Notes: generated by a model not told the origin, from the sequence alone. A stretch of DNA of 64,000 nt from a virus (IMGVR_UViG_3300006155_000013:1-64000), one strand, 5' to 3'. Shown: positions 1 to 64,000, counted from the first letter of the stretch. A program made the numbers and translations.

Positions 1-209
1 GCATTCCTGGCGGCGGCGGATGTGTTTGAGATGGGTCCCGGGCGCTGTGAGAAGTTCGGCACGGCTATGATGGACTATCTGCACGAGATGGGCCGCCTCA
101 TGGTCGAGGACGCCCGGGACGACCCGGGCATGGTCTACACGAAGGAGACCGTTGACCGCAGGCTCAGGAAAATCTGCGGGGAGAAGTTTGAGCCCTGGGA
201 GGTGAGATA
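1..209 (+). repeat. Long direct repeat shared by the two prophages (copy 2 at 47532-47740)
   Basis: Direct alignment by eye, ~97% identical. Confidence 0.95.
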
Positions 210-219
210 TCAGAAATGA
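1..219 (+). CDS. Conserved phage hypothetical protein, 5'-partial; paralogue of 47424-47747
   Basis: Frame open from base 1; about 7 mismatches over ~209 nt against 47532-47740 by eye. Confidence 0.85.
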   Translation, partial: AFLAAADVFEMGPGRCEKFGTAMMDYLHEMGRLMVEDARDDPGMVYTKETVDRRLRKICGEKFEPWEVRYQK

Positions 220-608
220 CCAGAATGACCAGAGAGGAAGCGGCTGAAATCCTGGACGGGCGGAACATCGTGGACCGCGCCGCATACCTGGAGGCGCTGG
301 AGGTAGCGGCGAATGCTCTGTGCACGAGAACAGCATACATGAAGGAGTTGGACGAGGTGGTGAATACTCTGTGCGAGAGCGTCGCCCTCCGCGCACAGCA
401 GGCCCCAACTAAGCTGGACAGGAGCCGGTGGAAGGGGTGCGAGTTTTGCCTGAGTGAGCGGCAGGACCAGGGGCCTTGTGTATGCGCCTGCAGCAGCTTT
501 AATATCAGCAACAAACAGTATGCGACAAGGTTTTGTCCAGCCTGCGGGAAACCGCTCATTGAGGAAGCCTGGGCGGAGCTGGAGAGGAGGATTGGAGGTG
601 AAAGTTAA
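216..608 (+). CDS. Phage protein with C-terminal Zn ribbon (CxxC...FCPACG)
   Basis: ATGA overlap with upstream gene; N-terminus nearly identical to 48085-48432. Confidence 0.8.
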   Translation: MTRMTREEAAEILDGRNIVDRAAYLEALEVAANALCTRTAYMKELDEVVNTLCESVALRAQQAPTKLDRSRWKGCEFCLSERQDQGPCVCACSSFNISNKQYATRFCPACGKPLIEEAWAELERRIGGES

Positions 609-1159
609 TGCTTTGGAAAGATTTTGCACAAGAAGAATGCTGTGATAGTTGCCCCCTTTTAGAAAATGAAATCTGTCCTGGTGGATTTGTGTGCTACGGG
701 GGACAACCTATTGAGCCGCCTTGCTGTTGCTTTGACGATAATACAGATCTTGATGATTGGGTGAATGATTATTTTGAGCAGAAGAAGCGACGCGAAGAGT
801 TGGAAGAATCAAGATTGAAAAAAGAGCAGAAAAAAAGGGAACGCGCTCGAAAAGCTGCTGAGACACGCAGAGCTGTACGATTGTACTGCTTTTCAGAAAT
901 CAAAACGTTAAAACAAGCAGAGAAAGAGTTAAAGGTTCAACTAGCGGCGGAACGATTTGCGGTTAGTTTGGTAGAAGCGATAAACATCACTAATGAGATG
1001 TTCCGATATAAAGAACGTGTCTCCGTCAATCCGGCAATATCAGATGAAATCAAACGTCTTGAAGCAGAAGTCCTTATTGCAAAGGGAAAATATGATGCCA
1101 AGCGAAAAGAATTTTATGCGAATCGGAGGATTGGAAGAAACGATGGAAAGACTGACTAA
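608..1159 (+). CDS. AT-rich hypothetical protein, Cys-rich N-terminus plus charged coiled coil
   Basis: 183-aa ORF, RBS GGAGGT, overlapping stop/start, lower GC than flanks. Confidence 0.75.
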   Translation: MLWKDFAQEECCDSCPLLENEICPGGFVCYGGQPIEPPCCCFDDNTDLDDWVNDYFEQKKRREELEESRLKKEQKKRERARKAAETRRAVRLYCFSEIKTLKQAEKELKVQLAAERFAVSLVEAINITNEMFRYKERVSVNPAISDEIKRLEAEVLIAKGKYDAKRKEFYANRRIGRNDGKTD

Positions 1160-1580
1160 ACGGATTGATGGGTGGGTTATGAGGAAGGGTTGCCACGGGA
1201 TTTGCAGAGCGTGTACCGGAGCAGAATGCGCAGATCTTTACCCCATGATTGACCGCCTCGCCGACTACGAGGACACGGGCTTAACGCCGGAGGAGGTTAA
1301 GGCGTTGGTCCCTACACCCAACGACCCGCTGACCCTGGAGGAGCTGCGGGAGATGGGTCTGTTCGAATGGCTATGGGTCGAAGTGATTCACCCGACCAAA
1401 AGTCAACTGCGCCGTGAAGTTGAGTCCGCATACTATCAGGTTTTCGAGGATTACACAGACGGAGATGCCATTTGTTGCGGGTGGCCTGGGCTGATTCATG
1501 ATTTTGCGTATGAGGATTACGGCAAGAACTGGCTTGCATACCGCCGCAAGCCGGAGGAGGAGGCGCGGCGCGATGCCTGA
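1143..1580 (+). CDS. Phage hypothetical protein (DRLADYEDTGLTPEE and PNDPLTLEELREM motifs)
   Basis: Start chosen at MERLTKR; motifs recur at 48085-48432. Confidence 0.8.
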   Translation: MERLTKRIDGWVMRKGCHGICRACTGAECADLYPMIDRLADYEDTGLTPEEVKALVPTPNDPLTLEELREMGLFEWLWVEVIHPTKSQLRREVESAYYQVFEDYTDGDAICCGWPGLIHDFAYEDYGKNWLAYRRKPEEEARRDA

Positions 1581-1731
1581 TCTCTACGCCAAAGCCCTCC
1601 CCGCCGCACCGAAGAAGAAGCCCCTCCCCCGCAAGTGCTCCACCTGCGCGGACCGGGACTGCCGCCAGCGGGGCAGGATCTGCGACTGGAAGCACTGCAA
1701 GGACTGGAAGGAGGGACCGCGCAAAGCCTGA
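1573..1731 (+). CDS. Small basic Cys-rich protein; paralogue of 49397-49558
   Basis: MPDLYAKALPA...CSTCADRDC; RBS GGAGG; overlapping start. Confidence 0.7.
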   Translation: MPDLYAKALPAAPKKKPLPRKCSTCADRDCRQRGRICDWKHCKDWKEGPRKA

Positions 1732-1782
1732 AAACGTGTTCCGATGGCAAATTACCAACCGATTACGAATTTGGAGGATAAC

Positions 1783-2040
1783 ATGGACCTTCGCAAAGCG
1801 ATAGCGATCGATTTTGACGGATGCCTCGGCTTGGCCCTGAAGCCGTGTCCCTTCTGCAAGAGCCCCAACGTGCTCTATGAGCGGTATGCGGGTCCGGCGG
1901 GAGGAGAGCGGTGGCGCTGTTTCTGCGCGAACTGCGTCGCCGGGATCGACCCCGGCTGGGCAGTGGACCATCTGACGGTGCGAGAGATGTGGAACCGCAG
2001 AGGAACGGAGGCGAGACCGAGAGATGAACTGGAAGCGTGA
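1783..2040 (+). CDS. Lar-like (restriction alleviation) Zn-finger protein with a HAD-like N-terminal stub
   Basis: LKPCPFC...CxxC...WNRR is the Lar family pattern; N-terminal IAIDFDGCL; RBS GGAGG. Confidence 0.65.
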   Translation: MDLRKAIAIDFDGCLGLALKPCPFCKSPNVLYERYAGPAGGERWRCFCANCVAGIDPGWAVDHLTVREMWNRRGTEARPRDELEA

Positions 2041-2464
2041 AGCGGCGGACCGGCTTCGCGGCTATGAGGCCCAGAAGCAGGCCCTGGAGAGCATCCCCAT
2101 GGAGCTGAGGCGGCTGGAGAGCGCCTGTACCGGCCTCCGGAGCGCCGCCGCGGACCGCGCGCCGGTCTCCGGCGGAGGGGAGGACCGGGAGGACGCCCTG
2201 CTGAGCAACATCGTCCACCGGGACGAGCTGAAGCGGCGGCTGAAGCAGGCGCGGCTGTGGGTAACGATGGTGGACAAGGCCCTGACGGTCCTGGACAGCG
2301 AGGAGCGGCTTGTTCTGGAGCGGTTTTACATCCATCGGGCCAAGGGGGCCGCCGAGGCCCTGTGCGAGAGCCTGAACCTGGAGAAAAGCGCCGTCTATGA
2401 CAGGCGGGACAGGGCTTTGCGGCACTTCACCCTCGCCCTCTACGGCATCACCGAGACAGAGTAA
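2024..2464 (+). CDS. ArpU/RinA-like late transcriptional activator
   Basis: C-terminal sigma region-4-like HTH (L..LDSEERLVLERFY...ALRHF); last early gene before the late promoter. Confidence 0.8.
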   Translation: MNWKREAADRLRGYEAQKQALESIPMELRRLESACTGLRSAAADRAPVSGGGEDREDALLSNIVHRDELKRRLKQARLWVTMVDKALTVLDSEERLVLERFYIHRAKGAAEALCESLNLEKSAVYDRRDRALRHFTLALYGITETE

Positions 2465-2470
2465 AAAGTC

Positions 2471-2513
2471 CGGAAAAAAACCGGACGATTTTTCCGAAAA
2501 GCCGTGGTACAAT
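2471..2513 (+). promoter_or_regulatory. Late promoter of prophage A: activator-site inverted repeat plus extended -10
   Basis: CGGAAAAA (2471-78) / TTTTTCCG (2489-96), then TGgTACAAT (2505-13); no canonical -35. Confidence 0.65.
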
Positions 2514-2539
2514 GATAGGGTAAAATTCTGACAAAGCCG

Positions 2540-2568
2540 GACGGCCTCCTCCAACCGAGGGGGCCGTC
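2540..2568 (+). other. Strong GC hairpin in the late leader
   Basis: GACGGCCTCCTC-caacc-GAGGGGGCCGTC. Confidence 0.7.
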
Positions 2569-2608
2569 AGTCTGTTCGGAAGGAGGTCTCCGGCCCCGCG
2601 TTTCTCCT

Positions 2609-3250
2609 TTGCGCGGGGTCTGGTCCGAGCCGGTACCGGTCGCCAACGGGACCGGGGCGAGAACCATTACCACGGGGCTCTCTCCGGGGAGCATCCAGCT
2701 TGCCCTGAGCGGCGGGGCTATCACCTACGCCGTCACCTTCCTCTGTACGGACATCATCGGCGAAATCTGGGGGAAGAACACGGCAAAGGGCGTGGTGAAG
2801 TACGGCCTGATCGGGCAGGTATTCGCCACCGCCTGCATCATGATCACCGGGGCGTTCCCGGCCACGGACCCTGTGATGGACGGGGCCTATCAGACGCTGC
2901 TGGGGCAGAACTGGATCTTTGTCATTGGCAGTCTGAGCGCCTACCTGGTCTCCCAGACCTGGGACGTGCTGGTGTTCCACTTTCTCCGGGACCGGTATGT
3001 GGAGCGGCACGGGAGCACCAGGGGAGGCCGGTGGCTGTGGAGCAACGGCTCCACCCTGACCAGTCAGGTGTGGGACACGGTGATCTATGCCGTTATCAGC
3101 TTCGGCCTGGGCCTGGGGTTGCTCTTCACGGCGGAGGGGCGGGCACAGCTCCTGGGGATCATCCTCGGGCAGTACCTGCTGAAAGCGGGGCTCGCCCTGC
3201 TGGACACGCCGTTTTTCTACTTTTTCACCCGGAACGCTGACAGGCGATAG
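2609..3250 (+). CDS. yhhQ: Queuosine-precursor (preQ0/preQ1) transporter, VUT/YhhQ family; probably 5'-degraded
   Basis: Y(A)xTFLCTDIIGEIWG, RxxxxSLSAYLVSQTWD and SQVWDTVIY motifs; first TM helix missing, TTG start without a well-spaced RBS. Confidence 0.8.
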   Translation: MRGVWSEPVPVANGTGARTITTGLSPGSIQLALSGGAITYAVTFLCTDIIGEIWGKNTAKGVVKYGLIGQVFATACIMITGAFPATDPVMDGAYQTLLGQNWIFVIGSLSAYLVSQTWDVLVFHFLRDRYVERHGSTRGGRWLWSNGSTLTSQVWDTVIYAVISFGLGLGLLFTAEGRAQLLGIILGQYLLKAGLALLDTPFFYFFTRNADRR

Positions 3251-3283
3251 GCCCCGTACCATGAAACGTAAGGAGAGGAGGAA

Positions 3284-3787
3284 ATGCCGAAAAACAGAAC
3301 AGACCTGCCCTGGGAGCGGCAGAAGGGCGAGAGCGCCCAGGCGTTCGCGGCATTCCTCGCCTACCTGCAAATGGGGGCAGACCGCAGTCTCAGCGCAGTG
3401 GGGCAGAGGTTGGGCAAAAGTAAGGCGCTCATGGAGCGCTGGAGCAGTGCCAACGGCTGGGTGGAGCGGTGCCGGGCCTGGGACAACTATCTCCAGCGGG
3501 AGGCCAAAAAGGCGGCGGTCGCAGAGATCCGGAAGATGAATCAGCGGCATATCAGCATGGCCCAGCAGATCCAGGACGCGGTCTTACAGGCGCTCATTGA
3601 CCTGGGGAGCGATATCGTCACGCCACAGAACTTTGCCGCTGTGGTGAAGCTCTCTACCGACCTGGAGCGGCAGAGCATGGAGGCGGAGGCGAAGGAGACC
3701 ATCAGCAGCGAAGAGCTCCGGGAGCAGGCGGAGGACGATCCGCTCACCGCGGCGCTGAAGGAGGATATGGACAGTGGGCTTTTCTGA
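3284..3787 (+). CDS. terS: Terminase small subunit (HTH type)
   Basis: Immediately upstream of and overlapping TerL; PWERQKGES.QAF...WVERCRAWD pattern. Confidence 0.75.
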   Translation: MPKNRTDLPWERQKGESAQAFAAFLAYLQMGADRSLSAVGQRLGKSKALMERWSSANGWVERCRAWDNYLQREAKKAAVAEIRKMNQRHISMAQQIQDAVLQALIDLGSDIVTPQNFAAVVKLSTDLERQSMEAEAKETISSEELREQAEDDPLTAALKEDMDSGLF

Positions 3788-4991
3788 GAAACAGCGGCAG
3801 ATCCTGCGCTTCCCCTACACGCAGTATCAGGCCCTGATCTGTGACGGCGCGGTGCGCTCCGGGAAGACCAGCGTCATGAGCCTGAGCTTCGTCCTCTGGG
3901 TGATGGGGAACTTCCGGGGGTGCTCTTTCGCCATCTGCGGGAAGTCGGTGGGCAGTGTGGAGCGCAATATCGTCACGCCGCTTTTGTCCGTGGGCTACCT
4001 GCGGGGGCACTTTGATATCCGATACCTCCGGGGGGACCATATGCTCCTGATCCGCCGGGGGGAGCGGGAGAACCGGATCTACCTCTTCGGCGGCAAGGAC
4101 GAGAGCAGCTATGCGCTCATCCAGGGCGTCACCCTTGCGGGGATCCTCCTGGACGAGGTGGCCCTGATGCCCCGGTCCTTCGTGGAGCAGGCGTTGGCCC
4201 GGTGCTCTGTGGCGGGGGCCCGCTTCTGGTTCAACTGCAACCCGGACAGCCCGCGCCACTGGTTCTACCAGGAGTGGATACTGGGCGCGCAGCGGCACAA
4301 CGCCCTGCATCTCCACTTCCTCATGGAGGACAACCCGGGCCTGGGCGCGGAGACCCTGGAGCTCTACCGGACCACCTACTCCGGCGTGTTCTACCAGCGC
4401 TATGTCCTGGGGGAGTGGGTGGTGGCGGAGGGCCTGGTCTATACCATGTTCCAAAGCGGCCTGGTGGTGGACGAGATCCCGTGGCAGGCAAAGCAGCGGG
4501 GCCGCTGGTTCATCTCCGTGGACTACGGCACCGTCAACCCCACGTCGGCGGGGCTCTGGTGCCTCTGGAACGGCACGGCGTACCGGGTGAGCGAGTACTA
4601 CTATGACAGCCGGAAGCCGGGGCATATCCAGCGCACGGACGAGGAGCACTACCTGGAGATCGAGAAACTTGCCGGGAGCAGGCAGATCGAGCGGATCGTC
4701 CTGGACCCCTCCGCCGCGAGCTTCAAGGCGACGATCCGGCGGCACGGGCGCTTCTCCGTGTGGGACGCCGTGAACAGCGTCCTGGACGGCATCCGCCTGA
4801 CGGCCACCCTGCTCAAGGCCGGGCGGCTGAAATTCCACCGGAGCTGTGAGGGATGCCTCGGCGAGTTCCAGGCTTACCGATGGGATACAGACGCCCGGGA
4901 GGACGCTGTTATCAAGGAAAATGACCACGCCATGGACGATATCCGCTATTTCTGTGCCACCGTCATGGCGCGTGGGATGAGAGGAGTGTGA
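3774..4991 (+). CDS. terL: Terminase large subunit, PBSX family
   Basis: Walker A GAVRSGKT, Walker B GILLDEV, nuclease VDYG and DHAMDDIRY. Confidence 0.95.
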   Translation: MGFSEKQRQILRFPYTQYQALICDGAVRSGKTSVMSLSFVLWVMGNFRGCSFAICGKSVGSVERNIVTPLLSVGYLRGHFDIRYLRGDHMLLIRRGERENRIYLFGGKDESSYALIQGVTLAGILLDEVALMPRSFVEQALARCSVAGARFWFNCNPDSPRHWFYQEWILGAQRHNALHLHFLMEDNPGLGAETLELYRTTYSGVFYQRYVLGEWVVAEGLVYTMFQSGLVVDEIPWQAKQRGRWFISVDYGTVNPTSAGLWCLWNGTAYRVSEYYYDSRKPGHIQRTDEEHYLEIEKLAGSRQIERIVLDPSAASFKATIRRHGRFSVWDAVNSVLDGIRLTATLLKAGRLKFHRSCEGCLGEFQAYRWDTDAREDAVIKENDHAMDDIRYFCATVMARGMRGV

Positions 4992-4994
4992 GAG

Positions 4995-6401
4995 ATGGGA
5001 CTGATCGACTGGTTTCGCAGCCTGGTCGGGCGGCTGAGAAGAAAAGATACCCCCTCAGGTGTGATCGAGAAGGAATTCGGCGCACACCCGGCGGCATCCC
5101 GCGACATGGCGGACAACGCCGCCCTCTGGTACGCCATGTACACCAACCATCCGCCCTGGGAGACCTGCGACGTGCGGCCCCTGGGGCTTCCGGGGGCCAT
5201 TGGCCGGGAGCTGAGCCGCCACGCGCTGACGGAATTCTGTATCACCGTATCCGGCAGCGCCCGGGCGGAGTACATCGACCGGCAGGTCCAGCGGGCGGCG
5301 AGGAGCTTCCGGGAGGACCTGGAGCTGGGCCTCTGCCTGGGCGGCGTGGCCTTGAAGCCGTACCCGCAGGACGGACAGCTCCTGGTGGAATCCTACACCG
5401 GCGGCTTTACCCCCACCCGTTTTGACGGCACGGGCAGGGCCGTGGGCGGGGTGTTCCGAAGCGAGCCGGTCCGGCAGGGGAACGAGTGGTACATCAGGCT
5501 GGAGTACCACGATTTCCTCTTGCAAGAGGACGGGACCACGGCCTATGTTGTGGAGAACAAGGCGTACCGCAGCAGCCGGGAGGGCCTCGTCGGCGCCCAG
5601 GTGCCTCTGGAGAGCGTGGAGGCGTGGGCTGACCTCTCGGAGCGGGAGGTGATCGAGGGCCTGACAGGGCCGCTCTTCGCCTATTTCAAGCCGCCGGTCT
5701 CCAACGACATTGAGCCGTCCTCCCCCGTGGGCGTGTCGGTGTACGCCGGGGCCACGGCGGAGCTGATCCGGCAGGCGGATGAGCAGTGGCAGCAGCTCCG
5801 CCGGGAGTACCGCACGGGAAAGCGCAGGATGCTCTTCAACGGCTCTGTCATGGACCATGACCAGGTGGATGATGAATTCTTTGAATACGGAGACTTCACT
5901 GGCGACGCCAACTTCTTCCAGTTCATCAACCCGGAGCTGCGGGACGACCAGTTCTACAACGGCTTCCAGCGCATCTTACAGCGCATCGAGTTCAACGTGG
6001 GCCTTGCTTTCGGCACCTTCTCGGACCCGCAGGCCGTCGAGAAGACGGCCACCGAGCAGATCATGACCAAGCACCGGCAGTACGTGACGGAGGACGCCAT
6101 TCAAAAGGCGTTCCAGGCAGCGCTGGAGGACCTGGTGTATGCCCTGGACGCCCTGTGCGACCTTGCCCGGCTCGCGCCGGCGGGGGCGTATCAGGTGGAC
6201 TGCAAATGGGGCGACGGCGTCCTGGACGACCCGGAGACCCGGCGGCAGGACATGGCGCTGGATATGCAGCGGGTGGCCGCCGGTCTCATGCGGCCTGTGG
6301 ATTTCGTCATGAAGTGGGACAAGGTGGACGAGAAGACCGCCCGGAAGCTGCTGCCGGACATGGAGGACCTGACGGATGAGCCGGAGGAGGAGATCGAGTA
6401 A
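4995..6401 (+). CDS. Portal protein (A118/SPP1-like)
   Basis: Position after TerL; 468 aa; KTATE and WGDGV motifs. Confidence 0.9.
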   Translation: MGLIDWFRSLVGRLRRKDTPSGVIEKEFGAHPAASRDMADNAALWYAMYTNHPPWETCDVRPLGLPGAIGRELSRHALTEFCITVSGSARAEYIDRQVQRAARSFREDLELGLCLGGVALKPYPQDGQLLVESYTGGFTPTRFDGTGRAVGGVFRSEPVRQGNEWYIRLEYHDFLLQEDGTTAYVVENKAYRSSREGLVGAQVPLESVEAWADLSEREVIEGLTGPLFAYFKPPVSNDIEPSSPVGVSVYAGATAELIRQADEQWQQLRREYRTGKRRMLFNGSVMDHDQVDDEFFEYGDFTGDANFFQFINPELRDDQFYNGFQRILQRIEFNVGLAFGTFSDPQAVEKTATEQIMTKHRQYVTEDAIQKAFQAALEDLVYALDALCDLARLAPAGAYQVDCKWGDGVLDDPETRRQDMALDMQRVAAGLMRPVDFVMKWDKVDEKTARKLLPDMEDLTDEPEEEIE

Positions 6402-8209
6402 TGCCCCGGTATCCGTTTACCCCGGAGCTGCTGGACGCGCTGCCGGAGGAGCTGTGCGAGCTGTTCCGGGGCCTGGAGGTGCGGCTCCTGGAGGAGATCT
6501 GTTCCCGGCTGAAGATCGCGGACCAGCTCAACGAGGTGAAGGTGCAGGACATCCGTGCCCTCCGGGCCCACGGCATCGACCTGGAGGACATCAAGGCGGC
6601 GATTGCGGAGGCCACGGGGACGGGCGCGGACAAGCTGGAGGCCCTGCTGGACGATGTGGTGGAGCGCAACCAGGCGTACTACACCTCCGTGATCGACCTT
6701 GCCCAGGTGACCGCGCCGGAACGGCTGGTGAATGAGGCGGATATCGCCGCGATCCGGCGTCAGACCTGGGGCGCGTATAAAAACATTACCGGTTCAATGG
6801 GCTTTCTGGTGGTCCAGGCCGGGCGGCTGACGATGCTCCCGCCCGCCCAGGCGTACCAGTGGGCCCTGGACAGCGCGGAGCTCCAGATACAGTCCGGGGC
6901 CATCAGCTACACCCAAGCCATCGGCGGGGCGGTCAAACAGTTGGCGGAGCGGGGGATGTGCGTCGCCTATGACGAAAGCGGGAACGTGCTCCCCAATCGG
7001 GTGGCCTATGAGAGCGGGCACATCGACCATCTGGACGTGGCCGTCCGGCGGGCGGTCATGACCGGCGTCAACCAGCTCAACCAGCAGTACCGGGAGCAGT
7101 CCATGGACTGTCTGGAGACGGACCTTGTGGAGGTCACGGCCCACTCCGGGGCACGGGACACGGACGGCCCCAACGGCTGGGAGAACCATGCGGCGTGGCA
7201 GGGGAAGGTGTACCGCTGGAGCGCGAAGCCGAAGACCTCCAAAGGCGTCTACCCGGATTTTGCAAAGACCTGCGGATATGGGAGCGTTACCGGCATCGGC
7301 GGGGCCAACTGCCGCCATTCCTGGTGGCCGTTCGTCGAGGGCGTCAGCGAACGCGCCTACACGGACGGGGACCTCGCCGCCATCGACCCGGAGCCCTTCC
7401 GGTATGAGGGCCGCACCTACACTGCCTACCAGGCCACCCAGAAGCAGCGGGAGATCGAACGTACCGTGCGGAAGCTGGAGCGGACAAAGACCGCATACAC
7501 TGCCGCGGGGCTCACCGGTCAGGCAGACGCCGCGAGCATCCGCCTGGGGCGGCTGAAGAAGGAGTACCGGAAGTTCAGTAGGGCCGCAGGGCTGAAGGAA
7601 CAGCGAGAGCGGATGCGGGTGCTGGATAGAAGCGGAGCGGCCTCCCGTGGGCAGAGCGCAGGAAGCAGCGTTGCAGGCAGGCCGGGAAGACCGGTGCAGA
7701 TCGGAACGGTGGATTTCTCCGACAAAAGGGCGGTTCTTACCCAGATGGATGCAGCGCAGAAAGAAACCGAACCGCTGGACTACGAGGTCAACCGCACCGT
7801 GACGGCGGACGGAAAGGTCTGGCGCGTTGTGGGCGAGGCCGGGGAAGTTCATCCGGAGAGTATTCCCAGCAGTCTGACTGGGTCCTACTCCTATCACAAT
7901 CACCCGGCGGCACAAACCTGGTTCTCTTTCAGCGCAGAGGATGTGCGGTTCTTCTTCGAAAGTAGGCAGGCATATTCCAAAGCATCTGATTATTTATATG
8001 AATATATCATGGAAAGAACACCGGATACTCTTGCAGTATCACCGGATGTGGTGTATCATAGGTTCAAAGAGATTTTCAAGACAGACGTTTTTCAACTTTC
8101 CGATGAAGGGAAGATCAATATTGACGAAGATGGGTTCCATGAAGTCATGCGGCGATTAAGCCGAGAATTTCGCTTTCAGTACAGGAGGGTAAAAACAAAT
8201 GGCAGTTAA
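6401..8209 (+). CDS. Minor capsid (MuF-like) protein with C-terminal JAB-like extension, putative polymorphic toxin
   Basis: EVTAHSGAR and GANCRHSW head-morphogenesis motifs; C-terminal HNHP..SFSAED with falling GC. Confidence 0.85.
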   Translation: MPRYPFTPELLDALPEELCELFRGLEVRLLEEICSRLKIADQLNEVKVQDIRALRAHGIDLEDIKAAIAEATGTGADKLEALLDDVVERNQAYYTSVIDLAQVTAPERLVNEADIAAIRRQTWGAYKNITGSMGFLVVQAGRLTMLPPAQAYQWALDSAELQIQSGAISYTQAIGGAVKQLAERGMCVAYDESGNVLPNRVAYESGHIDHLDVAVRRAVMTGVNQLNQQYREQSMDCLETDLVEVTAHSGARDTDGPNGWENHAAWQGKVYRWSAKPKTSKGVYPDFAKTCGYGSVTGIGGANCRHSWWPFVEGVSERAYTDGDLAAIDPEPFRYEGRTYTAYQATQKQREIERTVRKLERTKTAYTAAGLTGQADAASIRLGRLKKEYRKFSRAAGLKEQRERMRVLDRSGAASRGQSAGSSVAGRPGRPVQIGTVDFSDKRAVLTQMDAAQKETEPLDYEVNRTVTADGKVWRVVGEAGEVHPESIPSSLTGSYSYHNHPAAQTWFSFSAEDVRFFFESRQAYSKASDYLYEYIMERTPDTLAVSPDVVYHRFKEIFKTDVFQLSDEGKINIDEDGFHEVMRRLSREFRFQYRRVKTNGS

Positions 8210-8426
8210 TAAAGATCATCCCGATTACCCGGTATACTCAAGAAAGCATAAAGACTTGTGGGACGCGTATTTGAAACTGGAAGAGGAGGAGCTTGAAAAG
8301 TATCCTGAGTATCACGGACTGGACCATCCGGCCTGTGTCACGTTGCGGCCTTTTTATCGGAAGTTTAGTGAAGATATCAAGGCCCTGCAAAAGGAATACG
8401 CGTATCTATTTACGGAGGAGAAATAG
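8199..8426 (+). CDS. Small acidic protein, candidate immunity for the upstream toxin domain
   Basis: 75 aa, overlaps the toxin stop, same low-GC patch. Confidence 0.65.
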   Translation: MAVNKDHPDYPVYSRKHKDLWDAYLKLEEEELEKYPEYHGLDHPACVTLRPFYRKFSEDIKALQKEYAYLFTEEK

Positions 8427-8485
8427 CATCAACACACTGCAAACCGTGAATATCTAGCGTCATAGAAATGAATATGGAGCGCCAA

Positions 8486-8529
8486 GAGCCATCAGCTGCC
8501 GGGAACCCCCGGTTTCTGATGGCTCTTTT
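8486..8529 (+). terminator. Intrinsic terminator-like hairpin after the toxin/immunity pair
   Basis: GAGCCATCAG...CTGATGGCTC followed by TTTT. Confidence 0.65.
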
Positions 8530-8543
8530 GTTGGGAGGATACC

Positions 8544-8657
8544 ATGACCGATCTGTATTTCAAGATGAAGATCATCGCATGGGCCGCAAAGGTTCCCCTG
8601 GTTATAATCATCGCGGTTTGCTGCCTGATCGCGTTTATCATCGACAAACGACGGTAA
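8544..8657 (+). CDS. 37-aa single-pass membrane peptide (not in the ORF track)
   Basis: RBS GGGAGG-5nt-ATG; MTDLYFKMKIIAWAAKVPLVIIIAVCCLIAFIIDKRR. Confidence 0.6.
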   Translation: MTDLYFKMKIIAWAAKVPLVIIIAVCCLIAFIIDKRR

Positions 8658-8687
8658 AATCCGCTGCGGCGGTTTTATGCAAATTTT

Positions 8688-8716
8688 GACGGCCCGGCGT
8701 CGCAAAAATTCCGGGC
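8688..8716 (+). ncRNA. Putative H-type pseudoknot leader upstream of the scaffold gene (GP20-motif-like)
   Basis: GACG/CGTC stem whose loop GCCCGG is complementary to CCGGGC just before the RBS. Confidence 0.5.
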
Positions 8717-8729
8717 AAAGGGAGGTATC

Positions 8730-9374
8730 ATGACACGCGAGTTTCTGAAAAACCTCGGTCTGGAGGACTCCGTCATTGACAAGATTCTGGCTGAGAACAC
8801 CCAGGACGTCAACCAGGAGAAGGCCCAGACCACCACCGCCCAGACCGCTCTGGCGGACACCCAAGGCAAGCTCACCGCCGCGAGCGAGGAGCTGGAGAAG
8901 CTGAAAAATGCCGGCGGCGATGGCGATGCAGCTGGTATCAAGAAGCAGCTCTCCGAGCTCCAGGAGAAGTACAAGACCGACATTGCTGAGCGCGACGCCA
9001 AACTGGCGGACCGGGACTACTCCGACGCCATCACCCGGGCCATCTCCGGCAGGGCGCTGAAATTCTCCAGCAAGGCGGCGGAGCGGGATTTCATCGCCCG
9101 CGTCAAGGAGAAGAAGCTGGAGCTGACGGACGGGGAGCTCACGGGCCTGGACGACTTCATCAAGGCCCAGCGGGAGGCGGACCCGGACGCCTTTGCCCCC
9201 GACAAGGCGTCCCCGCGCTTCATCACCGGAGGCGGCGGCGGGCACGGCGCTCCCGGCGGTGGCGGGACGAAAACACCGGCGGAGCTGATGGCGGAGGCCA
9301 TCGGCAAGGCCAACGCGGAGAGCGGCAAAGCCGCCAATGACATCATTTCTGCTTATACAGGAGGGAAATCGTAA
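8730..9374 (+). CDS. Capsid scaffolding protein (GP20 family)
   Basis: MTREFLKNLGL start, coiled coil, position before capsid genes. Confidence 0.88.
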   Translation: MTREFLKNLGLEDSVIDKILAENTQDVNQEKAQTTTAQTALADTQGKLTAASEELEKLKNAGGDGDAAGIKKQLSELQEKYKTDIAERDAKLADRDYSDAITRAISGRALKFSSKAAERDFIARVKEKKLELTDGELTGLDDFIKAQREADPDAFAPDKASPRFITGGGGGHGAPGGGGTKTPAELMAEAIGKANAESGKAANDIISAYTGGKS

Positions 9375-9706
9375 TGGCACTTGAAGCGATGGGGTACAAA
9401 ACCAAAACCGTCAGCGCGGATGTGGAGATCCTCTACAACAGCGAGTTCGTGGGGGACGCCATAACGCTGGACGCCGCCTCCTTCACGGACGGCGTGTGCA
9501 AGGCCGGCACGCCGATGGCCGCAAAGGGGACCAAGGCTGCGGGGGCGGACGCGTTCGGCATCCTGCTCCACGACGTGGACCAGAAGCGCCCCCAGGGCAC
9601 GGTGGTCGTCGGCGGCTACATCAATACCGCTGCGGCGGAGGCCCACTCCGGCGTGACCATCAGCGAGGCGGTCAAGGCCGCGCTGAAGAACGTTGTATTT
9701 ATGTGA
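9374..9706 (+). CDS. Head decoration/capsid-associated protein
   Basis: 110 aa between scaffold and MCP; KAGTP and GILLHDV motifs. Confidence 0.7.
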   Translation: MALEAMGYKTKTVSADVEILYNSEFVGDAITLDAASFTDGVCKAGTPMAAKGTKAAGADAFGILLHDVDQKRPQGTVVVGGYINTAAAEAHSGVTISEAVKAALKNVVFM

Positions 9707-9722
9707 CGAGGAGGAAAAGAAC

Positions 9723-10955
9723 ATGAGGCTGACTGAAATCTACAGCGCAAAGGCGATCGCCATCCAGCAGACGGAGGCCGCCAGCAACCGGCAGGCGTAT
9801 TTCGGCGAGGGCCTGTTCCCGCCCAGGAAGAAGATGGGCCTGGACCTGAAGTGGATCAAGACCCACAAGGGCCTGCCCGTGTCCCTGGCGCCGTCCAACT
9901 TCGACGCGAAGTCCACCCTGCGCAGCCGGGAGGGCATCAAGATGGACGAGACCCAGATGGCCTTCTTCCGGGAGTCCATGCTGGTCAAGGAGGAGGACGA
10001 GCAGAACATCATGCGGGTGCGGGAGGCCAGCGACCCCTACGCCCTGGAGGTCCTGAACCATGTCTACGACGACACCAACACCCTGGTGGAGGGCGCGCGT
10101 GTCGTGGCGGAGCGGATGCGGATGCAGCTTCTCGCACCCGTGGATGACGGCTCCCCCCGGATCAACATCGAGGCAAACGGCGTCCAGTACTCCTACAACT
10201 ACGATGCCGGCGGCACCTACCAGAGCGGCCATTACCGGGCCCTGACCGGCACGGCCCAGTGGAGCGACCTCGCCAACAGCGACCCCCTGAGCGACGTGAT
10301 GAGCGCCCAGGACGCCGTGGAGGCCGAGACTGGCACCCGGCCCTCCATGCTGCTCCTGAGCAAGAAGACCATGGGCTACCTCAAGAAGAACGTGAAGGTC
10401 CGCTCCGCCATTCTCGCCCAGAACGTCACGGCCAACGTCCTGGTGACAGACGCCCGGGTGACGGAGCTCTTCAGCACGGAGCTGGGCATCCGCCTCGTTG
10501 TCTACACCAAGAAGTACAAGGACGAGACCGGTACGACCCACCAGTTCTATCCGGACGATATGGTCACCCTCCTGCCGGACGGCGCCCTGGGCAGTACCTG
10601 GTACGGCACCACGCCCGAGGAGCGCACTCTGCTGGGCAGCGGCAAGGCGGATGTGGCGATCGTGGACACCGGCATCGCCGTGGCGGTCAGCGTCACCATT
10701 GATCCCGTGAACACCAAGACCACAGTCTCCGAGATCGTGCTGCCCTCCTACGAGCGCATGGACGAGACCTTTGTGATCAAGGTCGCCGGCGACACATCTA
10801 CTGCCGCCCTGTCCGATGTTCCCAATGAGCAGGACGATCTCGACAGTATGACGAAGGACGAACTGCTCGCCTACGCCAACGCGCACAACATCAGCGGCGT
10901 CAGCGCCTCCATGAACAAGGCGGATATCCTGTCCGCGATCAAGGCCGCGAGCTGA
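9723..10955 (+). CDS. Major capsid protein (gpE-like) with fused C-terminal HeH/Rho-N-like domain
   Basis: GLFP..K..GLDLKWIK and EIVLPSYERMD motifs; tail LDSMTKDELLAYA..HNI...MNKADILSAI. Confidence 0.9.
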   Translation: MRLTEIYSAKAIAIQQTEAASNRQAYFGEGLFPPRKKMGLDLKWIKTHKGLPVSLAPSNFDAKSTLRSREGIKMDETQMAFFRESMLVKEEDEQNIMRVREASDPYALEVLNHVYDDTNTLVEGARVVAERMRMQLLAPVDDGSPRINIEANGVQYSYNYDAGGTYQSGHYRALTGTAQWSDLANSDPLSDVMSAQDAVEAETGTRPSMLLLSKKTMGYLKKNVKVRSAILAQNVTANVLVTDARVTELFSTELGIRLVVYTKKYKDETGTTHQFYPDDMVTLLPDGALGSTWYGTTPEERTLLGSGKADVAIVDTGIAVAVSVTIDPVNTKTTVSEIVLPSYERMDETFVIKVAGDTSTAALSDVPNEQDDLDSMTKDELLAYANAHNISGVSASMNKADILSAIKAAS

Positions 10956-10972
10956 GAAAGGAGGCCCGCCGG

Positions 10973-11395
10973 ATGGCTTACGCTGACTACGATTTTTACC
11001 TGAACGAGTACCTCGGGGACGCGATCACCGGGGAGGACTTCCCGCGGCTCTCCCAGCGGGCCTCCGACTACATCAGATCGGCCACCAAGGGCCTCTCCGA
11101 CAGGGCGGACGGCTTGCAGTTGGAGGCCGTGAAAAAGTGCGCCTGCGCCATTGCGGACATCCTGCTGGACGAGAGCATCATGACGGCAAGCGCGTTCAGC
11201 GGGGAGCAGGCGGTCTCCAGCGAGACGGTGGGGGGCTGGTCCAGGAGCTACCGCGCCCCTTCCGTCTCCTCCGCTGAGGTGTCATACCTCGCCGGGCGGA
11301 AGCGGGAGGCCCTGCTGCTGTACCTGGGGGAGCTCCCGGCCTTCGCCGGTATTTTCAAAGTGAGGTCGTACCCATGCCCGCACCGAAGAGGCTGA
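10973..11395 (+). CDS. Head-tail connector
   Basis: MAYADYDFY...SETVGGWSRSY pattern; position after MCP. Confidence 0.8.
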   Translation: MAYADYDFYLNEYLGDAITGEDFPRLSQRASDYIRSATKGLSDRADGLQLEAVKKCACAIADILLDESIMTASAFSGEQAVSSETVGGWSRSYRAPSVSSAEVSYLAGRKREALLLYLGELPAFAGIFKVRSYPCPHRRG

Positions 11396-11910
11396 GCCGC
11401 CCCCGGCGGCTGAACGCGTCCCCAGCGGCGGGGATGTTCCCCCACACGGTCACGCTTTACAACGTGGCCGTCAGGACCGGCAGGGGGACGGTCAGGAGCA
11501 CGGTGGAAAGCAGCGTCACCCTCCTGCGGGGCGTGTTCCTGGACGCCTCCAGGGGGGCGGACCCGGACCGGAACGGCCTGGAGGGCGCGGACGGGGCGGT
11601 CCTGTACGTGCCCTCCGGCGTGGAGGCCGTGGACGCGGTGACCGGGGAGCCGAAAGCGTACCTGCCGCCGGTGGAGTTCTGGAGCGCGGGAGATAAAAGC
11701 GGCTTTTGGACCCTGGCGGCCAGCAGCCGGAGCGCCCCCGGCAGGGGCTTTACCTTTTTCGTGAAGGGCCTTGCCCCTCCTCCGGAGGGTACGTCTCCGG
11801 AGGAGGTGCGGGGGCGGCTGGAGGCGCTGTACGACCAGGTGTACCACGTCTCCAGGATCAAAGAGCGGAATTTCGGAGGACTGGCCCACTGGGAGATCGG
11901 AGGGGTGTGA
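11374..11910 (+). CDS. Head closure/adaptor protein (likely start 11434)
   Basis: MFPHTVTLYN...HWEIGG; position. Confidence 0.7.
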   Translation: MPAPKRLSRPRRLNASPAAGMFPHTVTLYNVAVRTGRGTVRSTVESSVTLLRGVFLDASRGADPDRNGLEGADGAVLYVPSGVEAVDAVTGEPKAYLPPVEFWSAGDKSGFWTLAASSRSAPGRGFTFFVKGLAPPPEGTSPEEVRGRLEALYDQVYHVSRIKERNFGGLAHWEIGGV

Positions 11911-11911
11911 G

Positions 11912-12334
11912 ATGGCCGGTTTGACATTCAAAGTGGAAACAAGGGGCTTCGGAGATATCGCCCGGAGGATGGCCCAGGCCGCGCCTGGGGTGAAGCATAC
12001 CCTCGCGGTCCAGATGGCGAAGGACACGGAGCCGTATGTCCCCGCGCGGACGAAGTCCTTTGCCGGCCGGACGCAGGTGGACGGCGACACCATCATCTAC
12101 CCCGGCCCCTATGCCCGGTTCCTCTACAGGGGGAAGCTGATGATCGACCCCAGGACTGGCAGTCCCTTCGCGACAAAGGGGGCGACCAAGATCGTCACGG
12201 GCAGGGACCTGGATATCAGCACGGCGGTCCATAGCAAGGCCCAGGACCACTGGTTCGAGGCATCCAAGGCCCAGAACATGAGGAAATGGGAGCGCGTAGC
12301 AGGGAGGGCAATGCGGCATGAGTTCGGAAGATAG
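11912..12334 (+). CDS. Neck/tail completion protein (minor capsid 2-like)
   Basis: YVP.RT and YPGPYARFLY motifs; start at MAGLTF. Confidence 0.75.
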   Translation: MAGLTFKVETRGFGDIARRMAQAAPGVKHTLAVQMAKDTEPYVPARTKSFAGRTQVDGDTIIYPGPYARFLYRGKLMIDPRTGSPFATKGATKIVTGRDLDISTAVHSKAQDHWFEASKAQNMRKWERVAGRAMRHEFGR

Positions 12335-12794
12335 GACCATTGAATTTGTCTCCGCTTTTGAGGAGGCGGGAATCTCCAGAAACCTTTTGGATTGGCTGAA
12401 CAAGTGGCTGGAGGCGCAGGCGGACATCCCCTTTTCCATTGATTTCATTGACTATGAGTTCATGGAGGACGAGACGCCCGGCATGGCGATGTCCCTTGTC
12501 CAGAGCGCCTATATCGTAGAGCGGTTCATCAACGGGGCATACACAGCGGACTATCAGTTCAAGATCATCTACAGGACGGCTCCGGATACCCCGGAGGCCC
12601 GGCTGAGCGCGGACGAGCTCCTGGACGGGCTCGCACAGTGGGCCGCGGGGCAGAAGCCGGATATCGGCGACGGTCTGGAGGTCCAGGAGATCGAGCAGGT
12701 CACTCCCGCCGCCCTCTTCGCCCGGATGGCGGGGGGCTGGGAGGACCATCAAATATTCATGCGGATGACCTATCAGGTCCATCCCGGAAAGTGA
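12318..12794 (+). CDS. Tail terminator-like protein
   Basis: Directly before the tail tube; acidic 158 aa. Confidence 0.65.
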   Translation: MSSEDRTIEFVSAFEEAGISRNLLDWLNKWLEAQADIPFSIDFIDYEFMEDETPGMAMSLVQSAYIVERFINGAYTADYQFKIIYRTAPDTPEARLSADELLDGLAQWAAGQKPDIGDGLEVQEIEQVTPAALFARMAGGWEDHQIFMRMTYQVHPGK

Positions 12795-12801
12795 GGAAAC
12801 T

Positions 12802-13314
12802 ATGGCAGAAAAAAGAAGCGCGTTCCTTCTCTTCATCAACACGGCGAAGGGGACCGGCGCGGGAACCTACGCCCTGGTCGGCGACGGCGTCACGGAGCTG
12901 ACGATCTCCTACAACCCTCAGACCAGCACAGAGCAGTACATCCACCAGGACACGGCCACCACGGAAATGACCGGCTACCAGCCCAATGCCCCTGTTACCT
13001 CCCAGGTGGTCAAGGGGGACCAGGCCTTTGAATTCATCAACGATATGCGCAGGCGTCTCCCCATTGGCAGCGACGCCCATACGGATATCGTTATGGTGGA
13101 TGTCTTCGAGACCGCATCCTCCGGCAGCTACCCTGCTACGAGGCAGCCGGTCTCCATCCAGATCGACAGCTACGGCGGCGCGGCCTCTGACCCGCTCTCC
13201 ATCGGCTACACCATCAACTGGCGCGGAGCGGGGGAAGATGGGACTTTCAATCCTGAGACAAGGGTCTTCACCAAAGGTGCATCGGCAGCAGCCAACATGG
13301 AAGAGGAGGAATAA
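12802..13314 (+). CDS. Major tail tube protein
   Basis: Position, 170 aa, SYNPQT..EQYI pattern. Confidence 0.8.
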   Translation: MAEKRSAFLLFINTAKGTGAGTYALVGDGVTELTISYNPQTSTEQYIHQDTATTEMTGYQPNAPVTSQVVKGDQAFEFINDMRRRLPIGSDAHTDIVMVDVFETASSGSYPATRQPVSIQIDSYGGAASDPLSIGYTINWRGAGEDGTFNPETRVFTKGASAAANMEEEE

Positions 13315-13317
13315 GAG

Positions 13318-13755
13318 ATGGCAGGCATTCGCGTAAACACCGGGGTGAAGCGCATCGAAGTCAATGACGATGGCGATTACATCACCCTGAGCCTGAGCGA
13401 CAACGACTTTCTCAACCGGTTTTTCGCCCTGTATGAAAATTCACAGAAGATGGCGAATGAGTTCTCTTCCAGCGAGGCGCAGATCAGGGAGAAATACCAA
13501 GGGGACGCAGAAACCAGCGCGGCTTGCTTGCGGGAAGTGCTCTCCATCTATACGGAGGCCGGAAAGAACATGATGTCTGAGGTTGACAATCTCTTTGGCG
13601 CGGGCACCTGCCAAAAGGTGTTCGGAGACATCACGCCCAGTTTTGAGCTTTACTATGATTTCTTCGAGCAGCTCACCCCGTACTTGCAGGAGTTTGCGAA
13701 GGAGAAGACCCAGCGCATGAGCAAGTACAGCGCCGCCCGCACCGGCAATGTATAA
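13318..13755 (+). CDS. Tail assembly chaperone
   Basis: Between tube and tape measure; IDNLFG.GT..KVFG pattern. Confidence 0.7.
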   Translation: MAGIRVNTGVKRIEVNDDGDYITLSLSDNDFLNRFFALYENSQKMANEFSSSEAQIREKYQGDAETSAACLREVLSIYTEAGKNMMSEVDNLFGAGTCQKVFGDITPSFELYYDFFEQLTPYLQEFAKEKTQRMSKYSAARTGNV

Positions 13756-14305
13756 CGCCATGCTGGACCGCCTGCCGGAGGACTACTGCGGCTGGCTCAT
13801 CCGCACGGACTACCGGATCGGGGTGCAGATTCAACTCTGCATCTCCGACCCGGAGCTCAGCGACAGCGAGAAGACCGGCACGGCGCTGTCCCTCCTGTAC
13901 GGCAACGGCATCCCCGATCTCCAGACCGCTCTGGAGGGCCTTTCCTGGTTCATGTCCTGCGGAAACGCCCCTGCCGCGTCCGGGGGAGACGATGAGCCGG
14001 AGGTGTTTTCCTTTGAATACGATTCTGCCCGCATCGTCTCCGCGTTTCGGAAGGTGTTCGGCATCGATATCAGCCGGTCAAAGCTCCACTGGTTCGAGTT
14101 TATGCCCATGCTGGGGGATTTGACGGATACGGCGTTTACAAACATCATCAACATTCGGACCACTTCGGCCTCTGAGGTTTCTTCACAAAAGCGGGCGGAA
14201 TTTATGCGCATGAAAAAGCGCTTTGCGCTCCCGAACCAGTACACCCAGGAGGAGCTGGAGACCATCAACGGCATCCTGGAGAAGGTGCGCGGTCCGGCTA
14301 CATGA
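13748..14305 (+). CDS. A118 Gp15-like tail assembly protein
   Basis: IRTDYR, FSFEYD...F...GID and LHWFEF motifs. Confidence 0.8.
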   Translation: MYNAMLDRLPEDYCGWLIRTDYRIGVQIQLCISDPELSDSEKTGTALSLLYGNGIPDLQTALEGLSWFMSCGNAPAASGGDDEPEVFSFEYDSARIVSAFRKVFGIDISRSKLHWFEFMPMLGDLTDTAFTNIINIRTTSASEVSSQKRAEFMRMKKRFALPNQYTQEELETINGILEKVRGPAT

Positions 14306-14330
14306 CCACCGGAGGAGGTGAAATCATCCA

Positions 14331-17300
14331 ATGTTCGGATATGACGGTTCTGTCCGTATCAAGGCTGACCTGAACCACTCCGATTTCGACCGGGGCATTG
14401 CCCACATGACCAAATCGGTCAACAACTTTGGCGGGACCCTGAAAAAGGTTGCCGGTATCATCGGCACAGTGTTCGGCGTGGCGGCTCTGGTAAACTTTGG
14501 CAAGCAGGCTGTCAAGCTTGCCTCCGATATCCAGGAGGTCCAGAACGTCATTGATGTGACGTTCGGGAGCGGGGCGGCCAAAATCGAAGAATTTGCCCAG
14601 TCCGCCGCTGAGGCGTTCGGTCTGTCGGAGCTGTCCGCAAAGCAGTACGCCGGAACAATGGGGGCGATGCTCAAATCCTCCGGACTTGCCACCAGCGCGG
14701 CGCAGGATATGTCCATCGCGCTGTCCGGCTTGGCGGGGGACCTGGCATCGTTCTACAACCTGAACACCGATGAGGCGTTTGAGAAGATACGCTCCGGCAT
14801 CAGCGGCGAGACGGAACCTCTGAAACAGCTCGGCATCAACATGAGCGTGGCGAACCTGGAAGCCTACGCGCTCTCGAAGGGCATCACGAAGAGCTATAAG
14901 TCCATGTCCCAGGCGGAACAGGTGCTCCTTCGCTACAACTATCTGCTGAGCGTGACCACGGACGCCCAGGGGGATTTCGCCCGGACCTCCGGGAGCTTTG
15001 CCAACCAGATCCGTATCCTCCAACTCAATTTTGACCAACTGAAGATTGCCGTGGGCAACGCGCTGATCCCAATTGCTCAGGCGGTCTTGCCGGGGATCAA
15101 TGCCATTATCGCGGCGCTCACAAAACTCGCCAGGGTTTTCGCAAAAGTGACCAACCTTCTGTTTGGCAGGAATACAGAGGGCAAAACGGAGACCGGCGTC
15201 GCTTCGTCCGCGAGTTCTGCCGCAACAGCAACGGACAAACTGACGGAATCCACGGAGAACGCCGGGAGCGCGGCAAAAAAGGCGGCAAAGGACATGAAGG
15301 GCGTCCAGGCCGGATTTGACGAGCTCAATATCCTTGCAGGGAAAGCGGCCTCCAGCCTGGGAGACGCCGCAGGAGGGCTGGACCTCAGCAACACAGATGT
15401 GGAGCTTCCCGATGTGGACACAGAGGGAGAGATATTCAGTGATGTGGAGATCTCCCCGAAGCTCAAGGAGGACATAGAAGCCCTGCGGGACGCCCTGGAC
15501 CGTATCTGGGACGTGTTCAAAAAATCCTGGGAGCTCAATGGGCCGGAGGTCATAGACGCCGCCAAAAGGGCTTTAGAATCCATCTATGAACTGCTCAAGG
15601 CCATTGGACGGGCCTTTACGGAGGCGTGGACCGGCGGCGCGGGGCTGGAGTTCTTAAATGCAGTCTGGGATTTCCTGGAGATGATCCTGAACGTTATCGC
15701 AGATATCGCGGACGCCTGGAAGACGGCATTTGACAACGTCGGGACGGAATTTTTTGAATCGATCCTCTTCATGTTCACGGAGATCCTGAAACTGCTGACC
15801 AGCATCGGGGAGGCGTTCCGGGAGGCGTGGAACGACGGTTCCGGCGTGGAAATCTGTGAGACCATCCTCAAGATTTTCACCAACATCTATAACACCATCG
15901 GGACCATCGCCATGAAGCTCCGGGAGGCATGGGAGGCAAACGGGAACGGCGTCGCCATCTGGAACGCGATCCTGGACATCGTGCAGACAGTCCTCAGCTT
16001 CATAGAACGGCTTACGGCGTCAACGCTGGAGTGGGCGAAGGGGCTCAATTTCGAGCCGCTTATGGCTGCGTTCCGGGGCCTGCTGGAGGCTATCGAGCCC
16101 CTTGTGGCCGTGATAACAGACGGATTGGCATATGCCTATGAAAATGTGCTCCTGCCGTTCGGAAAATGGTTCTTGGAGGAGCTTGCCCCTGTTGGGATAG
16201 AATTGGTCACTGCGGCTATCGAAGCACTTACCGCAGTCCTGGAGGCAATCAAGCCCCTTGCAGAATGGCTGTGGGAGAACTTTTTACAGCCGATTTCAGA
16301 GTGGACCGGCGGTGTGATTGTCACTGTTCTGGAGGCCATCGCTGACGGCTTGCACGACATTGCATCCGTCATCAACGGGGAGCTCTCTCTTACCGATTTT
16401 ATTGCGCAGCTCACACCGCTGCAGACCCTTCTTCTGGGGATCGCTTCCGCTCTGGTCGCGGTCAAGGTGGCAGCCGCCGGTATGGCTCTGGTGGAAACGA
16501 TCAGAAAAATTGTTGAATATCTGACGAAATTGGACCTTCTTGATGCTCCGGGGATCATCGGGAAATTGGCACAGGTCTTCACGATTGCAAGCTCCTCAGC
16601 CTATACCTTTTCGGATGCAATGCAAATGGTGTTTGGACCTGGTTCTATCCTCGCAGGCATTGGCGCACTCGTTGGCGGCGCTGTAACAGCAATCACCAAT
16701 TTTATTTCCATGCTGAAAAACGGATTCAGTTGGGCAAATGAAGCGCTCATGCTTCTTGGCATTGCGATTTCCGCAGTTGGCGCAATTATCCTGGGCGCTC
16801 CCGCTCTTGTCGCAGGCGTGATTGCAGGAATTGTTGCGGCTGTAGCGACTATGGTCGTTGTGCTCAAAGATAATTGGGAGGAGGTCAAAAAGGCCGGAGC
16901 AGAGGCGTGGGAGAAAATCAAGGAGGCATGGAACGCGGCGGGAGAGTGGTTCAGTAAGAATGTGGCAGAGCCCATCGCGAAATTCTTCAAGGACGCATGG
17001 GAAAATGTCAAGCAATTTGCCGCAGATGCCTGGGAAGCTGTCCAAGATGCTTGGGATTCTGCAAGCGAGTGGTTCAACACCAACGTCGTTGAGCCCGTAG
17101 CCGAATTTTTCTCCGGCCTCTGGGAGGACGTCCAGCAGTTGGCCTCCGACGCCTGGGACGGCATTGTCTCCGTCTGGGAGACGGTTTCCGGGTGGTTCGA
17201 TGAAAACATCATCCAACCCGTGGCGGAGTTTTTCGGCGACCTGTGGGACGGCATCAAGGAAGGGGCAAGCGAACTTTGGGACAACGTGGTCTCCATCTGG

Positions 17301-17843
17301 GAGAAAGCCGGAGACTGGTTCAAAACCAATGTGGCGGACCCCATCGGCGCGGCCTTTGAGGCTGTCGGAGAATTCATCAAGGGTGTTTTCAACGGCATCA
17401 TCGGCACGGTCGAGGGCATGATAAACGGCGTGATCAAGGGCATCAACTGGCTCATTGAACAGCTCAACAAGATCAAGATCGACATCCCGGAGGGCGTACC
17501 GCTGGTTGGCGGGACGAAATTCGGCATCAACATCCAGAAGGTGTCCGACGTGAAGCTCCCCCGCCTCGCCAACGGCGCGGTGATCCCGCCAAACCAGCAG
17601 TTTGCGGCGGTCCTGGGCGACCAGCGCAGCGGCATGAACTTTGAAGCGCCGGCGGGCCTTGTCCGGCAGATGGTCACAGAGGGGATTCAGGCGGCAATGG
17701 CCCAGGGCGGCGGCTTTGGGCGCGGCGGCAACATGACCGTTGTCCTGGAAGTGGACAAGCGGGAGTGGGGCCGGGCAACGGTCAAATTCGGCGGCGCTGA
17801 ATATCAGCGCATCGGAACAAAACTGGTGGAGGCACGCACATGA
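14331..17843 (+). CDS. Tape measure protein, prophage A
   Basis: 1170 aa, helical, Trp-periodic repeats, C-terminal PRLANGAVI. Confidence 0.93.
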   Translation: MFGYDGSVRIKADLNHSDFDRGIAHMTKSVNNFGGTLKKVAGIIGTVFGVAALVNFGKQAVKLASDIQEVQNVIDVTFGSGAAKIEEFAQSAAEAFGLSELSAKQYAGTMGAMLKSSGLATSAAQDMSIALSGLAGDLASFYNLNTDEAFEKIRSGISGETEPLKQLGINMSVANLEAYALSKGITKSYKSMSQAEQVLLRYNYLLSVTTDAQGDFARTSGSFANQIRILQLNFDQLKIAVGNALIPIAQAVLPGINAIIAALTKLARVFAKVTNLLFGRNTEGKTETGVASSASSAATATDKLTESTENAGSAAKKAAKDMKGVQAGFDELNILAGKAASSLGDAAGGLDLSNTDVELPDVDTEGEIFSDVEISPKLKEDIEALRDALDRIWDVFKKSWELNGPEVIDAAKRALESIYELLKAIGRAFTEAWTGGAGLEFLNAVWDFLEMILNVIADIADAWKTAFDNVGTEFFESILFMFTEILKLLTSIGEAFREAWNDGSGVEICETILKIFTNIYNTIGTIAMKLREAWEANGNGVAIWNAILDIVQTVLSFIERLTASTLEWAKGLNFEPLMAAFRGLLEAIEPLVAVITDGLAYAYENVLLPFGKWFLEELAPVGIELVTAAIEALTAVLEAIKPLAEWLWENFLQPISEWTGGVIVTVLEAIADGLHDIASVINGELSLTDFIAQLTPLQTLLLGIASALVAVKVAAAGMALVETIRKIVEYLTKLDLLDAPGIIGKLAQVFTIASSSAYTFSDAMQMVFGPGSILAGIGALVGGAVTAITNFISMLKNGFSWANEALMLLGIAISAVGAIILGAPALVAGVIAGIVAAVATMVVVLKDNWEEVKKAGAEAWEKIKEAWNAAGEWFSKNVAEPIAKFFKDAWENVKQFAADAWEAVQDAWDSASEWFNTNVVEPVAEFFSGLWEDVQQLASDAWDGIVSVWETVSGWFDENIIQPVAEFFGDLWDGIKEGASELWDNVVSIWEKAGDWFKTNVADPIGAAFEAVGEFIKGVFNGIIGTVEGMINGVIKGINWLIEQLNKIKIDIPEGVPLVGGTKFGINIQKVSDVKLPRLANGAVIPPNQQFAAVLGDQRSGMNFEAPAGLVRQMVTEGIQAAMAQGGGFGRGGNMTVVLEVDKREWGRATVKFGGAEYQRIGTKLVEART

Positions 17844-18241
17844 GCACAAGTGTATTTGCCGTAGACGGCGTGGAATATCCCGGTGTGTTTGTAAAATCCC
17901 CCCTCCGCAGGTCCTTCAACGTCCTGGACGGAGAGAACGCGGGCCGGACGATGGACGGCAAAATGCAGAGGGATATCATCGGTACATATTACACGTACCA
18001 CATGGACCTCGATATGAGCAACAGCGACCCGGACGAATATGACGCCCTGTTTGAAGCGCTGTCCGCTCCCGTGGACAGCCACCAGATTACCGTGCCCTAC
18101 GGACAGTCTTCGATCACCTACGAGGCATATGTGGCGAACGGGGAGGATGAGCTGGAGCGCATTCACCGGGACGGCTCCAGAAAGTGGAACAACCTGTCCA
18201 TCAACTTCGTGGCGATGGACCCCAATAGGAGGGCGTCATGA
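17840..18241 (+). CDS. Distal tail (Dit-like) protein
   Basis: Immediately after TMP; AGRT.DG.M.RD motif. Confidence 0.7.
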   Translation: MSTSVFAVDGVEYPGVFVKSPLRRSFNVLDGENAGRTMDGKMQRDIIGTYYTYHMDLDMSNSDPDEYDALFEALSAPVDSHQITVPYGQSSITYEAYVANGEDELERIHRDGSRKWNNLSINFVAMDPNRRAS

Positions 18242-19767
18242 GTGTCCGCATCATCTACCAGGACATCGCCACGGGCGCGGACGAGGATGCGGCGGTCACC
18301 ACCCCGGACGCCTCCGGGTTTTCGGACGTGTCGCTCCTGCCCTTCGGCGGGGGCGGGGCCCCGATAGCCGTCCTGGAGCCCTTCAGTTGGCTCCTGGACG
18401 GCACCCGGGAGGTGCTGGAGGACCAGCCCATACCCTTCTGGTCCACGGCCCAGAGCGACATCAACGGCGTATTCGAGGCCCCGCCGGAGATCACCTTCGA
18501 GTTTGATGAGCGCTACACCGCGCCGGGGCTGTTCCTGACCTTCGCGCCGGAGGTTGGGGAGTACTGCCGGAGCGTGACGGCCTCCTGGTACCGGGGGATC
18601 ACCCTCTTGGCTACGGCGGAGTTTGAGCCGGACGGTCCGGAGTACTTCTGCCCCACGACCGTGGAATCCTTCGACAAGGTGGTCCTGCGGCTGAACGCCA
18701 CCAACTACCCCTACCGCTATGCCAAGCTCCGGCATGTGGCGTTCGGCGTGTCCAGACAGTTCCTGAGAGACGAACTGAGGGACGTGCGCGTGGTGGAGGA
18801 GGTCAGCATCCTCTCTTCGGAGGTGTCAGTGAACACCCTGGACTTCACCCTGGACAGCAAGTCCGACGTGGAGTATATGTTCCAGTTCAAGCAGCCGGTG
18901 TCTGCCTTCAACGGGGAGCAGCTAATCGGCGTCTTCTACATCAGCGATTCCACCCACCGGGCCCGGGGGCTCTACGACGTGTCCTGCATCGACGCCATAG
19001 GCGTCCTGGATGAGGACCCATTCCCGGCGGGGATGTACAGCGAGTACCCGGCGGGGGCGCTGCTGGAGGAGATCATCGGCGGGCACTTCGAGCTGGAGCT
19101 GGACCCGGTCCTCGCCAATATGCCCATCACCGGGTATATGCCCCCCTGCACCCGGCGGGAGGCCATGCAGCAGGTGGCCTTTGCCCTGCGGGCGATGGTG
19201 GACACCAGCGGCACGGAGAAGATACGCTTCTACCGGGACCGGCAGGACCTGCCCCGGCGCATCCCGGCGGGACGGGTGTACAGCGGCGGCACCGTGGACA
19301 CCTCCGCCATTGTGACGGCGGTGCAGGTGACCTCCCACAGCTACAGCACCTCCGGCGAGGGGAGCGACACCGTGGAGGTGGACGGCGTGACGTACTACCA
19401 CACCACGTCCGTTGTGACCATCAACAACCCCAACGTCACGGCCAACGACAAGCAGAACGTGGTGGAGGTCAAGGATGCCACGCTGGTCAGCCCCATGAAC
19501 GCCCCGGCTGTGGCCCAGCACCTCTACGACTATTACACCAAGCGGCAGACCCAGTGGGTACGGATCGTGATGGACGGGGAGAAGCCCGGGGACCATGTGG
19601 CCGCCCCCACGCCGTGGGGCACCACCGTGGACGGGTATATCACCTCCATGAGCATCGTCCTGAGCGGCATCGCGGCGGCGGACTGCGAGATCGTGGGCGT
19701 GGACGTTCGGCGCGTGGGGGAGACCGAGGGCATCGTCAGCGGTGAATTTGACTGCGGGGAGGTATAG
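18238..19767 (+). CDS. Baseplate hub/Tal-like tail protein
   Basis: 509 aa after Dit; translationally coupled. Confidence 0.7.
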   Translation: MSVRIIYQDIATGADEDAAVTTPDASGFSDVSLLPFGGGGAPIAVLEPFSWLLDGTREVLEDQPIPFWSTAQSDINGVFEAPPEITFEFDERYTAPGLFLTFAPEVGEYCRSVTASWYRGITLLATAEFEPDGPEYFCPTTVESFDKVVLRLNATNYPYRYAKLRHVAFGVSRQFLRDELRDVRVVEEVSILSSEVSVNTLDFTLDSKSDVEYMFQFKQPVSAFNGEQLIGVFYISDSTHRARGLYDVSCIDAIGVLDEDPFPAGMYSEYPAGALLEEIIGGHFELELDPVLANMPITGYMPPCTRREAMQQVAFALRAMVDTSGTEKIRFYRDRQDLPRRIPAGRVYSGGTVDTSAIVTAVQVTSHSYSTSGEGSDTVEVDGVTYYHTTSVVTINNPNVTANDKQNVVEVKDATLVSPMNAPAVAQHLYDYYTKRQTQWVRIVMDGEKPGDHVAAPTPWGTTVDGYITSMSIVLSGIAAADCEIVGVDVRRVGETEGIVSGEFDCGEV

Positions 19768-19770
19768 CAG

Positions 19771-20310
19771 ATGCAGAGCTTCAGGGACTTTCTCATAACG
19801 GATAGGACGGCGGCGGACGTGGAGCGGGTAAAGGCCCTTGCGGCCCTCTTTGACCGCTACACCGGGCGCTTCCAGGGCACTCCGGCACAGTACCAGGAGC
19901 TCATGGACGGGCCCAAAGGGGCCTATACCTGGGTGGACCTGAACCGTGTGACCAGGGGATACGCCTATGTGGCGGCGCGCCTCGCGGCGGACGGGTACCG
20001 GCTGGAGCCGGAGATTTGCCCGGCGTACCTGGTAGCCGTGGGCACCGCCCCGGCGGGGGCGGACTTCTCCGGCGGCGGCATCTTCTACCAGGGCGAGACG
20101 GCCACGGTGCGGGCCATCAACGACGCATACAACGAATTCGACGAATGGCAGGAGGACGGCAGGACTGTCAGCCGGGATATCGAATACAGCTTCACGGTGG
20201 ACCGGGACCGGCGGCTCCTGGCGGTGTTTGAACCGCTGGACGACGGGAAACTGGGCGTCGTAGGCCGGGGCCTCATCGGAAGCGCGAGGATCGGAAGGAG
20301 GGGCGCGTAA
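19771..20310 (+). CDS. Tail/baseplate protein (LITDRT..DV N-terminus) fused to an InlB-B-repeat-like domain
   Basis: LITDRTAADV..KGAY..DLNRV, then GGG.FYQGETATV.A...F..W...YSFTV..DR.L.AVF. Confidence 0.65.
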   Translation: MQSFRDFLITDRTAADVERVKALAALFDRYTGRFQGTPAQYQELMDGPKGAYTWVDLNRVTRGYAYVAARLAADGYRLEPEICPAYLVAVGTAPAGADFSGGGIFYQGETATVRAINDAYNEFDEWQEDGRTVSRDIEYSFTVDRDRRLLAVFEPLDDGKLGVVGRGLIGSARIGRRGA

Positions 20311-20813
20311 TGGCCTACACACCGACAGAATGGAAGGACGGCGACCTGATCTCCGCCGCCCGGATGAACAAGCTGGAGCAGGGCGTGGCAAATGAACAGG
20401 TGGGGCCTCCGGGGCCCCAGGGGGAGCAGGGCATCCAGGGTATCCAGGGGCCGATCGGGCCCCGTGGCGCGCAGGGGGAGCCGGGGGAGACCGGGGCGAC
20501 AGGTCCTGCGGGGCCTGCCGGTCCGGGGGTGCCCGCGAGAGGCGCGGCGGGTCAGGTGCTTGCCAAGAAGAGCGGCACGGACTACGACACGGAGTGGATC
20601 GATCCGCCGGAGGGCGGGGGCGCGTTTACTGAGACCGACCCTACCGTGCCGGACTGGGCGAAACAGCCCAATAAGCCGACGTATACCGCGCAGGAGGTGG
20701 GGGCGATACCATCGGGTGCCGTGACCGCTATCCAGGTGATGACAGAGGCCGAGTATGCCGCTCTCCCCGGTACCGCTAAATCCCCCTCCACCCTGTACCT
20801 CATAAAGGAGTAG
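20310..20813 (+). CDS. Collagen-like tail fibre protein
   Basis: Run of Gly-X-Y repeats; ETDPTVP.WAK..KPTYTA.EVGA. Confidence 0.85.
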   Translation: MAYTPTEWKDGDLISAARMNKLEQGVANEQVGPPGPQGEQGIQGIQGPIGPRGAQGEPGETGATGPAGPAGPGVPARGAAGQVLAKKSGTDYDTEWIDPPEGGGAFTETDPTVPDWAKQPNKPTYTAQEVGAIPSGAVTAIQVMTEAEYAALPGTAKSPSTLYLIKE

Positions 20814-20816
20814 GCC

Positions 20817-22070
20817 ATGCTGAAGCTTGGAACGCAGAATATCTCCGGCCTGTACGTCGGGGAGCAGAAAATCAAAAAGGCGTTCGTTGGAGAGCAGTTG
20901 GTGTTTGAGGATAATCCAACTTACACGGTGTATTTCTATGCGGTTGATGAAGAGGATTCGAGTAAAGTTCTCAATTCCAGCTCGTTTACTGTAAATCCAG
21001 GAGAATCTGTTTCCGTGAATCCGTGGGATATCAACGGATACAACTTTGCGGGTTGGTATGACGAAAGCGGGAATCTGGTCAGTTCCGGTTCGTCCTTTTC
21101 TGTTACTCCGACAGGAGATGCAACATATTATCTTAAATACTATGAGTATTATACGCTTCTTGTGTCTGCTTCTGGATTTGTGAGTTCCGAGCTGGTAGTC
21201 ACAATAAATGGAGAAGACTACACCATTACAAGGAATGCAGACGCGCAGGGGAATGGGGCGGAATTGCATCTCCGCAAAAATTCCGTAATAACCGTTAAGA
21301 TCAAGACAATCCCAAGCGGGTACAAATTCGACAATTGGGGATTGGTTTACGCGAATGTTACAAGCACTGCTGATCCGTATACATTCACGCTGACTCGAGA
21401 TTTGGAAATTTTGCACGGGTATCTCTCCAAAGCATCCCGGCTCCCGGCGGGGTATACGGAGGTGGAGTATGTACATTTCCCGGGCGGAACTGCAACATAT
21501 TTTTCGCAAGCAATTCCATCACATACGCAAGCGATTGCTCCATCTATTGAACTGGACGTGAAATTAGGTACAAAGAATCCTGGTACCAACAAAATATTGA
21601 TATCCACAAGCTCACCTAATGGACTAACTAGATATTTCAGTTTAACAACCGAGGGTTCTTCATCCAGCTTTACAGGATTGCGCTGCCCAACATCTTCTGC
21701 GAACAACACTATGAAAGTGCTGTCTGTGTCAGTAAATCAAAAGGTTCATGTGGAAATCGATAATCTGAATAAGGTATTCAAAGTAGGGAGCAGTTCGGTT
21801 TCTATAGGCGGGGGGACAATTGGCACCTCTACTACGACAGGCTACGCAGGCGCTCTTGGAAATTCGTTGGCTTCTTACGTGCCGGAAATGTGGGTATATG
21901 AGTATAAATACTACACCAGTACGCAATATGCAACGAAAAAGACGCTGGCCAAGCATTGGGTTCCCTGCATACGGACATCTGACAATTCTATTGGATTTTA
22001 TGATTTGGTCAACAAAACATTTACCGCCAAATCAGGTGCTGGAACGGTAGAAGCAGGCCCCGCAGTCTAA
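20817..22070 (+). CDS. Putative receptor-binding/adhesin protein with B-repeats and a lectin-like C-terminus
   Basis: Two GY.F..W repeats; LPAGYTEVEY...PC.R.SD..G.YDLV module; AT-rich interior. Confidence 0.7.
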   Translation: MLKLGTQNISGLYVGEQKIKKAFVGEQLVFEDNPTYTVYFYAVDEEDSSKVLNSSSFTVNPGESVSVNPWDINGYNFAGWYDESGNLVSSGSSFSVTPTGDATYYLKYYEYYTLLVSASGFVSSELVVTINGEDYTITRNADAQGNGAELHLRKNSVITVKIKTIPSGYKFDNWGLVYANVTSTADPYTFTLTRDLEILHGYLSKASRLPAGYTEVEYVHFPGGTATYFSQAIPSHTQAIAPSIELDVKLGTKNPGTNKILISTSSPNGLTRYFSLTTEGSSSSFTGLRCPTSSANNTMKVLSVSVNQKVHVEIDNLNKVFKVGSSSVSIGGGTIGTSTTTGYAGALGNSLASYVPEMWVYEYKYYTSTQYATKKTLAKHWVPCIRTSDNSIGFYDLVNKTFTAKSGAGTVEAGPAV

Positions 22071-22087
22071 GAAAGGAGGCACCAGCC

Positions 22088-22354
22088 ATGCCCGAAACAT
22101 CCCCGCCCCGGCCCTGGACGCTCCAGGACATCCCCACCATGCAGAACATGGATAGATACCTGTCCATGCTACGGGCCTTGCGGCAATTCCTCCCGCGCGG
22201 CACCGCAGCGCCGGAGGTGCCCGCAGACATGAACGGCTTGACCTTCCGTACGGCAAACGACATCGAAACGATCCTGATGGAGGCGGACCAGGCCGTTACC
22301 AATTTAGAGAACAGCTGGTTCGTATCCGGCGAAATCGACGCAGGAGGTTTTTAA
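22088..22354 (+). CDS. Small tail protein (DIPT..MDRYL...ANDIE.IL)
   Basis: RBS AAAGGAGG; resembles the C-terminal half of the family whose N-terminus is at 19771. Confidence 0.65.
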   Translation: MPETSPPRPWTLQDIPTMQNMDRYLSMLRALRQFLPRGTAAPEVPADMNGLTFRTANDIETILMEADQAVTNLENSWFVSGEIDAGGF

Positions 22355-22355
22355 T

Positions 22356-22706
22356 ATGCAGGACGGCATTATCAACGGCACCGGGAATTCCCGGTATTTG
22401 AAGACCATCAGCGGCTTTCTCAGCCTATACCCCACCTATGAGGCGTTCGCCCAGGCGCTGATTGCAGGCACCCTGCCCATCGACCTGAACGGCAAGAACC
22501 AAGACGGTTGGGCCCAGCAGGGTACGCCCCTGAACAAGGCGAACCTGCTCACCGACGCCACCGCCGCCCTGGTGGGCCTGGGAGCGGAGGCGAACCCGGA
22601 CGAGATGTTCGCTACCCTCGCAAACCGCATCACCTACGGGACCGAGGAGCTGACGCCGGGGGTGTCGCCCCTCGCTACCGGGGCCATCTATGTGCAGTAT
22701 GAGTGA
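22356..22706 (+). CDS. Tail-associated protein
   Basis: GTPLNKANLLTD motif; position. Confidence 0.65.
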   Translation: MQDGIINGTGNSRYLKTISGFLSLYPTYEAFAQALIAGTLPIDLNGKNQDGWAQQGTPLNKANLLTDATAALVGLGAEANPDEMFATLANRITYGTEELTPGVSPLATGAIYVQYE

Positions 22707-22810
22707 GGGGCGAGGGATGGGTACTAAGTATGCCCCCTATCTCACACTCTACTATATTCAAAGGATAAATTAACAGTTACAGATAGTGGATTAACAGGGG
22801 GATTAGCATT

Positions 22811-23857
22811 ATGGCTACTAGATATAATCGTTATATTTGGGCGACGTATTTGACATCAAACAACATGTTGAATGGATATGTTACTAGGTTAGATCGAAAT
22901 GCAATTACGGATGGCTCTGTAGGTTCTGGAGTACGCTACTCATATGTCGGAGAAGATTATATTTTGTATGATGGTACAACTATATCAGTATCCAGAGAAG
23001 GCAACCAAACAAAGTTCACCGTAACTGTCGGTGGTAGCATTCCATATCCACATTCCGTGAGTTCTGAGTATGCAACTAGATTAAAAACGCTTGCATTTGA
23101 ATGTGATGTACAAGTTAACAAAAGCGGATGGACATCTTTTATAAAACAATCAGGTGTATCCCCATTCAGTGTTACTAAAACATATACTGTAAACAATGGC
23201 TTTGATACTGTTCAATTTAGGTATACTTTTGCGGATTTAAATGGCGCAGCAATTGAAAATTTTACATTATCCCCTATATATAAATCTAGCCATACTATAA
23301 CTGTAAAGGCAGATACTGGAGGAAGCGTATCCGGCGGAGGAACCTACGAGGAAGGAACCTCCGTGACCGTCAAAGCCACCGCCTCCTCCGGCTACCGGTT
23401 CTCCCGCTGGACGGAGGGCGGGGCCACAGTAAGCTCCAACGCGTCGTACACATTTACTGTCACCCAAAATCGGACACTGACTGCGGTATTTTCCAAGATT
23501 CTCCCCTCCTACCGCATCACCGTCACCGCCTCCCCCGCCAACGGCGGCACCGTGAGCGGCGGCGGGAGCTACGAGAGCGGGCGGAGCGCAACCGTCCGGG
23601 CCACCCCGGCGGCGGATTTCCTCTTCGTGGAGTGGCAGGAGGACGGCGTGGCTGTCAGTACCAACCCCACCTACACCTTCACCGTCAACAAGGCCCGGAC
23701 CCTGACCGCCTTCTTCAAGCGCAAGTTGTCCGCATACGTGGGCATTGAGGGCAAGGCGCGAAAGGCGACAAACCTCTACGTCGGGGTCGACGGCAAGGCC
23801 AGGAAGGTCGTGCGGGCGTACATCGGCGTAGACGGGAAAGCACAGAAATTCTTATAA
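22811..23857 (+). CDS. Tail fibre/adhesin with AT-rich N-terminal domain and two InlB-B-like repeats
   Basis: Two repeats ITV.A..GG.VSGGG.YE.G..TV.A....F..W.E.G..VS....YTFTV...RTLTA.F; C-terminal YVG.DGKARK repeats. Confidence 0.75.
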   Translation: MATRYNRYIWATYLTSNNMLNGYVTRLDRNAITDGSVGSGVRYSYVGEDYILYDGTTISVSREGNQTKFTVTVGGSIPYPHSVSSEYATRLKTLAFECDVQVNKSGWTSFIKQSGVSPFSVTKTYTVNNGFDTVQFRYTFADLNGAAIENFTLSPIYKSSHTITVKADTGGSVSGGGTYEEGTSVTVKATASSGYRFSRWTEGGATVSSNASYTFTVTQNRTLTAVFSKILPSYRITVTASPANGGTVSGGGSYESGRSATVRATPAADFLFVEWQEDGVAVSTNPTYTFTVNKARTLTAFFKRKLSAYVGIEGKARKATNLYVGVDGKARKVVRAYIGVDGKAQKFL

Positions 23858-23870
23858 GGAGGCGAGTGCC

Positions 23871-24512
23871 ATGTTTCAACTTTACGCAAACAAAACCCAA
23901 CTGACCGTCCGGGCCCGCGAACCCCTCACCAGCGGCAGTGTAAACGCCTACGAGGCCAGGTTTGAGTTCTCGCCGGACTGGGAGGGCCTGACGAAGACGG
24001 CAGTGTTCAAGGCGGGACCGGAGGTCCGGTCCGTGCGCCTGGACGCGGACAACCAGTGCGCCATTCCGTGGGAGGTGTTAAGCTCCCACGGGCGGCAGTT
24101 AACTGCCGGGATCTGCGGCACCCGGGGCACGGATATGGTGCTTCCGACCGTATACGCGAACCTGGGAACCATCCTGGAGGGGGCCGCGCCCGGGGAGAAT
24201 GCCCGGCCTCCCACCCCGGACCTGTGGGAGCAGGCCATCGCCCGGAAAGCGGACGGGATGAAGCTGGACGATCTGACGCTGCGCCTCTTGTCGGGAACGG
24301 AGACGATAGCCGAGGTGGAGCTCCCGCCTGCAGGCGGCGGGGAGGGCGGTACATCTGACCACCGGTCCCTGACCGGACGGGACGCAGGGAATCAGCACCC
24401 AATCGCCGCCATTACCGGCCTTGGGGAGACGCTGGAGACCATCCCGCGCCCCATGACGGCGGATGAGCTGCGAAAAATTTTGTTAGGAGGAACGAAACAT
24501 GCCCACAAATAA
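23871..24512 (+). CDS. BppU-like baseplate/tail protein
   Basis: F.FS.DWEGLTKTAVF and C.IPWEVL motifs. Confidence 0.65.
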   Translation: MFQLYANKTQLTVRAREPLTSGSVNAYEARFEFSPDWEGLTKTAVFKAGPEVRSVRLDADNQCAIPWEVLSSHGRQLTAGICGTRGTDMVLPTVYANLGTILEGAAPGENARPPTPDLWEQAIARKADGMKLDDLTLRLLSGTETIAEVELPPAGGGEGGTSDHRSLTGRDAGNQHPIAAITGLGETLETIPRPMTADELRKILLGGTKHAHK

Positions 24513-24993
24513 CACCAGCGCATACCTTGACGGCGACCGCGTGGCTGAGCTGTGGACGGCGGTAAAGACGGCCCTGGCGGGCAAGGCGGACCTCGCTGAT
24601 CTGGACGGCTACACCACGCCGGACGCAGTGGCGACGGCCATCACATCGGCTCTGGCCAACTACGCCACCAACGCCGGAGTACAGATCGCCATTGCTGCGG
24701 CTTTGGCCAATTACATGACCGAGAGCGAGGTCAATGATGCCATTGCAAAGGCGGTCACGGAGGCGGCGCACATCACCTTTGAGGCGGTGGACGAGCTGCC
24801 GGAGACCGGATCGCCCAATGTGATTTACCTGGTGCCCAACGGGAAGAGCAGGAGCAACGTCAAGGACGAATATATGTGGATTGACGGCGCGTGGGAACGC
24901 CTCGGGAGCATGGAGGTGGACCTGACCGGCTACTGGTCCAAACAGGAGCTGCGGGCCATGACGGCAGCGGAATTGCAGGCGATTCTGGTATGA
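24499..24993 (+). CDS. Tail fibre-associated protein
   Basis: VDELPETG...IYLVP...DEYMWIDG.WE.LG motif. Confidence 0.65.
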   Translation: MPTNNTSAYLDGDRVAELWTAVKTALAGKADLADLDGYTTPDAVATAITSALANYATNAGVQIAIAAALANYMTESEVNDAIAKAVTEAAHITFEAVDELPETGSPNVIYLVPNGKSRSNVKDEYMWIDGAWERLGSMEVDLTGYWSKQELRAMTAAELQAILV

Positions 24994-25853
24994 GCTTTCT
25001 TGACGATGCACGGACCCGGGAGCTGTGGGAGAAGGTCAAAGCAGAGCTCTCTGGGAAGCAGCCCAAGCTGCGCGGCAGCGCGGGGCAGGTGGTGGGGTTC
25101 AACACCCAGGGAGCGGCGGTGGCGGTGAGCGGGTGGAGTAATCCGAATCTGCTGGATAACTGGTATTTTGCGGACCCAGTTAACCAGAGGGGGCAGGAGG
25201 AATATACGGCAACTGGATACACGATCGATCGCTGGAGAATTGCCCAAGGCATAAAAGCAGCGGTCAGGATAACGGACTCCGGCCTTGAGATAAAAAGAAC
25301 CAGCGATACACGTGCTATTTTCCAACAAGTGCTCACCATTGATGATAGGGAGTTCGTTCAATCCTTCGCGGGAAGAGAAGTTACATTATCGGCTCTTTTT
25401 GGGCAGGAACTTCGTTCTGTGACGATGACGATCCCGACATCGAACGATGAGAACTGGTACCCAGCGGGGACTTCTGGCTCGAAAGTAAACAGCATGTACG
25501 TTAGACTTTCTATCAACTCGAATACTACTACTGGATATTTCGACTTGAATTTCGATATATACGTATCTGCTGGAGGGGCTGGTGGCGGGCTTATCACCGC
25601 TGTAAAACTGGAACTGAGCTCCCAGCAGACCTTGGCCCGCCAGGATGCGGACGGTAACTGGGTGCTCAACGACCCACCGCCGGATAAGACGCTGGAGTTG
25701 TTGAAGGGCCAAAGGTACTATCAGGTGTTTTCCCGTGAGGACCTGCGCCCCGATAAGGCGGTGGACTTCCGTCCGCCTATGCGCATTGACCCGGCGTTGA
25801 GCACAATCCAGATCAACGGCGTGACGTACTATACGGCGGACGCCAATCTGTAG
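24990..25853 (+). CDS. Tail fibre protein with conserved flanks and a variable core
   Basis: NPNLLDNWYF..PVNQRG..YTIDRW and VKLEL..QTLA...EL.K.QRYY flank a lower-GC centre. Confidence 0.75.
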   Translation: MSFLDDARTRELWEKVKAELSGKQPKLRGSAGQVVGFNTQGAAVAVSGWSNPNLLDNWYFADPVNQRGQEEYTATGYTIDRWRIAQGIKAAVRITDSGLEIKRTSDTRAIFQQVLTIDDREFVQSFAGREVTLSALFGQELRSVTMTIPTSNDENWYPAGTSGSKVNSMYVRLSINSNTTTGYFDLNFDIYVSAGGAGGGLITAVKLELSSQQTLARQDADGNWVLNDPPPDKTLELLKGQRYYQVFSREDLRPDKAVDFRPPMRIDPALSTIQINGVTYYTADANL

Positions 25854-25862
25854 GAGGAAACA

Positions 25863-26210
25863 ATGGACAAATATTTCAACAACCACTACATCACCACAGA
25901 CCCGGAGGGCCGGATCACCTACGGCTGGAGCACCGGCCCTCTCCCGGGCCGGGACACCTCCAACGCGGTCCTCCTGACGGACCAGGGCGGCTACCAATTC
26001 CGCCTCCACCCCGGCGGCGAGGAGAATCCGCCCCTGTACACCAAGGACGGCATCCCCCTCTACCGCTGGGACGGGGAGCGGGTGGTCCGGCGCTCTGAGG
26101 AGGAGGTCCAGGCGGACCGGACGGCTATCCCTCCTCCGCCGCCCTCTGAGCAGGAGCGCCTGCGGGCGGACGTGGACTTCTTGGCCGCGATGCAGGGGGT
26201 GACGTTATGA
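25863..26210 (+). CDS. Tail fibre assembly/chaperone-like protein
   Basis: DQGGYQFRL...IPLYRWDG...ERLRADVDFLA. Confidence 0.65.
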   Translation: MDKYFNNHYITTDPEGRITYGWSTGPLPGRDTSNAVLLTDQGGYQFRLHPGGEENPPLYTKDGIPLYRWDGERVVRRSEEEVQADRTAIPPPPPSEQERLRADVDFLAAMQGVTL

Positions 26211-26347
26211 GCGTGGCTGAGCTTGCACGGAAGTACTACCCCCGCCTTTGGGACAAGTCCAGGCTGGAGGCCCTTGTCGCCGCCGGGCGGCTGACGGAGG
26301 CGGAATTTCGGGAGATCGTGGGGGAGGAGGAGAACCGTGTACATTGA
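26207..26347 (+). CDS. XkdX-like small protein (not in the ORF track)
   Basis: MSVAELARKYYPRLWDKSRLEALVAAGRLTEAEFREIVGEEENRVH. Confidence 0.7.
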   Translation: MSVAELARKYYPRLWDKSRLEALVAAGRLTEAEFREIVGEEENRVH

Positions 26348-26615
26348 CATCGAGACGTTTATCGAACTGGCGGCGCTGCTGACAGCTCTTGGAGTGATCG
26401 GAGGCGCGGCGCTCTGGGCCGTAAAGTTCGTCGACCGGCAGAAGAAACAGGACCAGGAGCTGACCGCCATCCGGAAAGAGCAGACCTTAATCTGCTACGG
26501 CGTCATGGCCTGCCTGCGGGGACTGAAGGAGCAGGGCTGTGACGGGCCGGTAACCGCCGCGCTGGACAAGCTGGAGAAGCATCTGAACCAGGCGGCACAT
26601 GAGGAGGACAGCTAG
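26337..26615 (+). CDS. Holin-like membrane protein
   Basis: One N-terminal TM helix plus coiled coil, upstream of the endolysin. Confidence 0.65.
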   Translation: MYIDIETFIELAALLTALGVIGGAALWAVKFVDRQKKQDQELTAIRKEQTLICYGVMACLRGLKEQGCDGPVTAALDKLEKHLNQAAHEEDS

Positions 26616-26624
26616 GAGGAAAAC

Positions 26625-26840
26625 ATGGACAAAACAATCATCAAACGCTTGGGGAACCTGCTGAGCGTCAAGAGCCTGGTCACTCTGACGCTCACCATCG
26701 TGTTTGCGGTCCAAGCCCTGCGGGGGACCATCTCCCAGGACTTCATGACCGTGTACGCGGTGGTCATCGCGTTCTACTTCGGAACGCAGTCCCAGAAGGT
26801 CCAGGACGCGCTGGAGGGAGGCGGCAATGAGAACGGTTAG
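26625..26840 (+). CDS. Holin
   Basis: Two TM helices, VIAFYFGTQ motif. Confidence 0.8.
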   Translation: MDKTIIKRLGNLLSVKSLVTLTLTIVFAVQALRGTISQDFMTVYAVVIAFYFGTQSQKVQDALEGGGNENG

Positions 26841-27549
26841 AGACCTGCTGGAGGTCGCCGTCCGGCAGCTGAATGTGCGGGAGGACCCGCCGGAGAGCAA
26901 CAACGTCCACTATAACACCTGGTACTATGGCCGGGAGGTCCACGGCAAGGCGTACCCCTGGTGCATGGTATTCGTGCAGTGGTGCTTCGCCCAGGTGGAC
27001 GTGGGCCTGCCTGTCCGGACTGCCAGCTGCTCCGCTCTGATGAACGCGGCCAAGGGGGCCGGGTGCTGGGTGACGCGGAGCTTCCAGCCGGGAGACGTGG
27101 TGATCTACGACTTCACCGGGAAGAAAAAGCAGGCGGCCCATTGCGGCATCGTGGAGAGCGTGACCGGCAGCGGCGTGATCGCCATCGAGGGCAACACCGG
27201 CGCGGAGAACGACGCCAACGGCGGGCAGGTCCAGCGCAGGACCCGGCCCGGCAAATACATCATGGGGGCCGTGAGGCCCGGATTTGACAAGGAGGGACCG
27301 GAAATGACTCAGGAGGAATTCAACAAGAAATTTGAGGCGGCGTTGAGCGCTCACCGGCACAAGCTCCAGGACAACGACGCGAGCTCCTACAGCGCGGAGG
27401 CCCGGAAGTGGGCCGTGGCCTGCGGGCTCATCCAGGGCAGCGGGAAACTGCCGGACGGGAGCGACAACTATATGTGGGAGGACCTGCTGACCCGGGAGCA
27501 GATGGCCACGCTGCTGTACCGGTTCGCGCTTCTGATGGGGAAGGCGTGA
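26827..27549 (+). CDS. Endolysin: CHAP catalytic domain plus SLH-like C-terminus
   Basis: PWCMVFVQW (Cys), HCGIV (His), IEGNT; C-terminal TREQMATLLYRF. Confidence 0.9.
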   Translation: MRTVRDLLEVAVRQLNVREDPPESNNVHYNTWYYGREVHGKAYPWCMVFVQWCFAQVDVGLPVRTASCSALMNAAKGAGCWVTRSFQPGDVVIYDFTGKKKQAAHCGIVESVTGSGVIAIEGNTGAENDANGGQVQRRTRPGKYIMGAVRPGFDKEGPEMTQEEFNKKFEAALSAHRHKLQDNDASSYSAEARKWAVACGLIQGSGKLPDGSDNYMWEDLLTREQMATLLYRFALLMGKA

Positions 27550-27824
27550 TGGAGTTCTCCAAACGGCTGATCTCCGATATCCGCGCCCTACTGTGGGTGG
27601 TGACGGTGGGCGGGCTTTTCCTCGCGGCCTACTGCATCCGCCGGGACTACGCCGGTGCCCTGCCGTGGCTGACCGCTATGGTGGGGCTCCCATGGACTGC
27701 CCATGGGACTGTCTGTGCGTTCTACTTGAACATGGCCAAGAGCGACCACAAGGCCGGAGGGATAACCTTTGAGACGGCCAGGGCGGCGGGGTTTCGGGGG
27801 AGTGAGAACAGTCCTAGCATATAA
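27549..27824 (+). CDS. Lysis-region membrane protein
   Basis: MEFSKRL...two TM helices...AKSDH; overlaps the endolysin stop. Confidence 0.7.
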   Translation: MEFSKRLISDIRALLWVVTVGGLFLAAYCIRRDYAGALPWLTAMVGLPWTAHGTVCAFYLNMAKSDHKAGGITFETARAAGFRGSENSPSI

Positions 27825-27882
27825 GAACAGTCCCCGATACTGGAATCCCCGTAGCGGGGACAATCGCACAAAGCACAAAATT

Positions 27883-27908
27883 TAGACGCGCTGGAGACAG
27901 CGCGTCTA
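27883..27908. terminator. Perfect hairpin between convergent genes
   Basis: TAGACGCGCTG-gaga-CAGCGCGTCTA. Confidence 0.65.
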
Positions 27909-28088
27909 CTTTGGATTCATCTCTTTTTCGATCAGCTCAACGATAAACTGCGTAGTACTTTTTCCACGCAGCTTTGCGTATCGGGTTATCTTTTCCTTTT
28001 GCCCCTTCTTGACCTTGATCTCTATCCGGTCGTAGGTCTTCTTATTGTACCGGGCCGTCGCCTCTTTCTGCGCGTCTGAATATGCCAT
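27906..28088 (-). CDS. Small Arc/RHH-like DNA-binding protein
   Basis: A..A..YNKKTYDRI.IKV.KG.KE.I...A...G.S...FI pattern; RBS GAGGGG. Confidence 0.7.
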   Translation of the reverse strand: MAYSDAQKEATARYNKKTYDRIEIKVKKGQKEKITRYAKLRGKSTTQFIVELIEKEMNPK

Positions 28089-28202
28089 GAAAACACCCCT
28101 CTTGAGGGCAGTATATAGGATTCTATCTCTATTTTGTATAATGTCGATATGATAAATTTGTGTATTATCCCACCTTTTTATACGGTCGACAGTATGCTAC
28201 AA

Positions 28203-28237
28203 TAAAAACCGTGCAGGGGCGGCAACCCCTGCACGGT
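28203..28237 (-). terminator. Intrinsic terminator of the HTH gene
   Basis: 12-bp stem ACCGTGCAGGGG/CCCCTGCACGGT with a U-tract on minus. Confidence 0.75.
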
Positions 28238-28242
28238 CCAGA

Positions 28243-28584
28243 TCAGCTGTGATCTTCTGAAAGCGCGTCTATCAAGTCGAGGAACAGGTGGATCGCCCTG
28301 TCCCTCCGCTCCGGCGGCAGGCTGCTGAACAGCCTCGCCGCCCGCTCCACCATCTCCGCCCGCTTCCACTCCGGTGGCCGGGCGGAGATTATTTCTGTTG
28401 CGGATACGCCGCATTTCTTCGCTAGGAGCTCTATCGTATCCGCCCTGGGATTGCAATCGCCATTGAGGTAATTTGCGGCAGCGGACTTCGCAATGCCCAG
28501 CTCCTCAGAGAGCTCTGCCACGGATAACTGGCGCTCTTCCTTGTATCGCTTGATGAAGTTCGCGATATTCTCGTTGATCGGCAT
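28243..28584 (-). CDS. XRE-family HTH transcriptional regulator
   Basis: MPINENIANFIKRYK..LSVAELSEELGIAKS...YLNGDCNP; RBS AAAGGAG. Confidence 0.85.
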   Translation of the reverse strand: MPINENIANFIKRYKEERQLSVAELSEELGIAKSAAANYLNGDCNPRADTIELLAKKCGVSATEIISARPPEWKRAEMVERAARLFSSLPPERRDRAIHLFLDLIDALSEDHS

Positions 28585-28669
28585 GACGATCTCCTTTCTT
28601 TGCCTGTGGAGTTCCATGCCGAGTGGGGGGACTGCGGGAGCGCGGAGGCCCGCGTTTCCTTTGTAACAT

Positions 28670-28710
28670 AAAAATGCAGCTCCATTCGTCTTGAAAGGAG
28701 CTGCATTTTT
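28670..28710. terminator. Bidirectional terminator-like hairpin
   Basis: AAAAATGCAGCTCC-N13-GGAGCTGCATTTTT. Confidence 0.7.
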
Positions 28711-28712
28711 AT

Positions 28713-28754
28713 TGCATAAAATTATTACTCCGACCGGAATAAAAAGTTTATGCA
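28713..28754. other. attP-like serine-integrase site
   Basis: 42-bp imperfect palindrome, 17 of 20 symmetric pairs around a central AC, 17 bp past the integrase stop. Confidence 0.7.
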
Positions 28755-28771
28755 GTAAAATTCTCGAAAAA

Positions 28772-30166
28772 TTAAGGCCGGAAAAGGATCGTGATCTGCC
28801 GCGTGGGATGGACAAGTATCTTATCCAACGCCGACCGCCAAAAGGCCTGCTTATCGGTCCTTCCCAGTTCCTGGTATGCGCTCTGCCATCCTTGATAGAA
28901 GATCGACAGCAACCGGTCCGCAGTTGGCACGGCGGCGGGCACACTGCGCTCTTCTATCGTCAGGGCGTCCAGCTGCGCGGTTAATGCTTCATAATCCTTT
29001 CGGTACAGCTCCAAATCTATTATAGCATCAACATACAGATCTTTCAAGCGGGAAAGCCTCTTTTTTAACTTGGTACGCTCCTCCTGGAAATTCTTTGCCG
29101 GCCTCCCGGCGGACGCGGTCTGCTCCAGCTGATAGCCGAATTGCCGCAGCTCTGCATCCACGTTCTGCAAGAGATAATCCTCCACCACGGTCTCCCGGAT
29201 GTTGACATCGTTGGCGCAGTCCCCGTTATTATACCGCCCGCGGCAGTTGTAGGCGATGCCGCTGCGCCACTCTCCCGACTTGACACGGTAGTTATTTGTA
29301 TGAGACCCGTACCGCCGCCCGCACTCGGAGCAGAAGATGATCCCCGCAAAGAGATAGACCCGGTCTGCATCGGTCCTGCGCTCCGCACGGCGGCGGTTGG
29401 TGGAAATTTCGTCAAACTGCTCCTGCGTGATATACGCCGGGCACATCCCCTCCACGCCCTCGAAGCACCCGCAGTACGCCTCCTTGGTCAGCATGAGCCG
29501 GGACAGGTAGTAGGTGAAGAGCACCCCGCAGCGGGCTTCCGTGGCTCTACGGGCCTGTTCAATGGATCGGGTGGCCAGGAAGCGCTCAAAAAAGCAGGAC
29601 ACCGCCGCCTCCGTCTCCGGATCCTTGACCACCTTCTTTCCCTCGATCTTGTACCCCGTCGGGACCTTGCCGGTGCAGGGCTCCTGCCGCTCCTTTTTGG
29701 AGGCGAACACCGCCTTGATCCGCTCGCTGGTGCGGTCCGCCTCGTCCTGGGCCACGCTGAGCATGATGTTGATCTTCAGACGGCCCGAGGCGGTAGAGGT
29801 GTCGTAGTCCTCGTGGATGGTCTTCCAGTCTACGCGGTGGCGCTCCAGGATTTCCTGGACCTTGTAATATTCAGCTATGTTCCTAAACCAGCGGTCCAGC
29901 TTGGTGAAGACAACCAAGTCAATCAGGCCGGTCTCCACGTCCGAGAGCAGCCGCTGAAGCTCCGGACGCTTCGCCGCGCTTTTGCGTGCGGAGATACCGG
30001 CATCAATGTAGTGCCCGGCCACCTGGACCCCTGCCGTTTCCGCCCAGGCGTCCAGAGCCTCCCGCTGGGCCTCGATGGACAGGCCGTGGACCGCCTGCTC
30101 TTCTGTGCTGACGCGGATGTACAGCGCGGCTCGGGCGGCGGGAACGATGCCTTTTTCTGTTTTCAT
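28772..30166 (-). CDS. int: Large serine recombinase (integrase)
   Basis: YIRVST (catalytic Ser), KLDRWFR, recombinase domain, Zn ribbon CSECG...C..C, coiled coil. Confidence 0.96.
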   Translation of the reverse strand: MKTEKGIVPAARAALYIRVSTEEQAVHGLSIEAQREALDAWAETAGVQVAGHYIDAGISARKSAAKRPELQRLLSDVETGLIDLVVFTKLDRWFRNIAEYYKVQEILERHRVDWKTIHEDYDTSTASGRLKINIMLSVAQDEADRTSERIKAVFASKKERQEPCTGKVPTGYKIEGKKVVKDPETEAAVSCFFERFLATRSIEQARRATEARCGVLFTYYLSRLMLTKEAYCGCFEGVEGMCPAYITQEQFDEISTNRRRAERRTDADRVYLFAGIIFCSECGRRYGSHTNNYRVKSGEWRSGIAYNCRGRYNNGDCANDVNIRETVVEDYLLQNVDAELRQFGYQLEQTASAGRPAKNFQEERTKLKKRLSRLKDLYVDAIIDLELYRKDYEALTAQLDALTIEERSVPAAVPTADRLLSIFYQGWQSAYQELGRTDKQAFWRSALDKILVHPTRQITILFRP

Positions 30167-30168
30167 GG

Positions 30169-30280
30169 TTGCATTCCTCCTATAAAATGTGATAATATAG
30201 GAGAAGTGATAGGCGTTGCAATCTTATCACTTCTCCTTGAACCGTCTCCGGTGCTGGCGCACCGGGGACGGTTTTTTATT
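30169..30280 (+). ncRNA. Putative antisense sRNA cassette L1 (promoter plus two hairpins) upstream of the integrase
   Basis: TTGCAT(30169)-16-GATAAT with TG extension; hairpin 30199-30237; terminator hairpin with CTGGCG loop and T6. Confidence 0.6.
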
Positions 30281-30614
30281 GCGCTTTTTTCAGCTCGTTG
30301 ACGTCTGTACGCAGACGCTTGATAGAATCCTTCATCATGGGCACGTCGCCCGCTAGTTCATACATACGGTCGTTGTCGGCCTTTTTCTTCAACTGCTCCA
30401 TGATTGCTTCATGACCCTCGTAGAGCGCCTGGAGCCGGGGCAGGACCACGCCCTCCTGAGTGACGGCTACGCGGGTCAGGGTATCCTGCATCTCGTCCAG
30501 ACGCTCTCCTTGTTGGGCCTGGGTGGCTTTCAGCTCTGCGACATCGCCTTTCAGTCCTGCGACATCGCCTGTCAGCTTTGTCAGCATCTGCAAAATCTTC
30601 TCTTCGTTGTTCAT
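30276..30614 (-). CDS. Coiled-coil hypothetical protein in the lysogeny operon
   Basis: 112 aa heptad pattern; RBS AAAGGAG. Confidence 0.75.
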   Translation of the reverse strand: MNNEEKILQMLTKLTGDVAGLKGDVAELKATQAQQGERLDEMQDTLTRVAVTQEGVVLPRLQALYEGHEAIMEQLKKKADNDRMYELAGDVPMMKDSIKRLRTDVNELKKAQ

Positions 30615-30659
30615 GGTGTGCTCCTTTCTATGTACCCCGCCGGGGAGGCGGGGGCTTTT

Positions 30660-31100
30660 TTATGCCGGTTTTGTTTCGCTGGAGGCGGAGGAAGCTGATC
30701 CGCCTGCCGCCCGTCTCTTCTCTTCAAGGATTTCCCGGTAGTACTCCTCCGCTTCGGCGCGGGCCTCTGTCTCGTAGTCTGTGGGGACAGGGGTGTCCGT
30801 ACCAGCGGGCGGGGCGGGAGTGGTTGTTTCCGTTTTGGAAATAGCCGCCGGGGCGGGGGTGGCCGCCGGAGGAGTGGCAATGGAATTGATCAGTCGTTTT
30901 ACAGCGGAACGGTCGGCTTCACTCAAATGTAGATAACCCAAGATGATACGTTGGTCCAGCTCATCCAGGTCAAACTCTCCAACAATCTGGGCGATTTGCG
31001 ATTCCGGTACGCTACGGAACATCTCGCCCTTGCCGGTGCGAAGCCAAGTTTCGTTGACATTGAACTCCCGGCAGATGGAGAATATGACCGCCTCAGACAT
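30660..31100 (-). CDS. Repressor paralogue 3, lacking the N-terminal HTH helices
   Basis: Starts at the FNVNETWLRTGKGEMF segment shared with paralogues 1 and 2; C-terminal EARAEAEEYYREILEEK. Confidence 0.65.
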   Translation of the reverse strand: MSEAVIFSICREFNVNETWLRTGKGEMFRSVPESQIAQIVGEFDLDELDQRIILGYLHLSEADRSAVKRLINSIATPPAATPAPAAISKTETTTPAPPAGTDTPVPTDYETEARAEAEEYYREILEEKRRAAGGSASSASSETKPA

Positions 31101-31180
31101 AGGAGGCGCTAGAGGCTCGAAAACTTTAGCACCTCCTTGACCGTCTCCGGTGTTGGCAGCACCGGGGGCGGTTTTTTATT
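31101..31180 (+). ncRNA. Putative sRNA cassette L2, same two-hairpin architecture as L1
   Basis: AGGAG...CTCCTTGA-CCGTCTCCGGTG-TTGGCAG-CACCGGGGGCGG-TTTTTTATT; promoter not clear. Confidence 0.5.
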
Positions 31181-31266
31181 CTCCTGCGTCTATTTCGGTG
31201 GCTTCCCTAAGTACCGGGCCAAGTCAATGACCTTGCCCCAGTCCCTTGTCTGGCAGGGCGGGGGCT

Positions 31267-31932
31267 TTATTTTGCCTGCTTTGTTCCACCACTCCCAGTA
31301 TCGCTTTGTGAAGCTGAGGATTCTGCCGCCCGTATCTTTTCTTGAAGGATCTGTTGATAGAACTCATCCGCTTCAGCACGGGCTTCCTGTTCGGCCTTAG
31401 TCCGTGCCGGGGTGATCTCCTCTGATACCTCAGACCCTTGCTGCATTTTAGAAAAATACTCTTGTATTGCGGCCCTTTTTGCATCCTCTGCATATGCCAA
31501 CGCTTCCTCTATTGAAGGGTATCCCATTTCTGTTTTCAGAAGTTCCTCCGGCTTTTTGTCGCCAACCGATTTCATCAGCACACGGTAAAAGAACGCCCGG
31601 ATGGCTTTCCTGTTGTTGGGTGTCAAATGAAGGTACTCATCCACCAGCGCCTCATCAAAGGGATCCAAATAGAAATCGACCGCAAGCTCCTCCAAAGCCG
31701 TGTTGGGGGCTTTAGTGAACATTTCCCCCTTCCCAGTGCGGAGCCAGGTTTCGTTGACGTTGAATTCTTTACAAATTAAGGAAATTACTGAATTGCTTGG
31801 ACCGTTCCGGTCAATTTCATAACTTGCAACAGTATTTCGTTTCATACCAATACGATCAGCAAATCCTTGCTGTGTAAGGTCTAGTGCCCTGCGTAACTTT
31901 TTGATTCGCTGGCTGATTGTTTCGATCTGCAT
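31267..31932 (-). CDS. XRE-family repressor paralogue 2
   Basis: MQIETISQRIKKLRRALDLTQQGFADRIG; RBS AAGGAGG. Confidence 0.88.
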   Translation of the reverse strand: MQIETISQRIKKLRRALDLTQQGFADRIGMKRNTVASYEIDRNGPSNSVISLICKEFNVNETWLRTGKGEMFTKAPNTALEELAVDFYLDPFDEALVDEYLHLTPNNRKAIRAFFYRVLMKSVGDKKPEELLKTEMGYPSIEEALAYAEDAKRAAIQEYFSKMQQGSEVSEEITPARTKAEQEARAEADEFYQQILQEKIRAAESSASQSDTGSGGTKQAK

Positions 31933-31948
31933 TTTATCCTCCTTAAAA

Positions 31949-32320
31949 TTATTTTGCCAAAGCAAGAGCGAAGCGCGCCGCCGCCTGCAACTCTTCCTCG
32001 CTCATAGCGGCCAAAGCCGAGAGGAAGCGGTACCGGATGTTCCCCGGTTCATCGCACAGTGCCAAGTCTACAAAGGCGGAGATTTCATCGTTTGCGGTCC
32101 TCTTGATGAACATTTCCCCCTTCCCAGTGCGGAGCCAGGTTTCACTTATTTTAAATTCACGGCAGACACCTAGCAGTAGTTGGTCAGAAGTATTTCGTTT
32201 TCCAGATTCTATAAGTGCAATAGTGTTTTGCTTTACACCAATACGCTCAGCAAATGCCTGCTGAGTAAGGTCCAAAGCCTTACGCAGTTTTTTTATGCGT
32301 AAATTGATGGTTTCGTTCAA
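31949..32320 (-). CDS. XRE-family repressor paralogue 1 (CI-like), TTG start
   Basis: (M)NETINLRIKKLRKALDLTQQAFAERIG; first gene behind the leftward promoter. The track's 33019 start is an over-extension. Confidence 0.88.
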   Translation of the reverse strand: MNETINLRIKKLRKALDLTQQAFAERIGVKQNTIALIESGKRNTSDQLLLGVCREFKISETWLRTGKGEMFIKRTANDEISAFVDLALCDEPGNIRYRFLSALAAMSEEELQAAARFALALAK

Positions 32321-32350
32321 ATTGCAATACCCCCCCTTCTGGATAAATTG

Positions 32351-32437
32351 ACAATAGCACAAAAGCGTTGGTTTGTCAACAAAAAGATTGAATCCGACAA
32401 AAAGCCTCTTGACAAAAGACGGATTCAAGCATATAAT
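32351..32437. promoter_or_regulatory. Primary genetic switch: divergent sigma70 promoters and operators
   Basis: Plus TTGACA(32409)-17-TATAAT(32432); minus TTGACA(32379)-17-TGcTATTGT; inverted repeat TTGAATCCG/CGGATTCAA. Confidence 0.85.
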
Positions 32438-32471
32438 AGTCGGAGAAACAACAAAAGGAGGTGAACACAAA

Positions 32472-32645
32472 ATGCGGAAACCGAATACGGAAGCCATTTC
32501 CAAGGAGGATATGGACTTTATCCGTTTGATGGCGGCAATGCCCACAGAGGCAAAAATTCTGACAAGGGGCCTGATCCTGGGCCTTGGCCTTTCGGAAAAG
32601 ATCCAGAAGGGAGGCAATCCGGAAACGGCACGGCCCAGCGCGTGA
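32472..32645 (+). CDS. Small protein in the Cro position, no evident HTH
   Basis: RBS AAAGGAGGT; MRKPNTEAISKEDMDFIRLMAAMP. Confidence 0.75.
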   Translation: MRKPNTEAISKEDMDFIRLMAAMPTEAKILTRGLILGLGLSEKIQKGGNPETARPSA

Positions 32646-32689
32646 AACCACCCCATGTGGACCGGGCGTAGGAAGGGAGGTGAAAGAAA

Positions 32690-32881
32690 ATGGCGAATCA
32701 TCTGGACTATCTGGAAGAGACGGGAATGACGGCAAGCGAGTGGGAAAAAGCCACAAACGCCGCCGCCCAGGATCTGGTGGATGTCCTTCGCAAAAGAGGC
32801 TGCACCTACCATGACGCAAAAGCGGCCCTCAGCAAGGCCGACACCATTTTGGAGCGGGCCATCCTGAAGGCCAAGGTTTGA
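32690..32881 (+). CDS. Small hypothetical protein
   Basis: RBS GGGAGGT; 63 aa. Confidence 0.7.
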   Translation: MANHLDYLEETGMTASEWEKATNAAAQDLVDVLRKRGCTYHDAKAALSKADTILERAILKAKV

Positions 32882-32906
32882 TCTATAAAAATAAGGAGGA
32901 CACCGA

Positions 32907-33464
32907 ATGAACGAACTGAAAATCTTCGAGCATCCCAAATTTGGGAGAATCCGCACCATCATCGAGGATGGTAAGACCCTGTTCTGCGGTAAGGACGCCG
33001 CGTTGGCGTTGGGGTACAAGAATCACATCAAGGCATTGGCAGACCATTGCAAGGGGGTAACGAAACGCGACCTCCCCACCAACGGTGGAGCCCAGACTAT
33101 GAATTTCATCCCCGAAGGCGACCTCTGCCGCCTGGCCGCAAAATCCGAGCTGCCCGGTGCAAGCGAGTTCGAGAGCTGGATTTTCGATGAAGTGATTCCC
33201 GCTATCCTGCGGACTGGTACCTATACGGTGCCCGGAGCGGCCCCAAAGTTGCTTTACCTTCCCGAAGGCGTTTCTTTGAACGGACTGGCAAAGCTGCTGA
33301 CCATCACGCGACGGATGATGCTGGACATGGGCAAAGGCCCGAACGAAATCGGTTCCGTAGCAAAGGGACTGTTTGACAGCTGCGGTGTGCCCCTTGCCCC
33401 AGCGTTCTACAACGAGCTCCCCGGACAGACCAGTCTTTTCGACTATCCCGCTCTGGAGAGATAA
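32907..33464 (+). CDS. Antirepressor, Bro-N domain
   Basis: FEHPKFGRIRT...LFCGKD.A.ALGY...FIPEGDL.RL...A..FESWIFDEVIPAI. Confidence 0.9.
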   Translation: MNELKIFEHPKFGRIRTIIEDGKTLFCGKDAALALGYKNHIKALADHCKGVTKRDLPTNGGAQTMNFIPEGDLCRLAAKSELPGASEFESWIFDEVIPAILRTGTYTVPGAAPKLLYLPEGVSLNGLAKLLTITRRMMLDMGKGPNEIGSVAKGLFDSCGVPLAPAFYNELPGQTSLFDYPALER

Positions 33465-33571
33465 AAAGCGCCCCGCCGGGTGCGCCAACATCCGACAGGG
33501 CAAGCGAGACCAAAACATACGAAAAATCAGCCTCTACCCTCCATTATACCGGAGGCCGGGGCGGAAAGCAA
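33461..33571 (-). ncRNA. Putative antisense sRNA cassette R1
   Basis: Minus TTGCTT(33571-66)-17-TATAAT(33548-43); ~76-nt RNA ending in a hairpin with UUGGCG loop and U5. Confidence 0.65.
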
Positions 33572-33576
33572 GGAGG
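33498..33576 (+). repeat. 79-bp perfect direct repeat (copy 2 at 34842-34920)
   Basis: Identical by direct comparison. Confidence 0.95.
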
Positions 33577-33581
33577 GCCCC

Positions 33582-33794
33582 ATGCGGGAGAACCTGAAAG
33601 CCGCCCGCAAGGCGGCGGGACTGACACAGCAGGCTATGGCGGAGAAACTATGTGTAGGACTACGGCATTACAAAAAAATCGAGAGCGGAGAAACACTTGG
33701 TAGTATCGATTTGTGGGACAAACTGGAGGATATTACTGGGATTCATCAGCGGATTTTGCGAGAAATTCGTCTCGGCAAAGAAGATAGTCTGTAG
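33582..33794 (+). CDS. Cro-like XRE HTH protein
   Basis: MRENLKAARKAAGLTQQAMAEKL; RBS AAGGAGG. Confidence 0.85.
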   Translation: MRENLKAARKAAGLTQQAMAEKLCVGLRHYKKIESGETLGSIDLWDKLEDITGIHQRILREIRLGKEDSL

Positions 33795-33960
33795 AAACGT
33801 TCAGGATATCTGCTATAAGTACAAGTCCCTCAAGCGTTGGGTTTGCGTGTCCGCTTTCGTATTTTCGGTAGTTTCGCAACCCGGTTTGAAGCGCATCCGC
33901 CATTTGTTGAGCCGTAATCCCCCGTTCTTTTCGCGTTTTATTCAATCTTTCACCTAGCAT
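33733..33960 (-). CDS. XRE HTH repressor of the secondary switch
   Basis: GERLNKTRKERGITAQQMADAL...P.LE.L..IADILNVSTDYLL; RBS AGGAGG. Confidence 0.88.
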   Translation of the reverse strand: MLGERLNKTRKERGITAQQMADALQTGLRNYRKYESGHANPTLEGLVLIADILNVSTDYLLCRDEFLAKSADESQ

Positions 33961-33981
33961 AAAATTTTCCTCCTAAAAGTC

Positions 33982-34041
33982 TTGACAGTGCCATAATAAT
34001 ACACTATAATGAAGCTGTCAGTAAGTGCCATAGTATGGCAC
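33982..34041. promoter_or_regulatory. Secondary switch: overlapping divergent promoters with two 17-bp operators
   Basis: Plus TTGACA(33982)-17-TATAAT(34005); minus CTGACA-17-TATTAT; GTGCCA-N5-TGGCAC at 34025-41 and a degenerate copy at 33988-34004. Confidence 0.85.
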
Positions 34042-34063
34042 CATCAGAAAGGAGGACAAGCAA

Positions 34064-34273
34064 ATGGTAATCACCTACGAACGGCTACGGGAACTCCGGT
34101 TCCTGGGCGTAACACCGGAGACCGAGTGCTGTGCGAACTGCGAGCACTTCCACCAGCACTACAACAAAGACGGGGGCCTGATTTTCGCAGGGCACTGCTG
34201 CTATCCGCGCATGAAGCCCAGGAAAGGCTACGACCTCTGCAAGTATTTCAAGGGCAAGGAGGACACCGAATGA
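34064..34273 (+). CDS. Small Cys/His-rich protein (CANCEHF...GHC...C)
   Basis: RBS AAAGGAGG; first gene after the secondary promoter. Confidence 0.75.
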   Translation: MVITYERLRELRFLGVTPETECCANCEHFHQHYNKDGGLIFAGHCCYPRMKPRKGYDLCKYFKGKEDTE

Positions 34274-34806
34274 AAGTACAAGACTACCACGGCAAGAGCG
34301 TCATCGACAGCCGCGAGGTGGCGGAGATGGTGGAGAAGCAGCACAAGAACCTTCTCGCCGATATCCGCGGGTACCTCAAAATCATGGAGAAGGCTAACGG
34401 GCTGAATTTTCAGCCGGTCGATTTCTTCATTCCCAGTACCTACCAGGACAACAAAGGCGAGGACCGTCCCTGCTACCTCATCACGAAGAAGGGCTGCGAC
34501 ATGATCGCCAACAAGCTGACCGGCGAGAAGGGCGTGCTGTTCACCGCCGCCTATGTGACGGCCTTCGAGGACATGAAGCGGGCGTTGGACGCCCCCAACC
34601 GCGCCCCGGAGGTCTCCCCCAGCGGGCTCGCAAAGCTCATCACCATCACCCGTCGGATCATGCTGGACATGGGCGGCACCCCGGTCCAGGTCGGCACGAT
34701 GGCCCGGGATGTATTCAAGGCGTACAACTTCCCGGTTCCCATTGCGCTGGACAAGCAGTTGGAGGGACAGATCAGCTTCTTCGATCCGCCTCTGCTGGGC
34801 AACTAA
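34270..34806 (+). CDS. rha: Antirepressor, Rha-family N-terminal domain
   Basis: IDSREVAEMVEKQHKNLLADIR...STY.D.KGE.RPCYLITKKGCD..ANKLTG.KG..FTA.Y. Confidence 0.9.
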   Translation: MKVQDYHGKSVIDSREVAEMVEKQHKNLLADIRGYLKIMEKANGLNFQPVDFFIPSTYQDNKGEDRPCYLITKKGCDMIANKLTGEKGVLFTAAYVTAFEDMKRALDAPNRAPEVSPSGLAKLITITRRIMLDMGGTPVQVGTMARDVFKAYNFPVPIALDKQLEGQISFFDPPLLGN

Positions 34807-34915
34807 AAAAGCGCCCCTGCGGGTGCTGCCAACACTCGCAGGGGCAAGCGAGACCAAAACATACGAAAAATCAGCCTCTACCCTCCATTATACCGGAGGC
34901 CGGGGCGGAAAGCAA
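34803..34915 (-). ncRNA. Putative antisense sRNA cassette R2
   Basis: Minus TTGCTT(34915-10)-17-TATAAT(34892-87); terminator hairpin with UUGGCAG loop and U6. Confidence 0.65.
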
Positions 34916-34925
34916 GGAGGAAATT

Positions 34926-35141
34926 ATGAATTTTCACATCACGCTCAGCCCGGAGCAGTTCGAGTTTCTGGACGGACTGCTGGGGGATGTGGTCCAGCTT
35001 TATGAGCACCAGGCCGCCGCTCTGGCCTGCCTGGACGGCGAGGCGGCCCGGGACCTGGCCCAGGAGCGGCTGGATGCGTCCCAGAATGCGGCGGAGATCG
35101 CGTGGCTGCTGGCTAACACCAAGCCTGTGGAAGGAGCGTAG
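34926..35141 (+). CDS. Small acidic hypothetical protein
   Basis: RBS AAGGAGG; 71 aa. Confidence 0.7.
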   Translation: MNFHITLSPEQFEFLDGLLGDVVQLYEHQAAALACLDGEAARDLAQERLDASQNAAEIAWLLANTKPVEGA

Positions 35142-35145
35142 AGAG

Positions 35146-35352
35146 ATGGGACGTAGGGAAAAGCCGGTCACGTTCAAGATCGTTGTCCCGCCTAGCGCGG
35201 CTAGGGCCGAACAAATGAGCCGCGACCTGCTGGAGATGGTGATGAAAAAGGAAGGGATCACGGCCAAGATCACCCCCGTGAAGCGCGGGCCCGGAGACCC
35301 GATTCTGACCATCGTCCCGCCGGAGACGGCGGGGAAATCTGCGAGTGCGTGA
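35146..35352 (+). CDS. Small hypothetical protein
   Basis: MGRREKPVTFKIVVPP; fits the operon tiling. Confidence 0.6.
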   Translation: MGRREKPVTFKIVVPPSAARAEQMSRDLLEMVMKKEGITAKITPVKRGPGDPILTIVPPETAGKSASA

Positions 35353-35368
35353 GAGGAGGGACACGACC

Positions 35369-35554
35369 GTGAAGCTTTACAAATGCGAGACTATCGCCCA
35401 GTTCAAAATCGGCATGTGGCTGGTGGAGCAGGGCATCGAGCGGGAGGACATCCTGACGGCAGAGCTCTTGGGGCCCAACGAGGTCAAGATCACAAATCCA
35501 GCCGGACAGTATATGCACATCCGGTGGATGGGAGACCATGCGGAGATTGTCTGA
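35369..35554 (+). CDS. Small hypothetical protein
   Basis: RBS GAGGAGG, GTG start (MKLYKCET). Confidence 0.65.
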   Translation: MKLYKCETIAQFKIGMWLVEQGIEREDILTAELLGPNEVKITNPAGQYMHIRWMGDHAEIV

Positions 35555-35567
35555 GGAGGTGATCAGG

Positions 35568-35711
35568 ATGTACATCGTCAAGTAGTGCGACTGCGAGGGG
35601 AACCTCTATGAGCGGAAGTTCCGCACTATCCGCGCCGCCCGTGCAGAGGCGGAAGAGCTCCGAAAAAAGTACGATGGCGTGGAGATCGAGAAGGTGCCGG
35701 ACCGGCGGTAG
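35568..35711 (+). pseudogene. Small ORF interrupted by TAG at codon 6
   Basis: RBS GAGGAGGT; MYIVK*CDCEGNLYERKFRTIRAARAEAEELRKKY. Confidence 0.55.
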
Positions 35712-35714
35712 GCA

Positions 35715-35822
35715 CAAAGTTCCCCGGCAGGTACCCTAACACCTGCCGGGGGATGGAGGAAGCCGGGATTATCAGGTCCAGCCTCTTACTATGATTTTAG
35801 CACGGTTCGGGGCAGATTGCAA
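35715..35822 (-). ncRNA. Putative antisense sRNA cassette R3
   Basis: Minus TTGCAA(35822-17)-17-TGcTAAAAT(35799-94); 11-bp hairpin 35722-35752. Confidence 0.55.
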
Positions 35823-35832
35823 GGAGGAACGA

Positions 35833-36435
35833 ATGGAAGCAGAAAAATATTTGGTGCGCACACGCGCCCTCCGCTCCCAGAGGGATGTGTGGAAACAGGC
35901 GGCGGTGGGGGTGCTGGCCCTGTCCATCACGGGCAACATCGGGCTGTACGGCATCGCCTGTTCCCGGGAGGCGAGACACCGGGAGGAGACGGCACAGCTT
36001 CGCACAGAGCTCCGGCACGTGGAGGCGGTCCGGGACGACGCCCTGGAGGAGCTGGGCCGCATGGCCAACGACTACGCCCGGGAGAAGCTGGCCAGGCAGG
36101 AGCAGGCGGAGGCGTATGAGGCCGTGGGGGCCTGGGAGTACGTCGGAGAGTGTACCATCACCGCCTACTGCCCCTGCGCGGAGTGCTGCGGGCGCTGGGC
36201 GGACGGCGTGACGGCCTCCGGTCTTCCCGCAACGCCCGGCGTCGTCGCCGTGGACCCAGAAGTGATCCCGCTGGGGAGTACGGCCGTCATCGACGGTCAG
36301 CGCTACCTCGCCGCGGACACCGGGAGCGGCGTGGAGGGCCTGCATATCGACATCTGCATGGGCTCTCATGAGGAGACCGTGGCGCACGGGGTCCGGACGG
36401 CGGACGTGTGGGTGGCAAAGGAGGCGCAGCCATGA
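35833..36435 (+). CDS. Membrane-anchored 3D-domain (cell-wall hydrolase-like) protein
   Basis: TM helix, coiled coil, then TAY...TASG...VAVDP..IPLGS...ADTG..IDI. Confidence 0.88.
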   Translation: MEAEKYLVRTRALRSQRDVWKQAAVGVLALSITGNIGLYGIACSREARHREETAQLRTELRHVEAVRDDALEELGRMANDYAREKLARQEQAEAYEAVGAWEYVGECTITAYCPCAECCGRWADGVTASGLPATPGVVAVDPEVIPLGSTAVIDGQRYLAADTGSGVEGLHIDICMGSHEETVAHGVRTADVWVAKEAQP

Positions 36436-36680
36436 GCGGGATTTTCCAGCAGCTGAAGGAGGAGGCCCTCTACGCGCAGCGGTCCCTGTCCACAGAGCTG
36501 CTGTACCAGACCTACGGCGCGGCCAAGATGGCCCGGCATCTGGGGTTCATCACGAAGGAATCCTTTCTGGAGCTCAGCAGCATGACGGTCCGGTTCATGA
36601 ACACAGACCTCGCTTATCTCCGTCAGAAACAGATCGAATTTGCCGCGCTGCGCGGCATGAAGGAGGGCGCCCATGAGTGA
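36432..36680 (+). CDS. Hypothetical protein
   Basis: ATGA overlap; LLYQTYG...L. Confidence 0.7.
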   Translation: MSGIFQQLKEEALYAQRSLSTELLYQTYGAAKMARHLGFITKESFLELSSMTVRFMNTDLAYLRQKQIEFAALRGMKEGAHE

Positions 36681-37365
36681 GAGCAAAGCGGAGCGGGCCA
36701 GGGCGCTCCGGTATAAGCGGGGAGCGCTGGCCTCCATGGGCTTCGAGTTCCTTCGCGCTGATCTGGACGAAATCCGCGAGGCCTGCGACACCATCCACTG
36801 GTGGACCGACCAGGATGACGAGACCCTGCTAAACGCCTTGGACGGGGACGACGAAGACGTCTGGGAGTTCAAAATGGCCTTCGCCCACCTGGAGGCCAGG
36901 GCGGACGAGTTGCTTGAGACCATTTATGAGCTGTGCCGGTATGAGGATGATTTCGGTCAGGTCTACGATGACTGCACCGTGGCCCTCATCGGAAACCGCT
37001 ACCGCACCATCGGCTATGACGGCTTCGAGGAGGACTACTACGCCCTCACCGGCTATGAGCAGGAATTGGCCCAGACCGAATCGGGGAAGCGTCTCATGCG
37101 TAGGACCAAAGCGGAGATCCTATCCATCATCGGGCAGTGCTTTGGCATCCTTATCGCTTTCCTGGACCTGCGTCAGCAGTACGACTACCTCAAGGCCACC
37201 TTCGACATCCTGCGGGATGAGAACACCTCCATGCTCCAGCAGGTCAAGGAGATCGATGCCGCTTACAAGGCGATGGTCACGGCGGACTGGTCCGCACGGT
37301 CTGAGGCGGAAAAGAAGTTTGACCGCCTGCTGTCTGCCTTGCCGGACCGTGTGTGGGTGGAGTGA
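36673..37365 (+). CDS. Conserved acidic phage protein of unknown function
   Basis: 230 aa, coupled to its neighbours. Confidence 0.75.
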   Translation: MSESKAERARALRYKRGALASMGFEFLRADLDEIREACDTIHWWTDQDDETLLNALDGDDEDVWEFKMAFAHLEARADELLETIYELCRYEDDFGQVYDDCTVALIGNRYRTIGYDGFEEDYYALTGYEQELAQTESGKRLMRRTKAEILSIIGQCFGILIAFLDLRQQYDYLKATFDILRDENTSMLQQVKEIDAAYKAMVTADWSARSEAEKKFDRLLSALPDRVWVE

Positions 37366-37482
37366 GCGGGACCATGACCATCGGCCTGATCTCCGTGGAC
37401 GGCCAACCGGGTCAACAAAAAAAGTACGTTCAAAGCCTGTACCTGGGAGGAATTTCGGAGCGGGAAGAGGGAGGTGATTCAG

Positions 37483-38782
37483 GTGGAGCATTTTGGAGAC
37501 ATCAGGAGGCTGAACGGGTACGAGCTGCCAGCGATCGATGTGGTCATTGGTGGTTCACCGTGTTAGCCAGGACCTGTCTGTGGCGGGAAAACGGGCGGGC
37601 CTCGCCGGGGAACGGAGCGGCCTGTTCATGGAACAGATCAGGATCATCAAGGAAATGAGGGACGCGGATGCAGGCAGAGGACGGACAGGTCTCTTTGTTC
37701 GACCACGATTCATGGTGTGGGAGCAGGTCCCAGGAGCGTTCAGCTCCAAAAAAGGCGAGGACTTCCGGGCCGTCCTTGAGGAGACGGTCCGGATCGCAGA
37801 ACCGGACGCCCCCGACGTTCCACTACCTCCAAAAGGAAAGTGGCCAATGGCTGACTGCTGGATGGGGGACGGCTGGTCCGTCGCCTACAGAGTTCTCGAC
37901 GCACAATTTTGGGGAGTGCCCCAGCGCCGCCGCAGAATCGCGCTTGTCGCAGATTTTGGAGGACACGCCGCACCAGAAATACTATTTGTCCGCCAAGGCG
38001 TGTGCGGGGATCCTCCGGCGGGCGGAGCGGCGGGGGAAGAAACTGCCGCCGGAACTGGAGGCGGCGCTTATCCGGCAGTCGCGAGAAGCCTGACGGCCCG
38101 TCATGACGGGAGCCCGTGCGTGGACCGGGGACCAAATATTGTTGTGGCCGGATTCAAGCCCCATTCCGGAGTGTCCGCAGGGGGCATAGGGTATCAGGAG
38201 GAGACGGCACCTACCATCGACACGGGGAAACCAATGGCGGTCTACGATGCCCGGGGAAACGGAGACGGGAAAACTGCATGTACACTGACCGGGGACCACC
38301 AGAGCCGGGTGACGGACTACACGGCCATCGTCATGCGTCAGCACAACTTCGGCGAGTACCGAGAGGGTGTTGGGACGCTAACTGCGCACAACGGAACACG
38401 CCATGCGTCGGAGGCACTTGTAGTGGGCAGGAATGTCCGCCGTCTTACTCCCCTGGAATGTGAACGCCTCTAGGGCTACCCGGACGGATGGACCGATATC
38501 GGGCCGTGGACGGACAGCGCCGGGAAGCTCCACAGGGAGAGCAGTGACAGTGCCCGCTATACGGCGCTGGGAAACTCCATCGCCCTGCCGCCATGGAAAT
38601 GGGTGCTCAAACGACTGTGCGCCTGTTACGAGCGGAACGCTACCATGGCGAGCCTCTTTGACGGGATCGGCGGCTTCCCGCTGATCTGGGAGCGGCTGAA
38701 CGGACCGGGTTCCTGCCTGTGGACAAGCGAGATCGGCGAGTTCCCCGCCGCCGTGACAAAGAAAAGATTTTGCGGAAAGTGA
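37483..38782 (+). pseudogene. Circularly permuted C5-cytosine DNA methyltransferase, disrupted by a 4-bp insertion and a TAG
   Basis: GDI..., GGSPC/QDLS (motif IV), WEQVPG (VI), QRRRR (VIII), RRLTPLECERL*GYP (IX), LGNS (X), then FDGIGG (I) at the C-terminus. Confidence 0.88.
37668..38093 (+). CDS. Nested out-of-frame ORF resembling the beta polypeptide of two-chain C5 methyltransferases
   Basis: SRLSQILE...KYYLS.KAC.GILRRAERRGK.LP; RBS-like AAGGA upstream. Confidence 0.55.
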   Translation: MQAEDGQVSLFDHDSWCGSRSQERSAPKKARTSGPSLRRRSGSQNRTPPTFHYLQKESGQWLTAGWGTAGPSPTEFSTHNFGECPSAAAESRLSQILEDTPHQKYYLSAKACAGILRRAERRGKKLPPELEAALIRQSREA

Positions 38783-38793
38783 GGTGACAGCCG

Positions 38794-39048
38794 TTGAACA
38801 AAACAAAAATGCGGCGCTGCAAAAATTTCAACTGCGATAAAATGCGCGGTCATTACTGCTGCACCGACTGCGACCAAAGGAAGTCGTGCGCCAACCCGTG
38901 CCTGAACCACCCCACCCGGTGCGGTCTGTCTGAGGCCCCGCCGGTGAGGCCGGGACCGGACGGTAAGGGAGTGGCAAAAGCAGGCCCGCCAAGTAAACAC
39001 ACACCTGGCGGGCCAAAGGAAAAAAATAATAGGACACCTGCATTATAG
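38794..39048 (+). CDS. Cys-rich hypothetical protein
   Basis: CKNFNCD...CCTDC...C.NPCLNHP.RCG; RBS GAGGT. Confidence 0.6.
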   Translation: MNKTKMRRCKNFNCDKMRGHYCCTDCDQRKSCANPCLNHPTRCGLSEAPPVRPGPDGKGVAKAGPPSKHTPGGPKEKNNRTPAL

Positions 39049-39070
39049 CAGGCCGGAAAGGAAAATGCAA
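38975..39070 (-). ncRNA. Putative antisense sRNA cassette R4
   Basis: Minus TTGCAT(39070-65)-17-TGcTATAAT(39047-42); hairpin 38983-39014 followed by UGCUUUUG. Confidence 0.55.
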
Positions 39071-40386
39071 TGTCGTCAGTAAAAATCACCCAATTTGAGG
39101 CGGAGAACGTCAAGCGGATCAAGGCGCTGACGCTGACGCCGGCGGAAAACGGCCTCACGGTCATTGGGGGCCGCAACAACCAGGGCAAAACAAGCAGTCT
39201 GGACGCCATCGTCTGGGCCCTGGGCGGGGAGCGCTACAGGCCCTCCCAGGCGGTCCGGGAGGGCTCGGTGATCCCGCCCAGGATGCGCATGGAGCTGAGC
39301 AACGGCGTCGTGGTGGAGCGCTCCGGGAAAAACAGCGACCTGAAGGTCACCGACACCCGGGGCCGCAGGGCCGGACAGACCCTGCTCAACTCCTTTGTGG
39401 AGGAGTTGGCCCTCAATATGCCCAAATTCATGCAGTCCACCAGCAGGGAAAAGGCCGATACCCTCCTGCGCATCATCGGTCTGGAGGACCAGGTGCGCGC
39501 GCTGGAGCGGGAGGAAAAAGAGCTCTATGACCGGCGGCGGGCCGTGGGTCAGCTCTACGAGCAGAAAGCCAAGTATGCCGAGGAGCTCCCCTCGTGGCCC
39601 GACGCCCCCTCGGAGCCCGTCTCCGCCCTGGAGCTCATCCACCGTCAGCAGGACATCCTCGCCCGCAACGGCGAGAACCAGCGCAAGCGGGACCGGGCCA
39701 AAAAGCTGGACGAGCAGTGCGCCATCGCAAAGGAGCAGATGGAGGACCTGGAGAAGCGCCTCAGAGAGGCGCGGGAGAAGTACCTGAGCCTTTGCGCCGA
39801 CTGTGAGACCGCCCGGCGGGACGCCCTGGACCTCCAGGACGAATCTACCGAGGAGCTGGAGCAGAGCCTCCGGGACGTCGAGGCGGTCAACGTCAAAGTC
39901 CGCACCAACCAGGACAAGGCCCGGGCCGTGGCGGAGGCGAAGCAGTACAGCGACCAGTACGCCGCCCTCACCGAGGAGCTGGAGACGGTGCGGCAGAAGA
40001 AGCTGGACCTCCTCAATGGCGCGGACCTGCCCCTGCCGGGGCTCTCGGTGGAGGACGGGGAGCTCACCTACCAGGGCCGCCCCTGGGACTGCATGAGCGG
40101 GAGCGACCAGCTCAAGGTCTCCACCGCCATCGTCCGGGCGCTGAAGCCTGAGTGCGGCTTCGTGCTCCTGGACAAGCTGGAGCAGATGGACTTGCAGACC
40201 CTCCGGGAGTTCTCCGCCTGGATGGAGGCCGAAGGGTTGCAGGGCATCGCCACCCGGGTCAGCACCGGGGAGGAGTGCAGTATCATCATTGAGGACGGGT
40301 GCGCAACTGCGCCCGCAGGGGACGGCCTCTGCGCCGTCCCGCCCCCCGCGCCCGTCCAGCCCGCCTGGCAGAAAGGAGTATTCTAA
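39070..40386 (+). CDS. SMC/SbcC-like AAA ATPase
   Basis: N-terminal Walker A GRNNQGKTS, long coiled coil, MSGS signature, VLLDKLE Walker B. Confidence 0.9.
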   Translation: MSSVKITQFEAENVKRIKALTLTPAENGLTVIGGRNNQGKTSSLDAIVWALGGERYRPSQAVREGSVIPPRMRMELSNGVVVERSGKNSDLKVTDTRGRRAGQTLLNSFVEELALNMPKFMQSTSREKADTLLRIIGLEDQVRALEREEKELYDRRRAVGQLYEQKAKYAEELPSWPDAPSEPVSALELIHRQQDILARNGENQRKRDRAKKLDEQCAIAKEQMEDLEKRLREAREKYLSLCADCETARRDALDLQDESTEELEQSLRDVEAVNVKVRTNQDKARAVAEAKQYSDQYAALTEELETVRQKKLDLLNGADLPLPGLSVEDGELTYQGRPWDCMSGSDQLKVSTAIVRALKPECGFVLLDKLEQMDLQTLREFSAWMEAEGLQGIATRVSTGEECSIIIEDGCATAPAGDGLCAVPPPAPVQPAWQKGVF

Positions 40387-41441
40387 TGCAGATCATCACC
40401 GGAAAACAGGCCGGAGCGCTGAAAACCGTCATTTACGGCCCGGAGGGCATCGGGAAGAGCACCCTCGCCGCCCGGTTCCCCCGCCCCGTGTTCATCGACA
40501 CCGAGGGCTCTACCCGGCACATGGATGTCTCCCGGATGGAGAAGCCCTCCAGCTGGACCATGCTCCAGGAGCAGGTGCGCTACATCCGCGACACGCCGGG
40601 CCTCTGCGGCACGCTGGTCATCGACACCGCCGACTGGGCGGAACAGCTCTGCATCAGAAGCATCTGCGCCAGTAAGGAGATCGGCGGCATTGAGGACCTG
40701 GGCTACGGCAGGGGGTACGTCTATCTCGCCGAGGAGTTCGGCAAGCTCCTCAACCTCCTGGAGGAGGTGGTGGAGCGGGGCGTCCATGTGGTCCTCACCG
40801 CCCACGCCATGATGCGCAAATTTGAACAGCCCGACGAGATGGGTGCCTACGACCGCTGGGAGCTGAAACTCCAGAAGAAGACCGCGCCGTTGGTCAAGGA
40901 GTGGTCGGACCTGCTCCTCTTCGCCAACTACAAGACCCTGTCCGTAGCCGCGGACAAGGAGGGGAAGAAGTTCAAGGCCCAGGGGGGCCGCAGGGTGCTC
41001 TACACCGCCCACCACCCCTGCTGGGACGCGAAAAACCGCCTGGGCCTCCCCGAGGAGCTCCCCCTGGACTTTGACGCCCTCGCGCCCTACATCTTCCCGG
41101 CTGCGCCCGCACATACGGCCCCCACGCCCGCGCCGGTCCCTGTACCGGCCCCCCCGCCGGAGCCTGTACCAGACCCCGCGCCGGAGCCCGCCCCCGCGCC
41201 CGAACCCCCGCCCGTCACCCGCCCCGATTCGGACGTCCCCGCCGTACTCCTGCCCCTGCTGGAGAGCGCCCACGTCACCGAGGACGAGGTCCGGGACGTG
41301 ATCGCCCAGAAGGGCTACTTCACCAAGGACACCCCCTGGTCCGCCATGGAGAGCGCGGGGTTCGTGGAGGGCTGGGTGCTCCCCTGGTGGGAGAAGATCG
41401 TCGAGATCATCGAAAATGATCCCGACCGGTTGCCTTTCTAA
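40386..41441 (+). CDS. Sak4-like (AAA_24) recombinase/annealing NTPase with a Pro-rich linker
   Basis: YGPEGIGKST, FIDTEG, LVIDTADW. Confidence 0.88.
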   Translation: MQIITGKQAGALKTVIYGPEGIGKSTLAARFPRPVFIDTEGSTRHMDVSRMEKPSSWTMLQEQVRYIRDTPGLCGTLVIDTADWAEQLCIRSICASKEIGGIEDLGYGRGYVYLAEEFGKLLNLLEEVVERGVHVVLTAHAMMRKFEQPDEMGAYDRWELKLQKKTAPLVKEWSDLLLFANYKTLSVAADKEGKKFKAQGGRRVLYTAHHPCWDAKNRLGLPEELPLDFDALAPYIFPAAPAHTAPTPAPVPVPAPPPEPVPDPAPEPAPAPEPPPVTRPDSDVPAVLLPLLESAHVTEDEVRDVIAQKGYFTKDTPWSAMESAGFVEGWVLPWWEKIVEIIENDPDRLPF

Positions 41442-41497
41442 GTACAACTTTTTTCAGATTTTGACCCTATGTATATCAAAATACAGGAGGTACCCCT

Positions 41498-42010
41498 ATG
41501 AACCAATACGATTCCACCTCTCGGGAGTTCGGCTGGGACGACGAGATCCAGCGGGACGACACTTTCCAAGTCCTCCCCGAGGGCGATTACCGCTTCACTG
41601 TCACCCGCTTCGAGCGGGCCCGCCACTCGGGCAGTGAGAAGATCCCCGCCTGCCCTAAAGCCGTCCTCACCGTAGCCGTCAGCAACGCCGGGGCCTCCGG
41701 CGAGGTGCAGACGAACCTCTTCCTCCACAGCAAATTCGAGTGGAAGCTCTGTCAGTTCTTCGTCTCCATCGGTCAGCGCAAGCACGGCGAGGCCATGCAC
41801 ATGAACTGGAGCGCCGTGCCCGGGTCCGGCGGCGTGTGCCATGTGTGCGTGCGCAAGTGGACCGGAAACGACGGCAAAGAGCGGGAGAGCAACGAGATCA
41901 CCGAGTTCTACGACCCGGAGAACGCCCCCCAGGTGGCGTCGCCCCAGCAGAAGACCTGGACCGAAGTGCCCCAGGGCGGCCCCACCCCCTGGAGTAAGGG
42001 GAGCTTCTGA
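41498..42010 (+). CDS. DUF669-like single-stranded DNA-binding protein
   Basis: FQVLPEGDY.F.V..FER; typical partner of Sak4. Confidence 0.8.
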   Translation: MNQYDSTSREFGWDDEIQRDDTFQVLPEGDYRFTVTRFERARHSGSEKIPACPKAVLTVAVSNAGASGEVQTNLFLHSKFEWKLCQFFVSIGQRKHGEAMHMNWSAVPGSGGVCHVCVRKWTGNDGKERESNEITEFYDPENAPQVASPQQKTWTEVPQGGPTPWSKGSF

Positions 42011-43608
42011 TGGAGCTGAGACCCTATCAGGAGGAGGCCCGGCGGGCCGTGGAGGGGGACTGGGAGGGGGATTTTCTGCGGACCCTCCTGGTGCTCCCCA
42101 CCGGGTGCGGGAAGACCATCGTCTTCTCCAAGATCATTGAGGATATGGTCCGGCAGGGGGACCGGTGCCTCATCCTCGCCCACCGTGGAGAGCTCCTGGA
42201 CCAGGCCGCCGACAAGCTCCTGAAGGCCACGGGCCTGCGCTGCGCCGTAGAAAAAGCGGAGGAGACCTGTCTCGGGAGCTGGTACCGGGTGGCGGTGGGG
42301 TCGGTGCAGAGCCTGCAAAGGCCCTCCCGCCTCGCCCGGTTTGAGGAGGACCACTTCGGCTGTATCGTCGTGGACGAGGCCCACCACGTCCTCTCAGACG
42401 GCTATCAACGGGTCCTGGAGCACTTCCCAGACGCGAAGGTGCTGGGCGTTACAGCCACCCCGGACCGGGGGGATATGAGAAACCTGGGGCAGTACTTCGA
42501 GCATTTGGCCTACGAGTACACGCTCCCCAGGGCCATCCGGGACAGGTACCTGTGCCCTATCAAGGCCGTCACCATCCCTCTGCAACTGGACCTCTCAGGC
42601 GTGGGCGTCCAGGGAGGAGACTTCAAATCATCAGACATTGACACCGCCCTGGACCCCTACTTATACCAGATCGCCTCAGAAATGCGGCAGTACTGCAAGG
42701 ACCGGAGGACCGTGGTGTTCCTGCCCCTGGTGAAGACCTCCCAAAAGTTCCGCGACATCCTGGAGCAGAACGGCTTCCGGGCGGCGGAGGTCAACGGGAA
42801 CAGTCAGGACCGGGCGGAAATTCTCCGGGACTTCGAGGCGGGACGCTACGACGTGCTCTGCAACTCCATGCTCCTCACCGAGGGCTGGGACTGCCCGGCG
42901 GTGGACTGCGTGGTGGTCCTGCGTCCTACGAAGGTGAGAAGCCTCTACAGTCAGATGGTGGGGCGGGGTACGAGGCTCCATCCCGGCAAAGAGGACCTGC
43001 TCCTCCTGGACTTCCTGTGGCACACCGAGCGCCACGAGCTGTGCCGTCCGGCGTCGCTGATCTGCGAGGACGCGGCGGTGGCGCAGAAAATGACGGAGAT
43101 CATCGAGAAGGCGGGCGCACCCCTGGACATCGAAGAGGCGGAGCGTCAGGCCGGGGAGGACGTGGTGGCGGCGCGGGAGGAATCCCTCGCCAAACAGCTC
43201 TCCGAGATGCGCTCCAGAAAGCGGAAGCTGGTGGACCCCCTGCAATTCGAGATGTCCATCGCAGCGGCGGACCTCTCCGGGTACGTCCCCGCCTTTGGCT
43301 GGGAGATGGGCCCGCCTACGGAGAAACAGCGCTCAGCCCTGGAGAAATTCGGCATCTTCCCGGACGAGATCGATAGCGCGGGAAAGGCGTCGGCGCTCCT
43401 GGACCGGCTCTCAAAGCGCCGGACAGAGGGGCTCTCCACGCCCCGGCAGATCCGGGTGCTGGAGAACTTCGGCTTCCGCAACGTTGGGACCTGGCCTTTC
43501 CAGGACGCCAAGCATATGATCGACCGCATGGCCGCGGGAGGCCGGGGCGGGCGGTGGAGAGTGCCCTCCGGCGTTGACCCGGCGACATATGTTCCTGTGG
43601 GGATGTAA
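42010..43608 (+). CDS. SF2 DEAD/DEAH helicase
   Basis: LPTGCGKT, DEAHH, TATP, QMVGRGTR. Confidence 0.95.
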   Translation: MELRPYQEEARRAVEGDWEGDFLRTLLVLPTGCGKTIVFSKIIEDMVRQGDRCLILAHRGELLDQAADKLLKATGLRCAVEKAEETCLGSWYRVAVGSVQSLQRPSRLARFEEDHFGCIVVDEAHHVLSDGYQRVLEHFPDAKVLGVTATPDRGDMRNLGQYFEHLAYEYTLPRAIRDRYLCPIKAVTIPLQLDLSGVGVQGGDFKSSDIDTALDPYLYQIASEMRQYCKDRRTVVFLPLVKTSQKFRDILEQNGFRAAEVNGNSQDRAEILRDFEAGRYDVLCNSMLLTEGWDCPAVDCVVVLRPTKVRSLYSQMVGRGTRLHPGKEDLLLLDFLWHTERHELCRPASLICEDAAVAQKMTEIIEKAGAPLDIEEAERQAGEDVVAAREESLAKQLSEMRSRKRKLVDPLQFEMSIAAADLSGYVPAFGWEMGPPTEKQRSALEKFGIFPDEIDSAGKASALLDRLSKRRTEGLSTPRQIRVLENFGFRNVGTWPFQDAKHMIDRMAAGGRGGRWRVPSGVDPATYVPVGM

Positions 43609-43611
43609 CCG

Positions 43612-45846
43612 ATGGAGAACAACTTGAATCTACTGGAGGCCCTGGACCACATCGACCCGGCGGAGCTCTGCTATCAGGATTGGCTCGCGGTGGGCATGGG
43701 GCTGAAGGAGGCGGGGTATCCCGCCTCCGCCTGGGACGAGTGGTCCCGGCGGGACGGCGCGAGGTACCACAGCGGAGAGTGCGAGAGGAAATGGGACAGC
43801 TTCGCCGGGACAGAAAACCCCGTCACCGGCGGCACGGTGGCCAAAATGGCCCTGGACCGGGGGTGGCGTCCGATGGGCTCCCGCTCCTCGGACCCCTCCC
43901 AGCCCGTCCACCCCCTGGACTGGGACGACGAGATCAGCGAGCGGGACGGGCAGGTGATCGTTGACCGGGCATGGCTGGAGGCCAAGGACATCCAGGAGCC
44001 CTCCGACAGTAACTGGCACCCCGCCCAGGACCTCATCGAATACCTGGGCACCCTCTTTTCCCCCGACGATTACGTGGGCTATGTGACAGAGACCTTCCAG
44101 GCGGAGGACGGGGAGCGCAAGCCCACACGGGGCAACTATGACCGCACCGCCGGTCAGCTCATCGAGGAGCTGAGAAAGTGCGGCGATGACCTGGGGGCGG
44201 TGCTGGGGGACTACGACCCCGGAACGGGGGCATGGATACGCTTCAACCCTCTGGACGGCAGAGGGGTCAAAAACGAGAACGTCACCGGCTTTCGCTACGC
44301 CCTCATCGAATCCGACAGCATGGATCTGGGGGAGCAGAACGCCCTCATCCGGGAACTGGAGCTCCCGGTAGCCTGCCTGGTCTACTCCGGCGGGAAAAGC
44401 CTCCACGCCATCGTCCATGTCGATGCCTCCAGCTATGAGGAGTACCGGACGCGGGTGGACTACCTCTACACCGTCTGCGAGAAGAACGGCATGAAGGTCG
44501 ATAAGCAGAACCGCAACCCCTCCCGGCTCAGCCGCCTGCCGGGAGCCACCCGGAACGGCCGGAAACAGTTCTTAGTGGAAACGAACCTGGGCAAAGCCTC
44601 CTGGGCGGAGTGGCGGGAGTGGATGGAGAGTGTCAGCGACGACCTGCCGGACCCTGAGGGGGACCTGACAACGGACCTCCCTCCCCTCGCTCCCCCGCTG
44701 ATCGAGGGCGTTTTGCGGCAGGGACACAAGATGCTCCTCGCGGGCCCCAGCAAGGCGGGCAAGAGCTTCGCCCTCATCGAGCTGTCCATCTGCATCGCCG
44801 AAGGGCTCCCGTGGCTGGGGTTCCAGTGCGCCCAGGGGCGGGTGATGTACGTCAACCTGGAGCTGGACAGGGCCTCCTGCCTCCACCGCTTCAGGGACGT
44901 GCGGCAGGCCATGGGGGCCCCCAGCAGGCACAGCGTGGACATCTGGAACCTGCGCGGGCGCTCTATCCCTATGGACAAGCTCGCGCCGAAGCTCATCCGC
45001 CGGGCCATGAAGAAAAACTATATCGCTATCGTCATTGACCCGATCTATAAGGTCATCACCGGCGACGAGAACAGCGCCGACCAGATGGCCCGGTTCTGCA
45101 ATCAATTTGACAAAGTGTGTACCGAGCTGGGGTGCGCCGTGATCTACTGCCACCACCACTCCAAGGGCGCCCAGGGCGGCAAGCGCTCCATGGACCGGGC
45201 GTCAGGCTCCGGGGTCTTCGCCCGGGACCCGGACGCCCTGCTGGACCTCATCGAGCTCCCTGTGGAGGAGGACCTCCGCAAGCAGGAGGTGGGGAACGCC
45301 GTGGGCGCGGCCTGCGGGGCGTACCTGCAAAAGCTGGACAAATCGGGCGAGGTCGGGCAGGATGACCTCTGCACCGAAAAGGCCGCTCTCGCCGCCTGTG
45401 AGGCCGTCCTCACCCCCCGGGAGTACCAGGACCTTCTCCCAGCCGTGGAGGCCGCGAGAAAGGCCGCCCAGGCCCGTACAGCGTGGCGTATAGACGGCAC
45501 ACTCCGGGAGTTCCCGAAGTTCCCTCCGGTGAACCTGTGGTTCGATTTCCCGGTGCATCGGAATGACCTCAGCGGCGTGCTGGGGGATATCGACCCGGAG
45601 AAGGAGGCCCCGGCGTGGCAGCGGGCCATGCAGAAGCGCAAGCCAAAGGAGGTCAAGGCCAAGGAGCGGAAAGCGTCTATTGAGACCGCGTTTGAAGCGT
45701 GCAATTTTGGCGATGAGGTGACATTGAAGAGTTTGGCAGAGTACATGGGCGTCTCCGAGGACACGGTCCGGCGAAGGCTGAAGGAACACGGAGGATTCTA
45801 CAACGACGGCGGCAAAATCGGGAAGAAGGCAGTCGCAAAAACATAA
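43612..45846 (+). CDS. Primase-helicase (PriCT-2 plus RepA/AAA_25)
   Basis: W..VGM.LK..G...WDEWS, SGGKSLHA, GPSKAGKS, IVIDPIYK, HHHSKG, GSG. Confidence 0.92.
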   Translation: MENNLNLLEALDHIDPAELCYQDWLAVGMGLKEAGYPASAWDEWSRRDGARYHSGECERKWDSFAGTENPVTGGTVAKMALDRGWRPMGSRSSDPSQPVHPLDWDDEISERDGQVIVDRAWLEAKDIQEPSDSNWHPAQDLIEYLGTLFSPDDYVGYVTETFQAEDGERKPTRGNYDRTAGQLIEELRKCGDDLGAVLGDYDPGTGAWIRFNPLDGRGVKNENVTGFRYALIESDSMDLGEQNALIRELELPVACLVYSGGKSLHAIVHVDASSYEEYRTRVDYLYTVCEKNGMKVDKQNRNPSRLSRLPGATRNGRKQFLVETNLGKASWAEWREWMESVSDDLPDPEGDLTTDLPPLAPPLIEGVLRQGHKMLLAGPSKAGKSFALIELSICIAEGLPWLGFQCAQGRVMYVNLELDRASCLHRFRDVRQAMGAPSRHSVDIWNLRGRSIPMDKLAPKLIRRAMKKNYIAIVIDPIYKVITGDENSADQMARFCNQFDKVCTELGCAVIYCHHHSKGAQGGKRSMDRASGSGVFARDPDALLDLIELPVEEDLRKQEVGNAVGAACGAYLQKLDKSGEVGQDDLCTEKAALAACEAVLTPREYQDLLPAVEAARKAAQARTAWRIDGTLREFPKFPPVNLWFDFPVHRNDLSGVLGDIDPEKEAPAWQRAMQKRKPKEVKAKERKASIETAFEACNFGDEVTLKSLAEYMGVSEDTVRRRLKEHGGFYNDGGKIGKKAVAKT

Positions 45847-46080
45847 ATCGCATTTTCCGGAAATTCGCAGAAACACATTTTTGCAACTGCGAAATTCGCA
45901 AAATTTCGTTTTTGCAAATCTGCAAGATATTAGCAAAAACACGTTTTTGCGTCTGCAAAAATCCGCTTGCAGAAATATATATACTACGTATATATATTTT
46001 GCGCCTTGCGGCGGCATCGGGGAGAGGCAGGCGGGCTAAAGCTCCCGCCCGCCGCCTCCCTCTCCCGACCAATGCCGAAT
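45833..46080. other. Putative replication origin: GCAAAA/TTTTGC iterons, AT-rich palindrome, GC hairpin
   Basis: Many (TC)GCAAAA and TTTTGC repeats; ATATATATACTACGTATATATAT; directly after the primase gene. Confidence 0.65.
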
Positions 46081-46120
46081 AGGTTTTTGAAATTAGATAA
46101 ACTTTAGCGAGGTAAAAAAT

Positions 46121-46312
46121 GTGGAAAACAAAATCTTTTTGGACGGCGTCTGTCCGGTCTGTGGACGCCATTGTGGAAACGGAGGACACGGTATGACGCT
46201 CCGGTGCCCGTGCGGCTGGACCGGGGAGTTTTCCGGGAAGGACCAGGAAATCCTGATGGAGTTCATCCGCTGTTCCCAGGAGCGGGAGAGGAAGGCCGAA
46301 AATGCGGATTGA
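46121..46312 (+). CDS. Small Zn-finger protein
   Basis: CPVCG...CPCG; RBS GAGGT. Confidence 0.65.
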   Translation: MENKIFLDGVCPVCGRHCGNGGHGMTLRCPCGWTGEFSGKDQEILMEFIRCSQERERKAENAD

Positions 46313-46700
46313 ATGCTTCCTCCCTATGCTCCCCCCCACCGCCACCCACCAGGAGAAGCAGGTGCGGGTGGTCAATGGAAAACCCGTCTTCTACGACCCG
46401 CCGGCGGTCCGGGACGCCCGGGCGAAGCTCACCGCCCACCTGAGCGCCCACAGGCCGGAGAAGCCCATGCGTGGCGCGGTGCGGCTGGTAGTCAAGTGGT
46501 GCTTCCCCAGAGGACAGCACGCCGACGGAGCGTACCGGATCACCAAGCCCGATACGGACAACCTCCAGAAGCTCCTCAAGGACTGCATGACCCGGGTGGG
46601 GTTCTGGAGGGACGACGCCCAGGTGGCCTCTGAGGTCTGCGAGAAATTCTGGGCCGAGGTCCCAGGCATCTACATCCGCGCCGAGGAGGTGGGCCCGTGA
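46302..46700 (+). CDS. rusA: RusA-like Holliday junction resolvase
   Basis: KPDTDNLQKLLKDCM...DDAQV. Confidence 0.9.
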   Translation: MRIECFLPMLPPTATHQEKQVRVVNGKPVFYDPPAVRDARAKLTAHLSAHRPEKPMRGAVRLVVKWCFPRGQHADGAYRITKPDTDNLQKLLKDCMTRVGFWRDDAQVASEVCEKFWAEVPGIYIRAEEVGP

Positions 46701-47059
46701 ACGAGCAGTGGGATTTTCCCTTCGAGCGGGAGGCCGCGCAGAACATCCTGCCGCCGGACCTCTCCCTCTCGGACCAGATGGCCTACAGCGCCCTTCGGAA
46801 CATCTATCGGGCGTTCCGGGCCGGGGATATCGGTCGGGACCGGGCCGGGGAGGAGAAGCGGCGTCTGCGCCGTGCCTGGGAGCAGGCCAAGGAGGCCGAA
46901 GCCCTGGAGAAGAGACTCCTGGACTACCATGTGCGGCTCATCCGGGGCGCGGAGCTGGCCATCATCAGGTGCAGGAAGGATCCGACGGCGGAGAACGCCC
47001 TGTACCTGTGCAATGTGCTGGATGGGTTCGAGAGGCCGGAGGTGGGCACATGGTCATGA
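46697..47059 (+). CDS. Hypothetical protein
   Basis: GTGA overlap; 120 aa. Confidence 0.7.
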   Translation: MNEQWDFPFEREAAQNILPPDLSLSDQMAYSALRNIYRAFRAGDIGRDRAGEEKRRLRRAWEQAKEAEALEKRLLDYHVRLIRGAELAIIRCRKDPTAENALYLCNVLDGFERPEVGTWS

Positions 47060-47427
47060 CCAATGAGGAGATCGTCCGGGACTACCTCCAGGCCCGGAAC
47101 AAGAGCAAACAGATCAGGATTTTGGCGGACCTGAACCAGACCACCAAGGCGGAAATCAGGCAGATTCTCGCGTCGGAGGGCGCAGAGGCCGTAGAGGCAA
47201 ATAAACGGCCTTTAAAGCCCCTTAATCCTAAGATGAAGAATGACACGGTGGAGAAGCTGGAGGCCCCCAAAACAGAAATCTATGGCCAAATAGAGGCTAT
47301 CCTCGCAGAACTGCCGGAGGATATGGGCGTCAAAGCCCGCTAGGCCGCCGGGAAGATGCTGGCGGAGATGTTCGCGGAGTACCTGAAGATGCGGCTGAGG
47401 CTGGAAGACGAAGGAGGGACGGCATGA
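47056..47427 (+). pseudogene. Hypothetical protein interrupted by TAG at 47341
   Basis: Frame continues past TAG to a TGA overlapping the next ATG (ATGA coupling). Confidence 0.65.
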
Positions 47428-47747
47428 AAAAGAACGGATATCTCCAGCGCATGGAGCGCAAAAACGAGGGCAAATATCGGCAGGCGTTCCTGGGGAAGAT
47501 GGACACGCTCCAGCAGAAGTGCGTGGACGCGGCATTCCTGGCGGCGGCGGACGTGTTTGAGATAGGTCCCGGGCGCTGTGAGAAGTTCGGCACGGCTATG
47601 ATGGACTATCTGCACGAGATGGCCCGCCTCATGGTCGAGGACGCCCGGGACGACCCGGGCATGGTCTACACCAAGGAGGCGGTGGACCGCAGGCTCAGGA
47701 AAATCTGCGGGGAGAAGTTTGAGCCCTGGGAGGTGAGATACAAGTGA
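47424..47747 (+). CDS. Conserved phage protein; paralogue of 1-219
   Basis: Near-identical DNA to the window start. Confidence 0.85.
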   Translation: MKKNGYLQRMERKNEGKYRQAFLGKMDTLQQKCVDAAFLAAADVFEIGPGRCEKFGTAMMDYLHEMARLMVEDARDDPGMVYTKEAVDRRLRKICGEKFEPWEVRYK

Positions 47748-48088
47748 TAACGGATCTACAAATGACATATGCCGCTTTTGATTTGTGGCTGAGCGCCGAA
47801 GGAGAGGATAACCGTGCAGAGCTGGAACGGGTCAAGCGGATTCTTCCGATGATTTTGGAGGAATGCTGTACCGTAAAGCAGATGGAGTACATCACCCTCT
47901 ATTTCATCGAAAAGATGACGATGAAAGAAATCGCTTCTCTCTGTGGCGTCACCAAGTCTTCGGTATGCAGGGGTATCAACCGCGGACTTGACAGAGCATA
48001 TCCGTATCTCAAATTCTGCTCTCCGCTGTTTATCAAAGCTCCGCAGAAAAAAGAACGTCTGAGAACGGGGAGGAGGTTGAGGAAATGA
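47744..48088 (+). CDS. Sigma70 region-4-like HTH protein
   Basis: T.KQ.EYI.LYF.E.MTMKEIA.L.GV.KSSV.R.I.R. Confidence 0.8.
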   Translation: MITDLQMTYAAFDLWLSAEGEDNRAELERVKRILPMILEECCTVKQMEYITLYFIEKMTMKEIASLCGVTKSSVCRGINRGLDRAYPYLKFCSPLFIKAPQKKERLRTGRRLRK

Positions 48089-48432
48089 CCAGAGAGGAAG
48101 CGGCAGAAATCCTGGACGGGCGCAATATCGTGGGCCGCGCCGCATACCTGGAGGCGCTGGAGGTAGCGGCGAATGCTCTGTGCGAAAGCGCCGCCCTCCG
48201 CGCTGACGCTCCGCCTCCCAACGGCCCGCTGACCATGGAGGAGCTGCGGGAGATGGCAGAAACACATGAGCCTGTTTGGTGTACCCATAAAAATGGATAT
48301 GTGTTCATTGCAACGACAAAAACCGAACCCTATAACCAGGTCTGGTTTTTTAACCACAAAGGATTTTGGGATACGGTCCTATATTATCACACAAAATTCT
48401 ACCGCCGCAGGCCGGAGGAGGGGACGGTATGA
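48085..48432 (+). CDS. Mosaic hypothetical protein
   Basis: N-terminus matches 216-608; PN.PLT.EELREM and RR.PEE motifs match 1143-1580. Confidence 0.8.
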   Translation: MTREEAAEILDGRNIVGRAAYLEALEVAANALCESAALRADAPPPNGPLTMEELREMAETHEPVWCTHKNGYVFIATTKTEPYNQVWFFNHKGFWDTVLYYHTKFYRRRPEEGTV

Positions 48433-48731
48433 CAGAGCATGTAGAAAGCCATTCCGAGCGTGAAATTGTAAACAGCTGTGTCTCTCTGATGCAGGAACTG
48501 GTTGGATATTTTGAGGACTATTTGGACTTCATGGGAATTATCCCTCAGAATGAAGAAGAGCGTTTTCAGGTGGAGCTTTCCTACTTCCACATTGTCAACA
48601 GGCTCCTGCTTTGGGAAACCAGCCATAGCGGAGGGACGTCCACAAGGGAGAAATGTGATGAGCTGGGATTTGACTCCAGCGATTGCGTTACATTTGAGGA
48701 TGAGCGATACAAGCAGGAGGAAGAGACATGA
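48429..48731 (+). CDS. Acidic hypothetical protein
   Basis: ATGA overlaps at both ends; lower GC. Confidence 0.7.
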   Translation: MTEHVESHSEREIVNSCVSLMQELVGYFEDYLDFMGIIPQNEEERFQVELSYFHIVNRLLLWETSHSGGTSTREKCDELGFDSSDCVTFEDERYKQEEET

Positions 48732-48838
48732 CAATCGATTGGCTGTACATTGGTTATGTTCTTGGCGTTGTGACGGCGGCTTGGATTTGTCCTGCGGCAG
48801 ATAGCGCATTTAAGGCATGGAGGCGCAGAGGGAAATGA
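48728..48838 (+). CDS. 36-aa membrane peptide (not in the ORF track)
   Basis: MTIDWLYIGYVLGVVTAAWICPAA...; ATGA overlaps at both ends. Confidence 0.55.
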   Translation: MTIDWLYIGYVLGVVTAAWICPAADSAFKAWRRRGK

Positions 48839-49404
48839 AGCCGATACTGCTCAAAACCGAAATGGTCCGCGCCATTCTGGATGGCCGCAAGACGGTGGCG
48901 CGGCAGGTGGTGAAGCCGCAGCCAGGAAATCGTCTTGTTCCAATGCCTGTTGAGTCATGTTGGCCCGGATATTTTGGGGAGTGTGGCACATCCCGCGTTA
49001 TAGGTCCACCCTACCGCCCCGGCAACATCCTGTATGTGCGGGAGACGTGGCAGCAGGGGCTTGGCGGAACCTATCTCTACAAGGCCAGCGCTGGGCTTGA
49101 CCTGTTTATGAACAAAGAAGGAAATCTTGTGTCCAACATTCCGTGGTGCCCCTCCATCCATATGCCCCGGGAGGCGGCGCGGATTTTCCTGCGGGTGACG
49201 GATGTGCGGGTGGAGCGGTTGCAGGGGATTGATGATGATGGAGTTGTTGCCGAGGGGCTGGAGATTGGCGCTCCCTTCGATGAGCTCTGGGATAGCACCA
49301 TCAAGCCCGCAGACCGTGCCCTCTACGGCTGGGAGGCGAATCCCTGGGTGTGGGTTATAGAGTTCGAGCGGATCAGCAGGGAGGAGGCGCGGCGCGATGC
49401 CTGA
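48835..49404 (+). CDS. ASCH/PUA-like phage protein
   Basis: MKPIL...MVRAILDGRKT.R, LYVRETW, W.PSIHMPR.AARIFL.VT.VRVERLQ, NPWVWVIEF. Confidence 0.8.
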   Translation: MKPILLKTEMVRAILDGRKTVARQVVKPQPGNRLVPMPVESCWPGYFGECGTSRVIGPPYRPGNILYVRETWQQGLGGTYLYKASAGLDLFMNKEGNLVSNIPWCPSIHMPREAARIFLRVTDVRVERLQGIDDDGVVAEGLEIGAPFDELWDSTIKPADRALYGWEANPWVWVIEFERISREEARRDA

Positions 49405-49558
49405 TCTCTACGCCAAAGCCCTCCCCGCCAGACCGAAGAAGAAGCGCCTCCCCCGCAAGTGCTCCACCTGCGCAGACCGGGAATGCAAGCAGAGAGGGCG
49501 GGTGTGCGACTGGAAGCACTGCGGGAAGTGGAAGGTGGAACCAAATGAAACCCGATAA
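49397..49558 (+). CDS. Small basic Cys-rich protein; paralogue of 1573-1731
   Basis: MPDLYAKALPARPKKKRLPRKCSTCADREC. Confidence 0.7.
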   Translation: MPDLYAKALPARPKKKRLPRKCSTCADRECKQRGRVCDWKHCGKWKVEPNETR

Positions 49559-49754
49559 CCCATTCCGAAAAGGCACTCTGATCTGGTCAGTGATGGAAGG
49601 GGACTGGTCCGACCTGACGCCGAAGCAGATCGGCGAGGTCCTGGGCACCAGCGGGCGGTCCGTAACCGCGCAGATCACCAAGATCAGGCATCGGACCGGA
49701 TACGACGTCCCGTACAGGAGGAACAGCCGGGGCAGGAGGCAAAAAAGCGACTGA
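49545..49754 (+). CDS. Small HTH protein, candidate late regulator of prophage B
   Basis: LTPKQIGEVLGTS..SV...I..I; last gene before TerS. Confidence 0.65.
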   Translation: MKPDNPFRKGTLIWSVMEGDWSDLTPKQIGEVLGTSGRSVTAQITKIRHRTGYDVPYRRNSRGRRQKSD

Positions 49755-49800
49755 TTCAGAAAAGCGGTCGCACTTTGCTCTACCCGCCGCCGCCCCGCCG

Positions 49801-49809
49801 TGCTATACT
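49801..49809 (+). promoter_or_regulatory. Extended -10 of the probable late promoter of prophage B
   Basis: TGcTATACT 33 nt upstream of TerS; no -35 at normal spacing. Confidence 0.5.
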
Positions 49810-49841
49810 GGAACCATTTCAAACAGGATGGCGGTGAGATC

Positions 49842-50297
49842 ATGGCCCGGCCCAGAAAATTCAAGACCCCGAAAGCCCTCTCCGACGCCTGGGAGGACTA
49901 CAAAGCCTGGTGCGACAGCCGGACGGTGCTGACCCACGATTTCAGCGCCAAAAATTCGGAGTTTGTCAGCGCGGAGCTCAAGCGCAGCGTGACCTACACC
50001 ATTGAGGGCTTCTGCGTGTGGGCGGGCATCTCCCGCACCGCTTTTTACGAGTATTATGCGTCTGACAGGCGCTATGTTGACATCGTCACGCGCATGAGGG
50101 AGGCCTGCGAGGTGGACGCCCGGCACAAGTTCGAGCTGGGGGTCATCGACCCGAAGCTGGCCTCCCTCTGGATGGGGCGGCACGGCTACGGCGTAAAGAC
50201 CGAGGCCGTCTCCCCGGACCAGCGGGAGGACGACCCCATCACCCGGAGCCTGAAGGAGGCGGCCCATGTTCTCACCGAAACAGATCGCGGTCCTTAA
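49842..50297 (+). CDS. terS: Terminase small subunit (P22 gp3/DNA-packaging type)
   Basis: MARPRKFKTP..L...W.DY...TIEGFCVWAGISR..FY; overlaps TerL. Confidence 0.8.
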   Translation: MARPRKFKTPKALSDAWEDYKAWCDSRTVLTHDFSAKNSEFVSAELKRSVTYTIEGFCVWAGISRTAFYEYYASDRRYVDIVTRMREACEVDARHKFELGVIDPKLASLWMGRHGYGVKTEAVSPDQREDDPITRSLKEAAHVLTETDRGP

Positions 50298-51504
50298 GTG
50301 GCCCTACACCGGAAAGCGGGCCCTCATCTGCGACGGCGCGGTGCGCGCGGGCAAGACCAGCGTCATGAGCGTGAGCTTCCTCCTCTGGGCCATGGGGGCC
50401 TTTGACCGGCAGAGCTTCGCTCTCTGCGGCAAGACGGTGGGCAGCGCGGAGCGGAACATCATCCAGCCGCTTCTCGCCGTGGGCTACCTGCAAGAGCATT
50501 TTGCCCTGAGCTACTCCCGGTCGGAGCACGTGCTCACCGTCAACCGGGGCCAAAAGACGAACCGCTTCTACGTCTTTGGCGGCCGGGACGAGGGCTCCTA
50601 CATGCTCATCCAGGGCATCACCTTGGCGGGGGTGCTCCTGGACGAGGTGGCCCTCATGCCCCGGTCCTTTGTGGAGCAGGCCCTGGCCCGGTGCAGCGTG
50701 TCTGGGGCAAAGCTCTGGTTCAACTGCAACCCGGACGTTCCGGAGCACTGGTTCCGGAAGGAGTGGCTCCTGAAGCTTCAGGAGAAGGACGCCACCCACC
50801 TCCACTTCCGCATGGAGGACAACCCCGGCCTCTCCCCGGAGACCCTGGAGATGTACCGGAACCTCTACACCGGGGTTTTCAAGCGCCGCTACATCGACGG
50901 CGAGTGGACCGCCGGGGACGGCCTTATCTACGATATGTTCGACCCGGAGGACAACACCTACGGCGATACGGACCGCCCCAAGGGCCTGGAGTACGTCTCC
51001 AGCCGGACCATCGCCTGTGATTACGGCACCGCCAACCCCTGCGTGTTTCTGGATATCTACGACGACGGGGAGACGGTCTGGGTGGACAATGAGTACCGCT
51101 GGGACAGCCGGAAGGAGCTCCGGCAGAAGACGGACGGGGAGTACGCGGACGCCTTTGAGGACTTCATGGGGCCGGACCCCCAGCACTTCTGCCCGGCGGT
51201 GGTGGACCCGTCGGCGGCGAGCTTCATCGCGGAGCTCCAGCGCCGGGGGGTCTACACCCTCCAGGGGGACAACGACGTCCCGGACGGCATCCGGCGGGTG
51301 AGCTCCCTGCTGGGACGGCGGGTCATTCGCATCCACCGGGAGCGGTGCGGGGGGCTCCTGGGGGAGCTGGGCAGCTACGTCTGGGACAGCAAGGCGGCGG
51401 CGCTGGGGGTGGAGCGCCCGGTGAAGGCTCTGGACCACGGCCCCGACGCCCTGCGGTACTACGTCAATACCTGCGTGCCCAAATGGCGCTATGGGGAGGA
51501 GTGA
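50266..51504 (+). CDS. terL: Terminase large subunit, PBSX family
   Basis: GAVRAGKT, GVLLDEV, CDYG, DHGPDALRY. Confidence 0.95.
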   Translation: MFSPKQIAVLKWPYTGKRALICDGAVRAGKTSVMSVSFLLWAMGAFDRQSFALCGKTVGSAERNIIQPLLAVGYLQEHFALSYSRSEHVLTVNRGQKTNRFYVFGGRDEGSYMLIQGITLAGVLLDEVALMPRSFVEQALARCSVSGAKLWFNCNPDVPEHWFRKEWLLKLQEKDATHLHFRMEDNPGLSPETLEMYRNLYTGVFKRRYIDGEWTAGDGLIYDMFDPEDNTYGDTDRPKGLEYVSSRTIACDYGTANPCVFLDIYDDGETVWVDNEYRWDSRKELRQKTDGEYADAFEDFMGPDPQHFCPAVVDPSAASFIAELQRRGVYTLQGDNDVPDGIRRVSSLLGRRVIRIHRERCGGLLGELGSYVWDSKAAALGVERPVKALDHGPDALRYYVNTCVPKWRYGEE

Positions 51505-51508
51505 TCGC

Positions 51509-52945
51509 TTGTCCAGACGCCGGAAATCGAAACCGAATATCCCGCCCTCCGGGCTCACCGCCGTCCACGACGCGTTCTCGAACCCCCTCTTCCGCCTGGG
51601 GTACGGCTCCCAGTCCCCCCTGGAGGCCACGGAGTACCCAGCCATCCGGCTGACGGGGAACTACGCGCTGATGAACAGCCTCTACCGGGACAACTGGGTG
51701 GTGCAGAACGTGGTCGGCATCATCCCGGACGACATGACCAAGAAGTGGTTCATGGCAGCGGGGGCCCTCTCGCCGGAGCAGCGTGCCGCCCTGGACGCCG
51801 TCCAACGGCGCACGGGCCTGCGGGAGAGCGTCAACGAGGGCCTGCGCTGGGGCCGTCTCTACGGCGGCGCGGCAGGCATCCTCTGGATCAGGGGGCAGGA
51901 GGCCCTGCTGGAGCGCCCCCTGGACCTGGAGAGCATCCTGCCCGGCGCCTTCGAGGGCCTCTACATCCTGGACCGCTGGTGCGGCATCGCGCCGGAGGCG
52001 GGGGAGGTGTTCCTCCAGGGCAGGCCGGAGCCGGAATATTACACCGTCCGCTTCCCCGACGGACGCACCGCCGCCCGGGTCCACCACAGCAGGGTGGTCC
52101 GCTTCACGGGCCGGGAGCTGCCGTACCTGGAGCGGATGGCGGAGCAGGGCTGGGGGGCCTCGGAGGTGGAGAGCCTGTACCGGGAGGTGGTCCAGTACGA
52201 CAACACCACCGCCAACATGGCGGCGCTGACCTTCCGGGCCAACATCGACACCATGGAGGTCCAGAACCTGGACCAGCTGTTCTCCCTGGCCTCCGGGGAG
52301 GCCCAGCGGCGCTTCTGGAACGTGATGCAGGCCCAGAGCGTGCTACGCTCCAACTTCGGCTACCAGCTGGTGAACAAAGGGGACCAGGTGAAAAACACCC
52401 AGTACACCTTCACCGGCCTCTCCGACGTCCACGAGAGTATGTGCCTGAGCCTCTCGGGGGCGAGCCGCATCCCCATGACGAAGCTCTTCGGCCGGGCCCC
52501 GGCGGGGATGAACGCCACCGGGGAGAGCGACCTGCAAAACTACTACGACTACGTGGACACCCTCCGGGAGAGCGTCCTCGCCCCTATCCTGCGGCGGCTT
52601 TTGCCGGTGCTGTGTATGTCGGCCCTGGGGACGGTGCCGGAGGACATCGACCTGACCTTCCCGCCCCTCTGGACCCCCACGGCCCGGGAGGTGGCGGAGA
52701 TCGCAAGGGACAAGGCGGAGACAGTGGCCGCGGTCTTTCAGGCGGGGCTTCTCCAGGCGGACACGGCGGCCCGGGAGCTCAAGAAGCTCTCCGGGGAGAC
52801 GGGGCTCTTCGACAGCATCACCGATCAGGAGATCGCCGCCCTGCGGGGGAAGAGCTACCAGGATGTCACCGCTTTGCGGGACCCCCTCGCGGGGCTGAGC
52901 TGGGAGGAGGAGCCGGATGCCGAAGCTGACGCGCGGCCCGGCTGA
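51509..52945 (+). CDS. Portal protein, DUF1073 family
   Basis: YR.NW....VG.IP.DM, W.RLYGGA, IP.TKLFG.AP.G.NATGESD..NYYD; TTG start with RBS. Confidence 0.9.
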   Translation: MSRRRKSKPNIPPSGLTAVHDAFSNPLFRLGYGSQSPLEATEYPAIRLTGNYALMNSLYRDNWVVQNVVGIIPDDMTKKWFMAAGALSPEQRAALDAVQRRTGLRESVNEGLRWGRLYGGAAGILWIRGQEALLERPLDLESILPGAFEGLYILDRWCGIAPEAGEVFLQGRPEPEYYTVRFPDGRTAARVHHSRVVRFTGRELPYLERMAEQGWGASEVESLYREVVQYDNTTANMAALTFRANIDTMEVQNLDQLFSLASGEAQRRFWNVMQAQSVLRSNFGYQLVNKGDQVKNTQYTFTGLSDVHESMCLSLSGASRIPMTKLFGRAPAGMNATGESDLQNYYDYVDTLRESVLAPILRRLLPVLCMSALGTVPEDIDLTFPPLWTPTAREVAEIARDKAETVAAVFQAGLLQADTAARELKKLSGETGLFDSITDQEIAALRGKSYQDVTALRDPLAGLSWEEEPDAEADARPG

Positions 52946-54677
52946 GCGGGAGCTCCAGCGGCTGATTGAGCTCTTTTTGCAGGCGGAGACGGATATCATC
53001 AACGAGATCGGCCGCCTGCGCTCCCTGGGCCTGGTGGACTACCACGCGGAGGCCGCGCTGGAGCGGGTCCAGGCCATCCTGCGGAAGCTGGAGACGGACT
53101 GCTGGACCTATGTGCCCCGGATGATCGAAACCCAGTTCTACGTCCGCCATCCAGAGGCCCGCAGGCCCCTGGAGGAGCCGGAGACGCCGGAGAAGCACCT
53201 GCGGGCCTATCAGAACGCCCGCTCCCTCACTGGGGAGCAGACGGACATCGCCGCCCGCCTGACCATGAACCTCATGGGGCAGATCACGGAGGCGGACGCC
53301 GTCGCCGCGGCCACCCTCGCGGACGCCCTCCTGGGCCGGGCGGAGCCGGACGTCTTCCGCCGCACCGGCCTGGAGCAGACCGCCCGCATGGCGGCGGCGG
53401 GCCGGGGGGCGTACCGGGCTCTGCCGGGGTTCGTGGAGGCCCTGCGCCGGGAGGGCGTGACGGCCTTCGTGGACAGGGCGGGGCGGCGCTGGAGCCTCCA
53501 CACCTACGGAAGCATGGTCCTGCGGACCACCAGCCGTCAGGCGGAGATCATGGCCGTGCTGACAGCGGACCCGGACCACGACCTCTACCAGATCAGCGCC
53601 CACGGCACCACCTGCCGCCTGTGCGCGGGTCTGGAGGGCCGGGTGTACTCCAAAAGCGGCACGGACCCGGATTTCCCGCCCCTCGCGGCGGCCTTCGGGA
53701 AGATGGACCCGGCTGGGCCGGACACCCTCGCCAACTCCTGGCTGAACATCCACCCCAACTGCCTCCACCAGCTCCGCCGCTGGACGCCCATGGGCCGTAG
53801 CGCGGAGGAGGTGCAGAAGATCAAGGACTTCTCCAGCTTTGAGAAAAATCCTCCGGACCGGGACCCCAGGACCGAGAAGCAGATCCGGGCGTACCGGGAG
53901 AAGGAGGCGAACCGCGCCCGCTATCTCCGGGACTACCGGCAGTGGGAGCAGTACCGGGAGGCCCTGGGGAAGGCCGCGCCGGGGACCTTCGAGACCTTCC
54001 GGCGGCACAAGTACGCCGTTACGGACCCGGAGACCGGGAAGCGGGGCGGGGATGAGAAGTTCAGAGGGTGGGCGGCGGCGTACCGGAAGAGGAACGGCCT
54101 TGCAAATCTCGCCGAACGTGATATACTGAAAGATACAAGGTACAAGGCAATTCCGGTCACAGATGAAGCCATCCAGCGCGTCCCGCGAATCAGGCCGCAG
54201 GGCTGGAGCGCCAAGCAGGCGGAACAGCTACAGGAGGCCCACCGGGAGCTGCTTCGGGCTGTGAAAGATAAACCGGTGGGGACGGAGGCCGGGGCGGTTT
54301 ATACGCCGGATATGCAGCTAATCGAGCGGCGTGTTGGAAAAGATGCAGACCAGACGGTTTCACTGCCGCATTGCACACTGCCGCATATTTCGATTCACAG
54401 TCATCCAAGCGGAGAGGTTTTCAGCGCTAAAGATTTGGAAACCTTCTTCTATAACGAAAACATGAATGGTATGACCGTAGTTGGGAATTCCGGGAAGGTA
54501 TACGCCATCCTGAAATCTGCGGAATACGACGGATTTCGGTTTGGCGCGGCATTTTTTGATATGTCGATTCAATTAAAGGCCGCTGTGAAAGATCAAGAAC
54601 CGGATAGATATATCAATATCATAAAAAATTTTCTGAAAGGAGCGTCCCAATATGGAGCATACTTTGTCGAAAGCTGA
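52917..54677 (+). CDS. Minor capsid (MuF-like) protein with C-terminal JAB-like extension, putative toxin
   Basis: ISAHG.TC.LC...EGRVY, HPNC.H; C-terminal HSHPSGEVFSAKD in a lower-GC patch. Confidence 0.85.
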   Translation: MPKLTRGPAERELQRLIELFLQAETDIINEIGRLRSLGLVDYHAEAALERVQAILRKLETDCWTYVPRMIETQFYVRHPEARRPLEEPETPEKHLRAYQNARSLTGEQTDIAARLTMNLMGQITEADAVAAATLADALLGRAEPDVFRRTGLEQTARMAAAGRGAYRALPGFVEALRREGVTAFVDRAGRRWSLHTYGSMVLRTTSRQAEIMAVLTADPDHDLYQISAHGTTCRLCAGLEGRVYSKSGTDPDFPPLAAAFGKMDPAGPDTLANSWLNIHPNCLHQLRRWTPMGRSAEEVQKIKDFSSFEKNPPDRDPRTEKQIRAYREKEANRARYLRDYRQWEQYREALGKAAPGTFETFRRHKYAVTDPETGKRGGDEKFRGWAAAYRKRNGLANLAERDILKDTRYKAIPVTDEAIQRVPRIRPQGWSAKQAEQLQEAHRELLRAVKDKPVGTEAGAVYTPDMQLIERRVGKDADQTVSLPHCTLPHISIHSHPSGEVFSAKDLETFFYNENMNGMTVVGNSGKVYAILKSAEYDGFRFGAAFFDMSIQLKAAVKDQEPDRYINIIKNFLKGASQYGAYFVES

Positions 54678-54831
54678 ACGTAAAGAGCTTGAGGACGCGC
54701 TGGCGGCCGCCATACCGTACACAGAAGATGAGATGTGTGTACTGGATGGGGAAGAAGATTTGGATAGGATAAGAGCCACACTGGCAAAGAAGCTTCTTGA
54801 AATGGCGGGGGAGAACAAGGAGGAGCCATGA
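54652..54831 (+). CDS. 59-aa acidic protein, candidate immunity (not in the ORF track)
   Basis: MEHTLSKAERKELEDALAAAIPYTEDE...; overlaps the toxin 3' end. Confidence 0.6.
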   Translation: MEHTLSKAERKELEDALAAAIPYTEDEMCVLDGEEDLDRIRATLAKKLLEMAGENKEEP

Positions 54832-54956
54832 CGCAGCAAATGATCCGCTGCATAGAGGCGGCCCTCGCGGCGGGGCACCGGGTGCAGCTCAAGCAGCTCA
54901 AGGACGGTACCATCAAGGTACAGATCGTGTTCCAGAAGGAACTGAAAATTTCATAA
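54828..54956 (+). CDS. 42-aa hypothetical protein (not in the ORF track)
   Basis: RBS AGGAGG, ATGA overlap; MTQQMIRCIEAALAAGHRVQLK. Confidence 0.6.
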   Translation: MTQQMIRCIEAALAAGHRVQLKQLKDGTIKVQIVFQKELKIS

Positions 54957-54995
54957 CGCGCCCACGGTATAATGGGATACCGGGAAGGACCGATC

Positions 54996-55036
54996 GGGGT
55001 CAGCTTGCGGGGAAACCTGCGGGCTGACCCCCTTTT
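54996..55036 (+). terminator. Long hairpin plus U-tract before the DUF2213 gene
   Basis: GGGGTCAGCTTGCGGG-gaaa-CCTGCGGGCTGACCCC then CTTTT. Confidence 0.65.
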
Positions 55037-55054
55037 ATTTTGCGAGGTGATGGA

Positions 55055-56233
55055 ATGCTTGCCTACTACGGCACGAAAATCTCCCCCCACATGACGGACA
55101 CGCCGGAGGGATATCTGATCTGCCACGACGTGGCCATCGCCCGGACGGGGGATATGGCCTACCGCGCAGCGGAGCTGGGGTTGGAGGGGGACCCGGACCG
55201 TGCGGTCACTGTGCGGCGGTACGCGGAGGACGTCTTCGACCCGGCGGCGGTGGCGAGCTTTGAGGGCAAGGATGTCACAGCGGGCCATCCGGCGGAGAGC
55301 GTGGGCCCGGCCAACCACGGGGCCTACTCCAAGGGCCATGTACAGAATGTACGCCGGGAGGGGGAGTATCTCACGGCGGACCTGCTGATCAAGGACGCCG
55401 CGCTCATCAGCGACATCAAAAACGGCGTGGTGCGGGAAGTCAGCTGCGGATATCTGTGCAGCTACACGCCGGAGGGGGACCACTACCGGCAGGAGCACAT
55501 CCGGGGCAATCACGTGGCCGTCGTGCCCAGAGGGCGGGCAGGCCGCGAGGTGGCGATACAAGATTCGGCGCAGGACGCCGGGAAAGGAACGAATACCATG
55601 AGCAAATTTGCGAAGGCCATCCTCACCGCCTTTGGCCTGGCGGCGAAGGAGGCCCAGGACGAGGCGGAGGTCCACTCCCTGGTGGACACCGCCATGACCG
55701 CGCTGGACGCCGAACCCGCCGGGGAGACCGCCCCTGCGCCGGAGGCCGCACCCGCGGTCGAGACCCCCGCGGCGGATGCCGCTCCCAGCGCCCTAGAGGG
55801 CAAGCTGGACGAGGTGATCCGCCTGCTGAAGGCCCGGGACAGCGAGAACCCCACCGGCGTGGAGGCGCTGGACAGACTGATCGAGGGCCTGAAGGAGAAG
55901 GAGGAGGAGAAGGAGCCGGAAGTCGTCCCCGCAGGCGGGGCAGAGGACGCGCCCCTCACCGGCGGGGCCCGGGACGCGGCCATGGCCATCCTCAAGCACG
56001 TGCGGCCGGCGGTGGCCTCCATCGAGGACGCAGCCACCCGCTCCAAGGTGGCGGACGCCCTGCTGGAGGCGGTCCGGAGCCCCGGCGCCCTGGAGGCCAT
56101 TGCCCAGGCGTCCCGGGAGAGCGCCCGGAGCGCCGCCGACGCCGCCGGGCAGACCAGCTTTGACAAGCTCTGCGCGGAGCAGAAGGCGGCCTACGACGCC
56201 CGCAACCCCCACAAAAAGAAGGAGGACAACTGA
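55055..56233 (+). CDS. DUF2213 prohead protease/scaffold protein
   Basis: TPEGYLIC.DV.IARTG, SFEGK.VT.GHP, EVSCGY, GNHVAVV..GRAG. Confidence 0.9.
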   Translation: MLAYYGTKISPHMTDTPEGYLICHDVAIARTGDMAYRAAELGLEGDPDRAVTVRRYAEDVFDPAAVASFEGKDVTAGHPAESVGPANHGAYSKGHVQNVRREGEYLTADLLIKDAALISDIKNGVVREVSCGYLCSYTPEGDHYRQEHIRGNHVAVVPRGRAGREVAIQDSAQDAGKGTNTMSKFAKAILTAFGLAAKEAQDEAEVHSLVDTAMTALDAEPAGETAPAPEAAPAVETPAADAAPSALEGKLDEVIRLLKARDSENPTGVEALDRLIEGLKEKEEEKEPEVVPAGGAEDAPLTGGARDAAMAILKHVRPAVASIEDAATRSKVADALLEAVRSPGALEAIAQASRESARSAADAAGQTSFDKLCAEQKAAYDARNPHKKKEDN

Positions 56234-56234
56234 T

Positions 56235-56744
56235 ATGGGACTGAAGCCTCAGAACATCGGGGCCGCAATGCCCCACGGATATGCCGGGAGCTACGCCCGG
56301 CAGCCGGACATGATCGTGACCACCCGCCCCGCCGGGGCGGAGCTGGTCTTCGGCGCGGCGGCGAAGTATAACGCCGCCGGGGCCGTGGTGCCCATGGGCG
56401 CGGGCGACGCCGCTTCGGCCTTCGTTGGCGTTGCCGCCCGGGAGGTAAAGAGCGCCCTCAGCTATCTGGACCAGAACGTGGGCCGGTACGCGGAGAAGGA
56501 GGCCGTCCCCGTCTTTCAGCGGGGGTCCATCAACGTCATCTGTCAGAAGGGCACGCCCAAGCTGGGCGGTGCGGTGTATATCCGCATCGCGGCGAACGAA
56601 AGCTACCCCACCGCCGCCGTGGGCGGCTTCGAGGCGGAGGCGGACGACAAGAATACCGTACAGCTGACGAACTGCCAATGGGCGGGCCCGGCGGACGCCG
56701 GGAAGGTGGCGGAACTGCGCATCCTCACCATGACGAACGCGTAA
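56235..56744 (+). CDS. Capsid cement/decoration protein (Gp24-like)
   Basis: Between DUF2213 and MCP; G..V..RG.I.V motif. Confidence 0.75.
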   Translation: MGLKPQNIGAAMPHGYAGSYARQPDMIVTTRPAGAELVFGAAAKYNAAGAVVPMGAGDAASAFVGVAAREVKSALSYLDQNVGRYAEKEAVPVFQRGSINVICQKGTPKLGGAVYIRIAANESYPTAAVGGFEAEADDKNTVQLTNCQWAGPADAGKVAELRILTMTNA

Positions 56745-56757
56745 GGAGGACGAGACG

Positions 56758-57801
56758 ATGAACTATCAGAACATGGGGACCTTTGACGGCGGCGTCGTGG
56801 GCGGTGTGCGCGCCGGCGGCGCGGCCCGGGGCGGCGTGCTGACTTTGGACGAGGCCGCTATCGCAAGCGGCGGAGCGTTCCTCCGCTCGGAGCTGGAGAA
56901 GCGGGATCCCCTCATCCGCACCCCGCTCACCAGCTTCACCTACCCCAGAGACATCAGCGTCAGCGTGGGCGGCGGCTGGGTGGACGCCATCTCCGCACAG
57001 GCCGTGGGCTACGGCGTCACCGGAGGGAGCGGGGAGAGCCCGGTGGGCTCCGGCGGGGCCAACGGCATTCCCGTGGTCAACGCCAACGTGACCAACGGCC
57101 TCTACAAGGCCCACGTCTTTCAGCTCGCCCTGAAGGTACTGTTCGTGGATATGCAGAAGGCCAACTACACCGGCCGCTCCCTGGACAGCCTCCTCACCGA
57201 CGGCGTCCGCATGACCTACGACAAGCACATGGACCAGAACGTCTATCTGGGCCTGCCCGCCTACGGTACTACGGGGCTCCTCAACTGCCCCGACGCCGTG
57301 GAGACGACTGTGGCCGGAAACGGCGCGGCTACGGTTTCCACCAAGTGGAAGGACAAGACGCCGGACCAGATCCTCGCGGATGTGAACGCGGCCCTCATCG
57401 CCAACTGGGCGGCGGCGGAGTACGACGATAGCGCCCTGCCCAACCACATTCTCCTGCCCTACGAGCAGTACACCCACATCCTGACCACCAAGGTGACGGA
57501 CCTCGCCACGGACACCATTCTGGACTATCTCCTGCGCAACAACGCGGCGGTGAAGAACGGCGGCTCCCTCTACATCGGGGCCACCCGCTGGTGCAAGGGC
57601 GCGGGGACCGGCGGCACGGACCGCATGGCGGTCTATTGCAACCGGGAGCGGTTCGTGAGCGTGGAGGAGCTGGTGCCCCTCAGCCGGGTGATGAGCACCC
57701 CCAACGCGGCGGAGGCGTGCTACGACACCGCCTACATGGCCAACCTCTCGGAGGTGGAGGTCTTCTATCCCCAGACCATCGCCTACTACGACGGCATTTA
57801 A
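56758..57801 (+). CDS. Major capsid protein (DUF2184/encapsulin-like)
   Basis: FL.SELEK.DP....P, GLLN, PNHILLP..QY; position. Confidence 0.9.
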   Translation: MNYQNMGTFDGGVVGGVRAGGAARGGVLTLDEAAIASGGAFLRSELEKRDPLIRTPLTSFTYPRDISVSVGGGWVDAISAQAVGYGVTGGSGESPVGSGGANGIPVVNANVTNGLYKAHVFQLALKVLFVDMQKANYTGRSLDSLLTDGVRMTYDKHMDQNVYLGLPAYGTTGLLNCPDAVETTVAGNGAATVSTKWKDKTPDQILADVNAALIANWAAAEYDDSALPNHILLPYEQYTHILTTKVTDLATDTILDYLLRNNAAVKNGGSLYIGATRWCKGAGTGGTDRMAVYCNRERFVSVEELVPLSRVMSTPNAAEACYDTAYMANLSEVEVFYPQTIAYYDGI

Positions 57802-57814
57802 GGAGGATGCGGAT

Positions 57815-58093
57815 ATGATCGTGGTATCCAAGAGAAATATCATCCTCCCCGGCCCCAACGGGGAGGCGTTCCATATGCCCCGGGATTACATGGGGCCCGT
57901 CCCGGAATGGGCGGAGAAGTCCGCCTACTTCCAGGCTCTGGTATCGGACGGCAAAGTCATCGTCTCCGCCGGGAAAGCCTCCGGTGGGAAGGGGAAGGGT
58001 GCAAAAAAGTCCTCTGCTCCCCAGGAGGATCCCCCGAAAGAGGACCAGCCCCAGCCTGATCCGCCCGCCGGTGGTCCCGGCGACGCAGAATGA
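57815..58093 (+). CDS. Small head-associated protein with disordered C-terminus
   Basis: RBS AGGAGG after MCP. Confidence 0.65.
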   Translation: MIVVSKRNIILPGPNGEAFHMPRDYMGPVPEWAEKSAYFQALVSDGKVIVSAGKASGGKGKGAKKSSAPQEDPPKEDQPQPDPPAGGPGDAE

Positions 58094-58581
58094 AGCCCCA
58101 GTTCCAGGGCGTCCGGGCCGCGGCGGCGAACCTCAGCGAGGGCCGGGGGAATTACACTGCGGAGATGTTCCGGGAGGATTTTCCACAATTTTTCAATCCC
58201 CCTGTGGAAGATGAGCCTGTTGTATGCCACGTCCCGCCGGTGATGCTGGAGGAGTTCCTCCGCATCGCCAACGCCTCCGTCACCCCGGACCGTTTCCTGG
58301 ACGGCTGGAGGTACTGCTGCGGGCTGTATGTGGCCCATCAGGCGGCGCTGTACCTGCGCACCTACGCGGAGAGCTCCGCCACCCCCGCACAGGCCGCCGC
58401 CACGGGCGCTCTGGTGGGGGTGGTGAAGAGCGCCGCCCTGGGGGACAGCTCCGTCACCTACGACACCGACGCCCTCACGAAAGCAACGGCGGACTGGGGG
58501 GACCTCAACGCCACCCAGTACGGGCAGATATTGGCCACCCGGGCCCGGCTCGCGGGGATGGGAGGGACGTACATCCTATGA
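58090..58581 (+). CDS. Head-tail adaptor (DUF4054)
   Basis: F..DFPQF, GLYVAH, VSV.YD, W.DLNAT.YGQ. Confidence 0.85.
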   Translation: MKPQFQGVRAAAANLSEGRGNYTAEMFREDFPQFFNPPVEDEPVVCHVPPVMLEEFLRIANASVTPDRFLDGWRYCCGLYVAHQAALYLRTYAESSATPAQAAATGALVGVVKSAALGDSSVTYDTDALTKATADWGDLNATQYGQILATRARLAGMGGTYIL

Positions 58582-59045
58582 ATTTTCAGGACTGGTACAC
58601 CGACCGCATGGAGGTACGGCGGGTGTGCTCCGTGCAGGAGGGCGCTCTGACGGTCCAGCAGCGGGAGGTGGTGGCAAAGGAGATCCCCTGCCGCATCTAC
58701 CGCGCAGGGGTCCACCCGCCCCGGATGCAGTCCACCGCCGCCTACACGGAAGGGGAGGACAAGGTCTGCTGCGCCAATGAGGTGGACATCCGGGCCGGGG
58801 ACGAGCTGCTGATCCGCCGTGGGGCGGCTCTGGGGCAGACCCGGCAGACGGTCCGGGCCTTCGCCGGGGAGCCGGTGTACTACTACGAACCATTTGGGGC
58901 GGTGCTCCCGGGCCTCGCCCACCAGGAGGCCGCTCTGCTGGAGCAGGAATACCTGGATGCGGAGAAGGAGGCAGAGGAAGATGGCGCTGGGGGATGCGAT
59001 TCAGAAGCGGATGGAGGAGCTGTCCAAGCGGCAGGCGGCGTTTGA
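58578..59045 (+). CDS. Head closure protein
   Basis: MNFQDWYTDRM.V.R...IPCRIY...DIRAGDEL. Confidence 0.7.
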   Translation: MNFQDWYTDRMEVRRVCSVQEGALTVQQREVVAKEIPCRIYRAGVHPPRMQSTAAYTEGEDKVCCANEVDIRAGDELLIRRGAALGQTRQTVRAFAGEPVYYYEPFGAVLPGLAHQEAALLEQEYLDAEKEAEEDGAGGCDSEADGGAVQAAGGV

Positions 59046-59487
59046 CGCCCGCTTAGCCGCTGTCGCGGAGGGCGCGACCCTCCGGGCAGTGGAGGAGGCG
59101 CAGGACAACACGCCGCCTAACACCTTTGAGGAGGATGAGCTCCGGGGCGTCCATATGATAACCGGCGCGATGGCCAGTCACTGGGGAACGGACAGTCAGA
59201 CCGCCCCCACTCGTGTCGGGAGCAGTTACGTGACCGCTCTTGCCAACAACCAGGAGTACGCAAGCTACGTCAACGACGGCCACCGGCAGGACAAGCACTT
59301 TGTCCCCGGGCTGTATGTGGACGAGGACGGCCTCCTCTCCCGGGACCCGGGCCGTCCCGGCGGCATGATGGTTGGCACCAGGACCTCCTACGTCCCCGGC
59401 CTGTATATGAAGGAAAAGGCCGGGGAGCGGTACCGCGAGACGGTGGAGGCAGAGCTCCCCGGTTTGGCAAAGGAGATGCTGGAATGA
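58981..59487 (+). CDS. HK97 gp10-like neck protein
   Basis: N.QEYASYVNDGHR...G..M motifs. Confidence 0.8.
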   Translation: MALGDAIQKRMEELSKRQAAFDARLAAVAEGATLRAVEEAQDNTPPNTFEEDELRGVHMITGAMASHWGTDSQTAPTRVGSSYVTALANNQEYASYVNDGHRQDKHFVPGLYVDEDGLLSRDPGRPGGMMVGTRTSYVPGLYMKEKAGERYRETVEAELPGLAKEMLE

Positions 59488-59939
59488 TTTTTACCTTCCC
59501 CGCCCTGTCCCGGTCCTTGGCGGACTGCCTCGCGCCGGACCTGCCCGGGGTGCGGTTTTTTGCCGGCCCCACCCAGCAGGGCGCAAAACCGCCGATGCTG
59601 TTCCTCCGGCAGACCCACGCCTCCATCTCCCCGCAGACCGGGGACCGCTTCCTGCGGAAGTTGGGGCTGGATCTGGTATATCTGGAGCAGTTCAACCGCC
59701 TGGGAGCCGACAGCCGTCTGCAAGAGGCGGCTGACGTGCTGGACCTGCGACTGGAGGTATTCCCCTACCGGAGCGCCCCCGGAGAGGAGCCGGTCCTTCT
59801 GCGGACCTATGACCGGAGCTGGGAGATCGCGGACAGTGCGCTCCACTACAAATTCCAACTGCGCCTGCGCCTGACGGCGGCGGAGGACGCGGCGCTCATG
59901 CGCTCCATCCAGGAGCTGAACATGGAGGTCGACCCATGA
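59484..59939 (+). CDS. Tail terminator-like protein
   Basis: Position before the sheath; LHYKFQL C-terminus. Confidence 0.65.
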   Translation: MIFTFPALSRSLADCLAPDLPGVRFFAGPTQQGAKPPMLFLRQTHASISPQTGDRFLRKLGLDLVYLEQFNRLGADSRLQEAADVLDLRLEVFPYRSAPGEEPVLLRTYDRSWEIADSALHYKFQLRLRLTAAEDAALMRSIQELNMEVDP

Positions 59940-60103
59940 AAGAGACGGAAAAGACGTACCCCACCGAGGCCCTGCTCCAGAGCAAGGCCCTCGCGGGCTA
60001 CCAGAAAGACTTCGCCCGGGCGCTGCTGCCCAAGAGCGCCTACTCCCTCCGGGAGGCGAAGCAGATTTTAGACAAATTCTTCAACAAGCGGGGTGACGCA
60101 TAA
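59936..60103 (+). CDS. Small protein before the sheath (not in the ORF track)
   Basis: MKETEKTYPTEALLQSK...YS..EA..IL.KF; ATGA/TAATG overlaps. Confidence 0.7.
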   Translation: MKETEKTYPTEALLQSKALAGYQKDFARALLPKSAYSLREAKQILDKFFNKRGDA

Positions 60104-61449
60104 TGGCGGGCGGCAACTGGACGGCCCAGAACAAGGTCCGTCCCGGCATCTACATCAACTTCACCAGCCGGGGCAGCGTCGGCCTCACCCCCGGTTCACG
60201 GGGGACCTTAGCGGCGTGCAGGGCCCTCTCCTGGGGGCCGGTGGGACAGCTCATGACCATCGGCGCGGGGGAGAAGCTCACGCCCTACACCGGCTATGAC
60301 ATCACCGCGCCCCAGTGCCGCTTCCTCCGGGAGGCGTTCAAGGGCACGGATGTCACCGGCGGACCTACCAAGGTTCTCCTCTACCGTCCGGAGGCGGCGG
60401 GGGCCGCGGCGGCGTCCGCGTCCCTGGGGGAGGGCGGCGTCACGGTGACAGCCCTGTACCCCGGCGTTCGGGGAAACGACATCTCCCTCACCGTCACCGA
60501 GGACGTGGACCAGCCGGGCACCTTCACTGTGGCCACCTACGTCGACGGCGTCCAGGTGGACGCTCAGACAGTCAAGACGGCGGCGGAGCTGGTCCCCAAC
60601 GCCTGGGCGGCGTTCTCCGGCGCCGGGACCCTCGCCGCTGTGGCGGGCGTCACCCTCACCGGCGGCGCGGACGGGACGGTGGGCGACACGGCCTACGCCT
60701 CCTTCCTGGAGGCCCTGGAGCCCTACAGCTTCGACGTGCTGGTCTATGACGGCGGCTCCGCCCCCGTGCGGGACGCCATGATCTCCTTCGTCAAGCGCAT
60801 CTCCTCCCAGGCCGGGCGCTATACCCAGCTCGCCCTCACCGGGGCCAAGAACGCAGACAGCCCCTTTGTCATCAACTGCGCCAGCGGCGTGGTGCTGGAC
60901 GGCGGCGACACCCTCACGCCCCAGGAGGCGCTCTGGTGGCTCGCCGGAGCCCAGGCCGGGGCTCAGTACTACCAGACCCTCACCTACGCCCGCTATCCCG
61001 GCGCGGTGGACGTCTCCCCCCGCCTCACCGGCACTCAGATCGAGGAGGCCATCCTCGCCGGGGACCTGGTGCTCTCGGAGGAGTTCGGGCGGGTCCGCAT
61101 CGAGACGGACATCAACACCCTCACCACGGTCACGGAGACCTTCGGCCCGGCCTTCCGCAAAAACCGGACCATGCGGGCCTGCAACACCTTGGCCAACGAC
61201 ATCTACCGGGAGTTCTCTCAGAACTTCCTGGGCAAGGTCACCAACAACGCCGCCGGCCGGGCGCTCTTCCAGGCGGCCATTTTGCGCTACCTGCTGGAGA
61301 TGTACGCCCGGGGAGCCCTCCGGGAGCGTCCCGTGGGGGAGGACGTGGAGGTCCTCATGGGGGATGCCACCGACAGCCTGGTTATCAACTTGGGCCTCTA
61401 TTTGGCGGATGCCGTTGAAAAGATCTACATGACCATCACCGTGATGTAA
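60103..61449 (+). CDS. Tail sheath protein (XkdK-like)
   Basis: MAGGNW..QNKVRPGIYINF, A.YPG.RGN, DINT, EKIYMTI. Confidence 0.93.
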   Translation: MAGGNWTAQNKVRPGIYINFTSRGSVGLTPGSRGTLAACRALSWGPVGQLMTIGAGEKLTPYTGYDITAPQCRFLREAFKGTDVTGGPTKVLLYRPEAAGAAAASASLGEGGVTVTALYPGVRGNDISLTVTEDVDQPGTFTVATYVDGVQVDAQTVKTAAELVPNAWAAFSGAGTLAAVAGVTLTGGADGTVGDTAYASFLEALEPYSFDVLVYDGGSAPVRDAMISFVKRISSQAGRYTQLALTGAKNADSPFVINCASGVVLDGGDTLTPQEALWWLAGAQAGAQYYQTLTYARYPGAVDVSPRLTGTQIEEAILAGDLVLSEEFGRVRIETDINTLTTVTETFGPAFRKNRTMRACNTLANDIYREFSQNFLGKVTNNAAGRALFQAAILRYLLEMYARGALRERPVGEDVEVLMGDATDSLVINLGLYLADAVEKIYMTITVM

Positions 61450-61464
61450 GGGAGGAGAGACGAC

Positions 61465-61941
61465 ATGAGTTTTCTGCTGGAACGAGACACCCTCCACGGC
61501 GCGGCGGGGAAAGCCTTTCTCACCATCAATGGTCAGGTGAAGGAGCTCTTCGGCGCGAAGAAGGTCCAGACCCAGGCGGAGATCCAGGGCACGGACATGA
61601 AGGTCATCGGCACCAAGCGCATCCAGAACAAGCCCGGCGGCGTCAAGCAGACCGGCACCGGCACCTGCTACTACGGCACCCCCATCTTTGCCGATATCCT
61701 CGCCCGGTACGTCCGGGAGGGCGTGATGCCCTATTTCACCCTACAGACCACCAACGACGACAAGGCCACCAGCGTGGGCGTGCAGACCATCGCCTACTAC
61801 AACTGCAAGCTCTCGGGGACGGTGCCGCTGTCCGTCCTGGACGCGGAGGCCGATATGCTGACCTTCGACTTCTCCTTCACCTACGAGGACTTCGAGATCC
61901 TCAGCCGCTTCAACGACCAGCCCGCACAGTTGGGCACCTGA
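61465..61941 (+). CDS. Tail tube protein (XkdM-like)
   Basis: G.AF.TING, D..TSVG.Q, L..LDA...FTYEDF. Confidence 0.9.
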   Translation: MSFLLERDTLHGAAGKAFLTINGQVKELFGAKKVQTQAEIQGTDMKVIGTKRIQNKPGGVKQTGTGTCYYGTPIFADILARYVREGVMPYFTLQTTNDDKATSVGVQTIAYYNCKLSGTVPLSVLDAEADMLTFDFSFTYEDFEILSRFNDQPAQLGT

Positions 61942-61953
61942 TAGGAGGATACC

Positions 61954-62364
61954 ATGGACAACCTGAACGCGTTTTTGAACCCTGTACAGAGCGCCGGACC
62001 CCTGGAGGTGATAATCTCCAGGCGCTTTCTCGGCGAGGACGGCAAGCCCGTCCCCTTCAAGATCCGCCCCGTGACCCAGGAGGAGAACGACAGCCTCACC
62101 AGGAGCTCCACCCGCCGGATCAAGATGAACGGGCAGAACGTGGAGAAGCTGGACACCGCCCTCTATGGCCGCCGCCTGGTGGTGGCGGCCACGGTGGAGC
62201 CGGACTTCACCAGCGAGGCCCTTTGCAGGGCCTACGGCACCATGGACCCCCTGGAGGTGCCGGGGAAGATGCTCCTCGCCGGGGAGTACGCCTGCCTGCA
62301 AAGGGAGATCTCGGCCCTCTCCGGTTTTGACCTGGACGGCCTGGAGGACGAAGCAAAAAACTGA
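61954..62364 (+). CDS. Tail assembly chaperone (XkdN-like)
   Basis: ISRRF..EDGKPVPF.IRP.T, V.PDF, LLAGEY, ends EAKN. Confidence 0.88.
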   Translation: MDNLNAFLNPVQSAGPLEVIISRRFLGEDGKPVPFKIRPVTQEENDSLTRSSTRRIKMNGQNVEKLDTALYGRRLVVAATVEPDFTSEALCRAYGTMDPLEVPGKMLLAGEYACLQREISALSGFDLDGLEDEAKN

Positions 62365-62525
62365 TCGGCGGGGGCGACCCGGACACCCTTTTGGCCTACT
62401 ATATGTTCGTCAACCACGGGTGGCGCCCCCGGCAGGTGGCGGACCTGCCCTACCGGGAACGGGTCCTTCTGACCCAGTTCGCGCTGAAGGAGATCCGCGC
62501 CCGCGAGGCGGCAAAGAGGAGGTGA
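62355..62525 (+). other. -1 ribosomal frameshift site and chaperone extension
   Basis: Slippery A-AAA-AAC at 62355-61 just before TGA; -1 frame reads LIGGGDPDTLLAYYMFVNHGWRP... to 62525. Confidence 0.8.
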
Positions 62526-62531
62526 GCGTCT

Positions 62532-64000
62532 GTGGCAGTTATTCGGGAGACCTTCGTACTGGAGGACCGGTTTTCCGCCGTGTTCTCCTCCTATCTGAAC
62601 CTGGGGCGGCAGATCGCCGCCAATATGCGGGCGGCGTCCGATACCCAGGACAGCTTCACCGCCGCCGTGGCGGAGAGCGGCGCGGCCCTGGAGGAGCTCT
62701 CCGGAGCCGGAAGCCGCACCGCCCAGGCCATGGAGCGCAGCAGCTCTGCCGCGGAGAAGATGGCCGGTTCCTCCGGCGGCGCGGCGTCGAAGCAGGAGCG
62801 GCTCAACCGGGCCATGCGCTCCGGCGCGGGGGCGGCGGACGGCCTGACAAGGAAGCTCCTGGGCCTCGCGGCGGCATATCTGAGCGTCCAGAGCGCCCAG
62901 AAGCTCCTCAGCCTCACCGACACCTGGACCCAGACCACGGCCCGGCTGGACCGGATGAACGACGGCGCGCAGACCACGCCGGAGGTCCAGGACATGATCT
63001 TCCACGCCGCCCAGCGCTCCCGGGGCGACTACCAGGACACCGCCGACATGGCGGCAAAGCTGGGCACCCTCGCCCCGGAGGCCTTCGGCTCCACGGCGGA
63101 GGTGGTGGCCTTCACCGAGCAGATCAACAAGCAGTTCGCCCTTGCGGGCACCAGCGCCCAGGGGGCTCAGGCCGCCATGCTCCAGCTTACCCAGGCTATG
63201 GCCTCCGGCGTCCTGCGGGGGGAGGAGCTCAACTCCGTCCTGGAGCAGGCCCCCACCATCACCCAGGCCATCGCCAAATACATGGGCGTGACCATCGGGG
63301 AGCTCCGGGAGCTGGCCAGCGAGGGGCAGGTCACGGCCCATGTGGTCAAAGCCGCCCTCTTCGCCGCAGCGGAGGAGACCAACGCCGCCTTTGAGGCGGT
63401 GCCGCTGACCTTCTCCCAGGCGTGGACTTTGGCGAAAAACGAGATGCTGAACGCCTTCCGGCCGGCCCTGGAGGAGCTCAGCGGCCTCCTCAACAGCGAC
63501 ATCGGGCACGATTTTCTAAACGGGCTCATCTACGCCGCGCAGATGGCGGGGAGCGCCCTCACATGGCTCATCGGCCTGGTCCGTTCCGGCGCGGAGGCGG
63601 TGCGGGAGAACTGGGAGCTGGTCTCCACAATCCTACAGTTCGCCGGGGGCGCTGTCTTGGCCCTCACGGCCATCGCTGTGGCGTCCTCTATGGCGCGGGC
63701 GGGGGCCTGGGCCCTGGAGCACTGGCGGATGCTCGCCTTTGTGGCCGCCATTGGCGCGGTCATCACCGCCATGTACGCCATGGGCATGACCAGCGAGGAG
63801 GTCTTCGCACACATCGGCGCGGGGGCGGGGTGGCTCTTCGCCCTGGGGAGCAACCTGATTGCGGACGGCTGGAACCTGATCGCGACATTTGCGGAATTCT
63901 TTGCCAACGTATTCGACAATCCCGTGGCGGCTGTAGCAAATCTGTTTTTGGGCCTGTTCAACTTCATCATGGACGTGGTCGGCACCGCCGCCGGGGCCAT
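62532..64000 (+). CDS. Tape measure protein of prophage B, 3'-partial (no stop, so absent from the track)
   Basis: GTG start after RBS GAGGAGGT; tape-measure domain A.RSRG.Y..TA, LQL.QAMASG.LRGEELNSV.EQAP. Confidence 0.92.
   Translation, partial: MAVIRETFVLEDRFSAVFSSYLNLGRQIAANMRAASDTQDSFTAAVAESGAALEELSGAGSRTAQAMERSSSAAEKMAGSSGGAASKQERLNRAMRSGAGAADGLTRKLLGLAAAYLSVQSAQKLLSLTDTWTQTTARLDRMNDGAQTTPEVQDMIFHAAQRSRGDYQDTADMAAKLGTLAPEAFGSTAEVVAFTEQINKQFALAGTSAQGAQAAMLQLTQAMASGVLRGEELNSVLEQAPTITQAIAKYMGVTIGELRELASEGQVTAHVVKAALFAAAEETNAAFEAVPLTFSQAWTLAKNEMLNAFRPALEELSGLLNSDIGHDFLNGLIYAAQMAGSALTWLIGLVRSGAEAVRENWELVSTILQFAGGAVLALTAIAVASSMARAGAWALEHWRMLAFVAAIGAVITAMYAMGMTSEEVFAHIGAGAGWLFALGSNLIADGWNLIATFAEFFANVFDNPVAAVANLFLGLFNFIMDVVGTAAGA

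Follow-up and report, generated by a model that had tools for sequence, protein, structure and literature searches.

The window analysed is a stretch of 64,000 nucleotides of viral DNA, from a prophage of an Oscillospiraceae gut bacterium (IMGVR_UViG_3300006155_000013:1-64000), and the locus described here lies between positions 30,169 and 39,070. Six short elements, designated cassettes E1 to E6, are set among the lysogeny and early genes, with genes for Bro-N and Rha antirepressors upstream of cassettes. The coordinates of the cassettes and of the neighbouring genes are listed in Table 1. An earlier note on this DNA had placed six such elements here, all antisense to the local operon. Their positions were confirmed, and the strand is opposite to that of the local genes in all six. 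A covariance model built from the window elements returns exactly these six matches and no other full-length copy in the 64 kb.

Table 1. Cassettes E1 to E6 and neighbouring genes, numbered from the first letter of the window.
Feature	Position	Strand	Description
Large serine integrase	28772..30166	-	Pfam Resolvase plus Zn_ribbon_recom; start codon and ribosome-binding site under the E1 -35 box and spacer
E1	30169..30280	+	-35 at 30169-30174; 18-nt spacer ending TGn; -10 at 30193-30198 (TGn plus -10, 30190-30198)
E1 hairpins	H2 30199-30237; terminator hairpin H1 30239-30274	+	Followed by six T, 30275-30280
Repressor-like paralogue without HTH match	30660..31100	-	Start within E2
E2	31081..31181	+	H2 31102-31137; H1 31139-31173; six T, 31174-31179
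E3	33461..33574	-	-35 at 33566-33571; 17-nt spacer; perfect -10 at 33543-33548
E3 hairpins	H2 33506-33534; H1 about 33469-33501	-	Followed by five T, 33463-33467
Small XRE-type HTH gene	33582..33794	+	Pfam HTH_3; downstream of E3, start 7 nt past the cassette end
E4	34804..34918	-	-35 at 34910-34915; -10 at 34887-34892; H2 34850-34878; H1 34811-34845; six T, 34805-34810
Gene of unknown function, 71 aa	34926..35141	+	Downstream of E4
E5	35712..35825	-	-35 at 35817-35822; TGn plus -10 at 35794-35802; H2 35759-35785; H1 35720-35753
3D-domain protein gene	35833..36435	+	Pfam 3D; downstream of E5
E6	38974..39073	-	-35 at 39065-39070, overlapping the ATG at 39070; perfect -10 at 39042-39047; H1 38983-39014
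AAA_23 (SbcC/RecF-like) ATPase gene	39070..40386	+	Pfam AAA_23; downstream of E6

Each cassette was scored with the covariance model. E1, E2, E3, E4 and E5 reach 97.7, 84.8, 87.4, 91.9 and 73.7 bits, respectively, all five being among the model's own seeds, and E6, which is not a seed, reaches 24.9 bits (E about 1e-3). Predicted RNA lengths are about 76 nt for E1, whose RNA is antisense to the leader of the integrase gene, about 74 nt for E3 and about 61 nt for E6. The common layout ascribed earlier to all six elements holds as a plan of promoter, hairpin and terminator, but three cassettes depart from it. E2 is without a family-type promoter, the family -10 position being degenerate (GACATA, 31096-31101); a promoter scan offers a possible substitute within the adjacent coding sequence, TTGACA-18-GAGAAT at 31054-31083. 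The U-tract of E5 is weak, its tail having three T only. E6 is an outlier that lacks H2, and its tail after H1 reads TGCTTTTG. E5 is conserved in five related phages, and E6 is likewise conserved in relatives. Two further plus-strand hairpins consisting of a terminator only were seen in the leftward operon, at 30635-30653 and 31243-31264, and H1-only copies were found in relatives with the covariance model.

The promoter columns were examined in the 37 non-seed matches to the model. Their information profile reads TTG(A/C)nn (TTGaca), a variable 17-nt spacer of low information, T-R-T-G-n and T-A-n-A-A-T; the matches were chosen by a model that includes the promoter columns, so the profile carries some circularity. 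These columns spell a Firmicute sigma-A promoter with the Gram-positive TRTG extension, and several of the non-seed matches are nearer to the sigma-A consensus than the seeds are. The promoter score is higher on the cassette strand than on the sense strand in 38 of 46 copies, and a sense-strand promoter as the main signal was rejected on that count. A weaker sense promoter, with its -35 box in the H2 loop, is possible in the integrase-type (E1-type) copies. A repressor-binding DNA operator around the -10 box was set aside, because the inverted repeats flanking it differ between cassettes of the same phage.

A GC-rich hairpin with a T-tract lies 60-90 nt past the promoter, E5 being the copy in which the tract is weak. 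This terminator hairpin, H1, is 95.7% paired, and compensatory changes occur in 11 of its 15 pairs, with many U-G pairs that would be mismatches on the other strand. H2 shows compensatory changes in 12 of 14 pairs. The covariation observed was reached by none of 500 shuffles. The value of 61% paired for H2 is an underestimate, because it was counted on a hand-given structure and MAFFT puts copies of differing stem length out of register, for which reason RNAalifold does not return H2. For each of the two hairpins, the cassette strand gives the more stable fold in 39 of the 46 copies, an asymmetry that could come in part from base composition; H2 of E3 folds on the cassette strand only (-8.1 versus 0.0 kcal/mol). 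The H2 inverted repeat starts 1-2 nt past the -10 box in the integrase-type copies, in which the outer pairs of H2 may lie outside the antisense transcript. The transcripts of about 75 nt hold no conserved start codon or reading frame, which rejects a small protein or a type I toxin. A transposable miniature element was rejected as well, terminal repeats and target duplications being absent and the edges matching gene boundaries.

The covariance model was also used for a survey. Of 151 genomes sampled from the host family (Oscillospiraceae), 29 carry the cassette, against 6 of 151 in a Clostridia-wide sample. Other prophages carry two to four copies. Integrases make up 13 of the 27 downstream genes (8 tyrosine and 5 serine integrases), and tRNA genes adjoin several of them. 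The commonest seat of the cassette in Oscillospiraceae prophages is the leader of an integrase gene. Neither this seat nor the spread through the family figured in the earlier note. Its placing of the -35 box over the next gene's ribosome-binding site or start does hold well beyond the window, as an opposite-strand gene start with a Shine-Dalgarno sequence lies at the -35 box in 31 of 46 copies. The claim of a hairpin at the 3' end of the upstream gene agrees with the T-tract, which falls at an opposite-strand stop in 33 of 46 copies, but at E6 no upstream gene could be called, the last plausible ORF listed ending about 190 nt before the hairpin. The orientation against the flanking genes is kept in six of six window cassettes and in 31 of the 46 family copies. 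The same placement with respect to gene starts and stops on the opposite strand is seen again in unrelated prophages. With the conserved promoter and the covarying hairpins in distant copies, it supports the distributed family of cis-antisense RNA genes that had been claimed.

The window copies are unequally related. E3 and E4 are a recent duplication; they have a perfect 79-nt repeat in common, and their similarity extends into the 3' ends of the upstream genes. The terminator hairpins of E1 and E2 are 92% alike. The idea of a multi-node regulatory layer is borne out in that the cassettes are spread over the lysogeny and early operons, but the six nodes amount to about four independent ones. 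Mosaic breakpoints between related phages also fall at cassettes: homology with relatives breaks at the cassette edges 30242/30282, 33576/34806 and 34798, and the 1344-bp module between the 79-nt repeats is absent from the relatives L011-L013. Because related phages share cassettes, these probably act as homologous crossover points for the exchange of modules.

Each cassette is probably a genuine gene for a cis-antisense RNA some 60-90 nt long, directed against the surrounding operon and lowering the expression of the downstream cistron. A cassette would consist of a constitutive-looking sigma-A promoter, with its -35 box over the next gene's ribosome-binding site or start codon; some 60-90 nt of transcribed sequence with the 5' hairpin H2; and an intrinsic terminator, H1 plus U-tract, ending at the stop codon of the previous gene. 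These parts overlie the gap between two genes, and the RNA would therefore be a perfect complement of the sense mRNA's intercistronic leader. The cassettes span the stop-to-start gap of the opposite-strand genes, which gives full complementarity, and we infer that the operon is transcribed across this gap and that the cassettes are transcribed in vivo. The proposed targets, whose expression would be lowered, are the integrase, the HTH protein, the post-antirepressor genes, the 3D protein and the recombination ATPase.

This effect might be reached by either of two proposed routes. In the first, pairing of the RNA would free an anti-Shine-Dalgarno stretch that sequesters the ribosome-binding site, and it may also yield a substrate for RNase III. 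Predicted RNA starts lie some 25-40 nt upstream of the ribosome-binding site that comes next, and the RNAs leave this site uncovered. When the antisense-bound stretch is masked, the predicted accessibility of the ribosome-binding site goes from 0.58 to 0.27, with a drop in 18 of 26 leaders and masked values near zero for most integrases, on the assumption, upon which this structural switch depends, that the transcript starts 7 nt past the -10 box. The same computation predicts no such switch for E3 or E5. In the second route, polymerase bound at the antisense promoter, or firing from it, would hinder readthrough.

The promoter-terminator pairs could also be real while the RNA is a by-product. 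The cassettes would then be transcriptional brakes or insulators, in which antisense polymerase blocks or collides with readthrough and the terminator confines antisense transcription. The position of the -35 box over the next gene's ribosome-binding site or start agrees with this, as do the ribosome-binding site left uncovered by the predicted RNA, the terminator-only hairpins of the leftward operon and the H1-only copies in relatives. However, a pure roadblock has no need of an H2 structure that is conserved, covarying and favoured on the cassette strand, and the narrow range of RNA lengths that is maintained also speaks against it; this explanation is considered unlikely. It is less likely still that the working molecule is the sense mRNA, with the hairpins as leader structures (sequestering ribosome-binding sites, stabilizing the upstream cistron or serving as processing sites) and the antisense promoter incidental. 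The T-tract follows H1 on the cassette strand only, H1 and H2 fold better on that strand (39 of 46), H2 of E3 and E4 is without any fold on the sense strand, and a role of the sense RNA leaves the information profile of the promoter unexplained. These points outweigh a set of features that do fit the sense transcript and leave this explanation very improbable: an inverted repeat flanks the -10 box and can be RNA in the sense transcript only; the flanking repeat is more complementary within than between cassettes (permutation p = 0.0002); it pairs an anti-Shine-Dalgarno stretch with the ribosome-binding site in the integrase-type copies; and the E2 hairpin locks the only strong ribosome-binding site of the gene at 30660-31100.

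The mosaic junctions bear on a further explanation, in which the cassettes are mainly recombination linkers, intergenic punctuation comparable to the PeSL motifs of T4-type phages and conserved because it lets modules be exchanged, and any regulatory role of the RNA is minor. The breakpoints at the cassette edges and the module bounded by the 79-nt repeats and absent from L011-L013 are expected on these terms, and the PeSLs are a precedent (PMC4122927). However, sequence identity suffices for a linker, which needs neither a sigma-A promoter with a divergent spacer and covarying hairpins nor, in unrelated prophages, a constant placement with respect to integrase starts. As the main function it is held to be improbable; a role as linker is compatible with antisense RNA genes and is no alternative to them. 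The antisense RNAs might also form a network of RNA-based immunity and cross-talk, an extension that is advanced with considerable reserve. A resident prophage with constitutive production of these RNAs could silence incoming relatives, because near-identical cassettes are shared even where the flanking genes differ; its RNAs would act on the integrase and on several early-operon nodes (superinfection exclusion), and the same cassettes would be the crossover points. If this were true, one element would couple regulation, immunity and genome evolution.

Short antisense RNAs gating decisions of phages are known from a few proteobacterial model phages. To our knowledge, very little is known of the temperate phages of gut Clostridia, which are hard bench subjects. 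The candidate RNA family described here is well defined and can be modelled, is absent from Rfam and occurs in about one fifth of the Oscillospiraceae genomes sampled. Integrases of two unrelated enzyme families are linked with it, and in some phages it is multiplied over the early operon. If the RNAs are made, they would give a general and testable handle on the silencing of integrase and early genes in these prophages, and an explanation for the sharply defined boundaries of modules. The covariance model can be used at once for annotating prophage ends and regulatory regions in gut metagenomes.

In the database searches, no Rfam family scores at or above its gathering threshold in the window, and a permissive scan of positions 29500-40000 (E up to 5) gave no relevant match, nor did a scan of 20 diverse cassette loci; the Rfam scans overall gave tRNAs and matches at chance level. 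The comparison with c4-type families of Rfam suggested in the earlier note was run without a match, the covariance models of P22 sar and of P1-P7 c4 finding no correspondence in sequence and structure. Megablast of the region against the phage collection gave no match, and no paper describing the cassette family was found in the literature. The cassettes are likely to be an undescribed family of short antisense regulatory RNAs.

Among described systems, lambda OOP RNA and its BTP1 counterpart are prophage antisense RNAs about 77 nt long; each has a promoter and a terminator to itself and modulates a lysis-lysogeny gene (PMC7067206). OOP overlaps the 3' end of cII and is single-copy, whereas the cassettes are predicted to target leaders and match it neither in sequence nor in structure. 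Prophages of Streptococcus pyogenes encode RNAs of the Spy_sRNA779816 type, which are 89 nt long, have a predicted promoter and terminator, lie between int and the next gene and were detected by RNA-seq and Northern blot (PMC4829319). They are likened to the cassettes by description; their account presents them neither as a repeated cassette nor as an integrase-linked family.

P22 sar is a single gene, intercistronic in an antirepressor-containing regulatory operon (immI); it has a sigma-70-type promoter and a terminator to itself, and its short cis-antisense RNA covers the ribosome-binding site of ant. The original papers on sar are cited in PMC12197685. The cassettes resemble it in encoding a predicted short cis-antisense RNA with its own promoter and terminator, intercistronic in a phage regulatory operon; unlike sar they lie downstream of antirepressor genes and are present in six copies. 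The comparison with sar and c4 is offered as an analogy of working principle only. In IS10 RNA-OUT and in the countertranscripts of the Gram-positive plasmids pT181 and pIP501, an outward-facing constitutive promoter inside the target gene or at its 5' end gives a stem-loop RNA of about 70-150 nt that is antisense to the leader, and pairing refolds the leader. The region covered by RNA-OUT includes the start codon, and the countertranscripts of the plasmids work by inducing an attenuator. The cassettes differ from these in a predicted switch that sequesters the ribosome-binding site, in many integrase leaders only, and their predicted RNAs stop short of that site, unlike P22 sar or RNA-OUT. 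The PeSLs of T4-type phages have the orientation of the genes on either side and act as punctuation in sense transcription. In each of these repeated intergenic elements a sigma-70-type promoter is combined with a stem-loop; they occur at junctions of insertion, deletion and replacement and mediate modular shuffling (PMC4122927, PMC2839356). The cassettes are likewise repeated intergenic composites of promoter and stem-loop at mosaic junctions, six of them in the window, but they are antisense, appear to be closed mini-genes and belong to unrelated hosts and phages.

The window belongs to a 74.5-kb IMG/VR virus record, and close relatives of its integrase are in mouse-gut Oscillospiraceae MAGs. 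The six antisense elements listed in the earlier note (E1 and E2 on the plus strand, E3-E6 on the minus strand) were all found, each oriented against the local genes. A covariance model built from ten cassettes detected these six and no other full-length copy in the window. On the cassette strand, a -35 box of the TTGnnn kind is separated by 17-18 nt (a spacer ending in TGn in E1 and E5) from a -10 box that is perfect in E3, E4 and E6 and reads TAAAAT or TAATAT in E5 and E1. Next come, in order, a short hairpin (H2), a strong GC-rich terminator hairpin (H1) and a T run. In E1-E4 the T run overlaps or directly adjoins the upstream gene's stop codon; in E5 it lies 8 nt past a stop. The -35 coincides with the ribosome-binding site or start codon of the gene that follows. 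Three copies depart from this build: E2 has GACATA at the family -10 position, and for this reason may use a TTGACA-18-GAGAAT site within the neighbouring gene; E5 has just three T behind H1; and E6 is without H2. H1 is common to E1 and E2, while E3 and E4 have a 79-nt perfect repeat in common and their likeness continues into the upstream coding regions. Five strong intergenic terminators of this phage are these antisense ones; ordinary sense or bidirectional ones number only 2-3. Two further hairpins with T-tracts (30635-30660 and 31243-31277, plus strand) are found between genes of the leftward operon, with no usable promoter upstream, and could be terminator-only cassette relics or back-up stops for antisense readthrough.

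Mapped features of the lysogeny and early operons, and solitary H1-type hairpins in other loci (L-numbers) compared with the window
Feature	Position	Strand
Leftward lysogeny operon: large serine integrase	28772-30166	-
Leftward lysogeny operon: small gene	30276-30614	-
Leftward lysogeny operon: small gene, repressor-like paralogue	30660-31100	-
Leftward lysogeny operon: XRE repressor gene	31267-31932	-
Leftward lysogeny operon: XRE repressor gene	31949-32320	-
Rightward early operon: initial promoter, perfect TTGACA-17-TATAAT	32409-32437	+
Early operon: Bro-N antirepressor	32907-33464	+
Early operon: HTH gene	33582-33794	+
Early operon: convergent HTH gene	33733-33960	-
Early operon: second promoter, perfect TTGACA-17-TATAAT	33982-34010	+
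Early operon: Rha-family protein; several small genes besides	ending 34806	+
Early operon: 3D-domain protein	35833-36435	+
Early operon: AAA_23 ATPase	39070-40386	+
Solitary H1-type hairpin	L012:4381-4434	
Solitary H1-type hairpin	L017:1467-1507	
Solitary H1-type hairpin	L009:3226-3279	
Solitary H1-type hairpin	L034:1501-1555	

Both perfect promoters of the early operon face a divergent HTH gene, an arrangement that suggests two immunity-like switches in this phage. A 72-nt block is common to the three tandem paralogous repressor-like genes (30660-32320, minus strand), the last of which (30660-31100) has no HTH match; the sole strong ribosome-binding site of this last gene sits ~30 nt ahead of the ATG, sequestered in the E2 hairpin. 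The early operon holds a C-5 cytosine DNA methylase fragment within 37518-38693, a stretch missing from the relatives L012 and L013. Immediately beyond the 3' end of the integrase gene is a near-perfect palindrome of 20+20 nt (28668-28712), flanked by T-runs, which could be a bidirectional terminator or a candidate attachment site at the prophage end.

Promoter character is best seen in the 37 distinct hits that had not seeded the model. Information peaks there at TTG(A/C)nn, T-R-T-G-n and T-A-n-A-A-T, and the 17 nt separating the boxes are nearly unconstrained, bar one C that falls within the ribosome-binding-site complement. A TRTG extension ahead of the -10 is a Gram-positive hallmark, known from sigma-A promoters of Bacillus subtilis. 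Several hits carry TTGACA or TTGACT with TATAAT, nearer to consensus than the seeds, and such a drift toward the sigma-A consensus would not be expected of model bias. Constraints from coding or ribosome binding do not explain the -35 either, since its distance to the -10 is kept while that to the neighbouring start codon varies (offsets -22 to +4). The promoter on the sense strand is worse in 38 of 46 cassette copies. In the transcribed part, H1 is 95.7% paired, with compensatory changes in 11 of 15 pairs, and H2 has such changes in 12 of 14 pairs, counted on an imperfect alignment; none of 500 shuffles reached the observed covariation, and shifted controls were far lower. Many H1 pairs are U-G, which become C-A mismatches on the opposite strand. 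When both strands were folded, H1 was stabler on the cassette strand in 39/46 copies (mean difference 4.7 kcal/mol), as was the H2 region, unpaired in the model (39/46; 2.8 kcal/mol), which in E3 and E4 folds on the cassette strand only. Base composition could be partly behind this asymmetry, which is thus supporting evidence and not proof. In distant copies (alignments A2 and A5) the sequence of the H1 stem top and loop (GGUG, a U-rich loop, CACC) is conserved beyond what pairing alone demands; a kissing loop, a protein site or model bias could account for this. Hairpins of the H1 type with the same apical sequence also stand alone, without promoter or H2; because at least one seems to terminate a same-strand gene, the H1 module seems to double as an ordinary terminator.

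Relatives were taken from IMG/VR (6 loci with a related 3D gene, 11 with a related integrase). Their cassettes are 90-100% identical in close relatives, even amid differing surrounding genes, and cassette edges coincide with homology breakpoints. In one relative, two H1 copies are separated by 2.4 kb of unrelated DNA, precisely at 30242/30282. In L011-L013 the Bro-N gene and gene 34926 have nothing but a single cassette between them, and the 1344-bp module delimited in the window by 79-nt perfect direct repeats (33498-33576 and 34842-34920), with two HTH genes, a consensus promoter and the Rha gene, is missing, which points to its gain or loss through recombination between cassettes. Additional copies were detected in distant phages by the covariance model. 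Surveyed with the same model, 29 of 151 sampled host-family genomes gave matches, up to seven in one genome, and only 6 of 151 did so in a sample across the class Clostridia, two of those also being in the family sample. Other prophages have 2-4 copies packed into a few kilobases, as a rule on opposite strands.

A gene on the opposite strand with a Shine-Dalgarno sequence starts within a few nt of the -35 in 31/46 copies, and an opposite-strand gene stops at the T-tract in 33/46. Integrases make up 13 of 27 downstream genes (eight tyrosine and five serine recombinases) and HTH proteins four; a second set yielded further tyrosine integrases. More distant integrases (46-48% identity) have cassettes of the same build and different sequence directly upstream of their start. 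The cassettes accompany two unrelated integrase families, a pattern that suggests a function linked to how integrase is expressed, not common ancestry of the adjacent gene. Several cassette-linked integrases have tRNA genes just past them, as expected at prophage ends. At five loci (L040-L043 and L050), which are typical tRNA-targeting prophages or integrative elements, the tRNA genes are ~100-150 nt or less from the integrase 3' ends.

The antisense RNA would be complementary to the intercistronic leader and, if started 7 nt after the -10, would stop short of the ribosome-binding site. On either side of the -10 are the arms of a short inverted repeat, with complementarity higher within than between cassettes (p = 0.0002); in integrase-type copies this repeat lets the ribosome-binding site pair with a CCUCC-like stretch in the sense leader. 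As long as the leader is free, that stretch would be enclosed in the sense-strand counterpart of H2. Masking the antisense-bound segment lowers the mean predicted accessibility of the ribosome-binding site from 0.58 to 0.27, with drops in 18 of 26 leaders (E1, 0.48 to 0.06; E4, 0.44 to 0.09), to near zero for most integrases and with no drop for the E3 and E5 leaders. This modelled decrease suggests that the antisense RNA operates a translational switch, for which the P22 sas RNA, as cited in PMC12197685, is a precedent in principle. Plausible further or alternative routes would be that RNase III cleaves the duplex and that the facing polymerases interfere with each other.

The reading of the elements as an antisense sRNA family is supported as far as sequence analysis reaches: the cassettes are very probably real promoter-terminator mini-genes, and their RNAs likely work as cis-antisense regulators of the flanking operon. 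No Rfam family covers any of the cassettes in scans of the window and of 20 diverse cassette loci, and they fall in no curated RNA family. Literature searches and a 2025 review of phage small RNAs yielded neither an account of an integrase-leader antisense RNA family nor one of such cassettes from Clostridia phages. Judged by sequence, they are a new RNA family of an already known kind of regulator. The PeSL motifs of T4-type phages (PMC4122927) are alike in their repeated composite build and position at mosaic junctions, but the cassettes have the opposite orientation. In Streptococcus pyogenes prophages, experiments have detected short RNAs that adjoin int genes and have a promoter and a terminator of their own (PMC4829319). 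With P22 sar, lambda OOP, IS10 RNA-OUT and plasmid countertranscripts the cassettes share their working principle.
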